Translations under genes and position numbers: made by a program
The notes under the pieces: generated by a model
Seen by the model: only the letters and a program-made list of their open reading frames with translations
What the model was told of the DNA's origin: nothing
The model's database searches: none
Shown: positions 1 through 64,000 of the stretch, piece by piece
How positions within the stretch are numbered: the stretch's first letter is position 1
How the letters are laid out: the number at the start of each line of letters is the position of its first letter
Assembly (NCBI RefSeq): GCF_048403405.1
Contig: NZ_CP183129.1
DNA length: 64,000 bases
Reading direction: 5' to 3' (one strand)
Source of the DNA: Escherichia coli
GTDB lineage: Bacteria; Pseudomonadota; Gammaproteobacteria; Enterobacterales; Enterobacteriaceae

Positions 1-10942: not shown

Positions 10943-12109
10943 TCAAACTGATGGACGCAAACGAACGCGTAACCAGCTGTATCCAATTACCGCCGAAGAG
11001 ATAGAACCGACCAGGATACCGAGTTTCGCCCAGTTAATCAGTTCTGGATCTACGCTACCAAAGGCCAGGCTGGCAATAAAGATAGACATAGTAAAACCGA
11101 TACCGCACAGGATCCCCACCGCCATAATTTGCTGATAAGTCGTTCCCTCAGGCAGATGCGCCAGTTTCAAACGCAGCGCCAACCAGCAGAACAGACTAAT
11201 CCCCAGCGGTTTGCCAATCAGCAAGCCAGCGATGATCCCCAATGGTAGAATGGAGGTCAAGCCATCCAGCGTGACGCCTTGCAGTGAAACGCCAGCATTA
11301 GCAAATGCAAACAGCGGTAAAATCAGATACGCCACCCACGGGTGCAACACATGCTCCAGTCGCTTCGCTGGAGAACGCCCATGCTTCTCTTTCAAAGGAA
11401 TAAAGAAGCCGACAATTACCCCCGCCAGGGTTGCGTGAACCCCCGATTTCAACACCGCAGTCCACAACACCACGCCAACCAGAATATAGACGCCCGTGCG
11501 GCGTACACCACACAGATTCAATACCGCGAGTACCGCAATTGCTACAGCCGCGACGCCAAGAGAGGCCATCGATAAGTCATTAGTGTAGAACAATGCGATG
11601 ATAATGATGGCCCCAAGATCGTCGATAATAGCCAGAGCCATCAAAAAGATCTTCAGCGCTAACGGAACACGACTTCCCAATAGCGCCAGCACACCAAGTG
11701 CAAAAGCAATGTCAGTAGCCGCCGGGATCGCCCACCCTTCGCGGGTAATCGGATCGGCATGGTTAAAGGCCAGATAGAGTAATGCAGGCACAATCATCCC
11801 ACCAATAGCGGCGATAACTGGAAATGCAGCCTGGCGTAAGCTGGCTAGCGATCCTTGCATCAGTTCACGTTTAACTTCCAGACCGACTAACAGGAAAAAT
11901 ACCGCCATCAGCGCGTCATTTATCCATAACAGCATGTTTTTGTTGATTTCGAGTGAACCAACCCGGAGCTGAACCGGCGTCTCCAGAAAGTCGTGATACC
12001 ATCCACTGGTTGCGCCGCTGTTGGCCATAATCATCGCCAGGATAGCGGCAATGATAAGAATAATGCCTCCCGAGGCATCACTGCTAAAGAATCGATGCAG
12101 ATGTTTCAC
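10943..12109 (-). CDS. nhaA: Na+/H+ antiporter NhaA
   Basis: 388-aa polytopic membrane protein [31 protein letters not shown]... Confidence 0.95.
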
Positions 12110-12589
12110 TTTTTATTTCTCTTTCAGGTGAATAGATCGTTTTTACTATCTTACCCCGCACGAATCATCGTTAAAATCAGATTATAGTGTAGGAATAATT
12201 CGTTTTTTACGAACCATTGAAGGATTTGTGCCATCAGCGATGAGATGAGTTTTTGACGGCTGTAAGCGCTGACGTGTGACCCTAAGCCCTGATAATCATA
12301 GCTTAAGGTCAGGATTTCTGAGGGATTAATTAGGAAAAGTAATAATTAATTTGTTGTCAGTCGGCGATGTTTGTTAGGCCAATATTTCAAAAATAATCCA
12401 GTTTGTCGTCAATAATTGCGATGAAGAGATAAATTAAAGTTAAATAATTAAATCATTAAAAAATTACGCCATAAAAATGCGAGGCGTCTTCAGGATTAGA
12501 ATCGATAAAACAGAATGGGTTAAAGAGAGCGATATAATAGCGGCGGGTGCTTGAGGCTGTCTGTCTCAGGCATTAGCTGAACGGCAGAT

Positions 12590-12650
12590 AGAGAAAAGCC
12601 CCGAGTGATATTTTACCATCAACCCGAGGCCCCCTATATGCTGAACACAT
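12590..12650 (-). ncRNA. sokC: predicted Sok-type antisense RNA overlapping mokC start
   Basis: Position inferred from hok/sok architecture (antisense to mok translation initiation region); not verified by structure. Confidence 0.3.
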
Positions 12651-12847
12651 GTAGAGTGCCTCTTACTGACCGTAAGGTCAAGGAGAAGAGAGCAATGAAG
12701 CAGCATAAGGCGATGATTGTCGCCCTGATCGTCATCTGTATCACCGCCGTAGTGGCGGCGCTGGTAACGAGAAAAGACCTCTGTGAGGTTCACATCCGAA
12801 CTGGCCAGACGGAGGTTGCTGTTTTCACGGCTTACGAATCCGAGTAA
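12638..12847 (+). CDS. mokC: hok-family regulatory overlapping reading frame
   Basis: 69-aa frame MLNTCRVPLTDRKVKEKRAMKQHK... fully overlapping hokC. Confidence 0.6.
   Translation: MLNTCRVPLTDRKVKEKRAMKQHKAMIVALIVICITAVVAALVTRKDLCEVHIRTGQTEVAVFTAYESE
12695..12847 (+). CDS. hokC: Hok/Gef family small membrane toxin
   Basis: 50-aa MKQHKAMIVALIVICITAVVAALVTRKDLCEVHIRTGQTEVAVFTAYESE, textbook Hok/Gef sequence. Confidence 0.85.
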   Translation: MKQHKAMIVALIVICITAVVAALVTRKDLCEVHIRTGQTEVAVFTAYESE

Positions 12848-12920
12848 GAGCAACGGCGGGGAGTGATCCCCGCCACTTTACAGGTGCTCGCATATCTTCA
12901 ACGCACCCTATTTTTAACCA

Positions 12921-12943
12921 AGCCTGCCCACGGGCAGGCTTTT
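12921..12943 (-). terminator. hairpin just downstream of dnaJ stop (likely dnaKJ terminator; convergent with hokC)
   Basis: agcctgccc-acg-ggcaggct stem with flanking T-rich runs; a second hairpin ggcgggga-gtga-tccccgcc lies at ~12855-12874 directly after hokC. Confidence 0.45.
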
Positions 12944-12950
12944 GGGGAGG

Positions 12951-14081
12951 TTAGCGAGTCAGGTCGTCGAAAAACTTCTTCACACCATCAAAGAAGCTCT
13001 TTGAACGCGGGCTGTTGTGCTCGCCGGTTGGGCCACCGAAGCTTTCCTGCAGCTCTTGCAGCAGCTGTTTCTGCTTCTCGTTCAGACCTACCGGTGTTTC
13101 GACGACAACGCGGCACAGCAAATCACCCTGTGCGCCACCGCGGACAGACTTGACGCCTTTACCGCGCATACGGAACAGCTTACCGGTCTGGGTTTCGCCA
13201 GGCACTTTCAGTTTGACGCGACCATCAAGGGTCGGTACTTCGATTTCGCCACCCAGCGCCGCCATAGCGAAGTTGATCGGGACTTCGCAATACAGGTTGT
13301 TACCTTCACGCTCGAAAATCGGGTGCTGTTTAACCTGAACCTGAACGTACAGATCGCCTGCCGGTGCGCCATGCTCGCCCGCTTCACCTTCGCCCGCAAG
13401 ACGGATGCGGTCTCCAGTGTCCACCCCTGCCGGGATTTTAACGGACAGCGTTTTGCTGCGCTCAACACGACCATGACCATGACATTTGTTGCACGGATCT
13501 TTGATCAGCGTACCCCGGCCCTGACAGTGTGGACAGGTCTGCTGCACGGCAAAGAAACCCTGGCGCATCTGCACCTGACCAGAACCATGACAGGTCGGAC
13601 AGGTCTGCGGCTGTGTACCTGGTTTTGCACCGCTACCGTGGCAAACGTCACACTCTTCCAGAGTCGGAATGCGGATCTCTTTGGTCACGCCACGTACAGC
13701 TTCTTCGAGGGTGAGCTCCATGTTATAGCGTAAATCAGCACCGCGCGCCGCACGTTGACGACCACGTCCGCCGCCAAAAATATCGCCGAAAACGTCACCA
13801 AAAATATCGCTGAAGTCTGCGCCGCCGCCGAAACCGCCGCCGCCCATGCCACCTTGCTCAAACGCAGCATGACCATACTGATCGTATGCCGCACGTTTTT
13901 GCGAGTCGGTCAGAACTTCATAAGCTTCCTTGATCTCTTTAAATTTCGCCTCGGCCTCTTTATCACCCTGGTTACGGTCCGGGTGGTATTTCATGGCCAG
14001 GCGTTTGTAGGCCTTTTTGATTTCACGCTCTTCCGCTGTTTTGGAAACGCCTAAAATCTCGTAATAATCTTGCTTAGCCAT
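12951..14081 (-). CDS. dnaJ: Hsp40 co-chaperone DnaJ
   Basis: Track ORF 12951..14111; DnaJ N-terminus [12 protein letters not shown] starts 10 codons in; J-domain, G/F region, CxxCxGxG zinc fingers present. Confidence 0.95.
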
Positions 14082-14169
14082 CTTTTTTAAATTGCCCCTA
14101 GATGAATGCACGGGCGGAGAGGAAATTCCCCTTCGCCCGTGTCAGTATAATTACCCGTTTATAGGGCGA

Positions 14170-16086
14170 TTATTTTTTGTCTTTGACTTCTTCAAATTCA
14201 GCGTCGACAACATCGTCATCTTTCGCGTTGTTTGCAGAAGCATCAGCACCGGCAGTCTGCTGCTGGGCATGTTGCTGCTGGGCGATTTCCATCAGTTTCT
14301 GGGAAACCTGTGCCAGTTCCTGCATTTTCGCTTCGATAGCGGCTTTGTCTTCACCTTTCAGAGCAGTTTCCAGTGCAGTCAGTGCAGACTCGATAGCAGT
14401 TTTGTCGTCAGCCGGCAGTTTGTCGCCTGCTTCTTCAACCTGCTTACGGGTGCTGTGCAGCAGATGGTCACCCTGGTTGCGAGTCTGTACCAGCTCTTCA
14501 AACTTACGGTCAGCTTCGGCGTTAGCTTCTGCGTCGCGTACCATTTTCTGGATTTCATCTTCGTTCAGACCAGAAGAAGCCTTGATGGTGATCTTCTGCT
14601 CTTTACCGCTGTTTTTATCTTTCGCGGAAACGTGCAGGATACCGTCAGCATCGATATCGAAGGTAACTTCGATCTGCGGCATACCGCGCGGTGCCGGGTT
14701 GATACCATCCAGGTTGAACTGACCCAGAGATTTGTTATCAGCCGCACGTTTACGTTCACCCTGCAGCACATGGATGGTTACCGCAGACTGGTTGTCTTCA
14801 GCGGTAGAGAACACCTGGCTGTGCTTGGTCGGGATAGTGGTGTTTTTCGCGATCAGCGTCGTCATCACACCGCCCATGGTTTCGATACCCAGTGACAGCG
14901 GGGTAACGTCCAGCAGCAGTACGTCTTTTACGTCACCAGTCAGAACACCACCCTGAACAGCAGCACCGATTGCTACAGCTTCGTCCGGGTTAACGTCTTT
15001 ACGCGGCTCTTTACCAAAGAACTCAGCAACTTTCTTCTGAACCATTGGCATACGAGTCTGACCACCAACGAGGATAACGTCGTCGATATCAGATACGGAC
15101 AGGCCAGCGTCCTGCAGTGCAACTTTCAGCGGCTCAATGGAACGGTTTACCAGATCTTCAACCAGGCTTTCCAGTTTCGCACGAGTCACTTTGATGTTCA
15201 TGTGTTTCGGACCGGTCGCGTCTGCAGTGATGTACGGCAGGTTAACGTCGGTCTGCTGAGCGGAAGACAGCTCGATTTTCGCTTTTTCTGCCGCTTCTTT
15301 CAGGCGCTGCATTGCCAGCGGATCGTTGCGCAGGTCAATGCCCTGATCTTTCTTGAATTCTTCAACCAGGTAGTTGATCAGACGGCTGTCGAAGTCTTCA
15401 CCACCCAGGTGGGTATCACCGTTGGTTGCCAGAACTTCGAAGGTTTTTTCGCCGTCAACTTCGTCGATTTCGATAATAGAAATATCGAAAGTACCACCAC
15501 CCAGGTCATAAACCGCGATAGTACGGTTGCCAGTACCTTTGTCCAGACCGTAAGCCAGCGCAGCTGCGGTCGGTTCGTTGATGATACGTTTTACTTCCAG
15601 ACCAGCGATACGGCCTGCGTCTTTGGTTGCCTGACGCTGAGCATCGTTAAAGTATGCCGGTACGGTGATAACAGCTTCAGTTACCGGTTCACCCAGGTAA
15701 TCTTCAGCGGTTTTCTTCATTTTTTTCAGCACTTCAGCAGAAATCTGCGGCGGTGCCATTTTCTGGCCTTTAACTTCGACCCATGCGTCGCCGTTATCAG
15801 CAGCAATAATTTTGAACGGCATGATGGAAACATCACGCTGTACTTCTTCGTCCTGGAAGCGGCGGCCAATCAGGCGTTTAATCGCAAACAGGGTGTTTTG
15901 CGGGTTCGTCACTGCCTGACGTTTAGCCGGCTGACCAACCAGAGTTTCACCATCCTGGGTATAGGCAATGATAGAAGGCGTGGTGCGATCGCCTTCGGCG
16001 TTCTCCAGTACACGAGGAGTGGTGCCATCCATAATCGCTACACAAGAGTTGGTAGTACCCAGGTCGATACCAATTATTTTACCCAT
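14170..16086 (-). CDS. dnaK: Hsp70 chaperone DnaK
   Basis: 638 aa [21 protein letters not shown]... Confidence 0.97.
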
Positions 16087-16207
16087 CTAAACGTCTCCAC
16101 TATATATTCGGTCATCATGTGGTTGTGAGTCTGTAATAGGGGCGAAACGTCTGGTTTCAACTGCCCAATTTCATTTTTTTGCAGACTCACTCACTGCGGT
16201 TGACTAC

Positions 16208-16240
16208 TAAATGGGGTCGTAACCCACGTCATCAAGGGGG
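16208..16240 (-). promoter_or_regulatory. sigma-32 heat-shock promoter of dnaK (P1-like)
   Basis: Minus strand reads CCCCCTTGATGA-N13-CCCCATTTA ~125 bp upstream of dnaK start, matching the sigma-32 consensus. Confidence 0.6.
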
Positions 16241-16461
16241 AGATGCAAAAATTTTTTGTGCTTTTGCGCAGAAATTTCGCGATATGCCAGAACAAGACAC
16301 GAAACTGACAGCAATTTTATTCATATAGAGAATGAATGACAGCCAAGACATTCATAGAAAAATTGTAATAAAAAGAAAATATTACGTACCTGAATCTTCT
16401 CTTTATCAGCAGTAAACTAGTGGGTATTCATCCCCTACCTCTCCCCACTAAGAGAATCCTT

Positions 16462-16866
16462 ATGAAATCCGTTTTTACGCTTTCCGCCAGCCTGGCGATT
16501 AGCCTGCTGCTGTGCTGCACAGCGCAGGCAAACAACCATAAAATCCTCGGCGTCATTGCGATGCCGCGTAACGAAACCAACGATCTGGCGCTGAAACTTC
16601 CTGTTTGTCGCATTGTTAAACGCATTCAACTCACTGCCGACCATGGCGATTTACAGTTAAGTGGTGCATCGGTTTATTTAAAAGCCGCCCGTAGTGCCAG
16701 TCAGAGCCTGAATATTCCTTCAGAAATAAAAGAAGGGCAAACCACTGACTGGATCAACATTAACAGCGATAACGACAATAAACGCTGCGTCTCAAAAATC
16801 ACCTTTTCCGGCCATACGGTGAACTCATCGGATATGGCCACGCTGAAAATTATCGGCGACGACTAA
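16462..16866 (+). CDS. yaaI: DUF2541 periplasmic protein YaaI
   Basis: Track ORF 16420..16866; signal-peptide start [23 protein letters not shown] 14 codons in; conserved position after dnaK. Confidence 0.8.
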
Positions 16867-16891
16867 CGCCAGAATATAGAAGCCACAAAAA

Positions 16892-17605
16892 ATGAATGTT
16901 AATTACCTGAATGATTCAGATCTGGATTTTCTCCAGCATTGTAGTGAGGAACAATTGGCAAATTTCGCCCGGCTGCTCACTCATAATGAAAAAGGCAAAA
17001 CTCGCCTCTCCAGCGTACTGATGCGCAACGAACTGTTTAAATCGATGGAAGGACATCCCGAGCAACACCGCCGCAACTGGCAGCTGATTGCCGGAGAATT
17101 ACAACATTTTGGTGGCGATAGTATCGCCAACAAATTGCGCGGACACGGTAAATTGTATCGGGCCATTTTGCTCGATGTTTCAAAAAGATTGAAGCTGAAA
17201 GCCGACAAAGAGATGTCTACGTTTGAAATTGAGCAACAGTTACTGGAGCAATTTCTGCGTAATACCTGGAAGAAAATGGACGAGGAACATAAGCAGGAGT
17301 TTCTGCACGCGGTCGATGCCAGGGTGAATGAGCTGGAAGAGCTGCTGCCGCTGCTGATGAAAGACAAATTATTGGCAAAAGGCGTGTCGCATTTGCTTTC
17401 CAGCCAATTGACCCGCATTTTACGCACCCACGCAGCAATGAGCGTACTTGGGCATGGTTTGCTGCGCGGCGCGGGGCTGGGAGGCCCTGTAGGCGCGGCA
17501 CTAAATGGGGTTAAAGCGGTCAGCGGCAGCGCCTATCGCGTGACGATTCCAGCCGTACTGCAAATCGCCTGCCTGCGCCGGATGGTTAGTGCCACTCAGG
17601 TCTGA
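16892..17605 (+). CDS. yaaW: UPF0174 protein YaaW
   Basis: 237-aa ORF in conserved yaaI-yaaW-satP arrangement. Confidence 0.8.
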   Translation: MNVNYLNDSDLDFLQHCSEEQLANFARLLTHNEKGKTRLSSVLMRNELFKSMEGHPEQHRRNWQLIAGELQHFGGDSIANKLRGHGKLYRAILLDVSKRLKLKADKEMSTFEIEQQLLEQFLRNTWKKMDEEHKQEFLHAVDARVNELEELLPLLMKDKLLAKGVSHLLSSQLTRILRTHAAMSVLGHGLLRGAGLGGPVGAALNGVKAVSGSAYRVTIPAVLQIACLRRMVSATQV

Positions 17606-17753
17606 TACCGGAAACCGGGGAAAATTTTCATTTTCCCCTCAAAAGATCGTAGACACTGCCCCACTGGCTGATTATTATGCCGCGCCCTGAAAACACTACA
17701 GTTATTCAGGGAAATTATTTCACCATTCATTCGATGATGATTTTTGAGGAATT

Positions 17754-18320
17754 ATGGGCAACACTAAGTTGGCTAATCCGGCACCGCTGGGCCTGATGGG
17801 CTTCGGCATGACCACCATTCTGCTTAACCTGCACAACGTGGGTTATTTCGCTCTGGACGGTATTATTCTTGCCATGGGCATTTTCTACGGCGGCATCGCG
17901 CAAATTTTTGCTGGTCTGCTGGAGTACAAAAAAGGCAACACTTTCGGTTTAACCGCATTCACCTCTTACGGTTCTTTCTGGCTGACGCTGGTTGCGATTC
18001 TGCTGATGCCGAAACTGGGTCTGACCGATGCGCCAAATGCACAGTTCCTTGGTGTCTACCTGGGTCTGTGGGGCGTATTTACGCTGTTTATGTTCTTCGG
18101 CACGCTGAAAGGCGCACGCGTTCTGCAATTCGTTTTCTTTAGCCTGACCGTGCTGTTTGCCCTGCTGGCGATCGGTAACATTGTCGGTAATGCCGCGATC
18201 ATCCACTTTGCCGGCTGGATTGGTCTGATCTGCGGTGCCAGCGCAATCTATCTGGCGATGGGTGAAGTGCTGAACGAGCAGTTTGGTCGCACCGTTCTGC
18301 CGATTGGTGAATCGCACTAA
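17754..18320 (+). CDS. satP: succinate-acetate/proton symporter
   Basis: 188-aa membrane protein with NPAPLGL motif of the GPR1/FUN34/YaaH family. Confidence 0.9.
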   Translation: MGNTKLANPAPLGLMGFGMTTILLNLHNVGYFALDGIILAMGIFYGGIAQIFAGLLEYKKGNTFGLTAFTSYGSFWLTLVAILLMPKLGLTDAPNAQFLGVYLGLWGVFTLFMFFGTLKGARVLQFVFFSLTVLFALLAIGNIVGNAAIIHFAGWIGLICGASAIYLAMGEVLNEQFGRTVLPIGESH

Positions 18321-18354
18321 TTGTTTTGAGATCCCCCCGCTCGGGGGGATTTTT

Positions 18355-18942
18355 TTATTCGCTAACTTCGCGTCTTGCACTCTTCGGTCTGAATGCAGCA
18401 ACCACTTCCGGTGCCGTTTCAACGTATGGCCCTTCCAGCAACTGAATGCAGTACGGTACGCTGGCAAAAATACCGTGCACCACAACGTTACCCTCAGCGT
18501 CCTTTACACCTTCCAGCGTCTCTTTAATCGACTTCGGCTGACCGGGTAAGTTAAGGATCAGCGCCTGTTTGCGAATCACACCCACCTGACGCGAAAGGAT
18601 CGCAGTTGGTACAAAATGCAGGCTGATCTGGCGCATCTGTTCACCAAAGCCTGGCATCTCGCGGTCCGCTACTGCCAGCGTCGCATCGGGCGTTACGTCA
18701 CGACGCGCCGGGCCAGTTCCGCCCGTGGTGAGCACCAGATGGCAACTCATTTCATCCACCAGCTCACACAACGTTTGCTCGATGATCGCCTGCTCGTCGG
18801 GGATTAAGCGGGTTTCCAGTTCAAACGGCGTGGTTAGCGCCGATGTCAGCCATTCTTCCAACGCAGGGATGCCTTTATCCTGATAAACGCCGCTGGATGC
18901 GCGATCAGAGATGGAAACTAAGCCAATACGTAAAGTATTCAT
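18355..18942 (-). CDS. mog: molybdopterin adenylyltransferase
   Basis: Translation MNTLRIGLVSISDRASSGVY... is MogA. Confidence 0.9.
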   Translation of the reverse strand: MNTLRIGLVSISDRASSGVYQDKGIPALEEWLTSALTTPFELETRLIPDEQAIIEQTLCELVDEMSCHLVLTTGGTGPARRDVTPDATLAVADREMPGFGEQMRQISLHFVPTAILSRQVGVIRKQALILNLPGQPKSIKETLEGVKDAEGNVVVHGIFASVPYCIQLLEGPYVETAPEVVAAFRPKSARREVSE

Positions 18943-19056
18943 CAAGATTTTTCCGTTTAAACAGTCTCGTTAAACAGAATGATACACTGCGAAGGGAGTG
19001 ACAGACAGGCTTCAGAAGAGGTAGCGTGACCGACTTCCCGGTCACGCTAAGAATGA

Positions 19057-20010
19057 TTACAGCAGATCGCCGATCATTTTTTCCAGTTTTTCCTGGTCAA
19101 CAGCAAACTTACGGATACCTTCCGCCAGTTTATCTACTGCCATTGGATCCTGGTTATGCTGCCACAGGAACTCGGACTCAGTGATACGCGCCGGACGCGC
19201 TTTCACTTCGCCGGTGTAAGACAGTTTACGTTCGATAGCCCCTTCGCTCTCAGCCAGCTCTTTCAGCAGCGCCGGTGCGATGGTCAGACGGTCGCAGCCT
19301 GCCAGTTCCAGAATTTCGCCGATGTTACGGAAGCTTGCGCCCATCACCACGGTTTCATAACCGTGCTCTTTGTAGTACTGGTAGATTTCAGATACAGAAA
19401 CCACGCCCGGATCTTCTGCCGGAGCGTACTCTTTCTTGTCGGTATTCGCTTTGTACCAGTCAAGAATACGGCCAACAAACGGCGAGATCAGGAACACGCC
19501 CGCTTCCGCACAAGCACGAGCCTGAGCGAAGGAGAACAGCAGGGTCAGGTTACAGTTAATACCTTCTTTTTCCAGCTGTTCTGCAGCACGGATACCCTGC
19601 CAGGTAGAAGCCAGTTTGATCAGAATACGATCGTTGCTAATACCTGCATCGTTGTAGAGTTTGATCAGGCGTTTTGCTTTCGCAATTGACGCTTCGGTGT
19701 CATAGGAAAGACGCGCATCAACTTCAGTTGAGATACGGCCCGGAACCAGTTTCAGGATTTCCAGACCAATATTTACTGCCAGTTTGTCGGTCGCGTCCAC
19801 GATCTGCTGCGCGCGATCGTTGCTCTGCTGTTTCGCCCAGGCGACAGCATCATCAATCAACTTACGGTATTCCGGAATCTGCGCTGCGTTAAGAATGAGA
19901 GAAGGGTTGGTTGTGGCATCCTGCGGTTGATACAGCTTCATTGCCGCGATGTCCCCAGTGTCGGCCACTACGGTGGTGTACTGACGAAGGGAGGTCAATT
20001 TGTCCGTCAT
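19057..20010 (-). CDS. talB: transaldolase B
   Basis: Track ORF 19057..20073; TalB N-terminus [20 protein letters not shown] starts 21 codons in (317 aa). Confidence 0.95.
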
Positions 20011-20288
20011 GATAGTATTTCTCTTTAAACAGCTTGTTAGGGGGATGTAACCGGTCTGCCCTGATGATATCACGACGCAACGTCAGCGCAACCGCCGACA
20101 AGACGGTTATCGCCAGGCGAGACTGTTTCAGATTTCTGACACTGCGTTGATATCGCCCGCCATTTTTATACAAAACCTCATGTATGCTACGCAGAAGTTA
20201 TCAAGTACCTCGTAGCGTATATACTTCTTAAACAATTGGTAACGTTTACACAGGAAAGTCATCGCGACCGGCAATAAGAGGGATATGC

Positions 20289-21719
20289 ATGCCAGATTTT
20301 TTCTCCTTTATTAACAGCGTCCTTTGGGGATCGGTAATGATTTACCTGCTCTTCGGCGCAGGTTGTTGGTTCACTTTTCGCACCGGATTTGTGCAGTTTC
20401 GCTACATCCGCCAGTTTGGCAAAAGTCTTAAAAATAGCATTCATCCACAGCCAGGCGGTTTAACCTCATTTCAATCATTGTGTACCAGTCTTGCGGCGCG
20501 CGTGGGTAGCGGCAACCTGGCTGGCGTTGCGCTGGCTATTACCGCCGGTGGACCAGGTGCCGTCTTCTGGATGTGGGTTGCCGCGTTTATCGGCATGGCG
20601 ACCTCGTTTGCCGAATGTTCCCTTGCACAACTTTATAAAGAACGTGACGTTAATGGGCAGTTTCGTGGCGGACCGGCATGGTATATGGCGCGCGGGCTGG
20701 GGATGCGCTGGATGGGCGTTCTGTTCGCCCTCTTTTTGCTCATCGCCTACGGCATAATTTTCAGCGGAGTTCAGGCGAACGCCGTTGCCCGAGCCCTGAG
20801 TTTTTCTTTTGATTTTCCCCCGCTGGTGACAGGCATTATTCTTGCTGTCTTTGCTCTGCTGGCAATCACTCGCGGTCTTCATGGCGTCGCCCGGCTCATG
20901 CAAGGGTTTGTCCCGTTGATGGCGATAATCTGGGTACTGACCAGCCTGGTAATTTGCGTAATGAATATCGGGCAACTTCCCCACGTCATTTGGTCTATTT
21001 TTGAGAGTGCTTTTGGCTGGCAGGAAGCGGCAGGCGGCGCGGCGGGATATACCTTAAGCCAGGCGATTACTAACGGTTTTCAGCGCAGTATGTTTTCCAA
21101 TGAGGCGGGAATGGGGTCGACGCCAAACGCGGCAGCGGCGGCTGCGTCCTGGCCTCCGCATCCCGCAGCGCAAGGAATTGTCCAGATGATTGGCATTTTT
21201 ATCGACACCCTGGTCATCTGTACGGCAAGCGCCATGCTGATATTACTGGCGGGTAACGGCACAACCTACATGCCGCTGGAAGGTATTCAGCTTATCCAGA
21301 AGGCGATGCGGGTGTTAATGGGTTCCTGGGGTGCGGAGTTTGTTACCCTCGTGGTTATTCTGTTTGCCTTCAGCTCCATCGTTGCCAACTACATTTATGC
21401 CGAAAACAATCTCTTCTTCTTACGCCTGAACAACCCTAAAGCGATCTGGTGTCTGCGAATCTGCACCTTCGCAACGGTCATCGGCGGCACCTTGCTAAGT
21501 CTTCCGCTGATGTGGCAACTGGCAGATATCATTATGGCCTGCATGGCTATTACCAATTTGACCGCCATATTACTGCTCTCGCCTGTGGTTCATACCATTG
21601 CCAGTGATTATCTACGCCAGCGTAAACTCGGCGTGCGCCCGGTGTTTGATCCGTTGCGTTATCCGGATATCGGTCGCCAGCTTTCTCCGGACGCGTGGGA
21701 TGATGTTTCGCAGGAGTAA
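20289..21719 (+). CDS. yaaJ: alanine/sodium symporter family transporter
   Basis: 476-aa polytopic membrane protein in conserved position between talB and yaaA. Confidence 0.9.
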   Translation: MPDFFSFINSVLWGSVMIYLLFGAGCWFTFRTGFVQFRYIRQFGKSLKNSIHPQPGGLTSFQSLCTSLAARVGSGNLAGVALAITAGGPGAVFWMWVAAFIGMATSFAECSLAQLYKERDVNGQFRGGPAWYMARGLGMRWMGVLFALFLLIAYGIIFSGVQANAVARALSFSFDFPPLVTGIILAVFALLAITRGLHGVARLMQGFVPLMAIIWVLTSLVICVMNIGQLPHVIWSIFESAFGWQEAAGGAAGYTLSQAITNGFQRSMFSNEAGMGSTPNAAAAAASWPPHPAAQGIVQMIGIFIDTLVICTASAMLILLAGNGTTYMPLEGIQLIQKAMRVLMGSWGAEFVTLVVILFAFSSIVANYIYAENNLFFLRLNNPKAIWCLRICTFATVIGGTLLSLPLMWQLADIIMACMAITNLTAILLLSPVVHTIASDYLRQRKLGVRPVFDPLRYPDIGRQLSPDAWDDVSQE

Positions 21720-21788
21720 TCACAACTATCGATCAACTCATTCTCTTTTTTTGCTAAAGTCGGCATAAATTTCCTGCAAGGACTGGAT

Positions 21789-22565
21789 ATGCTGATTCTT
21801 ATTTCACCTGCGAAAACGCTCGATTACCAAAGCCCGTTGCCCACCACGCGCTATACGCTGCCGGAGCTGTTAGACAATTCCCAGCAGTTGATCCATGAAG
21901 CGCGGAAACTGACGCCTCCGCAGATTAGCACGCTGATGCGCATCAGCGACAAACTGGCGGGTATCAACGCCGCTCGCTTTCATGACTGGCAGCCAGATTT
22001 CACGCCGGAGAATGCCCGCCAGGCGATTCTGGCGTTTAAAGGTGATGTCTACACCGGCTTGCAGGCCGAAACCTTCAGCGAAGACGATTTCGATTTTGCC
22101 CAACAGCATTTGCGAATGCTTTCCGGCTTGTATGGCGTACTGCGCCCGCTCGATTTAATGCAGCCTTATCGTCTGGAAATGGGGATCCGTCTTGAGAATG
22201 CCCGAGGGAAAGATCTGTATCAATTCTGGGGAGATATCATCACCAACAAGCTGAACGAGGCGCTCGCAGCACAAGGCGATAATGTGGTGATTAATCTGGC
22301 GTCAGATGAGTATTTTAAATCGGTGAAGCCGAAGAAATTGAATGCCGAGATTATCAAGCCGGTGTTCCTCGATGAGAAGAACGGCAAATTTAAGATCATC
22401 AGCTTCTACGCTAAGAAAGCACGCGGTCTGATGAGTCGTTTCATTATTGAAAATCGGCTGACCAAACCAGAGCAACTGACTGGTTTTAATAGCGAAGGTT
22501 ACTTCTTTGATGAAGCTTCCTCCAGCAATGGCGAACTGGTGTTTAAACGCTACGAGCAGCGTTAA
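21789..22565 (+). CDS. yaaA: peroxide stress protein YaaA (UPF0246)
   Basis: 258 aa [17 protein letters not shown]... Confidence 0.9.
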
Positions 22566-22575
22566 GTTTGTAGTC

Positions 22576-22599
22576 AATGCCGGATGGCAATCCGGCATT
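22576..22599. terminator. hairpin between convergent yaaA and yaaX
   Basis: aatgccgga-tggcaa-tccggcatt perfect 9-bp stem in the 39-bp gap between the two stop codons. Confidence 0.5.
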
Positions 22600-22604
22600 G
22601 ATAT

Positions 22605-22901
22605 TTAGCGATGATGTTTGTCAGGCCCCGGACGATGATCGCCACGATGATCATTGTGCTTGTTATGGCGCGGCGATGGCGGCGGTCCATATGGGTGCCA
22701 GCGATTGCCTCGCCATTCATAATGTTGTTTCCACCAGCCGTGGTCGCGCCAGTGACCGCCATCCCAGTAATAGCCACGATTATCACGATCGCCTATCTGT
22801 AATTTTACTGACGGGACTAGCGTAATTTCCGCAGCCTGCGCTGCCATGGGAGCGACCAGAACCAGGGAAAGTGCGAGTACGATAGATTGCATCTTTTTCA
22901 C
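22605..22901 (-). CDS. yaaX: DUF2502 secreted repetitive His/Arg/Trp-rich protein
   Basis: 98 aa with signal peptide [23 protein letters not shown]; conserved neighbour of the thr operon. Confidence 0.8.
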
Positions 22902-23059
22902 AGGTTACTCCTTTTATCATTGCCCGTTATGGGTCGATATCCGGAGATTACGCGATGAGAACGGCAGTTGTTATTCTCCGCAATCCTAATCTCTAAGTTA
23001 CCGCATTTATTGAGAATTTCTCCTTTTTCCCTGTCGTTTTTCTCCATATTTTCTTCATA

Positions 23060-23770
23060 ATAAATATCCTCCGGCATAGCCGGAGGTTTTTCAAATGCGC
23101 CTATAAGGCTCTCTTACCAGCCGCGCCCTAACAGGCGCACACGATCTGACATTTGCATCCAACTTCGTTACTTACGGCCCGTAAACGGGCTGCCCGGATA
23201 GGGAATCGATAACTGCTCTCCCATTTTATCCTCTTCAAGCTGGTGCTTTATGTAATCCTGTATCTTCGCCGTGTTCTTACCCACCGTATCGACGTAGTAC
23301 CCTCTGCACCAGAACTCCCTGTTCCTGTATTTGAATTTCAAATCACCAAACTGCTCGTAAAGCATCAGACTGCTTTTCCCTTTCAGATATCCCATAAAGC
23401 CGGATACGCTCATTTTGGGCGGGATCTCCACAAGCATATGGATATGATCTGCACAGCATTCAGCTTCCAGAATCCGTACACTTTTCCACTCACACAGCTT
23501 TCTCAAAATACTGCCTATTGCTCTACGCTTCTCTCTGTAGAACACCTGTCTTCGGTATTTTGGCGCAAAAACTATGTGATATTTACAGTTCCATCGGGTG
23601 TGCGCTAAGCTCTTTTCGTTCCCCATTGGGACCCCCTTTTGATTTCTTGTTTGACACTTGCAGTTGCCAGACCGCAAGGTGTTTTAACAAATCAAAAGGG
23701 GTTTTAATAACTGGCTTAAAGCTGAAAGCTTTCCGGAACCCCCAGCCTAGCTGGGGGTTTTCTGTGCACA
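23060..23770 (-). mobile_element. IS200-like insertion sequence (IS200/IS605 family), ends approximate
   Basis: Single HUH/Y1 transposase gene preceded by long RBS-sequestering inverted repeat (23634-23702) and terminal palindrome cccccagc-cta-gctggggg; yaaX-thrC gap is ~710 bp longer than I recall for K-12. Confidence 0.65.
23168..23626 (-). CDS. tnpA: IS200-type transposase TnpA (Y1 HUH)
   Basis: 152-aa MGNEKSLAHTRWNCKYHIVFAPKYRR...HIHMLVEIPP... (HUH motif) within track ORF 23168..23677. Confidence 0.85.
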   Translation of the reverse strand: MGNEKSLAHTRWNCKYHIVFAPKYRRQVFYREKRRAIGSILRKLCEWKSVRILEAECCADHIHMLVEIPPKMSVSGFMGYLKGKSSLMLYEQFGDLKFKYRNREFWCRGYYVDTVGKNTAKIQDYIKHQLEEDKMGEQLSIPYPGSPFTGRK

Positions 23771-23771
23771 A

Positions 23772-23806
23772 CAAAAAAGCCGGGCTGCATAAAAGCAAAC
23801 CCGGCC
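23772..23806 (-). terminator. rho-independent terminator of the thr operon
   Basis: Minus strand: gccggg...cccggc stem followed by T6, ~25 bp after thrC stop. Confidence 0.7.
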
Positions 23807-23828
23807 TGATTGAGATAATGAATAGATG

Positions 23829-25115
23829 TTACTGATGATTCATCATCAATTTACGCAACGCAGCAAAATCGGCGGGCAGGTTATGCGAAAGCAAGGGTAA
23901 ATCAGCACGTTCTGCCAGCTCTTTTGGCAGATCCAACGTTTCACCGAGAATCGCTTCCACGCTCTCTTTAAATTTCGCCGGATGCGCGGTGCCGAGGAAC
24001 AAGCCATATTCGCCTGGATTCAACTGGTCACGCAGCGCACGATACGCTACGGCAGCGTGCGGCTCCGAGGTGTAGCCCAGTTCTTTTAACTCACGCATTG
24101 TCTGTTGCGTGGTTTCATCATCCACGGCTGCATAACCCAGCTCTTTCAGTTGCCAGATTTTGCGGCGGAACAACTCTTCCACACGCGGCCAGTTGTTCGG
24201 CTGACTCACGTCCATCGCGTTGGATAACGTCGCCTGAGTCGCTTTGGGTGACCACTGACCGTCATGCAGGAAACGTGGCACGGTATCGTTCACGTTGGTC
24301 GCAGCAATAAAACGTTTCACCGGCAGACCGAGTGACTTCGCCAGCAGACCCGCCGTCAAATCGCCGAAGTTACCGCTTGGTACCGAGACAACCAGCTGGT
24401 TGCGCGCCTCCTGCGGCAGCTGCGCAACAGCTTCAAAGTAGTAGCAAATCTGCGCCAGCAAACGGCTGATGTTAATCGAGTTAGCTGAGTTTAACCCCAG
24501 CGCCACTTTCAGTTCTTCATCATCAAACGCCTGCTTCACCAGCGCCTGACAGGCATCGAAATCGCCGTCGATGGCAACAGTTTCAATATTGCCGCCCAAT
24601 GTACAGAACAGTTTTTCTTGCAGTGGACTGATTTTGCCTCGTGGATAGAGGATAACCACTTTCACATTCGGCAAACCGTAGAAAGCATGAGCCACTGCCG
24701 CTCCGGTATCACCGGAGGTCGCGGTCAGAATGGTCACTGGCTTATCGCCCGCAATATGGGTCAGCATTTGTGCCATAAAGCGACCGCCGAAATCTTTAAA
24801 TGCCAGCGTTGGCCCGTGGAACAACTCCAGACAACCGACATCGCTTTCAACATTGGCGACCGGAGCCGGGAAGGCAAACGCCGCGCGTACGCGCTCTTCC
24901 AGGATTTCCTGCGGGATTTCATCACCAATAAACGCCGAGAGGATCTTCGCACTGCGGGTGACAAAATCCAGCTTCAGCATCTCATCAATTTCAGTCAGGC
25001 TGAATTCCGGCAGGTCGTGCGGGAAAAACAGCCCCTGATTTTTGCCCAACCCCTGGGTTACGGCTTGCGCAAAGCTGACCTGCTCATTGTGATCTTTCAG
25101 ATTGTAGAGTTTCAT
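23829..25115 (-). CDS. thrC: threonine synthase
   Basis: 428 aa MKLYNLKDHNEQVSFAQAVTQGL... Confidence 0.97.
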   Translation of the reverse strand: MKLYNLKDHNEQVSFAQAVTQGLGKNQGLFFPHDLPEFSLTEIDEMLKLDFVTRSAKILSAFIGDEIPQEILEERVRAAFAFPAPVANVESDVGCLELFHGPTLAFKDFGGRFMAQMLTHIAGDKPVTILTATSGDTGAAVAHAFYGLPNVKVVILYPRGKISPLQEKLFCTLGGNIETVAIDGDFDACQALVKQAFDDEELKVALGLNSANSINISRLLAQICYYFEAVAQLPQEARNQLVVSVPSGNFGDLTAGLLAKSLGLPVKRFIAATNVNDTVPRFLHDGQWSPKATQATLSNAMDVSQPNNWPRVEELFRRKIWQLKELGYAAVDDETTQQTMRELKELGYTSEPHAAVAYRALRDQLNPGEYGLFLGTAHPAKFKESVEAILGETLDLPKELAERADLPLLSHNLPADFAALRKLMMNHQ

Positions 25116-26048
25116 TTAGTTTTCCAGTACTCGTGCGCCCGCCGTATCCAGCCGGCAAATATGAACAAAACCTTCCTGATTTTGCAGGTAGTTCTTACCC
25201 AACCAGTCGGCAACGCGCTGGGCGGTATCCGGCTTGTCACACAGAGCGAACAAAGTCGGGCCGGAGCCAGAGATACCGCTCGCTACCGCGCCGATTTCCG
25301 CGACCGCCTGCCGCGCCTGCCGGAAGCCTGGCAGTAACCGTTCACGGTAGGGTTCAGCGATAACATCTTTCATCAGCTTCGCGGCAAGCTCAGGCTGACG
25401 GGAATAGCAGGCGTGAATAAAGCCTGCCAGATGTCGCCCGTGCGCAATGCAATCCTGGCGGCGATACTGCGCCGGTAAAATAGCCCTGGCTTCTGCCGTC
25501 GAGACTTTAATCCCCGGATACGCCAGCACCCACAGCCACTCATCAAACCCTGGCACTTGCTGGCTGATGATGTCGTTTTCTTCGATCATCAACTGCATAC
25601 CACCAAGAAAACACGGTGCCACGTTGTCGTAATGAATGCTGCCGGAGATACGACCTTCCAGCTCGCCCATCAAAGCCAGCAAACGGGTGTCATTAAGCGG
25701 CTTGCCGCAGTGTTCATTCATCGCCATCAGCGCCGCGACCACTGAGCAGGCGCTGGAGCCTAAGCCCGAGCCGATCGGCATATTCTTTTCCAGGGTCATC
25801 GCCACTGGAATTTGCTTACCCAGCTCCTGGCAAAAACGCTCCCAACACTGATAAACGATATTTTCCCGAGGTTCTGACGGCAGCTTATCGGCAAAGCGTC
25901 CGAGGTTATTGAGACTGAATGTCTCTGCCGCCTCAACCGTGACTACATCTCCGAGCAATGCACCATCAACGGGTGTCACCGCCGCCCCGAGCACATCAAA
26001 CCCGACGCTCATATTGGCACTGGAAGCCGGGGCATAAACTTTAACCAT
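25116..26048 (-). CDS. thrB: homoserine kinase
   Basis: 310 aa [24 protein letters not shown]... Confidence 0.97.
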
Positions 26049-26049
26049 G

Positions 26050-28512
26050 TCAGACTCCTAACTTCCATGAGAGGGTACGTAGCAGATCGGCAAAGACACC
26101 AGCAGCTGTAACGTCATTGCCCGCACCATATCCGCGCAGCACCAACGGCAGCGGCTGATAATAGTGGCTATAGAAGGCCAGGGCGTTTTCACCATTTTTC
26201 ACTTTGAACAGCGGATCATTACCATCCACTTCGGCAATCTTCACGCGGCAGACGCCATCTTCATCAATATTGCCAACATAGCGCAAAACTTTTCCTTCAT
26301 CACGGGCCTTCGCCACGCGCGCGGCAAAGAGATCGTCGAGCTGTGACAGATTCGCCATAAAAGCGGCAACATCACCCTCGGCGTTAAACTCTGCGGGCAG
26401 CACAGGTTCAATTTCAATATCCGCCAGCTCCAGTTCACGTCCCGTTTCACGAGCGAGAATCAATAGTTTACGCGCCACATCCATACCAGAAAGATCATCT
26501 CGCGGGTCCGGTTCGGTATAACTCATTTCCCGCGCCAGCGTGGTCGCCTCGGAGAAACTCATGCCTTCGTCTAACTTGCCGAAGATATAAGAAAGCGAAC
26601 CAGAAAGAATGCCGGAGAACTTCATCAATTCATCACCTGCATTGAGCAGATTTTGCAGGTTCTCAATAACCGGTAATCCAGCCCCAACGTTGGTGTCATA
26701 GAGGAATTTACGCCGCGATTTTTCCGCCGCATGACGCAACAGATGGTAGTAATCCATCGACGAGGTGTTAGCCTTTTTGTTCGGCGTAACAACGTGGAAA
26801 CCTTCGCGCAGGAAGTCGGCATATTGATCCGCCACTGCCTGGCTGGAGGTGCAGTCAACAATGACCGGGTTCAGCAGATGATATTCTTTCACGAGGCGAA
26901 TTAAGCGCCCGAGATTAAACGGCTCTTTGGCTTGCGCCAGTTCTTCCTGCCAGTTTTCCAGATTAAGGCCATGTACATTGGTGAGCAGAGCCTTCGAGTT
27001 GGCAACACCACAGACACGTAAGTCGATATGTTTATTCTTCAGCCAGCTTTGCTGACGCTTCAGTTGCTCCAGCAGCGCACCGCCAACGCCACCGACGCCA
27101 ATCACAAACACTTCGATAACCTGATCGGTATTGAACAGCATCTGATGAGTAACGCGCACGCCAGTGGTCGCATCATCGTTATTTACCACGACAGAGATTG
27201 AGCGTTCAGAAGATCCCTGAGCAATGGCGACAATGTTGATATTGGCGCGGGCCAGCGCGGCAAAGAATTTCGCCGAGATCCCACGCAAGGTGCGCATACC
27301 ATCACCTACCACCGAGATAATGGCCAGCCGTTCCGTCACCGCCAGCGGCTCCAGTAAGCCTTCTTTCAGTTCCAGGTAGAACTCTTCCTGCATTGCCCGT
27401 TCAGCTCGCACACAGTCGCTTTGTGGAACGCAGAAACTGATACTGTATTCGGAAGATGATTGCGTAATCAGCACCACGGAAATACGGGCGCGTGACATCG
27501 CTGCAAAGACGCGCGCCGCCATGCCAACCATTCCTTTCATCCCCGGGCCGGAAACGCTGAACATTGCCATGTTATTCAGATTGGAAATGCCCTTGACCGG
27601 TAATTCGTCTTCATCACGGCTGGCACCAATGAGCGTACCTGGTGCTTGAGGATTTCCGGTATTTTTAATCAGGCAAGGGATCTGGAACTGGGCGATGGGG
27701 GTAATGGTGCGGGGGTGAAGAACTTTAGCGCCGAAGTAGGAAAGCTCCATCGCTTCCTGGTAGGACATCGACTTCAACAACCTCGCATCGGGCACCTGAC
27801 GCGGGTCGCAGGTATAGACCCCGTCAACGTCCGTCCAAATCTCGCAACAATCGGCGCGTAAACAGGCAGCCAGCACCGCAGCAGAGTAGTCGGAACCGTT
27901 ACGTCCAAGCACCACCAGTTCGCCTTTTTCATTACCGGCGGTGAAACCTGCCATCAACACCATGTGATCAGCCGGAATGCGGCTTGCCGCAATACGGCGG
28001 GTGGACTCAGCAATATCGACGGTAGATTCGAGGTAATGCCCCACTGCCAGCAGTTTTTCGACCGGATCGATAACGGTAACGTTGTGACCGCGAGCTTCTA
28101 ATACGCCGGCCATAATGGCGATCGACATTTTCTCGCCACGGCAAATCAGCGCAGCGTTGATGCTATCCGGGCACTGCCCCAACAAACTAATGCCATGCAG
28201 GACATGTTTTATTTGGGCAAATTCCTGGTCGACGAAAGTTTTCAGTTGCGCCAGCGGGAATCCCGGCTGGGCGGCGGCGAGTCCCGTCAGAAGTTCGGCA
28301 AAAATACGTTCGGCATCGCTGATATTGGGTAAAGCATCCTGGCCGCTAATGGTTTTTTCAATCATCGCCACCAGGTGGTTGGTGATTTTGGCGGGGGCAG
28401 AGAGGACGGTGGCCACCTGCCCCTGCCTGGCATTGCTTTCCAGAATATCGGCAACACGCAGAAAACGTTCTGCATTTGCCACTGATGTACCGCCGAACTT
28501 CAACACTCGCAT
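26050..28512 (-). CDS. thrA: bifunctional aspartokinase I / homoserine dehydrogenase I
   Basis: Track ORF 26050..28554; ThrA N-terminus [17 protein letters not shown] starts 14 codons in (820 aa). Confidence 0.97.
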
Positions 28513-28537
28513 GGTTGTTACCTCGTTACCTTTGGTC

Positions 28538-28570
28538 GAAAAAAAAGCCCGCACTGTCAGGTGCGGGCTT
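28538..28570 (-). promoter_or_regulatory. thr attenuator terminator
   Basis: Minus strand agcccgcacctgacagtgcgggct hairpin followed by T8, between thrL stop and thrA start. Confidence 0.85.
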
Positions 28571-28592
28571 TTTTCTGTGTTTCCTGTACGCG

Positions 28593-28661
<69 letters not shown>

Positions 28662-28871
28662 TGTTGTGTACTCTGTAATTTTTATCTGTCTGTGCGCTAT
28701 GCCTATATTGGTTAAAGTATTTAGTGACCTAAGTCAATAAAATTTTAATTTACTCACGGCAGGTAACCAGTTCAGAAGCTGCTATCAGACACTCTTTTTT
28801 TAATCCACACAGAGACATATTGCCCGTTGCAGTCAGAATGAAAAGCTGAAAAATACTTACTAAGGCGTTTT

Positions 28872-29558
28872 TTATTTGGTGATATTTTTTTCAATATCAT
28901 GCAGCAAACGGTGCAACATTGCCGTGTCTCGTTGCTCTAAAAGCCCCAGGCGTTGTTGTAACCAGTCGACCAGTTTTATGTCATCTGCCACTGCCAGAGT
29001 CGTCAGCAGTGCCATGGCTCGTTCGCGTAAAGCTTGCAGTTGATGTTTGTCTGCCGTTGTGTCACTTTTCGCCGGTTGTTGTATTAATGTTGCTAATTGA
29101 TAGCAATAGACCATCACCGCCTGCCCCAGATTGAGCGAAGGATAATCCGCCACCATCGGCACACCAGTAAGAACGTCAGCCAACGCTAACTCTTCGTTAG
29201 TCAACCCGGAATCTTCGCGACCAAACACCAGCGCGGCATGGCTCATCCATGAAGATTTTTCCTCTAACAGCGGCACCAGTTCTACTGGCGTAGCGTAGTA
29301 ATGATATTTCGCCCGACTGCGCGCAGTGGTGGCGACAGTGAAATCGACATCGTGTAACGATTCAGCCAGTGTCGGGAAAACTTTAATATTATCAATAATA
29401 TCACCAGATCCATGTGCGACCCAGCGGGTGGCTGGCTCCAGGTGCGCCTGACTATCGACAATCCGCAGTTCGCTAAACCCCATCGTTTTCATTGCCCGCG
29501 CCGCTGCCCCAATATTTTCTGCTCTGGCGGGTGCGACCAGAATAATCGTTATACGCAT
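28872..29558 (-). CDS. lasT: SpoU-family tRNA/rRNA methyltransferase
   Basis: Track ORF 28872..29579; MRITIILVAPARAENIGAAARAMKTMGF... starts 7 codons in. Confidence 0.8.
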   Translation of the reverse strand: MRITIILVAPARAENIGAAARAMKTMGFSELRIVDSQAHLEPATRWVAHGSGDIIDNIKVFPTLAESLHDVDFTVATTARSRAKYHYYATPVELVPLLEEKSSWMSHAALVFGREDSGLTNEELALADVLTGVPMVADYPSLNLGQAVMVYCYQLATLIQQPAKSDTTADKHQLQALRERAMALLTTLAVADDIKLVDWLQQRLGLLEQRDTAMLHRLLHDIEKNITK

Positions 29559-30193
29559 ATTGCCACTCTTCTTGATCAAATAACCGCGAACCGAGTGATC
29601 ACTGTCAACTTATTACGCGGTGCGAATTTACAAACTCTTAACGTAAGTCGCAGAAAAAGCCCTTTACTTAGCTTAAAAAAGGCTAAACTATTTCCTGACT
29701 GTACTAACGGTTGAATTGTTAAAAAATGCTACATATCCTTCTGTTTACTTAGGATAATTTTATAAAAAATAAATCTCGACAATTGGATTCACCACGTTTA
29801 TTAGTTGTATGATGCAACTAGTTGGATTATTAAAATAATGTGACGAAAGCTAGCATTTAGATACGATGATTTCATCAAACTGTTAACGTGCTACAATTGA
29901 ACTTGATATATGTCAACGAAGCGTAGTTTTATTGGGTGTCCGGCCCCTCTTAGCCTGTTATGTTGCTGTTAAAATGGTTAGGATGACAGCCGTTTTTGAC
30001 ACTGTCGGGTCCTGAGGGAAAGTACCCACGACCAAGCTAATGATGTTGTTGACGTTGATGGAAAGTGCATCAAGAACGCAATTACGTACTTTAGTCATGT
30101 TACGCCGATCATGTTAATTTGCAGCATGCATCAGGCAGGTCAGGGACTTTTGTACTTCCTGTTTCGATTTAGTTGGCAATTTAGGTAGCAAAC

Positions 30194-30910
30194 ATGCAGA
30201 CCCCGCACATTCTTATCGTTGAAGACGAGTTGGTAACACGCAACACGTTGAAAAGTATTTTCGAAGCGGAAGGCTATGATGTTTTCGAAGCGACAGATGG
30301 CGCGGAAATGCATCAGATCCTCTCTGAATATGACATCAACCTGGTGATCATGGATATCAATCTGCCGGGTAAGAACGGTCTTCTGTTAGCGCGTGAACTG
30401 CGCGAGCAGGCGAATGTTGCGTTGATGTTCCTGACTGGCCGTGACAACGAAGTCGATAAAATTCTCGGCCTCGAAATCGGTGCAGATGACTACATCACCA
30501 AACCGTTCAACCCGCGTGAACTGACTATTCGTGCACGCAACCTGCTGTCCCGTACCATGAATCTGGGTACTGTCAGCGAAGAACGTCGTAGCGTTGAAAG
30601 CTACAAGTTCAATGGTTGGGAACTGGACATCAACAGCCGTTCGTTGATCGGCCCTGATGGCGAGCAGTACAAGCTGCCGCGCAGCGAGTTCCGCGCCATG
30701 CTTCACTTCTGTGAAAACCCAGGCAAAATTCAGTCCCGTGCTGAACTGCTGAAGAAAATGACCGGCCGTGAGCTGAAACCGCACGACCGTACTGTAGACG
30801 TGACGATCCGCCGTATTCGTAAACATTTCGAATCTACGCCGGATACGCCGGAAATCATCGCCACCATTCACGGTGAAGGTTATCGCTTCTGCGGTGATCT
30901 GGAAGATTAA
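30194..30910 (+). CDS. arcA: aerobic respiration control response regulator ArcA
   Basis: 238 aa [36 protein letters not shown]... Confidence 0.97.
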
Positions 30911-30969
30911 TCGGCTTTACCACCGTCAAAAAAAACGGCGCTTTTTAGCGCCGTTTTTATTTTTCAACC

Positions 30970-32322
30970 TTATTTCCAGATACGTAATTCATCGTCCGTT
31001 GTAACTTCTTTACTGGCTTTCATTTTCGGCAGTGAAAACGCATACCAGTCGATATTACGGGTCACAAACATCATGCCGGCCAGCGCCACCACCAGCACAC
31101 TGGTTCCCAACAACAGCGCGCTATCGGCAGAGTTGAGCAGTCCCCACATCACACCATCCAGCAACAACAGCGCGAGGGTAAACAACATGCTATTGCGCCA
31201 GCCTTTCAATACCGCCTGCAAATAAATACCGTTCATTAACGCCCCAATCAGACTGGCTATTATCCATGCCACGGTAAAACCGATATGTTCAGAAAGCGCC
31301 AGCAAGAGCAAATAAAACATCACCAATGAAAGCCCCACCAGCAAATATTGCATTGGGTGTAAACGTTGCGCGGTGAGCGTTTCAAAAACAAAGAACGCCA
31401 TAAAAGTCAGTGCAATCAGCAGAATGGCGTACTTAGTCGCCCGGTCCGTTAATTGGTATTGATCGGCTGGCGTCGTCACTGCGACGCTAAACGCGGGGAA
31501 GTTTTCCCAGCCGGTATCATTGCCTGAAGCAAAACGCTCACCGAGATTATTAGCAAACCAGCTGCTTTGCCATTGCGCCTGAAAACCTGACTCGCTAACT
31601 TCCCGTTTGGCTGGTAGAAAATCACCTAAAAAACTGGGATGCGGCCAGTTGCTGGTTAAGGTCATTTCGCTATTACGCCCGGCAGGCACCACAGAAAGAT
31701 CGCCGGTACCGCTTAAATTCAGTGCCATATTCAGCTTCAGGTTCTGCTTGCGCCAGTCCCCTTCGGGTAAAGGGATATGCACGCCCTGCCCGCCTTGCTC
31801 TAAGCCGGTGCCAGGTTCAATGGTCAGCGCCGTTCCGTTAACTTCAGGCGCTTTCACCACACCAATACCACGCGCATCCCCGACGCTAATCACAATAAAT
31901 GGCTTGCCTAAGGTGATATTTGGCGCGTTGAGTTCGCTAAGACGCGAAACATCGAAATCGGCTTTTAGCGTTAAATCACTGTGCCAGACCTGACCGGTAT
32001 AAATCCCTATCTTGCGTTCTTCCACGTTCTGATTGCCATCAACCATCAATGACTCAGGTAACCAAAAATGGATAAAACTTCGTTTCCGCTCCACGGTTTT
32101 ATCCTCTTCCTGCACCGTATAAAGCTCGGTCACAGGAATAGCGATGAGCGGCCCAACGAGTTTTTGCGGCCCGCTGGTACTTTGGCGAATCGCATCTTCC
32201 ACATCGCTACGGTAATCAGCACGTTCGACAATCACCTGCCGAATCAGCATTATCGGAATCAACAACAGCAATACTGCACCAAACAGGGTGGTCATTTTCC
32301 AGAACAGGGGGGATTTCAACAT
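30970..32322 (-). CDS. creD: inner membrane protein CreD
   Basis: 450-aa membrane protein downstream of creC. Confidence 0.9.
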   Translation of the reverse strand: MLKSPLFWKMTTLFGAVLLLLIPIMLIRQVIVERADYRSDVEDAIRQSTSGPQKLVGPLIAIPVTELYTVQEEDKTVERKRSFIHFWLPESLMVDGNQNVEERKIGIYTGQVWHSDLTLKADFDVSRLSELNAPNITLGKPFIVISVGDARGIGVVKAPEVNGTALTIEPGTGLEQGGQGVHIPLPEGDWRKQNLKLNMALNLSGTGDLSVVPAGRNSEMTLTSNWPHPSFLGDFLPAKREVSESGFQAQWQSSWFANNLGERFASGNDTGWENFPAFSVAVTTPADQYQLTDRATKYAILLIALTFMAFFVFETLTAQRLHPMQYLLVGLSLVMFYLLLLALSEHIGFTVAWIIASLIGALMNGIYLQAVLKGWRNSMLFTLALLLLDGVMWGLLNSADSALLLGTSVLVVALAGMMFVTRNIDWYAFSLPKMKASKEVTTDDELRIWK

Positions 32323-32379
32323 AGTCTTCTCCTTTGCAATGGCAGCAGGATACGAAGGCTATGTGGGAAGAATTTGAAG

Positions 32380-33804
32380 CTATGTGAAGTGACGGTGAAG
32401 TCGAAGCGAAGCCAGCACGCCACCTTCCTGCACGTTGCGCAGCGTGACTTCGCCGTTAAACAAACGGGCGACCTCACTGACGAACGCCAACCCCAGACCG
32501 CTGCTTTTTTGACCATTTGCACGAGGCAAAGAGTAAAAGCGTTCAAAAATACGTGAAAGCGCGTAGTCAGGAATACCACTACCGGTATCCAGCACCTTAA
32601 GCGTGACGTGTTCCTGATCCACTTCGGCGCTTAGCGTGATGCAACCGCTCTCGGGGGTAAAATCGATGGCGTTATCCAGTAAATTTCCCAGCGCCTGCTC
32701 CAGTAACGCCGGTTCAGCAGCAACGTTAACCTCGGTGGGCGTAACATGCAGAGTGATTTTTTTTTCTGCCAACTGCACGGTGCGCGCTTCGCTGACGCGG
32801 CGGAATAATGCCGCCACATCAACAGCAGTCAGAACGACTTCCTGACGATTCTCCAGTCTTGCCTGGCGTAGTAACGTTTCTACCAATGCCTGCATACGCG
32901 CATTTTGCGTCAGAATGTTGTCAGTAAAACGAGCCACCACTTCCGGCGGCGGACCTTCGCGTAAAATTTCCGCCGCTCCACGAATCGCCGCCAGTGGGCT
33001 TTTTAGCTCATGAGTTAATGCGTAAACATACTGCTCAATATAGTTTTTCCCTTCCAGCTTCACGCGCATACTTTCCAGCGCCTGCGCGAGTTTACGCAGC
33101 TCGCTACTACCGAGATCGGGAAGAGGAACGGGCTTATTGTCAGTGACGGAATCAGCATAGCGAGTGAGCCGGGCAATGGAGCGGTTGATCCACCAAACCA
33201 TGCCTGCGCCAATCACCAGTGCAATCCCCAACAAAATGGCGCTGGCCCATAAAATTCGCCGCTCGCTGCGTTTAATGACCGGAGCCATCGCCGCGTTCGG
33301 TTTGCCTACGCTCAAAACGCCAATAAGCCGCGAGCCGTCCATAATCGGCGCGGCAACATACATCACCGAACTTTCGGGATCGGCAGGATTTTGCAACGTG
33401 CTGCGCGCACCATACTGACCACGCAACGTTAGCCAGACGTCATTCCAGCGCGAATAATCCTGTCCAACGGCTTTATTTGCCGAATCGAACAATACTTTGC
33501 CCTGCGCATCGGTCATATAGACATGATATTCATTGCGCACTTTGTTAATGCCACCGATATTGGCGCGAAACGGGCGATGCTGTAGCTGATTAAACGCCTG
33601 CGCCAGTTGCCCATGCGTTGGGTCCCCAGAGAGCAAATCGGGACGCGCCAGCTCCGCCAGCAACGTTGCGGTGTCGATCAACGTCCCCTCCGTTGCTCTT
33701 CGCACGCCCGGTTTAACTTCTTTGACAAAAATAGCCAGTACGAACCAGGCCGCCACCGCCACCAGTAAAAAATAGCCCAGCAGCAACCGCATGCCGATAC
33801 GCAT
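32380..33804 (-). CDS. creC: sensor histidine kinase CreC
   Basis: 474 aa with TM segments, HAMP and HisKA/HATPase regions (H-box LTHELKSPLAAIRGAAEIL). Confidence 0.9.
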   Translation of the reverse strand: MRIGMRLLLGYFLLVAVAAWFVLAIFVKEVKPGVRRATEGTLIDTATLLAELARPDLLSGDPTHGQLAQAFNQLQHRPFRANIGGINKVRNEYHVYMTDAQGKVLFDSANKAVGQDYSRWNDVWLTLRGQYGARSTLQNPADPESSVMYVAAPIMDGSRLIGVLSVGKPNAAMAPVIKRSERRILWASAILLGIALVIGAGMVWWINRSIARLTRYADSVTDNKPVPLPDLGSSELRKLAQALESMRVKLEGKNYIEQYVYALTHELKSPLAAIRGAAEILREGPPPEVVARFTDNILTQNARMQALVETLLRQARLENRQEVVLTAVDVAALFRRVSEARTVQLAEKKITLHVTPTEVNVAAEPALLEQALGNLLDNAIDFTPESGCITLSAEVDQEHVTLKVLDTGSGIPDYALSRIFERFYSLPRANGQKSSGLGLAFVSEVARLFNGEVTLRNVQEGGVLASLRLHRHFT

Positions 33805-34493
33805 TACAGGCCCCTCAGGCTATATCCCATGCTGCGATGAGTATTAATCGGTGAAAGATCGGGGTTGATGGCGCGCAGCTTGGCACGCAGCGTTTTAATG
33901 TGGGTATCGACGGTGCGATCGTAGGTGTCCTGCGCATCTTCCCACACGCTATCCATCAGTTGCTGGCGGGACCAGACGCGGCCCGGTGACTTGAGTAACG
34001 TCTTCAGCAATAAAAACTCATACCGCGTCAGCGCTAATGGCGTGTCAAACCAGCAGATCTGCGCCGCGGGTTCATTCAATTCAAAATGTCCAATACGGAT
34101 GACGGGAGACGGCGTCGAGAACTTCTTCACCCGACGCAGTAAGGTGCGCACCCTGGCGCACACTTCGCGGGGTGAAAACGGTTTAGCCACATAGTCGTCA
34201 GCGCCAATTTCCAGCCCAAGCAGGCGATCGACCTCTTCACTTCGGGCCGTCAGGAACAGTACAGGTAACGCCGGATGGAGCGCCAGTAACTGGCGGCACA
34301 ATTCAAAGCCGCTAATATCCGGCAGACCAACATCGAGAATCATGACGTCGGGTACCTGCTGGCGAGCTTTATCCAGCACCGGCAAGCCTCGCTCAAAGAC
34401 CTCGACGGCAAAACCTTCCTGCTGCAACATGTAGACCAGCGTGTCGGCTATCCCTTGCTCATCTTCCACTAACCAGACCGTTTCCCGTTGCAT
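33804..34493 (-). CDS. creB: response regulator CreB
   Basis: 229-aa OmpR-family regulator; stop overlaps creC start. Confidence 0.9.
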   Translation of the reverse strand: MQRETVWLVEDEQGIADTLVYMLQQEGFAVEVFERGLPVLDKARQQVPDVMILDVGLPDISGFELCRQLLALHPALPVLFLTARSEEVDRLLGLEIGADDYVAKPFSPREVCARVRTLLRRVKKFSTPSPVIRIGHFELNEPAAQICWFDTPLALTRYEFLLLKTLLKSPGRVWSRQQLMDSVWEDAQDTYDRTVDTHIKTLRAKLRAINPDLSPINTHRSMGYSLRGL

Positions 34494-34505
34494 AAATCGC
34501 CTCTG

Positions 34506-34979
34506 TTATTGCCGCCACGGCATGACAGGAACCGCGCTAATCGCGTTTTTCGGCGAACCTTCTACAACTTTGTCGGAGTAAGCCAGATAAGCGAGCGCGT
34601 TGCGTTTGGCATCATAAAAGCGCACGACCTGTAACGACTTAAAGACCAGGGACGTGCGTTTTTTGAATACTACCTCGCCCTGAGCTTTGCCGTTTTTAAT
34701 ACGATCCGACAGTTCAATCGGCCCGACTTGCTGACAAGAAATGGCCGCATCGGAGGTATCTTCTGCCAGGCCCAATCCCCCTTTAATACCACCGGTTTTC
34801 GCCCGGCTCACATAACAGGTGACATTTTTCACATCGGGATCGTCAAAGGCTTCCACAACAATTTTGTGATCCGGGCCGATCATTTTAAATACGGTGTCGA
34901 CCGAACCAATCTCTTCTGCATGAGCCAATGGCCCCAGCATTATCAGGCTTAAAGACAGGATCAAATGCTTGTATTTCAT
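34506..34979 (-). CDS. creA: periplasmic protein CreA
   Basis: 157 aa with signal peptide, first gene of creABCD. Confidence 0.85.
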
Positions 34980-35189
34980 ATTGTTACCATTTTTATCTAT
35001 TACACGAGCAATTAGTTCGTCACGGTAAATAACATATTGATTAAGAACAAAATCTCAATACTTTTATTTCCGTCAAGTCCTAAAACATACTCTACTAAGA
35101 AAAAAACACTGAATGCTAAAACAGCAAAAAATGCTATTATCCAATTACCTGATGTCAGGTGCTCGTTGTTGAAAGGATGAGGATATTTT

Positions 35190-36059
35190 ATGGATCAGGC
35201 CGGCATTATTCGCGACCTTTTAATCTGGCTGGAAGGTCATCTGGATCAGCCCCTGTCGCTCGACAATGTAGCGGCGAAAGCAGGTTATTCCAAGTGGCAC
35301 TTACAGAGAATGTTTAAAGATGTCACTGGCCATGCTATTGGCGCGTATATTCGTGCTCGTCGTTTGTCGAAATCGGCGGTCGCACTACGCCTGACTGCGC
35401 GTCCGATTCTGGACATCGCGCTGCAATACCGCTTCGACTCTCAACAGACATTTACCCGCGCATTCAAGAAGCAGTTTGCCCAGACTCCTGCACTTTACCG
35501 CCGTTCTCCTGAATGGAGCGCCTTTGGTATTCGCCCGCCGCTACGCCTGGGTGAATTCACTATGCCAGAGCACAAATTTGTCACCCTGGAAGATACGCCG
35601 CTGATTGGTGTTACCCAGAGCTACTCCTGTTCGCTGGAGCAAATCTCTGATTTCCGCCATGAAATGCGTTATCAGTTCTGGCACGATTTTCTCGGCAACG
35701 CGCCGACCATTCCGCCGGTGCTCTACGGCCTGAATGAAACGCGTCCGAGTCAGGATAAAGACGACGAACAAGAGGTATTCTATACCACCGCGTTAGCCCA
35801 GGATCAGGCAGATGGCTATGTACTGACGGGGCATCCGGTGATGCTGCAGGGCGGCGAATATGTGATGTTTACCTATGAAGGTCTGGGAACCGGCGTGCAG
35901 GAGTTTATCCTGACGGTATACGGGACGTGCATGCCAATGCTCAACCTGACGCGCCGTAAAGATCAGGATATTGAGCGATACTACCCGGCAGAAGATGCCA
36001 AAGCGGGAGATCGCCCAATTAATCTGCGCTGTGAACTGCTGATTCCGATCCGTCGTTAA
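35190..36059 (+). CDS. rob: AraC/XylS-family right origin-binding protein Rob
   Basis: 289 aa MDQAGIIRDLLIWLEGHLDQPLSLDNVAAKAGYSKWHLQRMFK... Confidence 0.95.
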   Translation: MDQAGIIRDLLIWLEGHLDQPLSLDNVAAKAGYSKWHLQRMFKDVTGHAIGAYIRARRLSKSAVALRLTARPILDIALQYRFDSQQTFTRAFKKQFAQTPALYRRSPEWSAFGIRPPLRLGEFTMPEHKFVTLEDTPLIGVTQSYSCSLEQISDFRHEMRYQFWHDFLGNAPTIPPVLYGLNETRPSQDKDDEQEVFYTTALAQDQADGYVLTGHPVMLQGGEYVMFTYEGLGTGVQEFILTVYGTCMPMLNLTRRKDQDIERYYPAEDAKAGDRPINLRCELLIPIRR

Positions 36060-36703
36060 CGCTGCAGCTCATCTAATGCAGGGGCGTCCAGATGCGAGAT
36101 GTCCCCTGCGGTTTCAACGACCCAGCCAGACGCCAGCCACAGGCTTTCCTGATAATCCACGCGCGAAATAGAACAGTTACGCAGACGTAAGCGGCGCTCT
36201 GCCCATGCTGGTAATCCGAGAATCGTACTCACCAGGCATCCCAGTGCAATACCATGGCTCACCAGCAGCGGTCGGCTTCCCTGCGGTAAGTCCCGGCAAG
36301 ATTCCAGTGCCGCATTGACGCGATCGCTGAGCTCCTGCATTGACTCGCCTTCAGGAATACGCCCGTCAACGGTGCCATTGACCAGCTGCCGACGCCAGTT
36401 CTCTTCTTCTTCGGTCAGAGAATCGATATGTCTTTTTTCCAGCACACCCATGTTTAATTCACGCAGGCGAGAATCAAAGATGATGTCACAGCCGCAGGCC
36501 TGGGCGATGATTTCCGCCGTACGCCGGGTGCGTCCTAAATCGCTACTGATGATATGCGTAATGCCAAGCTCTTTGGCACGGGTTGCCACCTGCATCGCCT
36601 GTTGCTCACCTTTGGCGGTCAGCGGGCTGTCAGACTGGCCCTGAATACGTCGCTCGGCGTTCCACTGCGTTTCACCGTGGCGGACTAGGTATACCTGTAA
36701 CAT
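36056..36703 (-). CDS. gpmB: phosphoglycerate mutase family protein GpmB
   Basis: 215 aa MLQVYLVRHGETQWNAERRIQG... (RHG motif). Confidence 0.9.
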   Translation of the reverse strand: MLQVYLVRHGETQWNAERRIQGQSDSPLTAKGEQQAMQVATRAKELGITHIISSDLGRTRRTAEIIAQACGCDIIFDSRLRELNMGVLEKRHIDSLTEEEENWRRQLVNGTVDGRIPEGESMQELSDRVNAALESCRDLPQGSRPLLVSHGIALGCLVSTILGLPAWAERRLRLRNCSISRVDYQESLWLASGWVVETAGDISHLDAPALDELQR

Positions 36704-36742
36704 GCTTTTTTTCCGTATACTGCTGTAACGTTAATTTTCTGA

Positions 36743-37605
<863 letters not shown>

Positions 37606-37678
37606 TTAGCGGGGGAAGCAAAATGCCTCCCCCGGTGTACTCGCTAAAGAGTACGATAGCATATCATAAACGTGCGGA

Positions 37679-39616
37679 TCAGTAACGACGTCCCCATTCC
37701 GTGGCGCTCATCAATGTCGGTTTATCCCCCATGAAATAGCGGTAGTAAGCGTCATAAGCCAGCACGTTCTTCACATAACCGCGCGTCTCGGAAAACGGAA
37801 TACTCTCGACGAATGCCACTGCGTCGATACGCCCGGCGCTGTTGCCAAGCCAGGTTCGCACCCGGCCTGGTCCGGCGTTATAAGCTGCTGAGGAGAAAAT
37901 ACGGTTATTACCAAACTGCTGATAAACATATTGCAGGTAACTGGTGCCAATGTTGATGTTCGTTTCCGGATCCAGCAATTGTCCTGGGCTGCTATAACCA
38001 GGAATAGAGAACATCTTCACCGTATGGGTCGCCGTGCCCGGCATAATCTGCATCAGGCCGCTGGCCCCTACCGGTGATTTCACTTTCGGATTCCAGGCGC
38101 TCTCCTGACGGGCAATCGCCATCGCATAGCTTTGCGGGATCTCCTTCCCACTGGTGTAACGTTTGAAAAGATCGTTGTAAGCCAGCGGGAATCGCTCTTC
38201 CAGATGATCCCATAGCTTCCCGGCGATCGTTGCCTGAACGCTAAGATCCCACCATTGGTTATTGAAAGCATACCGAGCCAGTTGCGCCTGCTCTGTTTTT
38301 GACTTGCTCTTCACCAGATTGGCCCACTCGCTACGCGCGGTGTTATCGAGATTCCAGTACATCAACTCGCGCACGCGCGCCATCTCCGGCCCCTGAGTCA
38401 GCGTGCTGTCAACATTCTGCGGCGCTTTATCAATCTTCAGCTCATACTCTTCTCCGATGCGTTGTGCTGCAACCATTGGGTAGAAACCACGCTGTTGCAT
38501 GAGTTGATGCAAAATCTCTTTCGCTTCAGCTTCACGTCCGCGTTCCAGCAGTAAATCCGCCTGCCAGTAACGCCATTCATCTTTCTCTTTCGCCTCCATC
38601 GGCAAACGCGCCAGCCAGGTATTCAGGCCGCGACGATCGCCGGTGCCAAGCGCCATTCGCACACGGCGTTCAATAAGCGAAGTAGATTGCGAACGCATAA
38701 TGGCGTCATCACGCCATTTCGCCTGCTCGTCGGTGACATCGTTGCCCATCAAACGCCAGGCGACGATATCGCGCAGCTCCTGAATCTGATCTTCATTAAG
38801 CTGCTGCGCCTGGGCAAGCGACGGGATCATCAGCCGTGCATTTTCAGCATCCTGCCGCGCCACACTGGCAAACGCCACCGCCGCCATTTGACGGGTAAAA
38901 TCGGTCGCTCCGGTTGTACGCGCGAAGGTCAGTACCGTATTAGGGTTGTTCGCCAGTGAAATGATTGCCGAGGCGATAGTCTGGTAATCGGCAGGCATCT
39001 GCCCTGCCAGCACTGTTACCAGGCCAGTGTTACCCGCTTTCATCGCCAGACGGATACGCTCTAAATACGCCAGCGGATCTTGTTTACCTGACGCACGCCA
39101 GACGCTAAATAACTTGTCACAGGCGTTAGGCTGGCTCTTGCCGGTTAGCCACAGCTCTTTCGCCCCTTGCCAGGCTTCTTCACTCTGCCCGGTGTTCCAT
39201 TTCGCATAGTAGTAATTACATTGCGCTTCGGTAGTTCCGGGCTTTTCCGGGCTAAAGGCTAACAAGCCACGCCAGTCTTCACGCCGCGCCAGTTCATTGA
39301 CGAAACGAGATTGCAGCGTGCGAGCGGGAGGAAGCGTGGGGTTAGCGCGAACAAAGTTAGTGACCGTCACCGCCGGTTGATTCATCAGGTCATCGGTGAT
39401 CTGACGGTATTCCAGGTAGGGATAAAGCGGATAATCCTTCAGTCCAGGCATCATTTGTTCGACCACATCCATTTGTCGATTATCCCAGGCCTGCTTGATT
39501 TGGGCGTAGCGGCTACGCTGCTCATCCAGTGAGTCGGCTCGCGCCACGCTGCTGACCGTCAGCAGACAGACACCGGCAGCCAACAGCCGCCAGGTAACTT
39601 GTTTGGCTTTTTCCAC
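37679..39616 (-). CDS. slt: soluble lytic murein transglycosylase
   Basis: Track ORF 37679..39646; probable start 10 codons in (..EKAKQVTWRLLAAGVCLLTVSSVARA signal peptide), ~645 aa. Confidence 0.9.
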   Translation of the reverse strand: MEKAKQVTWRLLAAGVCLLTVSSVARADSLDEQRSRYAQIKQAWDNRQMDVVEQMMPGLKDYPLYPYLEYRQITDDLMNQPAVTVTNFVRANPTLPPARTLQSRFVNELARREDWRGLLAFSPEKPGTTEAQCNYYYAKWNTGQSEEAWQGAKELWLTGKSQPNACDKLFSVWRASGKQDPLAYLERIRLAMKAGNTGLVTVLAGQMPADYQTIASAIISLANNPNTVLTFARTTGATDFTRQMAAVAFASVARQDAENARLMIPSLAQAQQLNEDQIQELRDIVAWRLMGNDVTDEQAKWRDDAIMRSQSTSLIERRVRMALGTGDRRGLNTWLARLPMEAKEKDEWRYWQADLLLERGREAEAKEILHQLMQQRGFYPMVAAQRIGEEYELKIDKAPQNVDSTLTQGPEMARVRELMYWNLDNTARSEWANLVKSKSKTEQAQLARYAFNNQWWDLSVQATIAGKLWDHLEERFPLAYNDLFKRYTSGKEIPQSYAMAIARQESAWNPKVKSPVGASGLMQIMPGTATHTVKMFSIPGYSSPGQLLDPETNINIGTSYLQYVYQQFGNNRIFSSAAYNAGPGRVRTWLGNSAGRIDAVAFVESIPFSETRGYVKNVLAYDAYYRYFMGDKPTLMSATEWGRRY

Positions 39617-39826
39617 AAGCGCATCCTCTAAGTGTAAATACATCAATGCAGCGTCATGCCGCGTAATAGATTTATGCTAACCAGTCATTGCCGTTTACGC
39701 CACGTTACGGACACTTTTTTACTTTTACTGCGAGGGTGATCGACCGGCTGGGATTAGATAAGGAAACAGGCTACACTTCGCCTTTGAAAACTCATCATCA
39801 CGATAAACATAGAGGCGAAGTCCAAC

Positions 39827-41494
39827 GTGGCTCAATTCGTTTATACCATGCATCGTGTCGGCAAAGTTGTTCCGACGAAACGTCATATTTTGAAAAACAT
39901 CTCTCTGAGTTTCTTCCCTGGGGCAAAAATTGGTGTCCTGGGTCTGAACGGCGCGGGTAAGTCCACCCTGCTGCGCATTATGGCGGGCATTGATAAAGAC
40001 ATCGAAGGCGAAGCGCGTCCGCAACCGGATATCAAGATTGGTTATCTGCCGCAGGAACCGCAGCTGAACCCGGAACACACCGTGCGTGAGTCCATTGAAG
40101 AAGCGGTTTCTGAAGTGGTTAACGCCCTGAAACGCCTGGATGAAGTGTATGCGCTGTACGCCGATCCGGATGCCGATTTTGACAAGCTGGCCGCTGAACA
40201 AGGCCGTCTGGAAGAGATCATTCAGGCTCACGACGGTCACAACCTGAACGTTCAGCTGGAGCGTGCGGCGGATGCGCTGCGTCTGCCGGACTGGGACGCG
40301 AAAATCGCTAACCTCTCCGGTGGTGAGCGTCGTCGCGTGGCGTTGTGCCGCCTGCTGCTGGAAAAACCAGACATGCTGCTGCTCGACGAACCGACGAACC
40401 ACCTGGATGCCGAATCCGTGGCGTGGCTGGAACGCTTCCTGCACGACTTCGAAGGCACCGTTGTGGCGATTACCCACGACCGTTACTTCCTCGATAACGT
40501 GGCGGGCTGGATCCTCGAACTGGACCGTGGTGAAGGTATTCCGTGGGAAGGTAACTACTCCTCCTGGCTGGAGCAGAAAGATCAACGTCTGGCGCAGGAA
40601 GCTTCACAAGAAGCTGCGCGTCGTAAGTCGATTGAGAAAGAGCTGGAGTGGGTACGTCAGGGGACTAAAGGCCGTCAGTCGAAAGGTAAAGCACGTCTGG
40701 CGCGTTTTGAAGAGCTGAACAGCACCGAATATCAGAAACGTAACGAAACCAACGAACTGTTTATTCCACCGGGACCGCGTCTTGGCGATAAAGTGCTGGA
40801 AGTCAACAACCTGCGTAAATCCTACGGTGATCGCCTGCTGATTGATGACCTGAGCTTCTCGATCCCGAAAGGGGCAATCGTCGGGATCATCGGTCCGAAC
40901 GGCGCGGGTAAATCGACCCTGTTCCGTATGATCTCTGGTCAGGAACAGCCGGACAGTGGCACCATCACTTTAGGTGAAACGGTGAAACTGGCATCGGTTG
41001 ATCAGTTCCGTGACTCAATGGATAACAGCAAAACCGTTTGGGAAGAAGTTTCCGGCGGGCTGGATATCATGAAAATCGGCAACACCGAGATGCCAAGCCG
41101 CGCCTACGTTGGCCGCTTTAACTTTAAAGGGGTTGATCAGGGTAAACGCGTTGGTGAACTCTCCGGCGGTGAGCGCGGTCGTCTGCATCTGGCGAAGCTG
41201 CTGCAAGTTGGCGGCAACATGCTGCTGCTCGACGAACCAACCAACGACCTGGATATCGAAACCCTGCGCGCGCTGGAAAACGCCCTGCTGGAGTTCCCGG
41301 GCTGCGCGATGGTTATCTCGCACGACCGTTGGTTCCTCGACCGTATCGCCACGCACATCCTGGACTACCAGGATGAAGGTAAAGTTGAGTTCTTCGAAGG
41401 TAACTTTACCGAGTACGAAGAGTACAAGAAACGTACGCTGGGCGCAGACGCGCTGGAGCCGAAGCGTATCAAGTACAAGCGTATTGCGAAGTAA
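39827..41494 (+). CDS. ettA: energy-dependent translational throttle ABC-F protein
   Basis: 555 aa with two ABC cassettes, MAQFVYTMHRVGKVVP... Confidence 0.95.
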   Translation: MAQFVYTMHRVGKVVPTKRHILKNISLSFFPGAKIGVLGLNGAGKSTLLRIMAGIDKDIEGEARPQPDIKIGYLPQEPQLNPEHTVRESIEEAVSEVVNALKRLDEVYALYADPDADFDKLAAEQGRLEEIIQAHDGHNLNVQLERAADALRLPDWDAKIANLSGGERRRVALCRLLLEKPDMLLLDEPTNHLDAESVAWLERFLHDFEGTVVAITHDRYFLDNVAGWILELDRGEGIPWEGNYSSWLEQKDQRLAQEASQEAARRKSIEKELEWVRQGTKGRQSKGKARLARFEELNSTEYQKRNETNELFIPPGPRLGDKVLEVNNLRKSYGDRLLIDDLSFSIPKGAIVGIIGPNGAGKSTLFRMISGQEQPDSGTITLGETVKLASVDQFRDSMDNSKTVWEEVSGGLDIMKIGNTEMPSRAYVGRFNFKGVDQGKRVGELSGGERGRLHLAKLLQVGGNMLLLDEPTNDLDIETLRALENALLEFPGCAMVISHDRWFLDRIATHILDYQDEGKVEFFEGNFTEYEEYKKRTLGADALEPKRIKYKRIAK

Positions 41495-41505
41495 TGCGTA
41501 AAATG

Positions 41506-41538
41506 CCGGATGCGGCGCGCCAGCATCGCATCCGGTAT
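41506..41538. repeat. REP-like palindromic element downstream of ettA
   Basis: gccggatgcggcgcgccagcatcgcatccgg imperfect palindrome of REP type. Confidence 0.45.
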
Positions 41539-41648
41539 TAGTTAAATGATTAGTCCCCGGAAAAGGCAGAATTTTCTTTAAGCGTATTAGCTCAGATGCG
41601 GACTGACATCTCAAATCAAGCGGGAACTCATGGTTCCCGCTTAACGTT

Positions 41649-42536
41649 TTATTCACCGCGCAGGATCTGGCGGAAATGGGAAACCAGCGGACGTTGGTTG
41701 GCTTTATGCCAGGCTGCCCATAATTGCGTTGAATAATTCATCCACGGCAATTCACGTAATACCACCCCTTCCGGCGCATTATGACGAAGACTATGTTGAA
41801 TTAAGGCCAGACCTAATCCCGCAGCGACCAGACCTAATGCCGTGAGGGGTTCACCAGCTTCCAGGCGAATATCAGGATTAAACCCGGCATTAACACAGGC
41901 GGCGACAAAATGATCGCGAGAATGCGCATCGTCGTTATGAATCACCGCAATCCACTGCTCATCGCCAAGTTGTGACGCGACAAGGTTTTCCTCCTGCGCC
42001 AGAGGATGATTTTGCGGTAAGGCCAACAACATTCGATCATCCAGAACCTGAATATATTCCAGATCCTGCTCGCTGTCGGTGGGCGGCGTATCGACCAGAG
42101 AAAAATCGAGACTGCGCTGGCGAAGGCCTTCAATCTGGGTCGCCGGTGGTTGGCTGTAAAGTGCGATATGCACATTCGGACGCGATACACGTAACGTACG
42201 TAGCGCCGTAGAAAGCACACCGGAATGCATGGCGTTTTCGATATAGCCAATACACAAGCCACCATCTTCCCCCCGTCCCAGGCGTTTGCCTAACGACTCC
42301 AGGCGGTTGGCGTGTGTCAGCAACGAACGTGTTTCGGCAAGGAATGTCTGTCCATCAGCGGTCAGGCGAATGCGCTGCTGATTACGCTCAAACAGCGTCA
42401 GCCCCAGCCGTTCTTCCAGTTGCGCAATCTGGCGGCTCAGCGGTGATTGCGAGATATGTAATCGCTCGGCTGCGCGTCCCACGTGCTCTTCTTCTGCGAC
42501 CACCACGAAGTACTTCAGTTGGCGTAAATCAATCAT
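41649..42536 (-). CDS. LysR-family transcriptional regulator
   Basis: Track ORF 41649..42665; probable start MIDLRQLKYFVVVAEEEHVGRAAERLHISQSPLSRQIAQLE (HTH) 43 codons in; divergent from the reductase genes. Confidence 0.8.
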   Translation of the reverse strand: MIDLRQLKYFVVVAEEEHVGRAAERLHISQSPLSRQIAQLEERLGLTLFERNQQRIRLTADGQTFLAETRSLLTHANRLESLGKRLGRGEDGGLCIGYIENAMHSGVLSTALRTLRVSRPNVHIALYSQPPATQIEGLRQRSLDFSLVDTPPTDSEQDLEYIQVLDDRMLLALPQNHPLAQEENLVASQLGDEQWIAVIHNDDAHSRDHFVAACVNAGFNPDIRLEAGEPLTALGLVAAGLGLALIQHSLRHNAPEGVVLRELPWMNYSTQLWAAWHKANQRPLVSHFRQILRGE

Positions 42537-42668
42537 GTTAGACCTCAAAGGACTTAAGTCAGACAAATTATGTCCTATCAAGTCATAACCTCGCAAGGTA
42601 TTGTGATCCACGTCACAGGGCAATAGCAAAAAACGCCCGAACCCAAACCGAATAATTGAGGACATCTT

Positions 42669-43679
42669 ATGAGCATCAAAAATTTACTTCCCGGCAAAAT
42701 TGGCTTAGGCGGCGCACCACTCGGCAACATGTTCCGTGCCATTCCGGAAGAAGAGGCCCACGCCACCGTGAGCGAAGCCTGGAACCTGGGTGTGCGTTAC
42801 TTTGATACCGCGCCGCTGTACGGCTCTGGCCTTTCTGAAATCCGCATGGGTGAAGCGCTGTCTCAGTATCCACGCGATGAATACGTTCTGAGTAGCAAAG
42901 TCGGTCGCATCATGCTGGACGAAATGGAAGATCCGGCAAAACGGGATTTCGGTGAAAAAGGTGGCCTGTTCGAACACGGCCTGAAAAACAAAATTCTGAA
43001 TGACTACTCTGCTGACGCCACGCTGCGCTCGATTGAAGACAGCCTGAAACGCCTGAAAACAGATCGTCTGGATATTGTCTGGATCCACGACCCGGCGCAG
43101 GACTTCTACGGTGACAGCTGGCTGGAACAGTTCAACATAGCCCGTACCGGTGCGTTTCGTGCGCTGACGCGTTTGCGTGACGAAGGTGTGATTAAAGCCT
43201 GGGGACTGGGTGTGAATCGCGTCGAACCTTGCGAACTGACGCTGGCGCTGGACGAACCGAAGCCGGATGCGTTCCTGCTGGCGGGGCGTTATTCCCTGCT
43301 GGATCACGAACGTGCGCTGCAACGCCTGATGCCAGAAGCACTGGAACAGAACGTGGATATTGTTGTGGGCGGTCCGTACAGCTCTGGCGTACTGGCAGGC
43401 GGCGAGCACTTTGAATATCAGAAAGCTTCTGCGGCCATCCAGCAGAAAGTGGCGCAAATTAACGCCATTGCCACACGTTTCAATGTGAACGTTAAAGCAG
43501 CTGCGCTGCAGTTCGCGCTGGCAAACCCGGCCGTTGCAGCGGTTATTCCTGGCTCCAGCCGTCCTGGCCGTATGGCAGAAGATCTGGCTGCACTGAATGC
43601 GCCTGTTCCGGCTGAATTCTGGGCAGAAATGCGCCGTCAAAATCTGGTTGCGGAAAACGCTCCGCTGCCGACCCGTTAA
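42669..43679 (+). CDS. aldo-keto reductase family oxidoreductase
   Basis: 336 aa; AKR features (YFDTAPLYG, IHDP) in translation. Confidence 0.8.
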   Translation: MSIKNLLPGKIGLGGAPLGNMFRAIPEEEAHATVSEAWNLGVRYFDTAPLYGSGLSEIRMGEALSQYPRDEYVLSSKVGRIMLDEMEDPAKRDFGEKGGLFEHGLKNKILNDYSADATLRSIEDSLKRLKTDRLDIVWIHDPAQDFYGDSWLEQFNIARTGAFRALTRLRDEGVIKAWGLGVNRVEPCELTLALDEPKPDAFLLAGRYSLLDHERALQRLMPEALEQNVDIVVGGPYSSGVLAGGEHFEYQKASAAIQQKVAQINAIATRFNVNVKAAALQFALANPAVAAVIPGSSRPGRMAEDLAALNAPVPAEFWAEMRRQNLVAENAPLPTR

Positions 43680-43698
43680 TCAACCTGGTGAGAAAACG

Positions 43699-44496
43699 AT
43701 GAAACTGGATCTGACAGGTAAAGTCGCGGTGGTCAGCGGCTCAACCTCCGGCATTGGGCAGGGTATCGCCGCCGGACTGGCAAAAGCAGGCGCAACGGTG
43801 GTTGTCGTCGGCCGTAAACAGCGCGGCGTTGATGATGCCATGGCTGCGATTGCGGCACAAACTCCCACGGCGTCACTGCGTGGCGTGGTGGCCGATCTCA
43901 GCACCGAAGACGGCGTGGCTGCGCTGATCGCTGCAGTCCCAACGGCTGATGTGCTGGTCAATAATCTGGGCATTTTTAACGATAAAGATTTCTTTAGCGT
44001 TCCGGATGATGAGTGGATGCACTTCTATAACGTCAACGTCCTCTCCGGCGTTCGTCTGGCGCGTCACTATGCGCCAGGCATGACGGAACAGGGCTGGGGG
44101 CGGATTATCTTTGTCTCGTCCGAATCCGGCGTGGCAATTCCTGGCGACATGATCAACTACGGCGTCACCAAAGCTGCGAATCTGGCGGTCTCTCATGGTC
44201 TGGCGAAACGACTGGCGGGGACCGGTGTGACCGTCAACGCCATTCTGCCAGGGCCAACCTTTACCGATGGCCTGAAAGAGATGCTGGCGGATGCCGCTGC
44301 ACAATCGGGACGCAGTGCGCGTGAACAGGCCGATGAGTTTGTTAAAACCTCACGTCCGAGCTCCATCATCCAGCGTGCGGCAGAGGTGGAAGAAGTGGCG
44401 AATCTGGCGGTTTATCTCGCGTCACCGCTTTCCTCGGCAACCACAGGGGCAGCCCTGCGCGTCGATGGCGGCGTCGTCGACACCCTGACAATGTAA
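43699..44496 (+). CDS. short-chain dehydrogenase/reductase (SDR)
   Basis: Start MKLDLTGKVAVVSGSTSGIGQ (TGxxxGxG Rossmann motif) 34 codons into track ORF 43597..44496. Confidence 0.8.
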   Translation: MKLDLTGKVAVVSGSTSGIGQGIAAGLAKAGATVVVVGRKQRGVDDAMAAIAAQTPTASLRGVVADLSTEDGVAALIAAVPTADVLVNNLGIFNDKDFFSVPDDEWMHFYNVNVLSGVRLARHYAPGMTEQGWGRIIFVSSESGVAIPGDMINYGVTKAANLAVSHGLAKRLAGTGVTVNAILPGPTFTDGLKEMLADAAAQSGRSAREQADEFVKTSRPSSIIQRAAEVEEVANLAVYLASPLSSATTGAALRVDGGVVDTLTM

Positions 44497-44521
44497 CCCT
44501 ATAAATTAAGAGAAAATTATC

Positions 44522-44938
44522 ATGGCTAAAACAACTGTATCGATCGAAATTCCGGCTTCTGCCGACGCCGTATGGCAATTGATGGGCGGCTTTGATGCGC
44601 TGCCTGACTGGCTGCCGTTCATCCCGAAAAGCGTAGTGACAGAAGGAGGTCGCGTTCGTTCGCTGACAACCTCTGACGGCGGCACTGTGGTTGAACGTCT
44701 GGAAGCGTTTGATAACCGTCAACGCAGTTATACCTATTCCATTATTCAGGCACCGTTCCCGGTGGTGGATTACCTCTCCACCATTACCGTTCATGAAACC
44801 GCCGACAGCCAGGTTTCCCGTGTGGAATGGTTCGGTGAATTCACCCCGGTGAATGTGACGAACGAAGAGGCCGAAGCGCTGTTTACCGGCATCTATCGGG
44901 ATGGTCTCAAGGCGCTAAAGGACAACTTTGTTGCCTGA
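44522..44938 (+). CDS. SRPBCC / polyketide-cyclase-like small protein
   Basis: 138-aa ORF co-oriented 25 bp after the SDR gene; family assignment by general resemblance only. Confidence 0.5.
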   Translation: MAKTTVSIEIPASADAVWQLMGGFDALPDWLPFIPKSVVTEGGRVRSLTTSDGGTVVERLEAFDNRQRSYTYSIIQAPFPVVDYLSTITVHETADSQVSRVEWFGEFTPVNVTNEEAEALFTGIYRDGLKALKDNFVA

Positions 44939-45095
44939 TGCGATCGACAGGCGTCGGAACGTCCGGCGTCTGATTATTAACAAAAACAGAATAGTCTATT
45001 GCCATTTGTATCATTTATGTTATCAGGCAGCAGGCGTATTCTCTCCCCATCGCGTTAATAAACGCCAAACAATTAAGACACTCTGGAATATAAAC

Positions 45096-45308
45096 ATGAA
45101 AACGATCATCGCAATTTTTACAGCTTCTCTTTTCTCTGTCGCGGCGTTTAACGCATCGGCACAAAGCGTGACAGCAACCGGTACAACACTGGATTCTGCG
45201 GAAGCGGTTATTGCGCAGAAAGCGAAAGAGATGAACGCCTCTGAATATAAAATTACCAGCGCTCGCATGGGCAATACCGTCACCATGAGCGCCGAACTGT
45301 ACAAATAA
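45096..45308 (+). CDS. DUF1471 (BhsA/YdgH-like) small secreted protein
   Basis: 70 aa with signal peptide MKTIIAIFTASLFSVAAFNASA and ...GNTVTMSAELYK C-terminus typical of the family. Confidence 0.55.
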   Translation: MKTIIAIFTASLFSVAAFNASAQSVTATGTTLDSAEAVIAQKAKEMNASEYKITSARMGNTVTMSAELYK

Positions 45309-45356
45309 CCGCGCGAGGGACCCATTACGTAATTTGCTAAATATGCGCTGAATGCG

Positions 45357-45500
45357 TTGCCATTAAAAAACCGTATTGTAATGCCACCGATGACACGTTC
45401 TCGCGCGGGTGCGGGTGACGTTGCGATTGACATGATGGCGGAGTATTACGCGCAGCGCGCCAGTGCAGGACTTATCATCAGCGAAGGTACGCAAATCAGC
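45357..45500 (+). pseudogene. N-terminal remnant of an Old-Yellow-Enzyme / NemA-like NADH:flavin oxidoreductase
   Basis: LKNRIVMPPMTRSRA...AEYYAQRASAGLIISEGTQIS matches the OYE N-terminus, then the frame degenerates and stops. Confidence 0.5.
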
Positions 45501-45774
45501 AGAAGCGCTGCGCATAATTTTCCATGGCACGCTGATTTACTCCGGTAAATACACCAAAGCGCGCGCCGAAGCGGACTGTCAGATTTGATTGCATTTTGGC
45601 TACGCAACCGGTCAGTTGGAGTATGAAGTTGCTCACGAATAGCCTTAGCATCCGCAATTTCGTAGTGGGTCACCCGTGCAGGTTCTTTCTAATCTCAACA
45701 GCCTCTTCCAGAGAGGTTTTCAACTCATCAAAAAAACTCAATTTATACCTCGCCTTTGAGCCGTTTCGTCACGG

Positions 45775-47007
45775 TTATCTTTGCTCCCCCATCATCTCCC
45801 GCACAAGTTCCACGCAGCGCAGGAAACGGCTGTCGTAATCGTCCTCTTCAACCCGCACGAATTCGATATTGTTCTCTTCCAGCATCTCCACCAGCAAGTT
45901 CTGGAACTCTTTGCGATCCACCGAACTGCCGAGGCTGCGTAAACCATCCGCCACCCAAGGGGTGTTGTTCTCCAGCAAGATAACCAGATCAAAACGGTAT
46001 TCATCGATCAGCGCCTGCACGAACGGATGCTCCCGCCCTTCGTACTTTTTGCAGAACGCCTGGGTAGTGACAAAATCAGTGTCGATAAACGCCACTTTAT
46101 TGGCGTATTTCACTGCAAAATCAATATATTGCGCGTGTCCTAGCGCGATTTTATCGTAGTCGGAATACTGCAATGCGATCTCATCACCGCCAAGGTGTGA
46201 AAAGACATAATCGCGACCATATTCCCACGCACTGGTGGTATTGAAGATATTGGCAAGTTTGTTTACCAGGGTGGATTTACCGCTCGACTCGCCGCCAAGG
46301 ATCGCCACGGTACGCACAAAGAACGGCTTCACTTCGGTGGGAATATATTCCCAGTAGCGGAACGGGTTTTCGCGGATCTGCGCACCGCTGATACTCATAA
46401 AGGTGCGTTTCGGATCGACCAGCACCGTTTCGATCCCCAGATGTTCCATATACTGTGGCGCATCGGCTTCTTCCGAGGTGTAGATCAGGTCCGGCTGGAT
46501 CCCCTTTTCAGCCATAAACTTTTTGATGCCGTTGCTCCATACATCCCAGCCGTGCGGATATGGCTCCATGCCCTCTTCATTGAAAGCATGAATACGGATA
46601 TTTTTCTGATATTTAAAGGTTTGCAATAACCAGCGCAGACGATCCGGCACGGTGGGCTGCTGCGACATGGCGCTGTCTTCAAACAACGCGCGGTCGCGGG
46701 TATCGTCAAACCCCATAATGATATGCAGCTCGTCAACCTGGCTACAGGCGCGCTGGATAAGGTAGATATGTCCGGTATGCAGCGGGTAGAACTTACCGAA
46801 TACCACACCGATCGTTTTCTTCTGCCGGGGAAACTCAAGCCCTAAAAAACGGTGCAACGCCTCCAGCTTTTGCGCGCTGGGGCTTTTAATTTTGGCATTC
46901 AGTAACTGGCTTAAATACCCTTTGGTCATACCGCTGGCATCAGCTACCTGCTGTAGCGTGCAGCCCTGTTGCTTGATGGCAGTTTTCAGGTAATCAAATG
47001 ACGACAT
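45775..47007 (-). CDS. nadR: NMN adenylyltransferase / ribosylnicotinamide kinase / NAD regulator
   Basis: Track ORF 45775..47028; MSSFDYLKTAIKQQGCTLQQVADASGMTKGYLSQLL starts 7 codons in. Confidence 0.95.
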   Translation of the reverse strand: MSSFDYLKTAIKQQGCTLQQVADASGMTKGYLSQLLNAKIKSPSAQKLEALHRFLGLEFPRQKKTIGVVFGKFYPLHTGHIYLIQRACSQVDELHIIMGFDDTRDRALFEDSAMSQQPTVPDRLRWLLQTFKYQKNIRIHAFNEEGMEPYPHGWDVWSNGIKKFMAEKGIQPDLIYTSEEADAPQYMEHLGIETVLVDPKRTFMSISGAQIRENPFRYWEYIPTEVKPFFVRTVAILGGESSGKSTLVNKLANIFNTTSAWEYGRDYVFSHLGGDEIALQYSDYDKIALGHAQYIDFAVKYANKVAFIDTDFVTTQAFCKKYEGREHPFVQALIDEYRFDLVILLENNTPWVADGLRSLGSSVDRKEFQNLLVEMLEENNIEFVRVEEDDYDSRFLRCVELVREMMGEQR

Positions 47008-47027
47008 ATCTCCCTCCGTATTTCTCA

Positions 47028-48410
47028 TTATAAGTCGTCGAACACGCTAAGCGCGTCGGAGAGTTTTTTAACGCCAAAAATCTGCATCCCTTCCGGCGCT
47101 TTTTTCGGTACGTTAGCCGCCGGAACAATCGCCCGGCGAAAACCGTGTTTCGCCGCTTCAGAGATTCGTTCCTGACCGCTGGGCACCGGGCGGATCTCCC
47201 CTGCCAGCCCGACTTCACCAAACACCACCAGATCCTGCGGTAGCGGTCTGTCACGCAGGCTGGAAACCATCGCCAGCAGTAACGCTAAGTCGGCGCTGGT
47301 TTCGGTTACCTTCACGCCGCCGACCACGTTCACAAACACATCCTGATCGGCCATTTGCAGACCACCGTGACGGTGCAAGACAGCCAGCAGGATTGCCAGA
47401 CGGTTTTGTTCCAGCCCCACTGCCACGCGGCGCGGATTCGCCATCATCGAGTGATCGACCAGCGCCTGAATCTCCACCAGCAACGGACGCGTTCCTTCCC
47501 ACACCACCATCACGGAGCTGCCGGAGGTCACTTCATCTCCGCGACTTAAGAAAATTGCCGAAGGGTTGCTGACTTCACGCAGCCCCTGTTCGGTCATCGC
47601 GAAGACGCCCAGCTCATTCACCGCGCCGAAGCGGTTTTTATGGCTGCGCAAGGTGCGAAAACGGGAGTCGGCATCGCCATCCAAAAGCACCGAACAGTCG
47701 ATACAGTGTTCCAGCACTTTCGGGCCAGCCAGCGAACCATCTTTGGTTACGTGCCCCACCATGACAATCGCCACACCGCGCGTTTTGGCGAAGCGTGTCA
47801 AATAAGCCGCCGTTTCACGCACCTGCGCCACGCTGCCAGGCGATGATTGTACATCCGCCATATGCATCACCTGAATGGAGTCAATTACCATCAGCTTCGG
47901 TTGCTCTTCTTCGGCAATCAGGCAGATTTGCTCGATGCTGGTTTCCGACAACATATTGAGATTGTCAGTCGGCAGGCCAAGGCGATGAGCGCGCATTGCC
48001 ACCTGTTGCAGCGACTCTTCGCCGGTGACATACAGCGTTTTCATCTGCTGGGCCAGTTTGCACAGCGTTTGCAACAGCAGCGTGGATTTCCCCGCGCCTG
48101 GGTTACCGCCAATCAGAATGGCGCTTCCCGGCACCACCCCGCCGCCTAATACGCGGTCGAACTCTTTAAATCCGGTAGAAAAACGCGGCAGCTCCTCAAG
48201 GCTGATGTCGGAGAGTTTCTGGACTTTTGCCACTCCGGCGCTACCGGCATAGCCACTAAGACGCTCGTTACGCGCCACCGTTGGCGACGCAGCAAGACGC
48301 ACCTCGGTGATGGTGTTCCAGGCATGACAGGCACTGCACTGCCCCTGCCAGCGCGGATAATCGGCCCCGCATTCATTACAAACAAAGGCGCGTTTTGGAG
48401 CTTTTGCCAC
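47028..48410 (-). CDS. radA: DNA repair protein RadA (Sms)
   Basis: Track ORF 47028..48458; probable GTG start at VAKAPKRAFVCNECG (zinc finger) with GAGG upstream; Walker A GNPGAGKST. Confidence 0.93.
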   Translation of the reverse strand: MAKAPKRAFVCNECGADYPRWQGQCSACHAWNTITEVRLAASPTVARNERLSGYAGSAGVAKVQKLSDISLEELPRFSTGFKEFDRVLGGGVVPGSAILIGGNPGAGKSTLLLQTLCKLAQQMKTLYVTGEESLQQVAMRAHRLGLPTDNLNMLSETSIEQICLIAEEEQPKLMVIDSIQVMHMADVQSSPGSVAQVRETAAYLTRFAKTRGVAIVMVGHVTKDGSLAGPKVLEHCIDCSVLLDGDADSRFRTLRSHKNRFGAVNELGVFAMTEQGLREVSNPSAIFLSRGDEVTSGSSVMVVWEGTRPLLVEIQALVDHSMMANPRRVAVGLEQNRLAILLAVLHRHGGLQMADQDVFVNVVGGVKVTETSADLALLLAMVSSLRDRPLPQDLVVFGEVGLAGEIRPVPSGQERISEAAKHGFRRAIVPAANVPKKAPEGMQIFGVKKLSDALSVFDDL

Positions 48411-48458
48411 GGTGTACCTCGTTAATGCTGTGCCGCCCGCAGGATGACGGGCAGGCAA

Positions 48459-49427
48459 TTACTTCTGATTCAGGCTGCCAGAGAGGATGCAGAATACCCC
48501 CATCAGGTCAGCGTGACGGATGGTGACTTCCGTCTTTTCATTCACTTTTGGCTTGGCATGGTAGGCAATCCCCAGCCCTGCCGCTTTGATCATCGGCAGG
48601 TCATTGGCTCCATCACCAATCGCCACGGTCTGCGCCAGCGGGATTTCATACTCCTGCGCGAGGCGAGTCAGAGTTTTCGCTTTGTACTGCGCGTCTACGA
48701 TGTCGCCGATCACATTGCCGGTAAATTTACCGTCCATGATCTCCAGTTCATTGGCTACCACGGCTGTCAGGCGCAGCTTGTCGCGCAGGTATTCAGCAAA
48801 GAAAGTAAAGCCGCCGGAGGCAATCGCCACTTTCCAGCCCAGCGTTTCCAGCTTGAGCACCAGTTGCGTTAAGCCTGGCATCAGCGGCAGATTTTCACGC
48901 ACCTGTTGCAGAATATTGGCGTCAGCGCCTTTCAGCGTCGCCACGCGGCTGCGCAGGCTGGCGGTAAAATCGAGTTCGCCGCGCATCGCCCGTTCGGTTA
49001 CCTCCGCCACCATCTCGCCCGTTCCGGCCAGTTTGGCAATTTCATCAATACATTCAATCTGGATGGCGGTGGAATCCATGTCCATCACCAGCAAACCCGG
49101 CGTGCGCAGGTGCGGGATTTTCCCCAGCGGCGCGACATCCAGCTGCGCTTCGTGGGCCAGGCGCGTAGCCCGCGCGGTGAGTGAACCTGCCAGACGAATC
49201 ACCTGATAATCTTCCACGCACCAGGCGGCAACAATCACCATCGCAGCGCCCAGTTTGCTCTGGTATTGGGTCAGACGTTGTTTATCCAGCCCACGACCAT
49301 ACAGCAGCCAGCCGCTACGACCTGCGTGGTAATCCAGTGGCATCACTTCATCACCACTTAATGAAAGAGGCAGACCCGGCCATAAAGAGACATCTTCAGG
49401 CAGGTCGCACCAGGTAATGTTAGGCAT
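48459..49427 (-). CDS. serB: phosphoserine phosphatase
   Basis: Track ORF 48459..49580; MPNITWCDLPEDVSLWPGLPLSL starts 51 codons in (322 aa); DxD motif LLVMDMDST. Confidence 0.95.
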   Translation of the reverse strand: MPNITWCDLPEDVSLWPGLPLSLSGDEVMPLDYHAGRSGWLLYGRGLDKQRLTQYQSKLGAAMVIVAAWCVEDYQVIRLAGSLTARATRLAHEAQLDVAPLGKIPHLRTPGLLVMDMDSTAIQIECIDEIAKLAGTGEMVAEVTERAMRGELDFTASLRSRVATLKGADANILQQVRENLPLMPGLTQLVLKLETLGWKVAIASGGFTFFAEYLRDKLRLTAVVANELEIMDGKFTGNVIGDIVDAQYKAKTLTRLAQEYEIPLAQTVAIGDGANDLPMIKAAGLGIAYHAKPKVNEKTEVTIRHADLMGVFCILSGSLNQK

Positions 49428-49542
49428 TAAGGCTCCTGTAAAATCGTTCGAAGCAGGGAAAATAACGCATGAGGCTACCTTGTATCCATTGCTTCTGGCA
49501 ACATTAAGTCTCAAATTGTACTGACCCCAAAAAGTTGGACAG

Positions 49543-50394
49543 TTAAACACGAGGCATATAGGTCTGATTCCGATATTCAATTGGAGTCAGACCTTTTAAT
49601 TTCAGGCTAATTCTTCTGCTGTTGTAGTATTCAATATATTCCGTAACAGCATCCTTCAGTTCGCTTATATTACTGAACTCATCAAGATAAAAACACTCCG
49701 ACTTTAAGGTTCCAAAGAAACACTCCACCACAGCATTATCCAGACAATTGCCTTTTCTGGACATGCTTTGTTTAATACCATGTTCTTTAAGGATATTTTG
49801 ATATCTTCTCATACGATACTGCCATCCCTGGTCAGAGTGCAGAACAGGATGCTCGTGAGGATTAAGCTTTTTGAATGCCTGATCGAGCATATTCTCAACC
49901 ATGTTCATCACTGGTCTTTCCGAAAGGCTGTAAGAAATAACTTCGTTGTTGAAGAGATCTATTACTGGAGACAAATACAGCTTGCGCCCATTGACTACAA
50001 ATTCAGTAACATCGGTAACCCACTTCTCGTTTGGCCGCGTAGCCTTGAAATCTCTTTGGAGAACATTAGGGGCGGTTTGCCCTACCTCTCCTCTGTAAGA
50101 GCGGTATCGCTTGACCTTAATCGCTGCTTTAAGTGAGAGGGTTCCCATCAGGCGCTGAACAGCTTTATGGTTAATCTGTTTCCCTTCTCGATGAAGAGAC
50201 AGCGTTACCCTACGGTATCCGTATCGGCCTCTATTCTCGTGATAAATCTCACCAATACGCTTTTTAACGTCCGCATACTTGTCAGGCTTGCTGAGAGCCT
50301 TTAGATGGTAATAAAACGTACTGCGCGGTATCTCCGCAGCCCTGAGAAGCTCATCAAGAGGATAAAACTGCCTTAGCTCGTTGAGTACTTTTAC
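49543..50394 (-). CDS. insK: IS150 transposase orfB (DDE domain), expressed as orfAB fusion by -1 frameshift
   Basis: Frame lacks an ATG for its first ~80 codons; track lists only the distal 201 aa; overlaps orfA stop. Confidence 0.85.
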
Positions 50395-50912
50395 TTTTTC
50401 GTGGGATGAGCTAAGGCTTTCAGCTTTTTTAGATACATAAGCCGCGTTTCAAGAAATCGAACTTGCCTTTCAAGATCCTCAATGCGTCGGTCTTTTGACA
50501 GCTCCAATGCTGATGCCGCTTTTTCTGGATCAACTGATATTGCAATGTTTCTTTTGGTGCCAATCTTGAGCGCGCGTAAACCAGCTTCTCCGCGCTCTTC
50601 ATAGACCTTCAGCCACCTGGCTACAGAACCACTACCAGCAAGCATAAAGTGAGCAGCAGCCTGATTAAGGGACATGTGCTGCTCGATCACAGCTTTCACG
50701 ACCTTAATACGCAACTCTGGATCAGCACTAACGCCTTTAGGTTTGGGAATTAAACCTTTTTCTCCATGTTTTTCATAGAGGGCAACCCATGTCCTGACCT
50801 GGGTTCGGGGGACACCAAAACGTGCCGAGATGATCCTGTAACCATCATCAGTTGTGAAGTAGTGATTCACGACTTCAAGGCGCTTTTCAAAAGGGTATTT
50901 TGGCTTTGACAT
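50391..50912 (-). CDS. insJ: IS150 transposase orfA (HTH)
   Basis: 173 aa MSKPKYPFEKRLEVVNHYFTTDDGYRIISARFGVPRTQVRTWV... Confidence 0.9.
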   Translation of the reverse strand: MSKPKYPFEKRLEVVNHYFTTDDGYRIISARFGVPRTQVRTWVALYEKHGEKGLIPKPKGVSADPELRIKVVKAVIEQHMSLNQAAAHFMLAGSGSVARWLKVYEERGEAGLRALKIGTKRNIAISVDPEKAASALELSKDRRIEDLERQVRFLETRLMYLKKLKALAHPTKK

Positions 50913-50978
50913 ATTAGGGGCTATTCCATTTCATCGTCCAACAAAATGGGTGCAGTACAAATTTTCAAAGGGTGGAAG

Positions 50979-51623
50979 ATGGCTCGCACAAAACTGAAAT
51001 TCCGGCTGCATCGGGCAGTGATTGTCCTGTTCTGTCTTGCCTTGTTAGTGGCGCTGATGCAGGGGGCGTCATGGTTTAGTCAAAACCACCAGCGTCAGCG
51101 TAATCCACAGCTGGAAGAACTGGCCCGCACCCTGGCGCGTCAGGTGACGCTGAACGTTGCACCGCTGATGCGTACCGACTCACCGGATGAAAAACGCATT
51201 CAGGCGATCCTCGATCAGTTAACGGATGAAAGCCGTATCCTCGACGCGGGCGTGTATGACGAACAAGGCGATCTTATCGCCCGTGCTGGCGAAAGCGTCG
51301 AAGTGCGCGACCGGTTGGCGCTCGACGGCAAAAAAGCGGGCGGCTATTTTAACCAGCAGATTGTCGAACCAATTGCGGGTAAAAACGGACCGCTCGGCTA
51401 TCTGCGCCTGACGCTCGACACCCATACGCTCGCTACCGAAGCCCAACAGGTGGATAACACCACTAACATTTTACGCCTGATGTTGCTGCTCTCACTGGCA
51501 ATCGGCGTAGTGCTGACCCGCACGCTGCTACAGGGTAAACGCACCCGCTGGCAGCAATCGCCCTTCCTGTTAACCGCCAGCAAACCGGTGCCGGAAGAGG
51601 AAGAAAGCGAGAAAAAAGAGTGA
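50979..51623 (+). CDS. ytjB: membrane protein YtjB (Smp)
   Basis: Track ORF 50946..51623; MARTKLKFRLHRAVIVLFCLALLVALMQG starts 11 codons in. Confidence 0.85.
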   Translation: MARTKLKFRLHRAVIVLFCLALLVALMQGASWFSQNHQRQRNPQLEELARTLARQVTLNVAPLMRTDSPDEKRIQAILDQLTDESRILDAGVYDEQGDLIARAGESVEVRDRLALDGKKAGGYFNQQIVEPIAGKNGPLGYLRLTLDTHTLATEAQQVDNTTNILRLMLLLSLAIGVVLTRTLLQGKRTRWQQSPFLLTASKPVPEEEESEKKE

Positions 51624-51650
51624 CCCATTACTACAAGAAAGGAAATCGTT

Positions 51651-52667
51651 ATGTCCACATTACGCCTGCTCATTTCTGACTCTTACGACCCGTGGTTTAA
51701 CCTGGCGGTGGAGGAGTGTATTTTTCGCCAGATGCCCGCCACGCAGCGCGTTCTGTTTCTCTGGCGCAATGCCGACACGGTAGTGATTGGTCGCGCACAG
51801 AACCCGTGGAAAGAGTGTAATACCCGGCGGATGGAAGAAGATAACGTCCGCCTGGCGCGGCGCAGTAGCGGTGGCGGCGCGGTGTTCCACGATCTCGGTA
51901 ATACCTGCTTTACCTTTATGGCTGGCAAGCCGGAGTACGATAAAACTATCTCCACGTCGATTGTGCTTAATGCGCTGAACGCGCTCGGCGTCAGCGCCGA
52001 AGCGTCCGGACGTAACGATCTGGTGGTGAAAACCGCCGAAGGCGACCGCAAAGTCTCAGGCTCGGCCTATCGCGAAACCAAAGATCGCGGCTTCCACCAC
52101 GGCACCTTGCTGCTCAATGCCGACCTTAGCCGCCTGGCAAACTATCTCAATCCGGATAAAAAGAAACTGGCGGCGAAAGGCATTACGTCGGTACGTTCCC
52201 GAGTGACCAACCTCACCGAGCTGCTGCCGGGGATCACCCATGAGCAGGTTTGCGAGGCCATAACCGAGGCCTTTTTCGCCCATTATGGCGAGCGCGTGGA
52301 AGCAGAAATCATCTCCCCGGACAAAACGCCAGACTTGCCAAACTTCGCCGAAACCTTTGCCCGCCAGAGTAGCTGGGAATGGAACTTCGGTCAGGCTCCG
52401 GCATTCTCGCATCTGCTGGATGAACGCTTTACCTGGGGCGGTGTGGAACTGCATTTCGACGTTGAAAAAGGCCATATCACCCGCACCCAGGTGTTTACCG
52501 ACAGCCTCAACCCCGCGCCGCTGGAAGCCCTCGCCGGACGACTGCAAGGCTGCCTGTACCGCGCTGACATGCTGCAACAGGAGTGTGAAGCGCTGTTGGT
52601 TGACTTCCCGGAACAGGAAAAAGAGCTACGGGAGTTATCGGCATGGATAGCGGGGGCGGTACGGTAA
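51651..52667 (+). CDS. lplA: lipoate-protein ligase A
   Basis: 338 aa [57 protein letters not shown]... Confidence 0.95.
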
Positions 52668-52698
52668 CTCGCTCATTAAAATATCCAGGGAAGGAAAT

Positions 52699-52926
52699 AT
52701 GATCGATCTGGAGAGTCAGGAGCGGGAGGTTATCAATTTAATGTTCAGCCAGGGTATATCCTGGCTAGCCGCCGTGCGTATCAGGCATAAATTATCGCTT
52801 GCTGAAGTAAGTAAAATGTTAGGTATCTCGATTAATTCTCTAAAACGGATCGAAAAGACGGAACGGCTTAGCTCAAACATCAAAAGAAAATGGCAGGAAT
52901 TTATGGTTGTCCACCAGAGTTGCTGA
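52699..52926 (+). CDS. small XRE-type HTH protein; possible N-terminal remnant of a HipA-like (yjjJ/hipH-type) locus
   Basis: 75 aa with HTH-like LSLAEVSKMLGISINSLKRIEK; occupies the lplA-deoD gap where K-12 carries the 443-aa yjjJ (from memory). Confidence 0.35.
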   Translation: MIDLESQEREVINLMFSQGISWLAAVRIRHKLSLAEVSKMLGISINSLKRIEKTERLSSNIKRKWQEFMVVHQSC

Positions 52927-53046
52927 TATACCCTTACTGGATGACGGCTGAACATAAATGAATAGATTCATGAATGGATTTTATTTTCTATCCATATGAA
53001 AAATAATAGTAAATCTATAAATCAGTCGCTATTGATGAATAGATAC

Positions 53047-53077
53047 TAAAAAGCCGGAGCAGTCTCCCGTTCCGGCT
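53047..53077 (-). terminator. putative terminator of the deo operon
   Basis: Minus strand gccgga...tccggc stem followed by T5, ~35 bp after deoD stop. Confidence 0.5.
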
Positions 53078-53109
53078 TCACAAGGCAATCGCCTTTCAGC
53101 GAAACACAA

Positions 53110-53829
53110 TTACTCTTTATCGCCCAGCAGAACGGATTCCAGCGCGATTTTGATCATGTCGTTGAAGGTGGTCTGACGCTCTTCAGCAGTGGTCTGCTCG
53201 TGAGTACGGATATGGTCAGACACGGTGCAGATAGCCAGTGCTTTCGCACCAAACTCTGCAGCCACGCCGTAGATACCAGCCGCTTCCATTTCCACGCCGA
53301 GGATGCCGTATTTTTCCATCACGTCGAACATTTCGCCGTCCGGAGAGTAGAACAGGTCAGCGGAGAACAGGTTACCCACGCGAGCATCAACGCCCAGTGC
53401 TTTAGCCGCGTCTACCGCGTTACGCACCATGTCAAAGTCAGCGATAGCGGCAAAGTCATGGTCTTTAAAACGGATGCGGTTAACTTTGGAATCGGTGCAG
53501 GCACCCATACCGATAACGACGTCGCGCAGTTTTACGTGTGGCAGAACAGCGCCACAGGAACCCACGCGGATAATTTTCTTCACGCCGAAATCGGTGATCA
53601 GTTCTTTGGTGTAGATGGAGCAGGACGGGATACCCATACCGTGACCCATTACGGAAATTTTGCGGCCTTTGTAAGTACCGGTGAAGCCCAGCATACCGCG
53701 AACGTTGTTCACTTCACGGGCATCTTCAAGGAAAGTTTCAGCAATATACTTCGCACGCAGCGGGTCGCCTGGCATCAAAACTACGTCAGCGAAATCGCCC
53801 ATTTCTGCATTAATGTGTGGGGTAGCCAT
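53110..53829 (-). CDS. deoD: purine nucleoside phosphorylase
   Basis: 239 aa [66 protein letters not shown]... Confidence 0.97.
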
Positions 53830-53908
53830 TGTTTTATCCTTATCAACATGTTTTCACCCTCTCCCTGTGGGAGAGGGCCGGGGTGAGGGCATCAAGCCGC
53901 ACCCATTA

Positions 53909-55153
<1,245 letters not shown>

Positions 55154-55183
55154 TCAAATTTAAATGATCAGACCAGTATACCG

Positions 55184-56506
55184 TTATTCACTGATACGAC
55201 GATAGACAGTTGGTGTGCTTTCCGGTGCTTTATCGGCAAGTTTAATTGCCGCTTTCACCGCTTTAGCCGCTTCCTGCCAGCTGTTTTCGTCTTTCGCGTG
55301 GATAACCGCCAGCGGACGCTGACCGTCTACCTGGTCGCCCAGACGCGCCATATCAGTAAAGCCGACGCTGTAATCGATGGTGTCAGATGCCTGACGGCGT
55401 CCGCCGCCCATTGCCACCACTGCCATCCCCAGCGCACGGGTATCCATTTCACTGACAAAACCTTCGGTATCAGCATAGACTGCTTTCGTCAGCATCGCTG
55501 TCGGTAGATACTTCGCGTAGTTCTCAACGAAGTCAGTCGGGCCTTTTTGTGCCGCTACCATACGACCAAAGACTTCTGCCGCTTTACCGTTGTCCAGCAC
55601 CGCCTGCAATTTCGCGCGCGCTTCGGCGTCATCTTTCGCCAGTTTACCGGAGATAAGCATCTCTACGCACAGCGCCATCGTGACATCAAACAGACGCGGG
55701 TTACGATACTCACCCGTCAGGAACTGCACCGCTTCACGAACTTCAACCGCGTTACCTGCACTGGAGGCCAGTACCTGATTCATATCGGTGAGCAGCGCGG
55801 TGGTACGCACGCCAGCGCCGTTAGCTACGCCAACAATCGCTTCGGCAAGGGCTTCAGAAAGTTCGTACGTCGGCATAAACGCGCCGCTACCCACTTTCAC
55901 GTCCATCACCAGCGCATCCAGACCTTCCGCCAGTTTCTTCGCCAGGATCGAGGCAGTGATCAGCGGGATGGAATCCACGGTTGCGGTAATATCACGGGTC
56001 GCGTAGAAACGTTTATCCGCCGGAGCCAGTGAGCTGGTCTGACCGATAATCGCCACGCCGACGTCTTTAATAATTTCGCGGAAACGGTTGTCATCCGGGA
56101 AAATGTCGAAGCCAGGGATGGATTCCAGTTTGTCGAGCGTACCGCCAGTATGACCGAGGCCGCGACCGGAGATCATCGGAATATAGCCGCCGCAGGCAGC
56201 AACCATCGGCCCCAACATCAGCGAAGTGACATCGCCGACGCCGCCGGTGGAATGTTTATCAACAATCGGGCCATTCAGATGCAGGCTTTTCCAGTCGAGA
56301 ACGGTTCCTGAATCTCGCATCGCCATGGTCAGCGAGACACGCTCAGGCATTGTCATATCGTGGAAGAAAATGGTCATCGCGAGGGCGGCAATCTGCCCTT
56401 CGGAGATAGTGTTGTCGCGAATACCGTTGATAAAGAAACGAATTTCTTCATCGCTCAGCGCATGACCATCACGTTTTTTACGAATAATTTCTTGTGCGAG
56501 AAACAA
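55184..56506 (-). CDS. deoA: thymidine phosphorylase
   Basis: Track ORF 55184..56575; probable TTG start at [21 protein letters not shown] with GGGAGG upstream (440 aa). Confidence 0.93.
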
Positions 56507-56583
56507 GGTAACCTCCCGTGGAAAAGAGACGAGGTAATCGGGGAACCGGATGAGCATCGCTGCGTCATCCGGCAAATCAAGCC

Positions 56584-57363
56584 TTAGTAGCTGCTGGCGC
56601 TCTTACCGTCGCCGTGGCCCAGAGCCTTCAGCAGGCTTGCCAGCAGGCTGGAAGCGCCAAAGCGGTAGTGGCGCGCATCGGCCCAGTCAGCGCCGAACAG
56701 TTCATCGGCGATGGCGAGATATTTCTGCGCATCTTCCGCAGTACGCACGCCGCCTGCCGGTTTGAAACCAACGGTTTTTTCTACGCCCATATCACGGATC
56801 ACTTCCATCATGATGCGCGCGCTTTCCGGCGTCGCGTTCACTGCCACTTTACCGGTAGAGGTTTTGATGAAGTCAGCACCCGCTTTGATGGAGATTTCAG
56901 ACGCTTTGCGGATCAGCGCTTCGTCTTTTAGTTCGCCGGTTTCGATGATCACTTTCAGCAGTACATTCGCTGCCGCGCAAGCCTCTTTACAGGCTTTCAC
57001 CAGGTCAAAACCAACCTGCTCGTTACCCGCCATCAGCGCGCGGTACGGGAACACAACGTCAACTTCATCAGCACCGTAGGCGATTGCCGCACGGGTTTCT
57101 GCCAGCGCGATTTCGATGTCGTCGTTACCGTGTGGGAAGTTGGTTACCGTAGCGATACGGATTTCCGGGGTACCCTGCTCTTTCAGCGTTTTGCGAGCAA
57201 TTGGGATAAAGCGAGGATAGATACAGATAGCGGCGGTATTGCCGACCGGAGTTTTGGCCTGATGACACAGAGCAATTACTTTCTCGTCGGTGTCGTCGTC
57301 ATTCAGGGTGGTCAGGTCCATCAATTTCAGTGCACGCAGGCTGCTTGCTTTCAGATCAGTCAT
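56584..57363 (-). CDS. deoC: deoxyribose-phosphate aldolase
   Basis: Track ORF 56584..57387; [29 protein letters not shown] starts 8 codons in (259 aa). Confidence 0.95.
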
Positions 57364-57620
57364 TTCATTCTCCTGGCTTGTAGCCAATAAAATTCACCTT
57401 GCGAGTTTGTTAGTATTCTAACATCTACTCCGCAACACACTTCGATATACATCACAATTAAGGAAATCTACTTACAAGTTTGCATCACTGTAATGCGATC
57501 TGGTTCAAATAATTCACTTTCAAATGAATGCGTCAGTGGTGGCAAACGCATCAGGATCAAAGTGAACTTCACGAAACTTCTTACAATGGCGCATCACCTT
57601 CGGCATAAAAGGAAAAGAAG

Positions 57621-64000: not shown

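Follow-up and report, generated by a model that had tools for sequence, protein, structure and literature searches.

The IS-free hokC/sokC locus of Escherichia coli strain ECOR24 was reportedly characterised by Pedersen and Gerdes in 1999 (Mol Microbiol 32:1090). The mechanism of hok genes has been described for the family, and in the processed mRNA of plasmid R1 the open form consists of two stems, in which the translational activator tac pairs with the upstream complementary box ucb and the mok Shine-Dalgarno sequence (SD) pairs with the downstream complementary box dcb (PMC9841398). For hokC from ECOR24, a transcript of about 330 nt and an antisense RNA, sokC, have been described (PMC3562002). 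The gef gene of K-12 is hokC with IS186 downstream, an insertion thought to disrupt both the fold-back inhibitory element fbi and mRNA processing (PMC3562002). Duplexes of mokC and sokC are substrates of RNase III (bioRxiv 10.1101/510842). The allele analysed here is common and already annotated: the locus, its regulatory elements, the disruption by IS186 in K-12 and natural IS-free alleles have been described since 1999, and RefSeq annotation of the gene exists in thousands of genomes.

Here, we analysed a stretch of 64,000 nucleotides from E. coli contig NZ_CP183129.1 (hereafter the window), which as a whole corresponds to the thr-dnaK-dnaJ-nhaA region of the chromosome in reverse orientation and is collinear with strain TUM14771 at 99.98% identity. 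Within it, nhaA (minus strand, start at 12109) and dnaJ (minus strand) flank a single small gene pair on the plus strand:

12638-12847, plus strand: mokC reading frame, 69 aa, in the hokC frame and with a common stop codon
12695-12847, plus strand: hokC toxin gene, 50 aa, MKQHKAMIVALIVICITAVVAALVTRKDLCEVHIRTGQTEVAVFTAYESE, from the open reading frame list and the sequence
12848-12950: hokC-dnaJ intergenic spacer, 103 bp between the convergent stops
12951-12953, minus strand: dnaJ stop codon, read from the sequence

The arrangement of the two frames is that of the K-12 annotation (b0018, b4412), and the hokC product of a nearly identical genome is RefSeq protein WP_000809168.1. The Pfam family HOK_GEF (PF01848) matched the 69-aa product over positions 1-42 of the 42 in the model (E = 5.5e-24), and scores against the NCBIfam Hok models stayed under the curated cut-offs (Hok subfamily: E = 2e-12, 46.8 bits vs a 73-bit cut-off). 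On the nucleotide level, Rfam model RF01794 matched 12545-12697 on the plus strand over its full length (1-157) at 119.5 bits, where the gathering score is 59 (E = 1.2e-26). The match spans 153 nt and ends at the hokC AUG; as this model, named "sok antitoxin", is built on the sense strand of hok mRNA, the match counts towards the leader, not towards the antisense RNA as such. An earlier note on this DNA had described an intact hokC (50 aa) with an overlapping mokC (69 aa), followed by about 100 bp with two hairpins before the convergent dnaJ stop. The open reading frame list and the sequence agree with the former, and the latter corresponds to 103 bp in which the folds show hairpins at 12855-12874 and ~12920-12943. 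The locus it delimited is real, but its start at 12590 clips the 5' part, since the leader begins at ~12545 and the -10 box lies at 12533-12538.

Alignment with an R1-type plasmid hok and with a plasmid hokD-type locus placed every named regulatory element in a conserved block:

12533-12538, plus strand: probable hokC promoter -10 box TATAAT, from the sequence, aligning with TATGAT of R1-type hok
12545-12915, plus strand: putative full-length hokC mRNA of ~371 nt, starting with tac and ending at the U-run past fbi
12545-12557, plus strand: tac, GGGUGCUUGAGGC, conserved in R1-type and hokD-type loci
12596-12603, plus strand: ucb, the anti-SD of mok, from the folds; the Rfam consensus structure has the pairing
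12626-12629, plus strand: mokC SD GAGG, from the sequence, pairing with ucb (full-length) or dcb (truncated)
12658-12662, plus strand: dcb GCCUC, partner of the mok SD once the mRNA is truncated, as in the Rfam consensus
12680-12685, plus strand: hokC SD AAGGAG, invariant in 5 of 5 aligned loci
12833-12836, plus strand: UACG motif at codon Tyr47, where TadA is expected to edit A12834 (A-to-I; Tyr to Cys), from the sequence
12855-12874, plus strand: hairpin 1, GGCGGGG-AGUGAU-CCCCGCC, from the folds; IS186 target
12896-12908, plus strand: fbi, CUUCAACGCACCC, 12 pairs with tac
to 12915, plus strand: U-run after fbi
~12920-12943: hairpin 2, with a T-run on the plus strand, from the fold

The 5' end of the mRNA was set at position 1 of the Rfam model, and its 3' end by analogy with the R1-type 398-nt mRNA, which stops 7 nt past its own fbi. 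The processed mRNA probably ends at hairpin 1; hairpin 2 is probably the dnaJ terminator and may possibly serve as a back-up terminator for hokC. Upstream, GAGG and the ATG at 12638 open a mok reading frame with its own ribosome-binding site, which runs for 69 codons through hokC. The mok-hok frame is not conserved in the family, with an offset of 57 nt (in frame) in hokC and R1-type loci and of 58 nt in plasmid hokD-type loci; this variability is consistent with mok acting via its translation and not via its product. Editing at Tyr47 would yield Cys47, which could pair with Cys30.

The predicted fold of the 371-nt RNA (12545-12915) had a z-score of -7.8. In both the minimum-energy and the centroid fold of the full-length molecule, 12545-12556 pairs with 12896-12908 (12 pairs) and the mok SD is sequestered by ucb, so that a long-range fold-back between 5' tac and 3' fbi is predicted to lock the full-length hokC mRNA. 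When the RNA was ended just past hairpin 1, at 12877 or 12880, the prediction switched to tac/ucb and SD/dcb pairing, an open form that is also encoded in the Rfam consensus, and an RNA ended at 12890 was predicted to fold into a metastable 5' hairpin. Depending on length, tac is thus predicted to pair with fbi (full-length), with ucb (truncated) or with 12563-12574 in the metastable hairpin (intermediate), and ucb switches from the mok SD (full-length) to tac (truncated). As a positive control, the tac/fbi fold-back and the sequestration of the SD were recovered in the R1-type (398-nt mRNA) and plasmid hokD-type loci. The minimum-energy fold of a truncated R1 control (361 nt) gave the metastable hairpin and did not reproduce the published tac/ucb stem, and the refolding predicted for hokC is for this reason only suggestive. 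Sites that pair with tac as well as fbi or better are rare: only five exist on the plus strand of the 64 kb, fbi among them, which puts the chance of such a site within about 70 nt of the hokC stop at ~0.5%. Covariation within the family is well documented; tac and fbi differ between loci in a compensatory manner (GGGUGC/GCACCC in hokC vs GGCGC/GCGCC in R1), and the hokD-type fbi differs from that of hokC at a G-U to G-C position and at a bulged base. K-12-type transcripts running into IS186 (403, 503 and 643 nt) were predicted to adopt the open form each time, which agrees with the literature, where IS186 is held to abolish fold-back inhibition (PMC3562002).

Opposite the leader, two features were assigned to the antisense RNA:

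12646-12588, minus strand: sokC antisense RNA, 59 nt, from the K-12 sokC annotation (16952-17010) mapped through the alignment
12653-12681, minus strand: probable sokC promoter, with -35 box TTGACC (12681-12676), a 17-nt spacer and -10 box CACTCT (12658-12653)

In the predicted fold, SokC begins with a single-stranded 5' tail of ~9 nt lying over the mokC AUG; one long stem-loop follows, and the 3' end is rich in U. This architecture is known from R1 Sok. The start site at 12646 is correctly spaced, 7 nt downstream of the -10 box. This box is weak, and the R1 sok -10 box TATCCT is stronger; the probable promoter occupies a position homologous to the TTGCGC/TATCCT region of R1 and is identical in sequence to K-12. 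Its -35 box overlaps the hokC SD of the opposite strand. The hokC promoter in turn has a poor -35 region (ACAGAA, about 12510-12515). Neither promoter was picked up when 12100-13000 was scanned for sigma-70 and terminator consensus sequences, and both were therefore placed by homology and geometry only; the two hairpins went uncalled in the same scan. At the sequence level, promoter, 5' tail, stem-loop and U-rich end point to the presence of a cis-encoded Sok gene. SokC would presumably be expressed in this strain as well, expression being known only for K-12. The earlier note had proposed an alignment to characterised hok/sok loci, and had named a mutated sok promoter, a mutated mok ribosome-binding region or missing fold-back elements as findings that would speak against a functional system. 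That alignment located the sokC promoter region along with tac, ucb, dcb and fbi; no mutation separates the promoter from that of K-12, GAGG is intact, and all four fold-back elements are present and pair as in R1 hok. Judged by its sequence, the hokC/mokC/sokC locus is a bona fide member of the hok/sok family with every such feature intact, fbi included.

Neither IS186 nor IS1 was found in the 64-kb window by blastn, in line with the earlier note, which had reported the IS186 copy as absent here and had rightly stated that K-12 has an IS186 copy directly downstream of hokC (IS186A in the K-12 annotation). Alignment of both K-12 flanks showed that the K-12 insertion falls inside hairpin 1 and duplicates GGGAGTGATCCC, which corresponds to 12859-12870 of the window. 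Hairpin 1 holds GGGG-AGTGAT-CCCC (GGGG-N6-CCCC), and the site is empty in the window. The IS186 target consensus, reportedly established by SaiSree and co-workers in 2001, is a G-run, a short spacer and a C-run, with duplication of about 10-12 bp; the sequence of hairpin 1 fits this consensus. K-12 and E. coli C share the IS186 insertion site to the base and both have GGGAGTGATCCC duplicated, with the element pointing in opposite directions, and the occurrence of both orientations at hairpin 1 points to a recurrent hot spot. Behind hokE and a plasmid hokD-type gene, IS186 was likewise found at the equivalent site.

A 161-bp probe across the insertion point aligned without interruption in 3814 (about 70%) of 5425 complete E. 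coli genomes, and in the remaining 1611 it breaks at 12859-12870. Junction probes for IS186 scored in at most 841 genomes in the K-12 orientation and at most 953 in the opposite, E. coli C orientation; these counts are upper bounds, as their sum exceeds 1611 and paralogous hok-IS186 junctions such as that of hokE also score. The IS-free arrangement is the ancestral and majority state in E. coli, contrary to the rarity implied by the earlier note. In NZ_CP116925.1, hokC and dnaJ seemed to be separated by a different insert (1790-2500 of the locus), which was rejected as a mis-polished IS186: it is an assembly artefact made up of ~700 bp of poly-C/poly-G junk, to which the annotation assigns a 251-aa hypothetical protein. 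As fbi (12896-12908) lies downstream of the IS186 target and is uninterrupted here, the window allele keeps the fold-back that is lost in K-12.

The window contains other mobile and variable features. An IS150 copy of 1.44 kb (IS3 family) at 49518-50957, between serB and ytjB, carries reading frames beginning MSKPKYPFEKRLEVV and an InsK-like transposase; it is missing from TUM14771 and constitutes the only large difference between the two genomes. An IS200C transposase gene lies between thrC and a DUF2502 gene (23168-23759, position taken from the collinear TUM14771 annotation), and an Rfam STnc490 match at 23636-23759 (minus strand, 146 bits) is probably part of the IS200 element end. The interval between rpsT and nhaR, occupied in K-12 by IS1A only, contains at 3516-9940 the type III effector gene espX1 and a fimbrial operon of the chaperone-usher type. 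The operon has four genes, which encode the fimbrial subunit, the chaperone, the usher and a 319-aa 'hypothetical' protein (8981-9940) that is probably the adhesin. A match to the sRNA tpke11 at 14082-14159 (69.6 bits, Rfam) in the dnaK-dnaJ spacer is expected for E. coli. Among database records, the 4.9-Mb 'plasmid' NZ_CP141089.1 of PLSDB carries the chromosomal hokC locus at 99.8% identity and is evidently a misfiled chromosome.

How might the elements act together? Following the described mechanism of hok (PMC9841398), a weak promoter with its -10 box at 12533-12538 would give rise to a full-length mRNA of about 371 nt, in which 5' tac (12545-12557) pairs with 3' fbi (12896-12908). In this closed form ucb (12596-12603) would hold the mok ribosome-binding site (12626-12629), permitting neither translation nor binding of Sok. 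Slow trimming of the 3' end to hairpin 1 (about 12875) would remove fbi, and the leader would then refold into the tac/ucb and SD/dcb stems. The refolded mRNA could meet two fates: it may be bound by the 59-nt SokC (12646-12588, minus strand) and then cut by RNase III, or mokC may be translated and hokC by coupling, which would yield the 50-aa membrane toxin and could account for any killing. Of this scheme, the present analysis shows the sequence elements with their homology and their predicted alternative pairings, whereas the transcript ends, the 3' processing, the presence of SokC in this strain and any killing are inferred.

But does an intact sequence mean an active toxin-antitoxin system? 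We give practically no weight to the view that the reading frames and hairpins arose by chance in an intergenic region: the reading frames are short, nothing else favours such a view, and it is opposed by the Rfam and Pfam E-values given above, by the annotated locus in K-12 and by the presence of the locus in 5425 of 5426 complete E. coli genomes. The suggestion of the earlier note that the locus may be functional because it is IS-free is a different matter and holds in part. All cis elements including fbi are intact, but the IS-free hokC of ECOR24 is cited as giving neither post-segregational killing nor activation or killing upon rifampicin treatment (bioRxiv 10.1101/2025.08.07.668861), and in a CRISPRi screen of MG1655 the knock-down of sokC was strongly deleterious despite IS186, more so in minimal medium (bioRxiv 10.1101/2020.03.04.975888). 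IS186 hence does not simply turn the locus on or off by its absence or presence, and K-12 appears still to need SokC in spite of its insertion. The ECOR24 report could be taken to mean that the locus is structurally intact and transcribed but a physiological relic, the native expression of which stays below the toxic level, so that the IS-free state has no phenotype; a weak promoter, an efficient SokC or dependence on the infrequent conversion of Tyr47 to Cys by TadA might be the cause. The poor -35 box of the hokC promoter and the low extent of A-to-I editing of hokC mRNA in K-12 (9%; PMC12214031) fit this picture, which we nevertheless consider possible but unlikely. Conservation of the transcribed region is strong across phylogroups (two changes in 326 nt of mRNA in UPEC132 against nine upstream), the over-expressed HokC coding sequence is toxic (bioRxiv 10.1101/2025.08.07.668861), and knock-down of sokC harms MG1655.

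The same knock-down could be explained if IS186 made little functional difference and both alleles were active, Sok-controlled toxin genes; the insertion would then only remove the latent pool of full-length mRNA, and the IS-free allele would be differently timed instead of 'more functional'. The open, translatable and Sok-accessible folds predicted for K-12 transcripts reading into IS186 agree with this explanation, as does the reported antisense regulation of gef mRNA despite the insertion (PMC3562002). However, the CRISPRi result stems from a preprint screen without follow-up, in which guide RNAs to the 55-bp sokC feature may also hit hokC/mokC or the nhaA region, and loss of fbi abolishes latency in R1 (PMC9841398); on balance we find equivalence of the two alleles improbable, if well worth bearing in mind. 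Further-reaching, and in our view a long shot, is the idea that IS-free hokC is conditionally active, e.g. under nutrient limitation, and that its recurrent capture by IS186 is a selected domestication and not just a matter of target preference. It draws on the insertions in both orientations, their occurrence in about 30% of E. coli genomes and the corresponding insertions at hokE-type and plasmid hokD-type loci; if it were true, selected capture of IS186 at the 3' hairpin would remove the latent mRNA pool. Our preferred reading is that the window carries the wild-type, IS-free form of a type I toxin-antitoxin locus, which very probably works like hok/sok of plasmid R1. With regard to hokC, K-12 is an atypical strain, and physiological tests of the chromosomal gene should use an IS-free background; the clean switch between closed and open mRNA seen in silico makes the window allele a convenient model for such tests.

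Compared with described loci, the closest relative is hokC (gef)/mokC/sokC (sof) of K-12 (b4412/b0018/b4413), which lies at the same place in the chromosome, flanked by nhaA and dnaJ, and has mokC and hokC coding sequences identical to those of the window. Over 12475-12870 the two differ by only two substitutions, neither of them coding. One (12513, G in the window and A in K-12) falls in the poor -35 region of the hokC promoter; the other (12632, C in the window and T in K-12) lies between the mok ribosome-binding site and the mokC AUG in the overlap with Sok, where it is the only difference in the Sok region and where K-12 is the odd one out, as O157:H7 and UPEC132 have C like the window. 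In K-12, IS186A (15387-16731) lies between dnaJ and hokC and separates fbi from the mRNA by ~1.3 kb, whereas the spacer in the window is uninterrupted. UPEC132 (B2-type) differs from the window by nine changes in ~40 bp upstream of the hokC start site (12494-12532) and by two in the 326-nt mRNA, a pattern pointing to a recombination boundary or else to an mRNA under strong constraint; this strain also has an ompK-like gene between nhaA and hokC.

Plasmid hokD-type loci (E. albertii p2RM9976, E. coli p40EC-3) are about 75% identical over the whole mRNA and have an identical tac, and p40EC-3 carries IS186 at the homologous hairpin; they differ in that mok is out of the hok frame and that they are plasmid-borne, not chromosomal. 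The IS-free hokC/sokC of ECOR24 is, as described in citing papers, the same allele type, with fbi and a processed mRNA of ~330 nt (PMC3562002; bioRxiv 10.1101/2025.08.07.668861). Plasmid R1 hok/mok/sok (parB) confers post-segregational killing, whereas chromosomal hokC reportedly does not (bioRxiv 10.1101/2025.08.07.668861). The R1 leader is only about 70-75% identical to that of hokC and contains an additional 18-nt insertion. Nonetheless, R1 presents the same order of tac, ucb, Sok target, mok SD, dcb, hok SD, hok, 3' hairpin and fbi, has mok in frame with hok as in the hokC locus, and is predicted to form the same full-length fold-back.

Follow-up and report, generated by a model that had tools for sequence, protein, structure and literature searches.

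The feature at 22605..22901 on the minus strand of the window (the whole 64,000-nucleotide stretch of Escherichia coli DNA that we analyzed) is yaaX, a real, expressed E. coli core gene that is present here as a B2-type allele. Taking its identity and its architecture together, we are highly confident of the assignment: an exported precursor with a folded, strongly constrained core and a hypervariable His-rich tail. As the best explanation overall, including the periplasmic model described below, we favor a two-part exported protein of the Rcs envelope-stress response, a reading that we consider reasonably probable. Its family, export signal and regulation are already on record, as is the gene itself, and nothing reported here is new in kind. 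However long it has been known (yaaX has been annotated in E. coli since the first genome sequence), it is among the most strongly induced uncharacterised members of the Rcs envelope-stress response, and the split between core and tail gives two cleanly separable hypotheses for experiment.

The coding sequence, delimited by the ORF list and its translation, Pfam and RefSeq, consists of 98 codons and a TAA stop, and it begins with GTG. Its translation contains exactly the peptide that had been quoted in the first-pass annotation, read from the minus strand, and the gene name given there was right, as judged by the locus, the Pfam DUF2502 match and the match to K-12 yaaX. The RefSeq annotation of the identical DNA calls the product WP_000738734.1, 'DUF2502 domain-containing protein', and the Pfam family DUF2502 (PF10697) matches residues 25–72 with E=4.5e-14 (52.9 bits against a gathering threshold of 27). 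The NCBI pipeline (PGAP) uses the name yaaX only for the K-12-type allele and leaves the window-type WP_000738734.1 nameless, even though it is the positional orthologue. A Shine-Dalgarno sequence, AAGGAG (22908..22913, minus), lies 7 nucleotides 5′ of the GTG, and AAGGAGT at this site is invariant in eight genera or alleles.

On the thr side, yaaX is flanked by thrC (23829..25115, minus), and on the other side by the convergent yaaA (21789..22565, plus), followed by yaaJ; given this gene order, the window runs backward through the beginning of the E. coli chromosome map. The order thrC-yaaX-yaaA(-)-yaaJ(-) was kept in all six of the other taxa fetched, the orthologous loci compared being those of Salmonella, Enterobacter, Citrobacter, E. 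marmotae, Kosakonia and Buttiauxella. Its position between thrC and yaaA, together with its identity to K-12 yaaX, places the gene in the YaaX orthologous group (E. coli b0005). With yaaA, the next gene downstream, running convergently, a role for yaaX as a regulatory leader peptide was rejected. Among 5,426 complete E. coli genomes, yaaX was present at ≥80% coverage in 5,424, with the window-type allele (≥95% identity) in ~1,390 and the K-12 type in ~4,035. A 1.5-kb query around the gene was 100% identical in five complete E. coli genomes, and yaaX alone was 100% identical to the allele of E. coli Nissle 1917; nucleotide identity to K-12-type alleles was 90.8–91%.

The first 23 codons (22833..22901, minus) encode a typical Sec signal, with MKKMQ at the N terminus, a hydrophobic stretch and the sequence A-Q-A/A-E, in which cleavage by signal peptidase I is predicted after A-Q-A. 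Our YaaX alignments took in 18, 48 and 52 homologues. The A-x-A cleavage site was kept in 18 of 18 aligned homologues, with P18 and A23 invariant, and in the paralogue YpeC the predicted cleavage falls in the same alignment register (A-N-A/G). Because YaaX has no Cys, it has no lipobox. The 98-amino-acid precursor is thus predicted to yield, after Sec export, a soluble mature protein of ~75 amino acids, and the signal peptide proposed in the first-pass annotation is well founded.

The compositional bias that had been pointed out is likewise real. The 75 mature residues include 10 His, 9 Arg, 9 Gly, 8 Pro, 7 Asp and 6 Trp, and relative to the long ORFs of the window His is enriched 5.6-fold (P=1e-5), Trp 7-fold (P=2e-4) and Pro 2.6-fold, with Arg and Gly enriched only 1.6–1.9-fold (P=0.05–0.1). 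Aliphatic, Phe and Cys residues make up 9% of the mature protein, compared with 40% in the window's other long ORFs. The description of the product as 'highly repetitive' was overstated: Tandem Repeats Finder reported no tandem repeat at a score ≥30 in the yaaX DNA, and within the protein the only duplication, of YxWxGxxW, is weak. The top-scoring protein repeat (12 versus 12 residues) scored 38, compared with 29.7 ± 5.6 for shuffles, and was equaled in 10% of composition-preserving shuffles, which makes it marginal.

The DUF2502 core (codons 25–69; 22695..22829, minus), marked by invariant columns, low dN and pLDDT >90, comprises about 46 residues rich in Trp, Tyr, Arg, Asp and Gly. It combines a hairpin motif at the N terminus with a complete YxWDGxxWRDxxWW module and with YEWRGNRW, a degenerate second copy of the module. 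An alignment of 48 sequences had 18 invariant columns in the core, with the consensus E..L.P...LQIG..D..G..WDG..WR....W...Y.W....W. Across the orthologous loci, dS in the ungapped 46-codon core was saturated (0.9 to >2.5) and dN was ~0.07–0.19, such that every computable dN/dS value was ≤0.13, indicating strong purifying selection and placing the core among the best-conserved parts of the locus. With a 52-sequence alignment as input, AlphaFold2 modeled the core with block pLDDT means of 93, 94 and 92, so the Trp/Arg/Gly-rich part of the protein, which supplies most of the motif on which the first-pass annotation had based its suggestion of disorder, is predicted to be folded instead. In the model, HGWWKQH forms a helix, YEWR/RWHP forms a hairpin and beta bridges are also present; overall, the core is confidently predicted to combine a hairpin with beta-bridged loops and a short helix, WWxxH.

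No relative was found in the PDB by either sequence or fold, with the PDB profile search returning one chance match to an antibody CDR (E=0.73). When the core profile was searched against 1.84 billion representative proteins, only 106 matched at E≤0.001, all of them DUF2502 proteins. The named relatives were from Enterobacterales (Pantoea, Brenneria, Serratia, Rouxiella and others), with a few others from Jeongeupia, Deefgea and one gammaproteobacterial metagenome bin. DUF2502 is almost wholly confined to Enterobacterales, which is the clade that owns the Rcs system. Many of the relatives have two full IGDRDxRGYYWDGxxWRDxxWW modules, which correspond to the whole 90-position Pfam profile. YaaX is not a full-length two-module member: it covers only positions 1–60 of the 90, whereas distant DUF2502 members cover positions 2–86, and its second module is reduced to YEWRGNRW, which in a joint alignment falls on the YYWDGxRW of the second module in the two-module relatives. 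Judged from these alignments, YaaX and YpeC are a shortened DUF2502 subtype with one and a half modules, and the YaaX core derives from a tandemly duplicated YxWDGxxWRDxxWW module. A two-module relative was modeled with a mean pLDDT of 87 and a pTM of 0.71, and in it the bridge-bridge-helix pattern occurs twice. A comparison of family members also suggests that the C-terminal appendages of the DUF2502 core are interchangeable. Five DUF2502 proteins end in the Cys-containing sequence CPPGQAKKG(R/N)C and have no His-rich tail.

The tail (codons 70–98; 22608..22694, minus) is a hypervariable segment of His, Asp, Arg, Pro and Gly, delimited by its composition and its pLDDT values, with a PPP motif at codons 73–75 (22677..22685, minus). 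Its 29 residues could not be aligned between genera, and AlphaFold2 gave pLDDT values <50 for the last 20 residues of the protein (mature residues 56–75). Over 52 orthologues, the tails averaged 28% His, 20% Asp, 15% Arg, 11% Gly and 8% Pro, with aliphatic residues essentially nil, and the median tail contained 30% His and 24% Asp/Glu; the window allele has 7 His among its 29 tail residues. The first-pass annotation had suggested an intrinsically disordered protein and a disorder prediction as the check. With AlphaFold2 pLDDT as that prediction, the suggestion holds for the C-terminal 29 residues (pLDDT <50, unalignable) and fails for the core (pLDDT >90, dN/dS ≤0.13), so YaaX as a whole does not classify as an intrinsically disordered protein.

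Within E. coli the two parts of the gene have diverged very differently. Relative to K-12, codons 1–69 have three synonymous changes and no amino-acid difference (0/69), whereas codons 70–98 have 14 differences among 29 amino acids. In the best gapped alignment, dS was 0.51 and dN 0.20 in the tail, compared with 0.069 and 0 in the upstream codons, a seven-fold higher synonymous divergence in the tail. The divergent block (22566..22694) starts sharply at codon 70 and runs into the spacer between yaaX and yaaA, and on either side of it yaaA and thrC are 98–99% identical to K-12. Because dS is also raised in the tail, and because the block extends into the spacer, the segment seems to be old or imported rather than the product of relaxed selection alone, and the break at codon 70 looks like a recombination breakpoint or the edge of an old allelic segment. 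Other E. coli yaaX clusters have mosaic tails with Pro runs of 3 to 7 residues, and this variation in run length suggests slippage. The spacer itself differs in that K-12 has ~110 extra REP-like bases, whereas the window has a single 12-bp hairpin. This G+C-rich hairpin (22574..22601, unstranded) lies between the convergent yaaX and yaaA stops, its predicted RNA fold has a free energy of -19.1 kcal/mol (z=-6.0), and no shuffle was as stable; it is probably a terminator shared by the two genes.

Published expression data for yaaX concern the K-12 allele, not the window allele. For K-12, Bury-Mone et al. include yaaX in their table of the RcsB regulon (PMC2731931), colicin M induces it (log2 4.12) in a study that groups it with Rcs-regulated genes (PMC3599342), and a LolCDE inhibitor raises its expression 8- to 12-fold in another that annotates it as induced by RpoS stress (PMC5105897). 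A Serratia DUF2502 homologue has a promoter whose induction by several logs in a gumB mutant depends on rcsB (PMC8470065). For the paralogue ypeC, MarA/SoxS rather than Rcs is the reported regulator (PMC5684230). A weak link to metals comes from cusS mutants, in which yaaX changes alongside zraP and cus genes (PMC10920338). A proline-related ribosome pause in yaaX was detected by two methods in K-12 (PMC13410324). As to the polyproline criterion for EF-P, the window allele keeps PPP, with Ser replacing the fourth Pro of the K-12 PPPPP, and the pause is reported for K-12 only.

About 125 bp 5′ of the yaaX start are strikingly conserved from Escherichia to Buttiauxella (8 orthologous upstream regions), despite saturated synonymous sites; positions 22943..23025 are nearly invariant across at least six genera, and the 157 bp upstream of the gene have only 4 differences from K-12. 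Three near-invariant blocks, all on the minus strand, are candidate control elements: AAGGAGAAATTCTCAATAAATGCGG (23001..23025), TTAGAGATTAGGATTGCGGAGAATAACAAC (22967..22996) and CGTAATCTCC (22943..22952). These conserved blocks argue for conserved regulation. The consensus of the RcsB homodimer box is TN(G/A)GAN4TC(T/C)NA (PMC7913699), and no canonical box was found at ≤1 mismatch in any of the 8 orthologous upstream regions, or near yaaX in the window. Only half-site-like sequences, TTAGA/TAGGA, and the palindrome AGAAATTCT, with a 3-nucleotide spacing that is one base short, were found upstream of yaaX. With no canonical box at what is a textbook example of an Rcs-induced gene, Rcs control may be indirect or may act through a non-canonical site, and an RcsB heterodimer or a non-canonical site at yaaX is possible. 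In the GAD box, the left half reportedly looks like an RcsB half-site (PMC2887963).

An IS200C element of ~710 bp (23059..23772, minus; tnpA at 23168..23626, minus) interrupts the T-run that belongs to the terminator of the thr operon. It lies ~157 bp 5′ of the yaaX start and has the same orientation as thrC and yaaX. It occurs at this site in only 8 of the 5,426 complete E. coli genomes, and it sits upstream of all conserved yaaX promoter blocks. The end of the element proximal to yaaX has an 8-bp G+C hairpin (23068..23086) that was flagged as terminator-like on both strands. Within the element, directly 5′ of tnpA, the Rfam family STnc490, an Hfq-binding RNA, has a full-length match (23636..23759, minus; 146 bits against a gathering score of 56).

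The function that we propose for YaaX is tentative. According to the literature on K-12 and the Serratia homologue, transcription is induced through the Rcs phosphorelay when peptidoglycan, the sorting of lipoproteins or the outer membrane is damaged. In our working model, YaaX would then accumulate in the periplasm under envelope stress, where its folded aromatic and charged core would dock on an envelope component; alternatively, the Trp, Tyr, Arg and Asp residues of the core may merely form the fold, replacing an aliphatic interior. The flexible His/Asp tail would reversibly bind divalent metals (Zn, Ni, Cu) or protons and thereby provide buffering near the envelope. Such buffering of metals or protons by the tail is, to judge from its composition, possible rather than probable. 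Metal binding would plausibly fit a tail that keeps a median of 30% His and 24% Asp/Glu while its sequence drifts, and its composition is that expected of His-rich metal-binding segments, a class that is functional and not based on homology; a His-rich low-complexity tail can also be neutral filler. Searches of NCBIfam and the PDB found no homology of YaaX, in sequence or in fold, to ZraP, Spy, CusF, CpxP or any other characterised periplasmic binder or chaperone, and the NCBIfam matches were sub-threshold and covered the YaaX signal peptide only, among them those to Spy (E=0.14) and Phr. Gene neighborhoods of distant homologues were rejected as too weak a guide to function: the co-directional neighbors of one distant DUF2502 homologue encode uncharacterised small lipoproteins, with sub-threshold BamE/OsmE matches, and a bufferin/ECF-sigma cluster lies near but on the other strand.

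A broader proposal, about which we are somewhat more doubtful than about the working model, is that DUF2502 would be a structurally new mini-domain that originated by module duplication and uses Trp/Tyr-Arg-Asp packing in place of an aliphatic core. Its members would be Rcs- or Mar-induced periplasmic factors that combine a core contacting the envelope with a His/Asp tail that binds metals or protons and is under selection for its composition, and this tail would be reshuffled within species by recombination and slippage.

The alternative to the working model that survives best, although we think it unlikely, places the activity in the core alone, which would bind peptidoglycan, LPS, colanic acid, anionic lipid or unfolded envelope proteins, with the tail serving as a solubility or charge appendage that has no role with metals. 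Within the Rcs regulon, yaaX is co-induced with capsule genes and with spy, ivy, ymgD and osmB, which encode small periplasmic stress proteins, and the putative operon of the distant homologue, with its small lipoproteins and one sub-threshold BamE/OsmE-like match, also fits a protein that works at the envelope. Clusters of Trp, Arg and Asp are moreover typical of sugar- and anion-binding surfaces. Nonetheless, YaaX resembles no carbohydrate-binding or chaperone family, and its Trp residues may instead be buried as the structural core of an aliphatic-poor domain. Confining the function to the core would also leave the ~30% His found in every tail unexplained.

It is improbable that, as a literal reading of the first-pass annotation would have it, the mature protein is intrinsically disordered throughout and lacks a folded domain, acting as a His-rich sponge for metals. 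The low aliphatic content (only 9%), the low-complexity look of the sequence and the lack of a PDB relative would all be expected of such a protein, but 18 positions of the core do not vary among 48 sequences, its dN/dS values are ≤0.13 with dS saturated, and its pLDDT is >90 in two independent AlphaFold models. Exact Trp, Gly and Asp positions are kept across genera, which is unusual for disorder, whereas the true tail drifts freely. A further possibility, with perhaps slightly less to recommend it, is that the tail does not bind metals but is a pH-responsive polyampholyte that acts like the acid-shock protein Asr; its charge and interactions would switch once His is protonated at a low pH in the periplasm. 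The ~30% His of the tail and its balance of Asp and Arg would suit such a switch, as would the presence of ypeC in a table of genes induced by rapid acid shift (PMC2270276) and the ties of Rcs and RcsB/GadE to acid resistance (PMC2887963). However, the literature searched contained neither an acid phenotype nor acid induction of yaaX itself, and YaaX has no homology to Asr.

Three other ORFs overlap yaaX, at 22574..22786 (minus, 70 amino acids), 22577..22825 (plus, 82 amino acids) and 22611..22802 (plus, 63 amino acids), and all three are spurious. Three alternative frames over the gene are open for 62, 65 and 72 codons. These same frames are open for ≥60 codons in nearly all of 8 orthologues, the exception being the -0 frame of K-12 (35 codons), and three alternative frames are open for ≥60 codons in ~10% of equal-sized pieces from the window's other long ORFs; the openness at yaaX is therefore a real effect but not an extreme one. 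The frames stay open because codons for His, Arg, Trp, Gly, Asp and Pro (CAY, CGN, TGG, GGN, GAY and CCN) rarely create stops in three other frames, and their openness in nearly all orthologues fits the prediction of such a composition effect. Across 7 orthologues, amino-acid identity was ~0.5 in the open alternative frames compared with 0.78 in the yaaX frame, and with products conserved at only ~50%, compared with 78% for YaaX, the overlapping ORFs were rejected as real genes; the first-pass annotation had already read them as spurious by-products of composition, and this was borne out. The notion that the yaaX frame was mis-called and that an antisense, overlapping or frameshifted ORF is the true gene is almost certainly wrong, since, for all that alternative frames are open for 62–72 codons and frameshifted versions of similar length exist in public assemblies, those frames conserve only ~50% of their residues, the Pfam match, signal peptide, conserved ribosome-binding site and start codon all fall in the yaaX frame, and the notion is refuted by the dN/dS of the core together with the nucleotide identity by codon position in the yaaX frame (0.85, 0.90 and 0.56 at positions 1, 2 and 3, 7 orthologues), which is lowest at the third position. 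Seven public protein clusters represent frameshifted yaaX that reads on in an open alternative frame (...RRHRRATIRKLLMIITAVMVQANITAK) to a near-normal length. These calls could be sequencing errors or pseudogenes, and by length they could pass for intact.

Among known proteins, the closest counterpart is K-12 YaaX (b0005, WP_000738719.1), another 98-amino-acid DUF2502 protein encoded at the same thrC/yaaA locus and identical over residues 1–69. It differs from the window protein in the tail, where there are two compensating 2-codon indels (PPPSP in the window and PPPPP in K-12, and an 11-residue stretch in the window corresponding to HDHHGGHGPG in K-12). The E. coli paralogue YpeC, also a DUF2502 protein, has the same cleavage register and core motif and is 48% identical overall; unlike YaaX, it has a longer Arg/Gly/Tyr/Trp-rich tail that ends in GHGHRH. 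In E. coli, ypeC is convergent to mntH, the gene for a Mn/Fe importer of the Nramp type, and Rouxiella-like contigs have a two-module DUF2502 gene at the same position, beside Nramp and nupC, which indicates that this adjacency is old.

The two-module DUF2502 proteins of Brenneria, Serratia, Rouxiella, Pantoea, Jeongeupia and Deefgea share with YaaX a signal peptide, an IxIxxPGVxLxIG hairpin motif, the YYWDGxxWRDxxWW module and a low-complexity tail of His, Gly, Pro and Asp. They differ in having two full modules, and some end in CPPGQAKKGxC, a motif that YaaX lacks. Beyond the family, ZraP, Spy and Asr are small, Sec-exported proteins with charged or His-rich flexible regions that are induced by envelope, metal or acid stress. 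YaaX has no detectable sequence relation to these proteins and differs from them in its predicted secondary structure and in its regulator (Rcs), but by analogy it could work in a similar way.

Follow-up and report, generated by a model that had tools for sequence, protein, structure and literature searches.

An intact IS200C element directly after the thr operon terminator of Escherichia coli

Introduction

The spacer between thrC and yaaX in the E. coli DNA analysed here (a stretch of 64,000 nucleotides, hereafter the window) contains a small transposase gene and several hairpins. This raises the question of where the inserted DNA begins and ends, which hairpins belong to it and which to the thr operon, how the element came to lie beside the thr terminator, and whether it could affect yaaX. 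IS200, its hairpins and its antisense RNA are already well described, and IS200C at thr is an already annotated, ordinary element in a typical place, with nothing new in kind. The present analysis makes small additions: the exact ends of the element, two separate insertions at thr in different lineages, and three bases (GTT) that appear to have been carried along.

Results

Gene order of the locus and identification of the element

The window shows the thr region of E. coli as its reverse complement. It aligned collinearly to NZ_CP128875.1 of strain TUM14771 (3 mismatches over 21.9 kb), and the genes around the element were arranged as follows.

20289-21719, plus strand: yaaJ
21789-22565, plus strand: yaaA
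22605-22901, minus strand: yaaX
23168-23626, minus strand: tnpA, 152 codons and a stop; HUH/Y1 transposase (HIH at residues 61-63, Y125; WP_000526135.1)
23829-25115, minus strand: thrC

The element is placed in the thrC-yaaX spacer in the same orientation as both genes, and RefSeq labels the identical locus of TUM14771 as "IS200/IS605-like element IS200C family transposase" (WP_000526135.1). The 152-aa product matched Pfam Y1_Tnp (3.8e-38), NCBIfam transpos_IS200 (147.7 bits, cutoff 55) and the solved TnpA structures PDB 2a6m (IS608) and 2vhg, both at 4e-19, and 2xm3 (ISDra2) at 2e-16. Its HUH motif is the HIH of residues 61-63, and its single catalytic tyrosine is Y125, the residue that was changed to obtain a catalytically dead IS200 TnpA (PMC4513863). 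The tnpA reading frame is intact, and its product is identical to WP_000526135.1, which is present at many sites. Within the 711-bp unit defined below, tnpA was the one annotated gene, further reading frames being unannotated and overlapping it. With one tnpA at 23168-23626 and its Y1_Tnp match, the single-gene HUH transposase element that the original prediction had placed between yaaX and thrC was recovered as described.

Elsewhere in the window, GC content falls to 0.45 across positions 1-16000, mainly at about 3516-9940. By collinearity with TUM14771, a fimbrial chaperone-usher operon and the espX1 effector gene lie in this low-GC stretch, which is placed between nhaR and rpsT and is a strain-variable island. 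In K-12, the nhaR-rpsT spot carries IS1.

Boundaries of the insertion and the native thr terminator

The minus strand of the window was aligned with two empty sites, from strain NE88 and from a K-12-like strain. These alignments placed the inserted DNA at 23059-23772 (714 bp, minus strand), with a boundary ambiguity of 0-2 nt that comes from T residues common to both sides. The empty thr site reads ...GCAGCCCGGCTTTTTT/ATGAAGAAAA, where the slash marks the junction (in short form, CCCGGCTTTTTT/ATGAAG), and the occupied site reads ...CCCGGCTTTTTT/GTTGTGCACAG...GGATATTTATT/ATGAAGAAAA (in short form, CCCGGCTTTTTT/GTTGTGCAC...TTTATT/ATGAAG). Target-site duplications were absent when empty and occupied sites were aligned at thr (two lineages) and at ompX, and an insertion of 712 nt at plaP, compared in the same way, was likewise without a repeat.

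Ten other E. coli insertion sites contained a constant 711-bp unit that runs from GTGCACAGAA to CCGGAGGATATTTATT. The empty allele of ompX, GGATTTTTGTT/TTTAAGG, indicated that the insertion at that site is exactly this unit, and tandem right-end/left-end junctions in Y. pestis gave identical element ends. Since the 711-bp unit is constant at the other sites, the DNA inserted in the window resolves into IS200C at 23059-23769 and an additional GTT at 23770-23772. The features of the insertion and its flanks are thus as follows.

23059-23769, minus strand: IS200C proper, 711 bp, GTGCACAGAA... to ...CCGGAGGATATTTATT, common to 10 distinct E. coli sites
23770-23772, minus strand: extra bases GTT, inserted with the IS, absent from empty thr sites and from the insertion in strain AR_0067
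23773-23778, minus strand: T6 tract of the thr terminator, target sequence, with the IS left end joined directly 3' of the tract
23779-23805, minus strand: native thr terminator hairpin, GCCGGG...CCCGGC stem plus inner pairs, unchanged in the NE88 and K-12-like empty sites
22902-23058, minus strand: native upstream region of yaaX, 157 bp, intact and collinear with the empty sites except for scattered SNPs

The exact ends are now set as a 711-bp IS plus three apparently carried bases, next to a thr terminator that is native and intact and whose hairpin, with its flanks, folds at -21.8 kcal/mol. The range of 23060-23810 given for the element in the original prediction was about 40 nt too long on the thrC side, as 23773-23805 is native sequence found in the empty sites, and instead of lying a few bp from the terminator the IS directly abuts the T6 tract. 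The concern that the hairpins might be native intergenic sequence applied to the thr terminator alone; the three IS hairpins were missing from the empty sites.

Hairpins within the element

The structured regions of IS200C were mapped with IS200 offsets computed by setting nt 1 at position 23770.

23737-23759, minus strand: left-end subterminal hairpin, AACCCCCAGC-TAG-GCTGGGGGTT, a perfect 10-bp inverted repeat; IS200 nt 12-34 and first helix of the Rfam STnc490 match
23633-23702, minus strand: 5'UTR stem-loop, 26 pairs in 70 nt; IS200 nt 69-138
23631-23638, minus strand: Shine-Dalgarno sequence AAGGGGGU, in the 3' arm of the stem-loop, with 6 of 8 nt paired in the lower stem
23096-23139, minus strand: long hairpin with imperfect pairing, GTGCGCCTGTTAGGGCGCGG...CCTTATAGGCGCA, downstream of the tnpA stop codon and ahead of the right-end hairpin
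23068-23086, minus strand: right-end subterminal hairpin, CCTCCGGC-TAT-GCCGGAGG (also given as AACCTCCGGC-TAT-GCCGGAGGAT), with GAAAAA before and ATATTTATT after

Terminal inverted repeats were absent; the left and right ends instead carry similar subterminal hairpins, each with GAAAA before it. By analogy, the left-end hairpin is the bidirectional terminator known from IS200, which halts about 85% of incoming transcripts (PMC5435999), and it is also the presumed TnpA-binding hairpin. At the other end, the right-end hairpin is terminator-like on both strands, because GAAAAA precedes it and ATATTTATT follows it, and a simple terminator scan called it as such. The same scan made no call at the left-end hairpin or at the thr terminator, the latter being missed because the rule does not admit a loop of that length. 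A Vibrio copy showed compensatory changes in the right-end stem (CCACCGG and CCGGTGG).

The 5'UTR stem-loop folds at -31 kcal/mol into a 13-bp lower stem, a bulge, internal loops and an interrupted upper stem of 11 bp, and the whole 5' region folded better than 200 of 200 shuffled sequences (z = -4.5). In IS200, the stem-loop of nt 69-138 sequesters the Shine-Dalgarno sequence and was shown experimentally to repress tnpA translation, and the Shine-Dalgarno sequence quoted in that work is the identical AAGGGGGU (Ellis 2015, PMC4513863). Rfam STnc490 matched 23636-23759 on the minus strand end to end, with 146 bits and E = 2e-31 (gathering score 56). The assignment of this region to the known translational-repression structure of IS200 was therefore correct, as it maps exactly to nt 69-138 and is covered by the STnc490 match. 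Its earlier description as a perfect hairpin of about 70 bp burying both the ribosome-binding site and the start held for the Shine-Dalgarno sequence, which is covered; the hairpin itself is imperfect, and the tnpA AUG (23626-23624) lies outside, 7 nt 3' of the stem.

The STnc490 model matched the tnpA-sense strand, over the left-end hairpin and the 5'UTR stem-loop, whereas STnc490/art200 was defined as an antisense RNA by Ellis 2015 and 2017 (PMC4513863, PMC5435999); it seems that the Rfam family models the sense 5'UTR, or that the palindromic region scores on either strand. Matches to Rfam ceN100 and PsrR1 on the thr terminator and the right-end hairpin (E about 0.8) were dismissed as chance.

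Recurrence at thr and spread in E. coli

IS200C was found at the thr terminator in 8 of 5426 complete E. coli genomes, six of them identical to the window. Strain AR_0067 differed in having a junction 3 nt shorter (TTTTTT/GTGCAC), four internal SNPs and the right flank GTGAAG instead of ATGAAG, and its joined flanks matched the empty sites of other strains at 100%. The shorter junction, together with an empty site of its own, indicates that exactly the 711-bp unit entered this position in another lineage. From these junctions, we read the window-type and AR_0067-type insertions as two independent events; strain LSN03-016011/A probably groups with AR_0067.

Near-full-length IS200C was present in 2063 of the 5426 genomes, at up to 35 places per genome, and identical copies occurred at several sites, which we took as recent activity. 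O157:H7 plasmids, and other plasmids of about 75-95 kb, carried unannotated pieces of the IS200C right end (about 141 nt, with 92% identity to window 23059-23199); those on pO157-type plasmids are solo right-end remnants.

Origin of the extra GTT

The three additional bases at thr form the native flank of the element at the ompX and plaP terminators, where the junction reads TTTTTGTT/left end, and the ompX copy of strain 50579417 was 100% identical to the window copy over all 714 nt. Most simply, GTT was carried over from the flank of a donor. In a donor of the TTTTTGTT type (ompX or plaP), cleavage would have fallen 3 nt further upstream than usual and so have taken GTT along as left flank. 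Of the 80 genomes with the ompX copy, the 60 that were listed included no thr-site genome. At the plaP/sbcB site, 712 nt were inserted, with one extra T at a junction. The plaP and thr copies, of 712 and 714 nt, suggest that end cleavage is not always exact in T-rich flanks.

Target preference of the IS200 group

One genome per species was scanned with the 24-nt left-end hairpin, which gave at least 120 loci, and the 75 nt upstream of each left end were read among the matches listed, a sample in which Y. pestis, Vibrio ruber and a small number of metagenome-assembled genomes predominate. Nearly every listed copy had a GC-rich hairpin before it, with a T tract running up to the very first base of the IS, in Y. 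pestis, Vibrio ruber, Brenneria and Pluralibacter and in metagenome-assembled genomes labelled Mailhella, Bacillota and Oxalobacter. The ten E. coli sites lie downstream of a lom-like gene, pqqU, uhpT, tkt, wzzB, carB, plaP, ompX, exbD and thrC; at all ten, the upstream gene is co-oriented with tnpA, and a GC hairpin and a T tract stand directly before GTGCACAG. Similarity at the yghA/exbD site had raised the possibility that thr-terminator sequence was carried there with the IS; this was rejected, the alignment showing a similar but different exbD terminator.

A total of 127 unique left-end flanks (E. coli, Yersinia, Vibrio and others, among the matches listed) were then compared with random positions in the same loci and with T-rich 8-mer controls.

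Hairpin with dG of -8 kcal/mol or lower: IS flanks 98%, random positions 32%, T-rich controls 23%
At least 5 T in the last 8 nt: IS flanks 94%, random positions 4.6%, T-rich controls not applicable
Hairpin and T tract both: IS flanks 92%, random positions 1.1%, T-rich controls not applicable

The controls include coding DNA and not intergenic DNA alone, so purifying selection contributes a share to this enrichment. The preference for hairpin-flanked targets was stronger than the original prediction had claimed. Over the 127 flanks, the profile from -7 to -1 before the IS was TTTTNTT, T accounting for 96% of bases at -5, 98% at -2 and 90% at -1, and the right end itself finishes in TTTATT. The order of hairpin, T tract and left end was invariable. 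The distance from the foot of the hairpin to the insertion was about 5-9 nt by eye and 0-9 nt when based on folds, the latter range being blurred by pairing between A and T tracts; with a spacing this variable, it is uncertain whether the target sites mimic the structure of the right end strictly.

In Y. pestis NCTC5923, tandem IS1541 copies were found in which the right end ...GGATATTTATT is joined, directly or with one additional T, to the next left end GTGCCCAGAA. IS1541 evidently inserts after its own right end, which fits a right end that resembles the target. Odaert et al., in 1998, are said to have proposed terminator-like stem-loops as hot spots of IS1541. A literature search on terminator targeting by IS200 and IS1541 returned only a preprint of 2025-26, which reports that terminator-like sequences are enriched upstream of IS200/IS605 elements.

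Several metagenome-assembled genomes also contained the exact 24-nt hairpin, for the most part at the ends of contigs; their labels were Bacillota, Peptococcaceae, Mailhella/Desulfovibrio, Oxalobacter, Saccharibacteria and Elusimicrobiaceae. In these genomes the hairpin was invariant and the 10 nt before it varied by lineage, and its presence there could be due to wide horizontal spread or to a binning or assembly artefact.

Discussion

Proposed mechanism of insertion

The boundaries, the junctions and the survey lead us to conclude with high confidence that an intact 711-bp IS200C, probably carrying GTT, was inserted 3' of the thr T6 tract without target duplication, and we propose the following account of how it moves and selects targets. 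By analogy with IS608 and ISDra2, the element would move as a single-stranded circle and would enter the lagging-strand template on the 3' side of a T-rich target. GC skew was negative on the plus strand over all 64 kb of the window, and the IS top strand is the minus strand, so that at this single locus the top strand lies on the lagging-strand template, consistent with the bias of the family. Such "peel and paste" transposition of a single strand by TnpA would be in keeping with the identical copies at many sites and with the two insertions at thr.

In IS608 and ISDra2, a guide just 5' of the foot of each hairpin pairs with the cleavage or target sequence (PMC6006769). In IS200C, the target may be read by pairing with the GAAAA just 5' of the left-end hairpin, and the same GAAAA 5' of the right-end hairpin may serve the right-end cleavage site TTTATT; the arrangement of GAAAA before both hairpins and T-rich cleavage sites fits guide pairing. 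An intrinsic terminator in single-stranded form, a hairpin followed by a T tract, would moreover resemble the right end of the element itself, and we propose that this likeness explains why copies favour terminators and also why they occur as right-end/left-end tandems. More broadly, IS200-group transposases may choose targets by structure, with terminators mimicking the right end and GAAAA acting as guide, so that the terminators of genes replicated co-directionally, such as the thr terminator, would be recurrent hot spots across several bacterial phyla. Imprecise cleavage of the left end in T-rich flanks would then take along a few bases, GTT in this case, which could tag the donor site. We hold this general model with evenly divided confidence.

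Alternative explanations

That the hairpins are native intergenic or REP-like sequences and the element a decayed relic has a negligible chance of being correct, given that 23059-23772 is absent from the empty sites in more than 5400 genomes and that an intact reading frame encodes a protein found identically at many sites. The association with terminators could instead reflect survivorship: if a short T-rich target sufficed, insertions in genes and promoters would be purged and the remaining copies would lie after terminators whose hairpin is never recognised. IS608 and ISDra2 indeed require just 4-5 nt of target (PMC6006769), and the variable hairpin spacing and the coding DNA among the control positions point in the same direction. 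We nevertheless consider this explanation unlikely, as T-rich controls had a stable upstream hairpin far less often than IS flanks (among the matches listed), the orientation of hairpin, T tract and left end was always the same, the very same thr position was taken by two independent insertions, and copies go in immediately behind the right end of a neighbouring copy, a sequence that again consists of a hairpin with a T-rich tail.

The independence of the two thr insertions would be lost if all eight genomes descended from one event and AR_0067 had later diverged by gene conversion and flank recombination. IS copies in one genome can convert each other and recombination is frequent in E. coli; even so, this history is quite improbable, since the flank haplotypes differ (TTTTTT/ATGAAG and TTTTTT/GTGAAG), each with matching empty sites, and the left junctions are set apart by an indel of 3 nt that falls precisely on the IS boundary. 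As to GTT, it may have arisen locally, through slippage or repair when the element integrated at thr, and not have come from a donor. The listed matches yielded no donor copy for the thr-site genomes, and the IS also begins with GT, so that a short duplication is conceivable. We regard this origin as somewhat unlikely, because GTT stands directly before the left end as native sequence at ompX and plaP, the ompX copy matches the window copy throughout its length, and NTT variants are common before the left end.

Expected consequences for the locus

Insertion at this position would leave the thr terminator unchanged, T6 tract included. Two consecutive terminators would protect the tnpA gene against read-through from thr, the stem-loop would repress tnpA translation, and yaaX would retain its own upstream region. 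As all 157 bp upstream of yaaX are kept and both IS ends resemble terminators, the right end doing so in the direction of tnpA, a strong effect on yaaX is not expected; judged from the DNA, any effect on yaaX looks unlikely. The simple scan that missed the thr terminator reported no sigma-70-like promoter ahead of yaaX and none directed outwards from the IS, and it is no guide to yaaX expression. The IS200 group lies almost exclusively just after intrinsic terminators (127 sites, among the matches listed), and this placement helps to explain why IS200 is harmless and transcriptionally silent. Should recognition of the hairpin prove real, this would be a case of target choice by structure.

Comparison with known systems

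On its sequence features, the element is a member of the IS200 group of the IS200/IS605 family. IS200 of Salmonella enterica (Lam & Roth 1983; Beuzon 1999; Ellis 2015/2017) likewise has a single tnpA and the same left-end layout, with the terminator hairpin (nt 12-34) and the stem-loop (nt 69-138) at the same offsets, the same Shine-Dalgarno sequence AAGGGGGU and the same catalytic tyrosine Y125. Rfam STnc490, which is built on the IS200 family, matches IS200C end to end at 146 bits. The two elements differ in length, IS200C having 711 bp here and Salmonella IS200 707 bp according to the published figure.

The alignment with IS1541 that the original prediction had suggested gave 87.9% nucleotide identity over 710 bp, with an identical right end. 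IS1541 of Y. pestis and Y. pseudotuberculosis shares with IS200C both the right end GAAAAACCTCCGGCTATGCCGGAGGATATTTATT and the left-end hairpin, and at about 55 Y. pestis sites among the matches listed its left end is likewise flanked by a hairpin and a T tract. The first 10 nt of the left end are one base apart (GTGCCCAGAA in IS1541, GTGCACAGAA in IS200C), and the copy number of IS1541 in Yersinia is much higher.

IS608 of Helicobacter pylori and ISDra2 of Deinococcus radiodurans encode homologous Y1 transposases. They have in common with IS200C subterminal hairpins instead of inverted repeats, the lack of a target duplication, a left end joined 3' of a short specific target, and a top strand on the lagging-strand template. 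Unlike both, IS200C has tnpA as its sole annotated gene, with no tnpB annotated, and its target is TTTTNTT after a hairpin, whereas IS608 and ISDra2 use TTAC or TTGAT; in IS200C, the pairing between guide and target is the one presumed here from theirs.

Follow-up and report, generated by a model that had tools for sequence, protein, structure and literature searches.

An accessory operon combining a LysR-type regulator with aldo-keto reductase, short-chain dehydrogenase and SRPBCC genes between ettA and nadR of Escherichia coli

In Escherichia coli K-12, the LysR-type regulator gene yafC lies divergent from the aldo-keto reductase (AKR) gene dkgB; yqhC-yqhD-dkgA combines a regulator with aldehyde reductases and is induced by reactive aldehydes; and nemRA-gloA, an electrophile response, brings together the TetR-type regulator NemR, the Old-Yellow-Enzyme (OYE) NemA and glyoxalase I. 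Here we compare with these systems a group of genes located between ettA and nadR in a window of 64,000 nucleotides from the E. coli contig NZ_CP183129.1, where a divergent LysR gene is followed by genes for an AKR, a short-chain dehydrogenase/reductase (SDR), an SRPBCC protein and a DUF1471 protein, and then by an OYE remnant. With moderate confidence, we read this block as a self-contained accessory operon rather than a mobile element, one that would be LysR-activated and carbonyl-reducing, probably at the expense of NADPH, with the SRPBCC protein as a ligand-binding partner. The existence of the block is confirmed; it is maintained by selection and occurs widely in other bacteria, but as an ordinary accessory operon it does not represent a novel type of system.

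The gene layout proposed in a first-pass annotation, with the LysR gene facing a co-oriented string, was confirmed by profile searches and by the RefSeq gene calls for identical DNA in strain MS 69-1, and its AKR, SDR, SRPBCC, DUF1471 and OYE domain assignments were all upheld. Its statement that ettA and nadR are nearly adjacent in K-12 was also correct: in MG1655, the two genes are separated by 307 bp of REP-filled DNA without an annotated feature, and the block, looked up at that position, is absent. Because homology with K-12 stops at 41519 and resumes at 45638, the accessory segment spans 41520-45637 (4,118 bp). Directly past the ettA stop is a REP-like palindrome (41502..41539; fold -27.5 kcal/mol, z=-3.9) that contains the exact REP head GCCGGATGCGGCG at 41505-41517, so that the REP element previously placed at the ettA-side junction was right in substance. 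The K-12 breakpoint falls inside this palindrome, and the canonical REP of the K-12 spacer opens with the same bases. The adjoining junction DNA (41520..41615) occurs only where the block lies between ettA and nadR in E. coli, being absent from K-12 and from block copies at other loci; homology with the copies in E. coli E69, E. whittamii and Citrobacter starts at 41616-41647. A strong, terminator-like hairpin at 41618..41642, 7 nt past the LysR stop, folds on both strands (-17.4 kcal/mol, z=-5.7 on the plus strand; -20.0 kcal/mol, z=-6.8 on the minus strand) and marks where the transferable block begins on its left side, homology with the copies at other loci starting there. On the right, the junction DNA (45575..45637) is common to longer E. 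coli variants (+GNAT, +wHTH/TauE), not to K-12. The nadS pseudogene remnant adjoining nadR (45623..45741, minus strand; 'NadS family protein, frameshifted, incomplete' in RefSeq for MS 69-1) belongs to the backbone rather than to the block because most of it, from 45638 on, is also found in K-12, with the homologous sequence visible in the K-12 spacer.

Among 5,426 complete E. coli genomes, 482 (8.9%) carry the block, always on the chromosome, in one copy and at the ettA-nadR locus. Citrobacter and other Escherichia lineages carry it at different loci: in E69, where it adjoins yhiN, the block is 97.5% identical to that of E. coli and the core DNA about 94%, and in E. whittamii neither ettA nor nadR is nearby. 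No integrase, insertion sequence (IS), tRNA gene or flanking repeats were found at the block, and its GC content does not deviate markedly, so that the earlier term 'island' was too strong. E. coli would have acquired the block only once, at the spacer between ettA and nadR with its many REP sequences, through homologous or illegitimate recombination, with no element-encoded mechanism.

Judged by gene order, the conserved unit is LysR<->AKR-(SDR)-SRPBCC. The order LysR<->AKR-SDR-SRPBCC is kept across Enterobacterales, Acinetobacter and many Pseudomonas, and this synteny holds in most of 80 species-representative genomes, the exceptions being a few in which the SDR is missing or the contig ends within the cassette. 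An SDR-less form is present in Burkholderiales and Streptomyces, the minimal LysR<->AKR-SRPBCC triad was seen in Massilia, P. gingeri, Streptomyces, Caballeronia and one metagenomic contig, and AKR-SRPBCC and SRPBCC-SDR pairs occur in further, distant contexts. Between E. coli and Pseudomonas, LysR, AKR and SDR are 65-78% identical (AKR, 74-78%; LysR, 70-75% in most of the listed species and 65-75% overall), and SRPBCC 53-68%; the LysR gene is divergent from the AKR gene in all Pseudomonas listed. The dN/dS values of 0-0.14 over the five intact genes show strong purifying selection (LysR, 0.014-0.05; AKR, 0-0.04 against enterobacterial orthologues).

The regulator (295 aa; 41649..42536, minus strand; WP_000566334.1) has full-length matches to many LTTR models, such as AlsR, PRK09986 and HcaR, all under the equivalog cut-offs, and its orthologues contain PF00126 and PF03466. 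A mechanical ORF list gives it a frame of 338 aa, which overextends the gene; orthologues and RefSeq agree on a start at 42536. Between the LysR and AKR genes lies a divergent promoter/operator region of 132 bp (42537..42668), with a near-invariant block of about 45 bp at about 42541-42584 that is kept from E. coli to Pseudomonas, Massilia and one Streptomyces. It contains GAC/GTC triplets phased by about 10 bp (GACT, 42551-42554; ATTATGTC, 42568-42574; GTC, 42582-42584), and no clean T-N11-A dyad could be assigned in it. In an alignment of 21 genera (A1), columns C19, C20, G27, C29, T30, A32, A33, A43, T45-C50, T52 and G58 are invariant, and the near-invariant T75, A76 and T80 reproduce the TA...T pattern of a -10 hexamer. 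The region has back-to-back promoter-like elements: a consensus scan predicts a minus-strand lysR promoter (-35 TTGCGA, 42596-42591; -10 CATAAT, 42572-42567), and a plus-strand -10 for the AKR gene (TATTGT, 42599-42604) is inferred, that promoter not having been called by the scan. From position and conservation, the regulator would be expected to bind the conserved block, to repress its own promoter and, once bound by a small-molecule inducer, either the substrate of the enzymes or its product, to activate the AKR promoter.

The AKR, SDR and SRPBCC genes form a tight set with spacers of 19 and 25 nt. The AKR (336 aa; 42669..43679, plus strand) matches PF00248 (Aldo_ket_red) over residues 10-322 (E=1e-44) and has all motifs of the catalytic tetrad (D46, Y51, K77, H140). 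As YdjG, DkgA or DkgB, it scores only 28-71 bits against cut-offs of 327-550. The second enzyme (265 aa; 43699..44496, plus strand; NCBIfam SDR models) is a classical SDR with the motifs G14xxxG18xG20, N88NLG, S141 and Y154xxxK158 and an intact S-Y-K triad; R39 and K40 follow strand beta-2, which we take to be an NADP(H) signature. Both enzymes would reduce the carbonyl group or groups of the inducer compound. The opposite direction of catalysis is central to another, unlikely interpretation, namely, that the cassette is a small module by which a compound resembling a sugar is catabolized or salvaged. The AKR would then oxidize an aldose at C1, in the manner of L-galactose, L-fucose and D-threo-aldose 1-dehydrogenases, a ketose or polyol would be interconverted by the SDR, as by sorbose reductase, and LysR would sense the sugar or its lactone. 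The closest solved relatives of the AKR are indeed plant L-galactose dehydrogenases (E=2e-29 to 1e-18), an analogy with oxidative sugar 1-dehydrogenases that counts against a reductive role; one database source gives the exact protein the automated name 'D-threo-aldose 1-dehydrogenase', and the nearest functionally named structure of the SDR after its orthologue is NADPH-dependent L-sorbose reductase (3AI1-3), an analogy that likewise speaks against detoxification. However, the AKR similarity is remote, with the top-scoring stretches spanning the N-terminal 70 residues only, and the Arg/Lys signature of the SDR is more typical of reductive use; the SRPBCC fold, which accommodates hydrophobic ligands, has no known role in sugar oxidation, and a survey of about 90 loci in many genera revealed no conserved transporter, lactonase, dehydratase, kinase or aldolase, nor any other recurrent pathway enzyme, beside the cassette.

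The SRPBCC/Bet v1-like protein (138 aa; 44522..44938, plus strand) belongs to Pfam Polyketide_cyc2 (PF10604, E=1.9e-30) and has no signal peptide. It matches two structural-genomics entries, PDB 3CNW ('XoxI', E=4e-52) and 3F08 (E=1e-50), and its conserved polar residues are S37, R46, E58, R59, Y70, Y72 and Y84. In the carbonyl-reduction reading, this cytoplasmic protein would bind, deliver or isomerize a probably hydrophobic ligand. It is, moreover, the constant partner in distant lineages, linked to an AKR alone, an SDR alone or both, an observation that also fits a cassette that processes or senses a specific hydrophobic signal or natural product, with no bulk detoxification, the SRPBCC protein being a specific binder or isomerase and the reductases modifying the bound ketone. 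There are precedents for such partnerships: in opium poppy, PR10/Bet v1-like proteins act with the AKR codeinone reductase, and type II polyketide pathways pair a ketoreductase with an SRPBCC cyclase. The marginal match to the PYR/PYL abscisic-acid receptors (E about 1e-3) points the same way, and the four proteins and the operator are unusually conserved across Proteobacteria (the LysR proteins of E. coli and Pseudomonas share about 72% identity), which speaks for one defined ligand rather than a broad substrate range. Nevertheless, conservation alone fits detoxification of one common metabolite equally well, and no biosynthetic (PKS, ACP, NRPS) or signaling genes are linked to the cassette at the loci examined; we consider a specific-ligand role decidedly unlikely. 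Downstream of the SRPBCC gene, a hairpin followed by AUUAUU (44948..44972, plus strand; -17.9 kcal/mol, z=-2.45) probably ends the transcript of akr, sdr and srpbcc, if weakly so, because the consensus scan did not call it as a terminator.

The remaining genes are enterobacterial add-ons outside the conserved module. The DUF1471 gene (70 aa; 45096..45308, plus strand) encodes a small secreted protein of the YdgH/BhsA/McbA family with sub-threshold matches to the BhsA, RclB, YhcN and YbiJ models and with orthologues that contain PF07338. It begins 157 nt past the SRPBCC gene and, because this gap and the hairpin precede it, is probably a transcription unit of its own, a stress-protein unit added later. 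It follows the cassette in Citrobacter, Klebsiella, Yersinia, Raoultella and Yokenella and is missing from that of Enterobacter, Serratia, Acinetobacter and Pseudomonas. The OYE fragment (45327..45574, plus strand) was correctly identified in the first-pass annotation, aligning with positions 17-66 of the NCBIfam N-ethylmaleimide reductase (NemA) model (E=2.5e-15), but it is a multiply disrupted pseudogene, not a live enzyme. Compared with the intact 365-aa gene of E. coli E69 (L012 12659-13756) and with C. farmeri, its start is changed from ATG to ACG and its second codon is TAA, both read directly from the sequence, a frame-shifting internal deletion of 686 bp lies at 45500/45501, with the identical breakpoint in two further copies (L004 and L005), and the 3' end is gone. 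In all 482 E. coli carriers among complete genomes, coverage of the region of the intact gene stays below 80%, and the OYE gene of E. whittamii has an independent 638-bp deletion. Because the gene is dead in 482/482 carriers, the 'AKR + SDR + OYE' logic once proposed for the block does not apply to any complete E. coli genome; the ene-reductase is defunct here, although Citrobacter, Yokenella and one divergent Escherichia lineage have it alongside the cassette.

The OYE and nadS pseudogenes on the right side of the block, its absence from about 91% of complete E. coli genomes, and variants with an internal deletion (an SDR/SRPBCC fusion in strain E300010) or with IS1397, IS200 and IS1 insertions might suggest that what E. 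coli retains is the decaying remainder of a formerly larger region, without function. We find this extremely improbable: the other five ORFs are undamaged and vary little or not at all among carriers, dN/dS is 0-0.05 in comparison with E69 and 0.015-0.08 in comparison with Citrobacter, the promoter/operator block is intact, and OYE is the sole gene lost, twice independently, which indicates selective loss of one gene rather than general decay.

For the accessory operon that we favor, the most likely role would be to dispose of a carbonyl compound that is reactive or toxic, be it an aldehyde, ketone, dicarbonyl or quinone derivative. Electrophile, quinone or aldehyde detoxification is a plausible and reasonable guess, based on the chemistry typical of these enzyme families and on a weak association with neighbors in Providencia (an LLM oxidoreductase, an OYE, an MFS efflux pump and an MDR similar to quinone oxidoreductases) and Acinetobacter (a nitroreductase, a TetR regulator and an SDR). 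An intact NemA-like OYE next to the cassette in Citrobacter, Yokenella and E69 is a further neighbor of the detoxification type; such neighbors are lineage-specific and could be coincidental. A literature search found no functional study of the cassette's inducer, substrate or phenotype.

Comparison with characterized relatives places the cassette among, and apart from, several systems. To plant L-galactose dehydrogenases and bacterial D-threo-aldose (L-fucose) 1-dehydrogenases, its AKR bears a remote, partial likeness that does not establish membership, and no sugar-pathway genes are linked to it. The SRPBCC protein shares the Polyketide_cyc2 fold family with the Bacillus structures 3CNW (B. 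cereus) and 3F08, to which no function is attached and, unlike the periplasmic MxaD of the same MxaD/PYR-PYL/Bet v1 fold class, lacks a signal peptide. The SDR is orthologous over its full length to an Acinetobacter baumannii SDR (PDB 8G9M, A0A0D5YL95; E=5.5e-138). The one paper found on a component of the cassette describes the structure of this SDR, gives its natural substrate as unknown and, in the passages searched, makes no mention of an operon (PMC10889901). In both Acinetobacter genomes of our set, A. higginsii and an Acinetobacter MAG (L026, L028), the SDR gene lies within LysR<->AKR-SDR-SRPBCC. As in nemRA-gloA, a NemA-like OYE stands beside the cassette of Citrobacter, Yokenella and Escherichia E69; with the NemA subfamily model, the intact copy reaches 396 bits, under the cut-off of 403, and ene-reduction followed by carbonyl reduction would fit such a combination. 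Unlike nemRA-gloA, the cassette has a LysR-type rather than a TetR-type regulator and no glyoxalase, and its OYE, a pseudogene in all complete E. coli carriers, lies outside the conserved core. Further counterparts are yafC-dkgB and yqhC-yqhD-dkgA, from which the cassette differs in an AKR that is not DkgA, DkgB or YdjG and in a regulator that matches no named equivalog, but with which it shares a transcription factor beside carbonyl reductases, in the cassette probably NADPH-dependent, and a presumed role in reactive-carbonyl metabolism. With yafC-dkgB, it also has in common the divergent LysR<->AKR layout, to which, unlike either system, it adds an SDR and an SRPBCC protein, as an accessory unit in E. 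coli.

Between ettA (39827-41494, plus strand) and nadR (45775-47007, minus strand), the window carries genes for a LysR-type regulator (41649-42536, minus strand) and, all on the plus strand, an aldo-keto reductase (AKR; 42669-43679), a classical SDR (43699-44496), an SRPBCC (Polyketide_cyc2) protein (44522-44938) and a DUF1471/YdgH-BhsA family protein (45096-45308). A fragment of an Old-Yellow-Enzyme (OYE) gene comes next, and then, directly upstream of nadR, a truncated nadS pseudogene remnant annotated as "NadS family protein" (45623-45741, minus strand). A mechanical ORF listing, NCBIfam, Pfam and the RefSeq annotation of identical DNA agree on this content, and therefore, the genes and coordinates listed in the first-pass annotation, which saw here a LysR-regulated redox/detoxification island, are correct; that observation is confirmed, and the interpretation attached to it is supported in part. 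The window is E. coli DNA, and its 4.5 kb from 41400 to 45900 match six complete E. coli chromosomes, those of MS 69-1 and TUM14771 among them, at 100% identity; a search of 41300-46000 against Rfam at E<=0.1 returned no RNA family.

The block, that is, the DNA from the LysR gene to the OYE remnant, is accessory in E. coli, as anticipated from the near adjacency of ettA and nadR in K-12. In K-12 MG1655, 307 bp lie between these genes; this spacer has no annotated feature and consists of REP sequences and the same nadS remnant. When the K-12 locus is compared with the window by BLAST, homology ends at 41519 and resumes at 45638, which defines an accessory segment of 4,118 bp (41520-45637) in place of 135 bp of K-12 REP sequence. 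A REP element does lie at the ettA-side junction, as proposed: an exact head, GCCGGATGCGGCG, at 41505-41517, with no second exact match in the 64-kb window, sits inside an extragenic palindrome of -27.5 kcal/mol, the canonical K-12 REPs at the same place start with identical bases, and the K-12 breakpoint falls within the window's element, the second arm of which is atypical, being an inverted REP-head-like sequence instead of the usual tail. The N-terminal coding sequence of nadS (MSFFDELKTSLEEAVE...) can also be recognized in the K-12 spacer (~6560-6695 of the extracted K-12 locus), where it carries no annotation; the remnant in the window starts with TTG, not ATG. Another segment missing from K-12, at 49518-50957 (1.44 kb, between serB and smp/ytjB), is AT-rich (GC 0.39-0.44); two minus-strand ORFs, one orfA-like (173 aa) and one integrase-core (201 aa), make up an IS3-family transposase pair, and we read the segment as an IS insertion.

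Exactly 482 of the 5,426 complete E. coli genomes contain the interior of the block, in a single chromosomal copy at 98.0-100% identity, and a query extended into the ends of ettA and nadR recovers the same 482 genomes in one contiguous match, so that the block is always found at this locus. Among the carriers are O145:H28 strains and many isolates of human clinical origin. Twenty-one carriers possess an additional wHTH and TauE/SafE gene pair on the right-hand side of the OYE remnant, and 20 have an extra GNAT gene; IS1397, IS200 or IS1 insertions occur in some carriers, and in one strain, the SDR and SRPBCC genes are fused by deletion. The GNAT segment (5535-6260 of its variant locus) and the wHTH-TauE/SafE segment (5537-7117 of its own) share an insertion point at window ~45570, with a 4-bp overlap at the junction with the common form. 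The ettA-nadR spacer is thus a multi-state polymorphism, with a REP cluster only, the block, the block with GNAT, the block with wHTH/TauE, and IS insertions as its states.

The OYE gene is a pseudogene. Intact NemA-like genes of 365-366 aa are located 3' of the DUF1471 gene in Citrobacter farmeri, Yokenella and E69 (a divergent lineage of Escherichia under the label E. coli E69), whose product scores 396 bits against a cut-off of 403 for the NemA model. Aligned to these intact genes, the window copy has ACG in place of the ATG start at 45327, TAA as the second codon, and a frame-shifting internal deletion of 686 bp between 45500 and 45501; homology stops at 45574, ~55 codons short of the stop, the 3' end being gone. 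What survives corresponds to positions 17-66 of the model and to 74 bp from the vicinity of codon 287, and there is no intact Oxidored_FMN TIM-barrel ORF of ~365 aa. The deletion breakpoint is identical in both longer E. coli variants, and coverage of the intact gene region stays at or below 30% in all 482 carriers. In E. whittamii, a deletion of 638 bp, with other breakpoints than those in E. coli, arose independently in the same gene. OYE has therefore been lost twice in Escherichia, with the neighboring genes intact.

The description of the block as an island, in the sense of a mobile segment, does not hold up. Neither the ORF listing nor the RefSeq annotation contains an integrase, transposase or tRNA gene within 41495-45774, a search for direct or inverted repeats bounding the block yielded short chance matches only, and its GC content (0.48-0.60) is not deviant from that of the flanks (0.50-0.59). 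A plasmid search detected no enterobacterial plasmid copy except for one 331-kb Ewingella replicon, the other matches being chromid-sized Burkholderiales replicons and large replicons listed as Streptomyces plasmids. What supports a horizontal origin is the patchy distribution of the block together with the different loci it occupies in relatives: it adjoins uspA-uspB-pitA-yhiN in E69, lies at a third locus in E. whittamii, and has an EamA gene and a GntR/SIS/PfkB cluster as neighbors in C. farmeri. The left edge common to several of these loci is a hairpin at 41618-41642. The core DNA of E69 shows ~94% identity to every E. coli genome; for the block, the value is 97.5%, with dS of 0.07-0.13. 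In E. whittamii, dS is ~0.08 for LysR, AKR and SDR, but 0.33 for SRPBCC and 0.56 for DUF1471, a mosaic suggestive of recombination within the block. Together, the E69 and E. whittamii comparisons point to probable exchange of the block by recombination among Escherichia lineages after their divergence. The left junction and the OYE deletion are the same in all E. coli carriers, a pattern that fits a single arrival in E. coli, at the REP-rich ettA-nadR spacer.

The AKR encoded in the block matches PF00248 (E=1e-44, residues 10-322), with a catalytic tetrad, D46, Y51, K77 and H140, in the expected motifs FDTA, LYG, SSKVG and WIHD, as assigned from knowledge of the superfamily rather than from structural alignment. 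The name "methylglyoxal reductase" in some database records is unsupported because the protein scores far under the cut-offs of the NCBIfam equivalogs (YdjG, 71 vs 550; DkgB, 38 vs 327; DkgA, 28 vs 425); its closest solved relatives are plant L-galactose dehydrogenases (E=2e-29). The SDR contains the classical motifs GSTSGIG (14-20), NNLG (88-91), S141 and Y154-x3-K158, matches many SDR models with E down to 1e-45, and has Arg39/Lys40 following strand beta-2, which we take to be a signature of NADP(H) preference. The crystal structure of its Acinetobacter baumannii orthologue has been solved (8G9M, E=5.5e-138), the natural substrate being reported as unknown by its authors (PMC10889901). The SRPBCC protein is a helix-grip superfamily member (PF10604, Polyketide_cyc2, E=1.9e-30, residues 1-136), and the name "MxaD/XoxI" that some records give it is unsupported by model scores or localisation. 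Its solved homologues, 3CNW and 3F08, are both Bacillus structural-genomics entries, for which we know of no published function. 3CNW comes from B. cereus, and the second-best solved relative of the SDR, 3T4X, from B. anthracis. The assignment of the small protein to DUF1471 is supported at the family level by PF07338 in orthologues, the RefSeq name and a signal-like N-terminal sequence read from the translation; against the named equivalogs BhsA, RclB, YhcN and YbiJ, it reaches 26-31 bits vs cut-offs of 90-125.

Pairwise Nei-Gojobori dN/dS values for the five intact genes are 0-0.05 against the E69 copy, 0.015-0.08 against C. farmeri and 0.014-0.11 against K. pneumoniae and Yersinia frederiksenii. 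These selection data contradict the notion that the block is a functionless relic, which we consider exceedingly improbable. The spacers of 19 nt between AKR and SDR and 25 nt between SDR and SRPBCC indicate that these three genes form one operon. The DUF1471 gene, preceded by a 157-nt gap and by a hairpin at 44948-44972 (-17.9 kcal/mol), is probably a separate transcription unit.

In the scan for AKR with one genome per species, 571 relatives were found, of which the best 80 were examined for identity and synteny. Among these 80, AKR identity is 90-100% in Escherichia, Trabulsiella, Yokenella, Yersinia and Raoultella, 84-87% in Serratia, Providencia, Xenorhabdus and Ewingella, 85-86% in Acinetobacter, 74-78% in more than 50 Pseudomonas species, and 75% in Duganella, Massilia and one Streptomyces. 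Searches of these 80 loci with all block proteins (tblastn) place, in most of them, LysR on the opposite strand, ending ~130 bp upstream of AKR, SDR at ~+1,020 and SRPBCC at ~+1,840. For most Pseudomonas species, LysR is ~70-75% identical, SDR 69-74% and SRPBCC 53-68%. Klebsiella pneumoniae and Enterobacter cloacae possess the same four genes, in still other chromosomal contexts. The triad of LysR divergent from AKR-SRPBCC, without SDR, occurs in P. gingeri, Massilia, Streptomyces sp. Ru62, a Caballeronia megaplasmid and a metagenomic contig, and more distant SRPBCC relatives lie beside an AKR without a LysR gene or beside an SDR. DUF1471 is found 3' of the cassette, as we denote the conserved LysR/AKR/(SDR)/SRPBCC unit, only in some Enterobacterales, and OYE in Escherichia, Citrobacter and Yokenella; in Providencia, OYE lies another ~3.4 kb downstream. 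In P. alcalifaciens, a redox-rich run extends from +3.3 to +8 kb from the AKR start, with a TIGR03571 (BA3436-family, named after a Bacillus anthracis gene) LLM oxidoreductase, a Cmx/AraJ-like MFS efflux pump, an intact NemA-like OYE and a quinone-oxidoreductase-like MDR enzyme.

The triad in Streptomyces sp. Ru62 and in large Streptomyces replicons, with an AKR 75% identical to the E. coli enzyme and the proteobacterial operator motif retained, suggests that it may have passed between phyla. A 1,397-bp contig of a MAG labelled Collinsella sp. encodes an AKR with 99% identity to that of E. coli; the contig is most likely E. coli DNA that ended up in the bin of an actinobacterial MAG. The only recurrent neighbors of the cassette, histidine kinase, response regulator, DinB-like and HAD genes, were rejected as functional partners, being Pseudomonas-specific local synteny. 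The search for conserved neighbors across genera revealed no recurring transporter or additional pathway enzyme. This bears on the possibility that the cassette oxidizes a sugar or polyol, for which all that speaks is a remote similarity and an automated name; with neither a transporter nor a downstream enzyme, we regard such a function as unlikely.

The regulator has the full LTTR architecture, with an N-terminal HTH_1 and a C-terminal LysR substrate-binding domain in ~300 aa: alignments to LTTR models cover residues 1-288 of the 291 tested (E down to 7e-65), and orthologues with 92-97% identity contain PF00126 and PF03466. Every match to a named LTTR equivalog (AlsR, HcaR, OxyR, CynR and others) falls under the curated cut-off (AlsR, 219 vs 430; PRK09986, 201 vs 290). 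In an alignment of LysR-AKR intergenic regions from 21 genera, the 60 nt beside the lysR start are almost invariant from E. coli to Pseudomonas, Massilia and Streptomyces Ru62, with the consensus AGACC-N6-GGACTyAAGT-N8-ATTATGTCyT-N5-GTC at window 42541-42584. The E. coli sequence contains GAC/GTC triplets spaced ~10 bp in phase, including a GAC-N7-GTC core; no unambiguous T-N11-A dyad could be assigned in this conserved stretch. The lysR gene is divergent from the AKR operon, and the near-invariant 45-bp stretch overlaps its predicted promoter, the invariant ATTATG being the -10 (CATAAT) of a promoter-like site with TTGCGA as -35. A sigma-70 consensus scan detected no AKR promoter, and hence, its -10 was taken from cross-genus conservation: alignment columns 75-80, just past the promoter-like lysR site, show TA...T, the pattern of a -10 hexamer, almost without variation (TATTGT, 42599-42604), from which we infer an AKR promoter, P_akr, with a leader of ~57 nt. 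The conserved stretch would then lie at about -30 to -70 relative to P_akr, and the back-to-back geometry of the promoters and the position of this stretch are as expected for LTTR autorepression plus activation, with LysR predicted to bind there. A short GC-rich hairpin in the AKR leader (42605-42640 and orthologues) seems by eye to covary among genera (GGGCGAC/GTCGCCC in Klebsiella, GGGGC/GCCCC in Serratia, CAGGA/TCCTG in Providencia, GGGCG...CGCCC in Citrobacter, Klebsiella and Enterobacter), and a second, inserted hairpin is present in Klebsiella, Yersinia, Raoultella and Ewingella. We do not claim a conserved structure: RNAalifold on a MAFFT alignment gives no consensus pairs, and in E. 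coli, just 4 bp form the stem.

We favor the reading that the cassette is an inducible carbonyl-reducing detoxification operon. It is self-contained and pairs two carbonyl oxidoreductases, whose cofactor signatures are of the reductive type, with a protein of hydrophobic-ligand fold; these are joined by an ene-reductase in some lineages and, in Acinetobacter and Providencia, by nitroreductase, quinone-oxidoreductase-like, LLM and MFS-efflux genes. Taken whole, this statement seems to us evenly poised between right and wrong, its regulatory and oxidoreductase parts being much more secure than the "detoxification" label. That the cassette processes one specific hydrophobic metabolite, with the SRPBCC protein as an essential partner, we consider quite improbable. 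Doubtful, too, is a bolder proposal, that the triad, to which SDR was added in Gammaproteobacteria, is a single ancient pan-bacterial regulon for one defined carbonyl metabolite, in which SRPBCC is an obligatory catalytic (isomerase/tautomerase) or substrate-delivery partner of the reductase; to our knowledge, such a reductase-SRPBCC partnership has not been described in bacteria. If this were the case, the near-invariant operator and the 65-78% identity of LysR, AKR and SDR between E. coli and Pseudomonas (53-68% for SRPBCC) would reflect one conserved ligand. In literature searches by RefSeq protein accession, by combinations of SRPBCC, keto reductase, LysR and SDR, and by D-threo-aldose dehydrogenase together with polyketide cyclase, no study of the cassette turned up; a Burkholderia expression paper mentioning a polyketide cyclase concerns an unrelated gene.

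The importance of these findings is modest: they provide a clear anatomy and evolutionary history for an accessory operon present in ~9% of sequenced E. coli, in which the true conserved unit is the four-gene LysR/AKR/SDR/SRPBCC cassette shared with Klebsiella pneumoniae, Enterobacter, Acinetobacter and many Pseudomonas. Being compact and self-regulated, with a recognisable operator, the cassette is an easy experimental target, and an inducer/enzyme pair from it could give the first function to a bacterial SRPBCC subfamily with three solved structures. The cassette neither opens nor settles any long-standing question; the block is a newly delineated LTTR-controlled oxidoreductase operon of a familiar kind, accessory in E. 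coli and widely conserved elsewhere.

Follow-up and report, generated by a model that had tools for sequence, protein, structure and literature searches.

A decayed OYE-family gene and a split nadS at the nadR end of a putative accessory island in Escherichia coli

Class-I OYE enzymes, the "alkene reductases" of Pfam family PF00724 that include NemA, PETN reductase and morphinone reductase, are built as a complete (beta/alpha)8 barrel of about 340 residues encoded in one open reading frame (ORF). Their HGANGY motif carries the His/Asn pair that binds the substrate and the Tyr that donates the proton, as structural work on SYE1 (2GOU) and others has established. A second group of genes is known from the DNA downstream of nadR. 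NadS in its full length of 94 aa contains an HTH_3 domain and weakly resembles antitoxins of the MqsA type. Between nadR and the 94-aa nadS, 673 of 5,426 complete E. coli genomes have a RelE-family toxin gene of 110 aa (bases 2627-2959 of locus L005; Pfam PF06296). The full pair in these 673 genomes, in the order nadR-toxin-nadS-ettA, is a toxin-first arrangement that resembles a type II toxin-antitoxin system of the HigB/HigA-like kind, with a predicted activity to match. K-12-type genomes lack the toxin, and their nadS is an ORF of only 55 aa, shortened by REP-like sequence; expression of K-12 nadS was recently reported by PIRT-Seq (PMC12350097).

The window (the whole stretch of 64,000 nucleotides analysed) comes from an E. 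coli chromosome with the gene order ettA-nadR-radA-serB, and the comparison set consisted of the 5,426 complete E. coli genomes. Comparison of the DNA between a DUF1471 gene and nadR with intact relatives indicates that this region is very probably a non-functional relic of successive deletions, situated at the nadR end of an accessory island of about 4 kb that was inserted in nadS. RefSeq annotation of strain 4621 gives the gene order ettA, LysR-type regulator (-), aldo/keto reductase (AKR), SDR, SRPBCC, DUF1471, two pseudogenes, nadR, radA and serB. The sequence identical to window positions 45381-45527 (+) is annotated there by PGAP as an incomplete "hypothetical protein" missing its C-terminus (M5T46_RS20780), and this first pseudogene is labelled "alkene reductase" in other strains. 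The sequence identical to 45623-45741 (-) is annotated as a frameshifted and incomplete "NadS family protein" (M5T46_RS26880). The locus is already known as pseudogenes from this public annotation, and its decay is ordinary. PGAP starts the OYE relic at an internal ATG (45381); its annotation misses the altered start codon and the C-terminal OYE fragment, and it includes neither the remnant of the toxin gene nor the part of nadS that lies beside ettA.

The N-terminal OYE fragment occupied positions 45333-45500 on the + strand and corresponded to residues 3-58 of 366, the PPMTR FMN-binding strand included. When the intact Kluyvera orthologue was compared by tblastn with window positions 45001-46000, these residues were recovered with E=3e-30, and 51 of 58 residues were identical to Kluyvera. 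The fragment scored 38.7 bits against PF00724 (gathering cut-off 27, E=9e-10) and aligned to residues 15-65 of SYE1 (2GOU). Judged by these matches, its descent from an OYE gene can be regarded as secure, and the first-pass annotation, which had seen an OYE-family N-terminus here, was borne out. Its figure of about 48 readable residues was too low; the readable length came to 56 residues. An ORF of 63 codons opens at a TTG (45357-45548), and its first 48 codons are OYE-like; in-frame homology begins 8 codons upstream of this TTG, at 45333. Immediately before it, at 45327-45332 (+), the gene start has been destroyed, with ACG in place of ATG and then TAA in place of TTA for Leu-2. DNA alignment of the start region gave 'AGTATGTTATTCGAT' in Kluyvera (L007) and 'ATTACGTAATTTGCT' in the window, and the translation of 45327-45500 opens with T*FAKYALNAL.

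The frame break reported after the N-terminus lies exactly at 45500|45501. In blastn against Kluyvera, window position 45500 corresponded to base 8174 of L007 and position 45501 to base 8861; in L010 the same junction fell between bases 8154 and 8841, with coordinates offset by 20. The alignment broke at 45500|45501 in all four intact orthologues (L007-L010), and 686 bp were absent relative to each of them, although the exact internal breakpoint is uncertain by a few bases because the nearest intact gene has only about 76-86% DNA identity and the true E. coli ancestor is unavailable. The junction sequence is CAAATCAGCAGAAGCGCTG. An internal deletion removing most of the OYE gene had been proposed from the sequence, and it could be defined here as a loss of codons 59-287 of 366 together with a frame shift. 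The motifs lost with these codons were LWHVGR (residue 97) and the catalytic HGANGY (residue 183).

As 686 bp do not make a whole number of codons, the C-terminal OYE fragment at 45502-45570 (+) is read in the +1 frame relative to the N-terminal one. It contained residues 288-310 (EALRIIFHGTLIYSGKYTKARAE), all 23 of which were identical to Kluyvera (23/23; tblastn E=3e-12), and it aligned to SYE1 residues 285-325; the longer version of this piece in strain NA3664 matched positions 288-327 of the NCBIfam NemA profile. The approximately 270 bp after the break had been described as without protein-like content, a description that did not hold: they contain this fragment and, on the - strand at 45627-45741, NadS codons 1-43. 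The OYE gene carried at least four lesions, namely ATG to ACG, TTA to TAA at codon 2, the 686-bp frameshift deletion, and a 3' truncation with a second deletion. Only positions of about 10-60 and about 288-310 of the OYE profile are left, in different frames and behind a mutated start codon, and the surviving codons (56 + 23 = 79 of 366) lie in two frames with no start codon. No enzyme would be possible from this DNA, because 56 + 23 codons comprise neither the TIM-barrel core nor the catalytic His, Asn and Tyr.

A protein database search with the composite fragment returned only short proteins (at most 155 aa) and did not return an intact orthologue. Undamaged N-termini among these short proteins, P0002 and P0007 included, had the form MLFDxYALNALPLKNRIVMPPMTR and seeded a genome scan, in which the N-terminal 138 residues were the query against one genome per species (100,044 species representatives). 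Among the matches listed, intact 366-aa genes with 86-88% identity to the query were found in Kluyvera genomosp. 1, Trabulsiella odontotermitis and two Pseudocitrobacter. Among the short proteins, P0002-P0006 include 125-aa products from several assemblies outside this locus; they have an OYE-like start and run out of frame after about residue 80, and they represent either the same OYE decaying in other lineages or assembly errors.

The closest solved relative of the intact Kluyvera orthologue was SYE1 of Shewanella oneidensis (PDB 2GOU), which aligned end to end (E=4e-135). Against the NCBIfam NemA-subfamily profile (NF007899, cut-off 403) the Kluyvera orthologue scored 392.4 bits, and the two window fragments scored 54.6 and 21.1 bits. 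PGAP names the intact orthologue only "alkene reductase" because it falls just under this cut-off. The earlier label "NemA-like" is therefore loose, with an orthologue at 392 bits against 403 and SYE1 as the nearest solved structure. The ancestor was a class-I OYE nearest to Shewanella SYE1.

The C-terminal fragment ends at a second deletion junction (about 45567-45570), which has a 4-nt CGAA microhomology and at which 726 bp are absent relative to NA3664. In blastn against the NA3664 locus (L003), window positions 45000-45570 matched bases 4701-5265 and positions 45567-46000 matched bases 5992-6435. What is missing is the stretch for OYE residues 311 to about 329, along with AT-rich DNA that carries a GNAT gene. 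In NA3664 the C-terminal piece runs on to '...ARAELALANGWSDLIGFGRPY' (about residue 329), followed by the AT-rich DNA (38% GC) with the GNAT acetyltransferase gene and then by the nadS remnant. The OYE reading frame extends to the motif GFGRPY in the NA3664 form, and the C-terminal GFGRP motif is kept only in the longer forms of NA3664 and strain 48. Strain 48, a deer isolate, has the identical OYE truncation point but a DUF2846 gene as cargo.

With a probe of 100 bp that had the first junction at its centre, coverage was complete in 482 of the 482 genomes (of 5,426) that had any of it. The probe for the second junction was contiguous in 440 of these 482 carriers; the 42 non-contiguous ones comprised 20 with GNAT, strain 48 with DUF2846 and about 21 others. 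The GNAT segment was present in 20 complete E. coli genomes. The second event appears to have been a deletion in this lineage rather than an insertion of GNAT or DUF2846 elsewhere, a direction that we infer because the OYE-side and the nadS-side sequences both continue into the longer forms.

A variable cargo slot separates the two relics, OYE and nadS; it was observed at bases 5324-5975 of L003 (GNAT) and at bases 3057-3989 of L087, the DUF2846 form. Beyond the second junction lies a spacer of about 56 bp (45571-45626) common to all island forms; it was found in L003 and L087 and was absent from the K-12 and toxin-antitoxin (TA) forms. No homology of the spacer to OYE, nadS or an RNA family was detected. 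In the frame of the TTG ORF, positions 45571-45620 read 'GLSDLIAFWLRNRSVGV', which resembles "DLI.FGRP"; this was attributed to chance, the L003 and L087 homologues following the GNAT and DUF2846 cargo and not OYE.

The 5' part of the nadS pseudogene was located at 45627-45741 on the - strand and covered codons 1 to about 43 of 94, with a TTG start in place of ATG. In tblastn, codons 1-43 gave E=1.3e-14, with 81-86% identity to full-length NadS. The loss of 10 bp between 45689 and 45690 leads to a stop at 45670-45672, after 23 codons. Homology stops at codon 43, and the HTH domain (residues 35-79, Pfam HTH_3) is gone from the window copy, the island having taken its place; the allele of NA3664, which is not frameshifted, scored 74.7 bits against the NadS profile NF041265 (cut-off 60). 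An alternative frame past codon 43, 'VAKMQSNLTVRFERKSE', was loosely HTH-like and was rejected as a continuation of nadS, tblastn with NadS having given nothing significant there. Next to the nadS start, the last 10 or so codons of a RelE/ParE-family toxin gene remain as a tail at 45742-45771 (-). The other 395 bp of the toxin gene are deleted in the window, with 3 bases in their place: positions 45627-45771 matched bases 2501-2655 of L005 (nadS start and toxin 3' end), and the match resumed from 45775 at base 3051. K-12-type and island-type genomes look like derivatives of a toxin deletion.

At the opposite end of the island, a 3' remnant of nadS was found beside ettA at 41540-41581 (-), comprising about codons 81-94 with a 12-bp gap. 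Window positions 41301-41581 matched bases 2092-2384 of L005 with 93.5% identity, through the last 44 or so bases of nadS (bases 2341-2625 of L005). With the 3' end of nadS beside ettA and its 5' third beside nadR, the island therefore split nadS. The island proper is estimated at about 41582-45626, or about 4 kb, and replaces 116 bp of nadS. Homology to island-free genomes resumes inside nadS, at 45627 for the TA form and at 45638 for the K-12 form, at least 57 bp past the relic end at 45570, and the nadR-side boundary of the island is placed at about 45626/45627 by these alignments. The proposal that the OYE relic itself marks the nadR-proximal boundary was not upheld; the boundary lies about 55-125 bp further on, within the nadS pseudogene, and 42 of the 482 carriers have other DNA in between. 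The adjoining nadR gene (45775-47007, -) is intact in the RefSeq annotation of identical sequence and in the ORF list, and belongs to the core genome that flanks the island. Further along, between serB and ytjB, an IS3-family element was observed at 49543-50912, with an orfA of 173 aa at 50391-50912 (-) and an orfB ORF of only 201 aa at 49543-50148 (-); strain 4621, whose sequence over 45300-45800 equals that of the window, does not have it at that position. We take this element to be IS150-like.

Immediately upstream of the relic, the DUF1471 (YdgH/BhsA/McbA-family) gene at 45096-45308 (+) is intact and encodes 70 aa (Pfam PF07338, E=2.5e-11). Its product was 63-86% identical to that of the gene immediately 5' of the intact OYE gene in Kluyvera, Pseudocitrobacter and Trabulsiella, and DNA homology of the module to these loci begins at about 44970-44990, just past the SRPBCC stop. 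No LysR, AKR, SDR or SRPBCC gene was found near the DUF1471-OYE pair in the Kluyvera, Trabulsiella and Pseudocitrobacter loci. The GC content was 47% in the DUF1471-OYE module and 55% in the block from LysR to SRPBCC. The pairing of OYE with DUF1471 in relatives that lack the other four genes beside it, together with the GC difference, therefore gives the island a composite appearance. The OYE gene looks like the partner of the still-intact DUF1471 gene and not a member of the LysR-AKR-SDR-SRPBCC cluster. To call it a fifth redox gene of the island, as was done earlier, makes it too much of a piece with the other four.

The 501 bases at 45300-45800 had a partial match in 4,356 of the 5,426 genomes, were matched over their whole length in 458, and were 100% identical in 8. 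The missing 686 bp had no counterpart at this locus in any of the 5,426 complete E. coli genomes. When the middle third of the Kluyvera gene was compared with the complete E. coli genomes, one weak match was obtained, to an unrelated alkene reductase beside a prophage at another locus, and it was rejected. That gene (bases 3797-4906 of L088, from E. coli Z1323HEC0477) is intact and encodes a different alkene reductase; a LysR regulator of its own and an EthD-family gene accompany it, and prophage tail genes lie beside it. It has 72% DNA identity to the middle of the Kluyvera gene and was seen in a single E. coli genome. Between alleles, the relic segments were 90-96% identical, with indels, and the adjoining intact genes were 96-99% identical, on few sites. 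The differences in the relic included a 6-bp indel and a change of PPMTR to PPTTR in NA3664. The faster divergence of the relic fits relaxed constraint, with few sites compared.

Three other explanations were weighed. That a full-length OYE gene is present and merely masked by a sequencing or assembly error is practically inconceivable. Nothing was found in its favour; the 686 bp (two-thirds of the gene) and the last 56 or so codons are absent, which a single-base correction cannot restore, and the missing middle occurs at this locus in no complete E. coli genome. Recovery of an intact gene by error correction, which the first-pass annotation had named as the outcome that would overturn its reading, is not possible. 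Because 8 independent complete genomes are 100% identical over 45300-45800 and 482 share the junction, sequencing error cannot, on this comparison, be the cause. A co-opted relic, acting as a small protein, an RNA or a 3' UTR of the DUF1471 gene, has somewhat more to recommend it and is nevertheless judged very improbable. The arrangement is kept in 482 genomes, the intact DUF1471 gene upstream is followed by no predicted intrinsic terminator before the relic, which makes read-through transcription plausible, and short ORFs of the region have repeatedly been deposited as hypothetical proteins by gene callers, the candidates being the 63-aa TTG ORF (45357-45548) and a 41-aa GTG ORF (45463-45588). 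Against this, the start codon is lost, and no Shine-Dalgarno-like sequence was seen on reading the sequence before the TTG at 45357 or the ATG at 45381. Alleles are set apart by the 6-bp indel and by replacements within the most conserved motif (PPMTR to PPTTR, NA3664), and the relic diverges faster than its neighbours. The sole Rfam match of the relic region was an implausible snoRNA (E=0.53), promoter and terminator predictions there were at chance level, and an inverted repeat joined by the deletion (45440-45458 with 45505-45523) was rejected, its fold being not special (z=-0.45 against shuffled sequences). From the established OYE structure, for example 2GOU, a 56-residue TIM-barrel piece alone cannot bind FMN.

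The remaining explanation has the OYE gene decay in the donor, so that E. coli acquired the island with a dead gene; it departs from the main account solely in where the decay took place and is possible, if somewhat doubtful. All 482 of 482 carriers have the same 686-bp junction, ACG/TAA start and 3' truncation point, with no intermediate found, and the composite island, with a DUF1471-OYE module that occurs elsewhere beside none of the other four genes, would suit such an origin. The same facts are explained, however, if the deletion occurred once and early, in the common E. coli ancestor of all carriers, and no donor with the deleted form was among the matches listed from the 100,044 species representatives (N-terminal 138 residues). 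In either case the 686-bp deletion would have preceded the island's spread among E. coli strains, or its arrival in the species.

The preferred reading remains a non-functional relic of successive deletions, and the following order of events is proposed. A gene for a DUF1471 periplasmic stress protein and a SYE1-like OYE of 366 aa would have formed the last + strand part of the island. The OYE gene would then have decayed through the change of ATG to ACG and of codon 2 to TAA, through the 686-bp deletion that fuses codon 58 to codon 287/288 with a frame shift, and through a cut of its 3' end after about residue 329. Another 726 bp were probably lost at CGAA in this lineage, which brought OYE codon 310 up against the DNA next to the nadS remnant. 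The 686-bp deletion may have arisen in E. coli or in the donor, and the relic probably has no residual function. The nadR-side 150 or so bp are the 5' third of nadS, an orphan and frameshifted HTH antitoxin homologue, beside the 30-bp tail of the lost RelE/ParE toxin.

An imperfect direct repeat was observed just inside the island ends, at 41590-41608 (GCTCAGATGCGGACTGACA) and 45563-45581 (GCGCCGAAGCGGACTGTCA). It was identical at 15 of 19 positions with an 8-nt exact core (GCGGACTG), and the match was somewhat better in the NA3664 form. The chance of such a repeat was estimated at about 0.5% for two 60-nt end windows, yet the island contains many chance repeats of equal length, and this one may be fortuitous too. 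The split nadS, the cargo that varies by lineage (none, GNAT, DUF2846 or others, 42 of 482) and the direct repeat near the ends would fit a role of nadS, downstream of nadR, as a place where E. coli repeatedly integrates and exchanges cargo, although such a role is considered unlikely. If specific recombination does target this spot in nadS, the OYE relic would have been left by repeated turnover of cargo and not by simple decay.

The impact on biology is small, the relic being an ordinary annotated pseudogene for which the island end has been corrected. Base-level breakpoints for the decay of the DUF1471-OYE module are of use for annotation and evolutionary bookkeeping, and the 686-bp junction, fixed in 482 of 482 carriers, might be used as a stable marker of the lineage or of the island. 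The ettA-nadR island sits inside nadS, and the locus downstream of nadR occurs in four states: a toxin-antitoxin pair, an orphan truncated nadS, a nadS split by the island, and the island with extra cargo.

Compared with the class-I OYE alkene reductases, the window relic keeps the PPMTR strand but has neither the catalytic His-x-x-Asn pair and proton-donor Tyr (HGANGY) nor a start codon, and its two fragments fall short of a complete barrel in one ORF. Compared with the type II toxin-antitoxin pairs, the window has no toxin gene, and its antitoxin homologue is broken in place of an intact 94-aa ORF with an HTH domain, so that no adjacent intact pair is formed. What the window nadS remnant does retain is NadS homology and its position beside nadR: it begins 33 bp past the nadR stop, the same place that nadS takes in K-12.

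Follow-up and report, generated by a model that had tools for sequence, protein, structure and literature searches.

A probable recent transposition of IS150 into the divergent serB-ytjB spacer of an Escherichia coli strain

Insertion sequences of the IS3 family move by copy-out/paste-in transposition via a circular intermediate, using a frameshifted OrfAB transposase. Imperfect terminal inverted repeats of the form TG...CA and short target duplications (3-4 bp) are marks of IS150. Copies of IS150 lie, for example, between hokB and trg in K-12 HMS174 and between hokA and glyS in isolate 68, where they are bordered by 3-bp target duplications (GGC and CTT, respectively). Two previous studies looked at transcription leaving the element. 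A proto-gene study of the Lenski long-term evolution experiment (LTEE) reported an outward-facing promoter at the IS150 3' end, with downstream transcription that was modest and significant in 12 of 55 regions (PMC11101190). In a reporter study, the outermost 150 bp at each end of IS150 gave no detectable promoter activity, whichever strand was used (PMC12095673). The two are in conflict over the outward IS150 promoter.

Here, we analysed an IS150 copy found between serB and ytjB in a 64-kb stretch of E. coli DNA, called the window below. We propose that a recent and simple transposition of this IS3-family element took place into the 105-bp divergent serB-ytjB spacer, in an E. coli lineage of human-clinical type. 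In this reading, to which we give a probability of about 0.93, the insertion is by default neutral or mildly deleterious, ytjB would have lost its promoter, and serB would have retained its own.

A complete IS150 with intact coding capacity

The whole present serB-ytjB intergenic region spans positions 49428-50978, and IS150 alone occupies 49517-50959 on the minus strand. Sequence and length both identify it as a complete copy of exactly 1443 bp. It is identical over its full length (1443/1443) to copies annotated as "IS3-like element IS150 family transposase" in many E. coli genomes, so that chance resemblance is no possible explanation. The hokA-glyS IS150 of the close relative OX030728 (isolate 68) is base-identical to it, and the hokB-trg copy of K-12 HMS174 matches at 1439 of 1443 positions, i.e., with 4 nucleotide differences. 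On the plus strand the element begins with TGTACTGACCCC at 49517 and finishes with GGGTGCAGTACA at 50959; read across both junctions, the order is AGTCTCAAAT in the serB-side flank, TGTACTGACCCCAAAAAGTTGG at the start of IS150, GGGTGCAGTACA at its end, and AATTTTCAAAGGGTGGAAGATG in the ytjB-side flank. Because the transposase genes are on the minus strand, the left terminal inverted repeat (IRL, 50929-50959, reading TGTACTGCACCC on the minus strand) lies beside ytjB, and the right one (IRR, 49517-49547, minus strand, ending in CAGTACA in transposase orientation) lies beside serB. The two repeats share all 7 terminal bases (TGTACTG at both ends) and 22 of the first 31. An earlier note on this DNA had described a complete 1443-bp IS150 with intact terminal repeats, and the full-length identity and the 22/31 match of the ends bear this out.

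The coding capacity looks like that of an active element. The insJ-type orfA (50391-50912, minus strand) encodes 173 amino acids and is intact according to the open reading frame list and the comparison with K-12. It contains the slippery heptamer A_AAA_AAG (50424-50430, minus strand) of a -1 programmed frameshift; AAAAAAG occurs only once in IS150, and its first base is the third base of an orfA codon, which is the right register. Shortly downstream, a stem-loop (50366-50417, minus strand) with a core 10-bp stem, GCCUUAGCUC/GAGCUAAGGC, is presumed to be the frameshift stimulator. It folds with a minimum free energy of -18.3 kcal/mol (z = -3.1), and none of 200 shuffled sequences was as stable. 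The orfB frame (49543-50448, minus strand) has 301 codons without a stop and carries the catalytic part of the transposase. Joined, orfA and orfB give a 456-amino-acid OrfAB fusion with 2 amino acid differences from the K-12 copy. This fusion matches the NCBIfam profile NF033516, "IS3 family transposase," with 413 bits (cut-off, 160) over profile positions 1-369 of 369, and it is this match to the whole fusion that identifies a DDE (retroviral-integrase-like) transposase. RefSeq labels the identical gene "programmed frameshift," and here the frameshift is predicted from sequence. Every sequence-testable defining feature of IS150 and of the IS3 family is thus present in the serB-ytjB copy, which looks functional and fully able to transpose again.

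Two further observations concern the element and its close surroundings. Inside the 3' end of orfB, the plus strand at 49560-49594 has a terminator-like hairpin, with a 15-bp stem followed by the T-rich tail TTTAATTTCA. Its orientation opposes transcription entering IS150 via the right end, on the serB side, and it could shield IS150, and here also ytjB, against outside transcription. The flank at 49485-49503, 14-32 bp from the insertion point, is similar at 14 of 19 positions to the inner IRL (50925-50943) in the same orientation. We rejected this likeness as significant: it probably arose by chance, as 20 short two-copy matches of this order were listed in all, and the similarity fades beyond 19 nucleotides. 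There is no second IS150 copy within the 64-kb window.

A private insertion at a conserved spacer

The trinucleotide AAT is found on both sides of IS150, at 49514-49516 next to serB and at 50960-50962 next to ytjB. The empty site of strain 4621 reads GTCTCAAATTTTCAAAGG and has AAT only once. In that genome, the left flank extends to position 1474 of L001 and the right one begins at 1472. The overlap consists of exactly the three bases AAT, which are therefore a genuine target duplication. By their record coordinates, the flanks share 3 bases in each of the six near-identical genomes. A T follows AAT in the target, so the junctions alone are also compatible with a 1444-bp element and a 2-bp duplication. 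The canonical 1443-bp ends are found identically at other sites, and hence the duplication is of 3 bp. The AAT duplication had already been noticed in the earlier note, which also proposed an alignment to an IS150 reference as a check of terminal repeats and duplication; the aligned copies and the empty site of strain 4621 confirm both.

Flanks matching at about 100% (20 kb on the left and 13 kb on the right) were found in six complete genomes only: strain 4621 (blood, Houston), isolate 68 (OX030728, from a Spanish hospital), MS 69-1, GN02461, TUM1226, and TUM14771. All six are described as human clinical isolates, with a human host on record for five of them. Only eight records exceed 99% flank identity; for REL606 and the K-12 strains the value lies in the range 95-99%. 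From this we reject a B-strain or K-12 background, and the suggestion that IS150 hints at a B strain does not hold: IS150-like sequence occurs in 2,864 of 5,426 complete E. coli genomes (53%; median of 2 places, maximum of 14), and its presence is therefore no indicator of such strains. Both flanks are collinear with the empty-site genomes, over 49.5 kb on the left and 13 kb on the right, and window positions 1-49516 (about 49.5 kb) differ from strain 4621 by 6 substitutions and no indels. By these alignments the event reads as a simple insertion, without associated rearrangement, that followed the split from very close relatives.

The survey of these 5,426 genomes counted a query as present when one place covered at least 80% of it. 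No genome did so for the query spanning both junctions, while the reconstructed 600-bp empty site was found in 5,424. Neither IS150 nor any other large insertion was found in the serB-ytjB spacer in this set. The spacer is interrupted practically never, and the present insertion is private. Since it is absent from 5,426 genomes and the relatives matching at about 100% have an empty site, we consider it recent and private to the strain. This agrees with the simple and relatively recent transposition claimed before, which is also favoured by the collinear flanks, where 49.5 kb hold 6 substitutions and not one indel. The 225-amino-acid open reading frame that IS150 creates by extending YtjB was used as a junction marker, and no such protein is on record in the assembly collection.

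Some features of the window are independent of IS150. Compared with strain 4621, codon 61 of serB (Ala61, window position 49245) has changed synonymously from GCG to GCT. The best identity of the 600-bp empty-site query in any of the 5,424 genomes was 99.8%, or one mismatch, and base 49245 appears to be private to the strain, like IS150; the mismatch was placed at 49245 for strain 4621 only. Between ettA and nadR, at 41649-45741, there is an accessory block encoding a LysR-type regulator, an aldo/keto reductase, an SDR oxidoreductase, an SRPBCC protein, and a YdgH/BhsA/McbA-family protein, together with two pseudogene fragments, one of them NadS. The 20-kb left flank is covered to at least 80% in only 481 of 5,426 genomes, and this block may explain such low coverage. 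An IS200C tnpA (IS200/IS605 family) lies at 23168-23626 between a DUF2502 gene and thrC, according to annotation transferred from the collinear strain 4621. The type III effector gene espX1 and a four-gene chaperone-usher fimbrial cluster lie at 3516-9940, between rpsT and nhaR.

Predicted consequences for serB and ytjB

The insertion divides the native spacer of 105 bp unequally, leaving 89 bp with serB and 19 bp with ytjB (AAT being counted on both sides). The gene for phosphoserine phosphatase, serB, is intact at 48459-49427 on the minus strand, and ytjB (smp), with 214 codons, is intact at 50979-51623 on the plus strand; both assignments come from the open reading frame list and from the annotation of strain 4621, carried over to the window. 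Translation of serB starts at 49425-49427 (CAT on the plus strand), its product starts with MPNITWCDLPEDV, and its coordinates are the same in strain 4621. There are 89 nucleotides between this ATG and IS150, which puts the first base of the element 90 bp upstream. The ytjB ATG is at 50979-50981, separated from IS150 by 19 nucleotides, with the last base of the element 20 bp upstream. Both distances, 90 bp and about 20 bp from starts at 49427 and 50979, had been given correctly in the earlier note. Its statement that serB is separated from most of its native upstream region is overstated, in that 89 of 105 bp stay with serB. The gene that has lost nearly all its upstream DNA is ytjB rather than serB. 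The suggestion in the note that expression of both genes may be altered is plausible.

On the serB side, the native DNA at 49428-49516 is kept. A standard scan for promoters and terminators was of no help for the intergenic region, and in the empty serB-ytjB spacer it picked out nothing resembling a promoter. A looser position-weighted scoring gave, as the two best sigma-70-like candidates for serB, TTGCCA-18-TAGCCT (49501 to 49472) and TGGATA-18-TATTTT (49488 to 49459), both of which fall within the 89 bp that serB keeps. IS150 has its 3' end and its transposase transcription directed at serB, and a modest read-out from the element into this gene may occur by analogy with the LTEE insertions. 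At the junction of IRR and flank, the last four bases of IS150 (TACA) and the flanking AT make TACAAT (49520-49515, minus strand, facing serB), which agrees with the -10 consensus at 5 of 6 positions; its -35 partner, CTGTCC, is weak. The same hexamer would be formed by IS150 beside any target starting with AT on the serB-type side. Given the retained candidate core promoter and the IS150 3' end that points toward the gene, serB is expected to stay expressed, and the strain probably stays prototrophic in this respect.

The product of ytjB is a conserved envelope protein of unknown function. Its gene has 19 bp (50960-50978) of its native upstream sequence left, among them the purine-rich GGTGGAAG; this candidate, picked by eye, could be the ribosome-binding site of ytjB. 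The candidate ytjB promoters of the empty site are weak. The insertion point cuts through some (TTGCTT-16/17-TCAAAT/CAAATT), and the others now lie on the far side of IS150. Since the gene is severed from all DNA beyond 19 bp upstream of its ATG, promoter loss is expected, and ytjB most likely has lost its native promoter and would be poorly expressed or strongly down-regulated. The element itself has a perfect TTGACA facing ytjB (50906-50911, plus strand) with a poor -10 (TTTCAT), which could yield some ytjB expression. The silence of the IS150 ends in reporter assays (PMC12095673) argues against the left end driving the gene. Starting from an in-frame ATG within this left end, the ytjB reading frame would be 11 codons longer (MGAVQIFKGWK-, 50946-50978); this start codon is probably unused. 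The next gene, lplA, begins 27 bp past the end of ytjB. An RpoD-holoenzyme binding site reported in the ytjB-lplA spacer (PMC3946193) suggests that lplA has a promoter of its own, and polarity on lplA need not follow. The literature on ytjB also gave a sigma-54 site, unrelated to this matter. A literature search for mapped serB or ytjB transcription start sites found none, and the only Rfam matches in 48400-51700 were eukaryotic ones at the level of chance.

Origin, rival explanations, and known IS150 insertions

How could the insertion have arisen? By the established mechanism of the IS3 family, a -1 ribosomal frameshift at A_AAA_AAG would yield OrfAB, which would copy IS150 out as a circle; the circle would then be pasted into a staggered 3-bp cut of the target, and repair of the cut would produce the AAT duplication. 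The presence of an identical IS150 at another locus in the close relative isolate 68 is compatible with copy-out/paste-in, and a copy of the kind found there between hokA and glyS could have been the donor.

One may ask instead whether the insertion was placed by the assembler or retained by selection. Insertion sequences are a classic source of misassembly, and an IS150 repeat wrongly put into the serB-ytjB spacer would be seen, as here, in no other of the 5,426 genomes. Yet a wrongly placed repeat does not come with base-exact termini and a clean 3-bp duplication of target sequence that relatives carry once. Both flanks also run on collinearly, for 49.5 kb and 13 kb, and we consider an artefact very improbable. 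The other rival is an adaptive regulatory mutation, selected because it silences ytjB or because read-out from IS150 raises or deregulates serB. The element directs its 3' end and its transposase genes into serB, an outward-facing promoter has been reported at that end (PMC11101190), the junction creates TACAAT with its 5/6 match to the -10 consensus and its weak -35 CTGTCC, and the spacer is uninterrupted in 5,424 of 5,426 genomes, so that the regulatory state of this strain would be unusual. However, only one genome is known to have the insertion, other lineages show no parallel events, and private intergenic insertions of this kind are the normal outcome of neutral or mildly deleterious transposition. 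The read-out in question was modest and mostly non-significant where it was reported (PMC11101190), and the terminal 150 bp lacked promoter activity in the reporter assay (PMC12095673). We thus regard such an adaptive origin as very unlikely.

A broader version, in which the control region has been rewired, with ytjB silenced and serB kept on or boosted by read-out or by TACAAT, would mean that ytjB is naturally knocked down in the strain, perhaps through selection; this we find improbable as well. We see no sign of selection, and a neutral or mildly deleterious insertion private to the strain remains the default reading of what we consider a recent and simple IS150 transposition. It offers a clean private marker for the strain or clone, and has little importance beyond strain typing. 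It also indicates that IS150 is active, or was recently active, in a clinical-type lineage, and that the strain may be a natural ytjB promoter mutant.

On the serB side, the geometry is like that of the LTEE insertions in E. coli B REL606 (PMC11101190), with the 3' end of IS150 in sense orientation toward the downstream region. In contrast to these, the background here is of clinical type and not B, and the downstream gene, serB, already has a promoter region of its own. In the LTEE insertions, read-out from the IS150 3' end activates downstream DNA, whereas the serB-ytjB insertion is known here from its sequence. Both the element and the event are of a familiar kind and reveal no new type of element or mechanism; what is new is the site, which is private to the strain. 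Compared with the reference IS150 copies at hokB-trg in K-12 HMS174 and at hokA-glyS, it has the same length, the same TGTACTG...CAGTACA ends, the same frames, frameshift, and stem-loop, and the same 3-bp duplication length, and the place of insertion is the sole difference.

Follow-up and report, generated by a model that had tools for sequence, protein, structure and literature searches.

The window, a stretch of 64,000 nucleotides of an Escherichia coli genome (contig NZ_CP183129.1), carries on its minus strand a complete copy of the insertion sequence IS150 (Table 1). In a sequence alignment, 1439 of its 1443 positions matched the IS150 of K-12 MG1655, and copies 100% identical to it were found in many E. 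coli genomes, where they are annotated as 'IS3-like element IS150 family transposase'. The termini of the element read TGTACTG...CAGTACA and form imperfect terminal inverted repeats (inverted-repeat pair I1). The sequences flanking the element align to the serB-ytjB intergenic region of K-12 (locus L027), where they overlap by 3 bp (3807-3809) on an otherwise empty site; the AAT found at both ends was therefore assigned as a target-site duplication. With two open reading frames overlapping in the -1 register, helix-turn-helix and DDE domains, the termini and duplication just described, and near-identity to the reference, the element is an intact IS150, belonging to the IS150 group of the IS3 family.

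The insertion (49514-50962, with flanks at 49427-49516 and 50960-50981) lies within the divergent intergenic region of serB and ytjB (smp). The insertion point is 19 bp upstream of the ytjB start codon according to the K-12 annotation, a position from which the element could change the expression of ytjB or serB. When 5,426 complete E. coli genomes were searched for IS150 at the serB-ytjB site, none gave a match covering at least 80% of the IS plus flanks, and consequently the insertion looks recent or strain-specific.

Table 1. Features of the IS150 copy and of its frameshift region (positions of the window).
Feature	Position	Strand	Basis
Complete IS150, 1443 bp, ends 5'-TG...CA-3'	49517..50959	-	Near-identity to MG1655 IS150
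Target-site duplication AAT, 3 bp	49514..49516; second copy 50960-50962		Empty K-12 site
orfA (InsA/InsJ), 173 aa, helix-turn-helix; stop TAA at 50393-50391	50391..50912	-	ORF and Pfam
orfB frame, -1 relative to orfA, DDE (rve) catalytic domain; stop at 49545-49543	49543..50448	-	ORF and Pfam
AUG (Met159) in the orfA frame, two codons ahead of the heptamer; possible InsB start, also needing a frameshift	50436..50438	-	Inferred role
Slippery heptamer A_AAA_AAG in X_XXY_YYZ phase; orfA codons CUA-AAA-AAG, Leu161-Lys162-Lys163	50424..50430	-	Phase, conservation, literature
Spacer CUGAAA, 6 nt, from heptamer to stem	50418..50423	-	Best stem begins 6 nt past the heptamer
Stimulatory stem-loop: 5' arm GCCUUAGCUC (50417-50408), 28-nt loop (50407-50380), 3' arm GAGCUAAGGC (50379-50370)	50370..50417	-	10 bp, 100% complementary (pair I12)
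G_AAA_AAG directly 5' of the orfA stop, in the loop of the stem-loop (site of the original prediction)	50394..50400	-	Non-canonical

OrfA has the C-terminus ...HPTKK, and its gene ends, as originally predicted, in ACG AAA AAG TAA, the minus strand at 50402-50385 reading ACG AAA AAG TAA AAG TAC. The orfB frame had been described as open from the G overlapping this stop and devoid of ATG for about 80 codons. The sequence GTA AAA GTA CTC does follow from that G, and no ATG, GTG or TTG occurs in the -1 frame for 82 codons past the orfA stop, the first such codon being an ATG at 50148; the frame, however, is already open from 50448, which gives it an overlap of 58 nt with orfA. In the window copy orfB has no start codon of its own, and the OrfAB protein must arise by -1 frameshifting inside the orfA/orfB overlap. 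A search of the conceptual OrfAB fusion against Pfam matched HTH_28 (E = 1.6e-23) and HTH_23 in the N-terminal part, followed by a full-length match to rve (E = 2.7e-28, profile positions 2-102 of 102), with rve_2 and HTH_21 matching as well. A separate InsB product was reportedly found by Vogele et al. in 1991 to be frameshift-dependent too, and the AUG of Met159 may be its start. The codon is AUG or GUG in E. coli IS150 variants and ACG or ACC in the relatives from Erwinia, ISKpn8 and Buttiauxella, and is thus not conserved.

Within the 58-nt overlap, A_AAA_AAG at 50430-50424 is the sole heptamer of the X_XXY_YYZ type that is in phase with orfA, its first A being the third position of a codon. 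Folding of the 58-nt segment containing the downstream hairpin gave a minimum free energy of -16.4 kcal/mol with a z-score of -4.26 (none of 200 shuffled sequences was as good), the z-score being only modest, -1.39, when the hairpin was folded in a longer context of 106 nt. Perfect stems of at least 10 bp that start 4-9 nt downstream follow 0.16% of the positions in the window. The string AAAAAAG occurs in the window at 24 sites (16.7 expected), and a stem of at least 10 bp follows just one of them, the IS150 heptamer, the next best stem being 7 bp long. Both the orfA stop and the G_AAA_AAG run adjoining it lie inside the 28-nt loop. The two arms of the stem are coding, the 5' arm for Ala-Leu-Ala in orfA and the 3' arm for Glu-Leu-Arg in orfB, and part of their conservation is therefore at the protein level.

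Two further pairings were considered and rejected. An H-type pseudoknot, in which the loop sequence GUAAAA would pair with UUUUAU just past the stem, was discarded on its geometry by inspection, as it leaves only 2 nt to bridge the 10-bp stem. Pairing of the loop sequence UAAAAGUAC with GUACGUUUUA, about 55 nt downstream, appeared in one minimum free energy fold, itself no better than the folds of shuffled sequences (z = +0.16); Buttiauxella has an altered loop partner, and the partner further downstream coincides with the conserved coding motif STFYYH. An Rfam scan of the element returned no match to a frameshift-element family. It did return a sub-threshold match to the mir-15 precursor inside orfA (50638-50697, minus strand), which scored 20.5 bits where the gathering score is 57.3; the small hairpin concerned lies in coding sequence, and the match is almost certainly due to chance.

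The closest known system is the same element, the IS150 of E. coli K-12 (insJ/insK; Schwartz et al. 1988), whose frameshift was described by Vogele et al. 1991. The two copies share the length of 1443 bp, the heptamer, the spacer, both arms of the stem, the 173-aa OrfA and the 456-aa OrfAB, and differ in their insertion site, serB-ytjB here and the hokA/glyS region in K-12. The four substitutions between them consist of a change in the orfA stop, one synonymous change, and two amino acid changes in OrfB, with Gly221 and Val306 in the window copy in place of Ser and Ala in K-12. The change in the stop, at window position 50392 (IS position 568), turns the UGA of K-12 into UAA; it falls within the hairpin loop, leaves the Val of orfB unaltered, and also converts the GUG annotated as the start of insK in K-12 into GUA. 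It is the only base by which the cassette departs from that of K-12. An alignment to the reference element, which the original prediction had proposed as a check, accordingly found the slippery sequence undisrupted.

To compare the two candidate sites across relatives, a close and a diverged set were used. The close set comprised seven copies, 86-100% identical over the region, from a scan of genome contigs that yielded only relatives of at least 90% identity; both the heptamer and G_AAA_AAG are invariant in all seven, and for this reason the close copies are unable to discriminate between the two sites. The diverged set comprised 14 IS150-group plasmid elements retrieved by tblastn, with OrfB identity ranging from 95% to about 40%, from Klebsiella, Enterobacter, Raoultella, Citrobacter, Ralstonia, Agrobacterium (ISAtu3), Bacillus, Enterococcus, Fusobacterium, Finegoldia and Lactiplantibacillus. 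ISAtu3 was left out of the scoring, its orfA/orfB overlap not being resolvable, and the scored total, close copies included, was 17 relatives. In 16 of these 17, A_AAA_AAG or A_AAA_AAA (A_AAA_AAR) stands in the orfA phase at Leu-Lys-Lys, and a stem begins after a spacer of 6 nt; some relatives have a run of seven A's. ISKpn8 and the unnamed plasmid elements of the group (enterobacterial, Bacillus, Enterococcus, Fusobacterium and Lactiplantibacillus) share with IS150 this motif and spacer as well as a stem formed between the orfA Ala-Leu-x and orfB Glu-Leu-Arg codons. They differ in the size of the loop (28 to about 46 nt) and in the position of the orfA stop, which lies 18-90 nt past the heptamer across the relatives.

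Two individual elements deviate from this pattern in other ways. An IS150 copy from Enterobacter sp. Cy-643 (L003:695-875) carries UCA where orfA would otherwise stop; its orfA is consequently six codons longer and ends at a UAA inside the 3' arm of the stem. In a relative of about 65% identity from an Enterobacter hormaechei plasmid (CP114145.1; L014:783-789), the heptamer is degraded to UCAAAAG in place of AAAAAAG, the spacer and stem being intact. This element is still annotated as a single frameshifted transposase; it may be in decay, or it may represent an A_AAG variant of low efficiency.

Covariation of the stem was assessed on 11 distinct sequences, with the distance to the heptamer fixing the 5' arm and the Glu-Leu-Arg codons fixing the 3' arm, irrespective of complementarity. 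In the resulting 12-pair helix 88.6% of the cells were paired, compared with 15-45% in controls in which the partner was slid by 1-3 columns. Compensatory changes, in which both sides differ, were found in 4 pairs (9 cells), a result reached by none of 500 shuffles, in arms that are both coding. In three lineages, Ralstonia, ISEnfa3 and Finegoldia, the position of the 5' arm is kept and the arm pairs with a relocated, nearer 3' arm. Thus, the cassette, including a long-range stem between codons of orfA and orfB, is conserved with compensatory changes in IS150-group elements of Proteobacteria, Firmicutes and Fusobacteria. The segment 50430-50370 of the window combines the heptamer, the downstream structure, and the conservation and covariation expected of a programmed -1 frameshift signal.

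The location of the shift was also approached through the protein databases. Both possible 456-aa fusions were built and subjected to an exact look-up in the NCBI protein collection. The fusion joined at A_AAA_AAG (...MYLKK-AESLSSSHEK...) is present there as an IS150 transposase, and the fusion joined at the orfA stop (...HPTKK-VKVL...) is absent. On DNA identical to that of the window copy, RefSeq/PGAP annotates a 'programmed frameshift' CDS, present on 433 contigs, which is the former fusion with Leu161 replaced by Pro; its join is placed at the C just 5' of the heptamer (junction at 50432). The proline appears to be an artefact of this join, which re-reads the C of CUA (UAU C|CU AAA AAA GCU), and hence the annotation pipeline too places the shift at the upstream heptamer. 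The RefSeq IS150 transposases (P0002-P0016) read MYPKKAESL, with a proline encoded by neither frame; the biologically expected sequence is MYLKKAESL.

Frameshifting in IS150 is an already known, ordinary feature of the element and has been textbook material since 1991. In that year Vogele et al. reportedly described the production of the transframe protein, the heptanucleotide A AAA AAG together with a potential stem-loop, and a shift by about one third of the ribosomes; the signals reportedly lie within 83 bp, and mutation of the stem is reported to lower shifting by about 80%. In the survey of Sharma et al. 2014 (PMC4066793), insJ of the IS150 group of the IS3 family belongs to cluster A_AAA_AAG_37, which is marked true, with no Shine-Dalgarno stimulator and with a downstream structure. 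The entry gives the motif at codon 163, a frameshift product of 456 aa and a zero-frame product of 173 aa (PMC4066793), and the same paper calls IS150 a proven ribosomal case with a stem-loop stimulator, citing Vogele et al. 1991 (PMC4066793). In the measurements given there, A_AAA_AAG shifted at 0.29% when unstimulated, at 4.3% when combined with the stimulator of IS911 and at 39% with that of IS3, tetramers without a stimulator stayed at about 0.15%, which is background, and A_AAG reached 5.6% only with a pseudoknot (PMC4066793).

IS911, IS3 and E. coli dnaX resemble IS150 in having an A_AAA_AAG or A_AAG motif read by the single E. coli tRNA-Lys, with a 3' RNA structure a few nucleotides further on, and in IS911 and IS3 the product is likewise an OrfA-OrfB fusion transposase. 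The stimulators differ: IS150 relies on a simple hairpin with a long loop, unaided by an upstream Shine-Dalgarno element ('SD N / structure Y', PMC4066793), unlike IS911, with a Shine-Dalgarno element and a three-way junction, IS3, with a pseudoknot, and dnaX, with a Shine-Dalgarno element and a hairpin. Inspection of the sequence upstream of the heptamer in the window copy, GAAACGCGGCUUAUGUAUCU, revealed no evident Shine-Dalgarno stimulator, in agreement with the entry 'SD: N' in the published table (PMC4066793).

From these results, a mechanism may be put forward. Ribosomes translating orfA would reach A_AAA_AAG with P and A sites both occupied by the single tRNA-Lys, and a fraction of them would slip back by one base, probably re-pairing from AAA-AAG to AAA-AAA, and continue in the orfB frame. 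The 10-bp hairpin 6 nt downstream (50417-50370) would then be situated at the mRNA entrance and, by resisting unwinding, would stimulate the slippage. The slipped ribosomes would produce the 456-aa OrfAB, a transposase with helix-turn-helix and DDE domains, whereas those that do not slip would melt the hairpin, read ten further codons and terminate at the UAA of the opened loop, with the 173-aa OrfA as their product. The anatomy and reading phase of the cassette, the thermodynamic and comparative support for its stem, and its identity to the reference are direct observations. We put the probability that the IS150 of the window makes OrfAB by hairpin-stimulated -1 slippage on A_AAA_AAG (50430-50424), with G_AAA_AAG-UAA being loop sequence and not the shift site, at roughly 0.93. 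Frameshifting at the IS150 heptamer itself is taken from the literature; the details of the tRNA re-pairing and the level of shifting in the present host are inferred. The original prediction was therefore right in kind, both as to IS150 and as to programmed -1 frameshifting as the source of OrfAB. Its further suggestion that the element is functional also gains support, since the intact cassette, the intact reading frames, the 3-bp duplication and an insertion site absent from 5,426 genomes are those of a copy that is probably active.

What did not hold was the position of the site. The shift had been placed at 50385-50402, in the run at the orfA stop, which was regarded as the classic arrangement of the IS3 family; that arrangement, in which a heptamer is separated by a spacer from a 3' structure, is found 30 nt upstream, at 50430-50424. 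The earlier assignment amounts to a 'shifty stop', at which tRNA-Lys would slip from AAG to AAA on G_AAA_AAG while termination is awaited. The run and the adjoining stop are real, no other tetramer in E. coli is as shift-prone as A_AAG, and the -1 frame is open at the orfA stop, so that a shift there would also yield a 456-aa fusion. With only five A's, however, G_AAA_AAG is not an X_XXY_YYZ heptamer: the P-site AAA would need to re-pair on GAA, and the A-site tetramer A_AAG alone fits the pattern. RNA folding, suggested with the original prediction as a way to look for a downstream stem-loop, did reveal one, after the upstream heptamer and not after the run at the stop. Among stems beginning 4-9 nt past the run, the best is 5 bp long, typical of the background of the window, and in a fold of the 84 nt downstream of it 107 of 200 shuffled sequences were as good (z = +0.16); as noted above, tetramers lacking a stimulator shift at background level (PMC4066793). 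G_AAA_AAG is found directly before the orfA stop in the close IS150 relatives and in two distant ones, L019 and L022, but is absent there in the other lineages, including the 65% identical elements of Klebsiella and Raoultella, and one IS150 copy even has its stop displaced by six codons. In the orfB frame the run reads GAA AAA GUA, coding for Glu-Lys-Val, a motif conserved in OrfB of the relatives, and the recurrence of GAAAAAG is explained by the conservation of these codons. Together with the absence of the stop-joined fusion from the protein collection and the published motif position at codon 163, not 173 (PMC4066793), this makes a shift at the stop very improbable as the source of OrfAB. 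Equally doubtful is a weaker version, in which ribosomes that have passed the main heptamer would meet a second, low-level shifty stop in the loop. Such a site, if real, would add a minor form of OrfAB in which another linker of 10 residues replaces AESLSSSHEK, and the run directly before the orfA stop in the distant L019 and L022 would then be no coincidence.

The hairpin-stimulated slippage at the upstream heptamer has also to be weighed against two explanations that dispense with ribosomal frameshifting. The catalytic protein would need no frameshift if orfB were translated alone, by re-initiation or translational coupling at the orfA stop, as the annotation of K-12 MG1655 implies: there, insK starts at 3721198 with a GUG that overlaps the UGA stop of insJ. 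In the window copy this GUG is GUA, which is not a start codon, and independent initiation of orfB at that point is consequently unavailable. The long stretch of 82 codons lacking ATG, GTG and TTG in the -1 frame points the same way, as does the current RefSeq annotation of a single frameshifted CDS; moreover, OrfB alone would be without the N-terminal helix-turn-helix DNA-binding domain. Vogele et al. (in 1991) also reportedly found the synthesis of InsB to be frameshift-dependent. We therefore give independent translation of orfB very little credence, less even than a shift at the stop. Least credible of all is a fusion formed by transcriptional slippage, RNA polymerase adding or dropping an A in the A6 run, as six A's are short for efficient polymerase slippage. 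Transcriptional slippage does occur in some IS150-group elements of the IS3 family (IS1447, PMC6211511), and A7 runs are present in some relatives, but an RNA hairpin that is conserved, covaries and begins exactly 6 nt downstream is what marks a ribosomal stimulator, and IS150 is listed as a proven ribosomal, stem-loop-stimulated case (PMC4066793).

The practical consequence of placing the shift at A_AAA_AAG concerns annotation: if the frames are joined at the orfA stop, the resulting transposase has ten wrong residues (164-173). Beyond correct annotation, the importance of the site is small. Fragments of IS150 that match the E. coli element at 93-100% identity also occur in assemblies labelled as Collinsella, Marinobacter, Methylobacillus, Alkalicoccobacillus and a Bacillota MAG (L007, L009, L010, L011 and L012). 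They are carried by contigs 0.3-20 kb in length or lie at the ends of contigs, and are most simply explained as E. coli contamination or mis-binning and not as a true occurrence of IS150 in these organisms.
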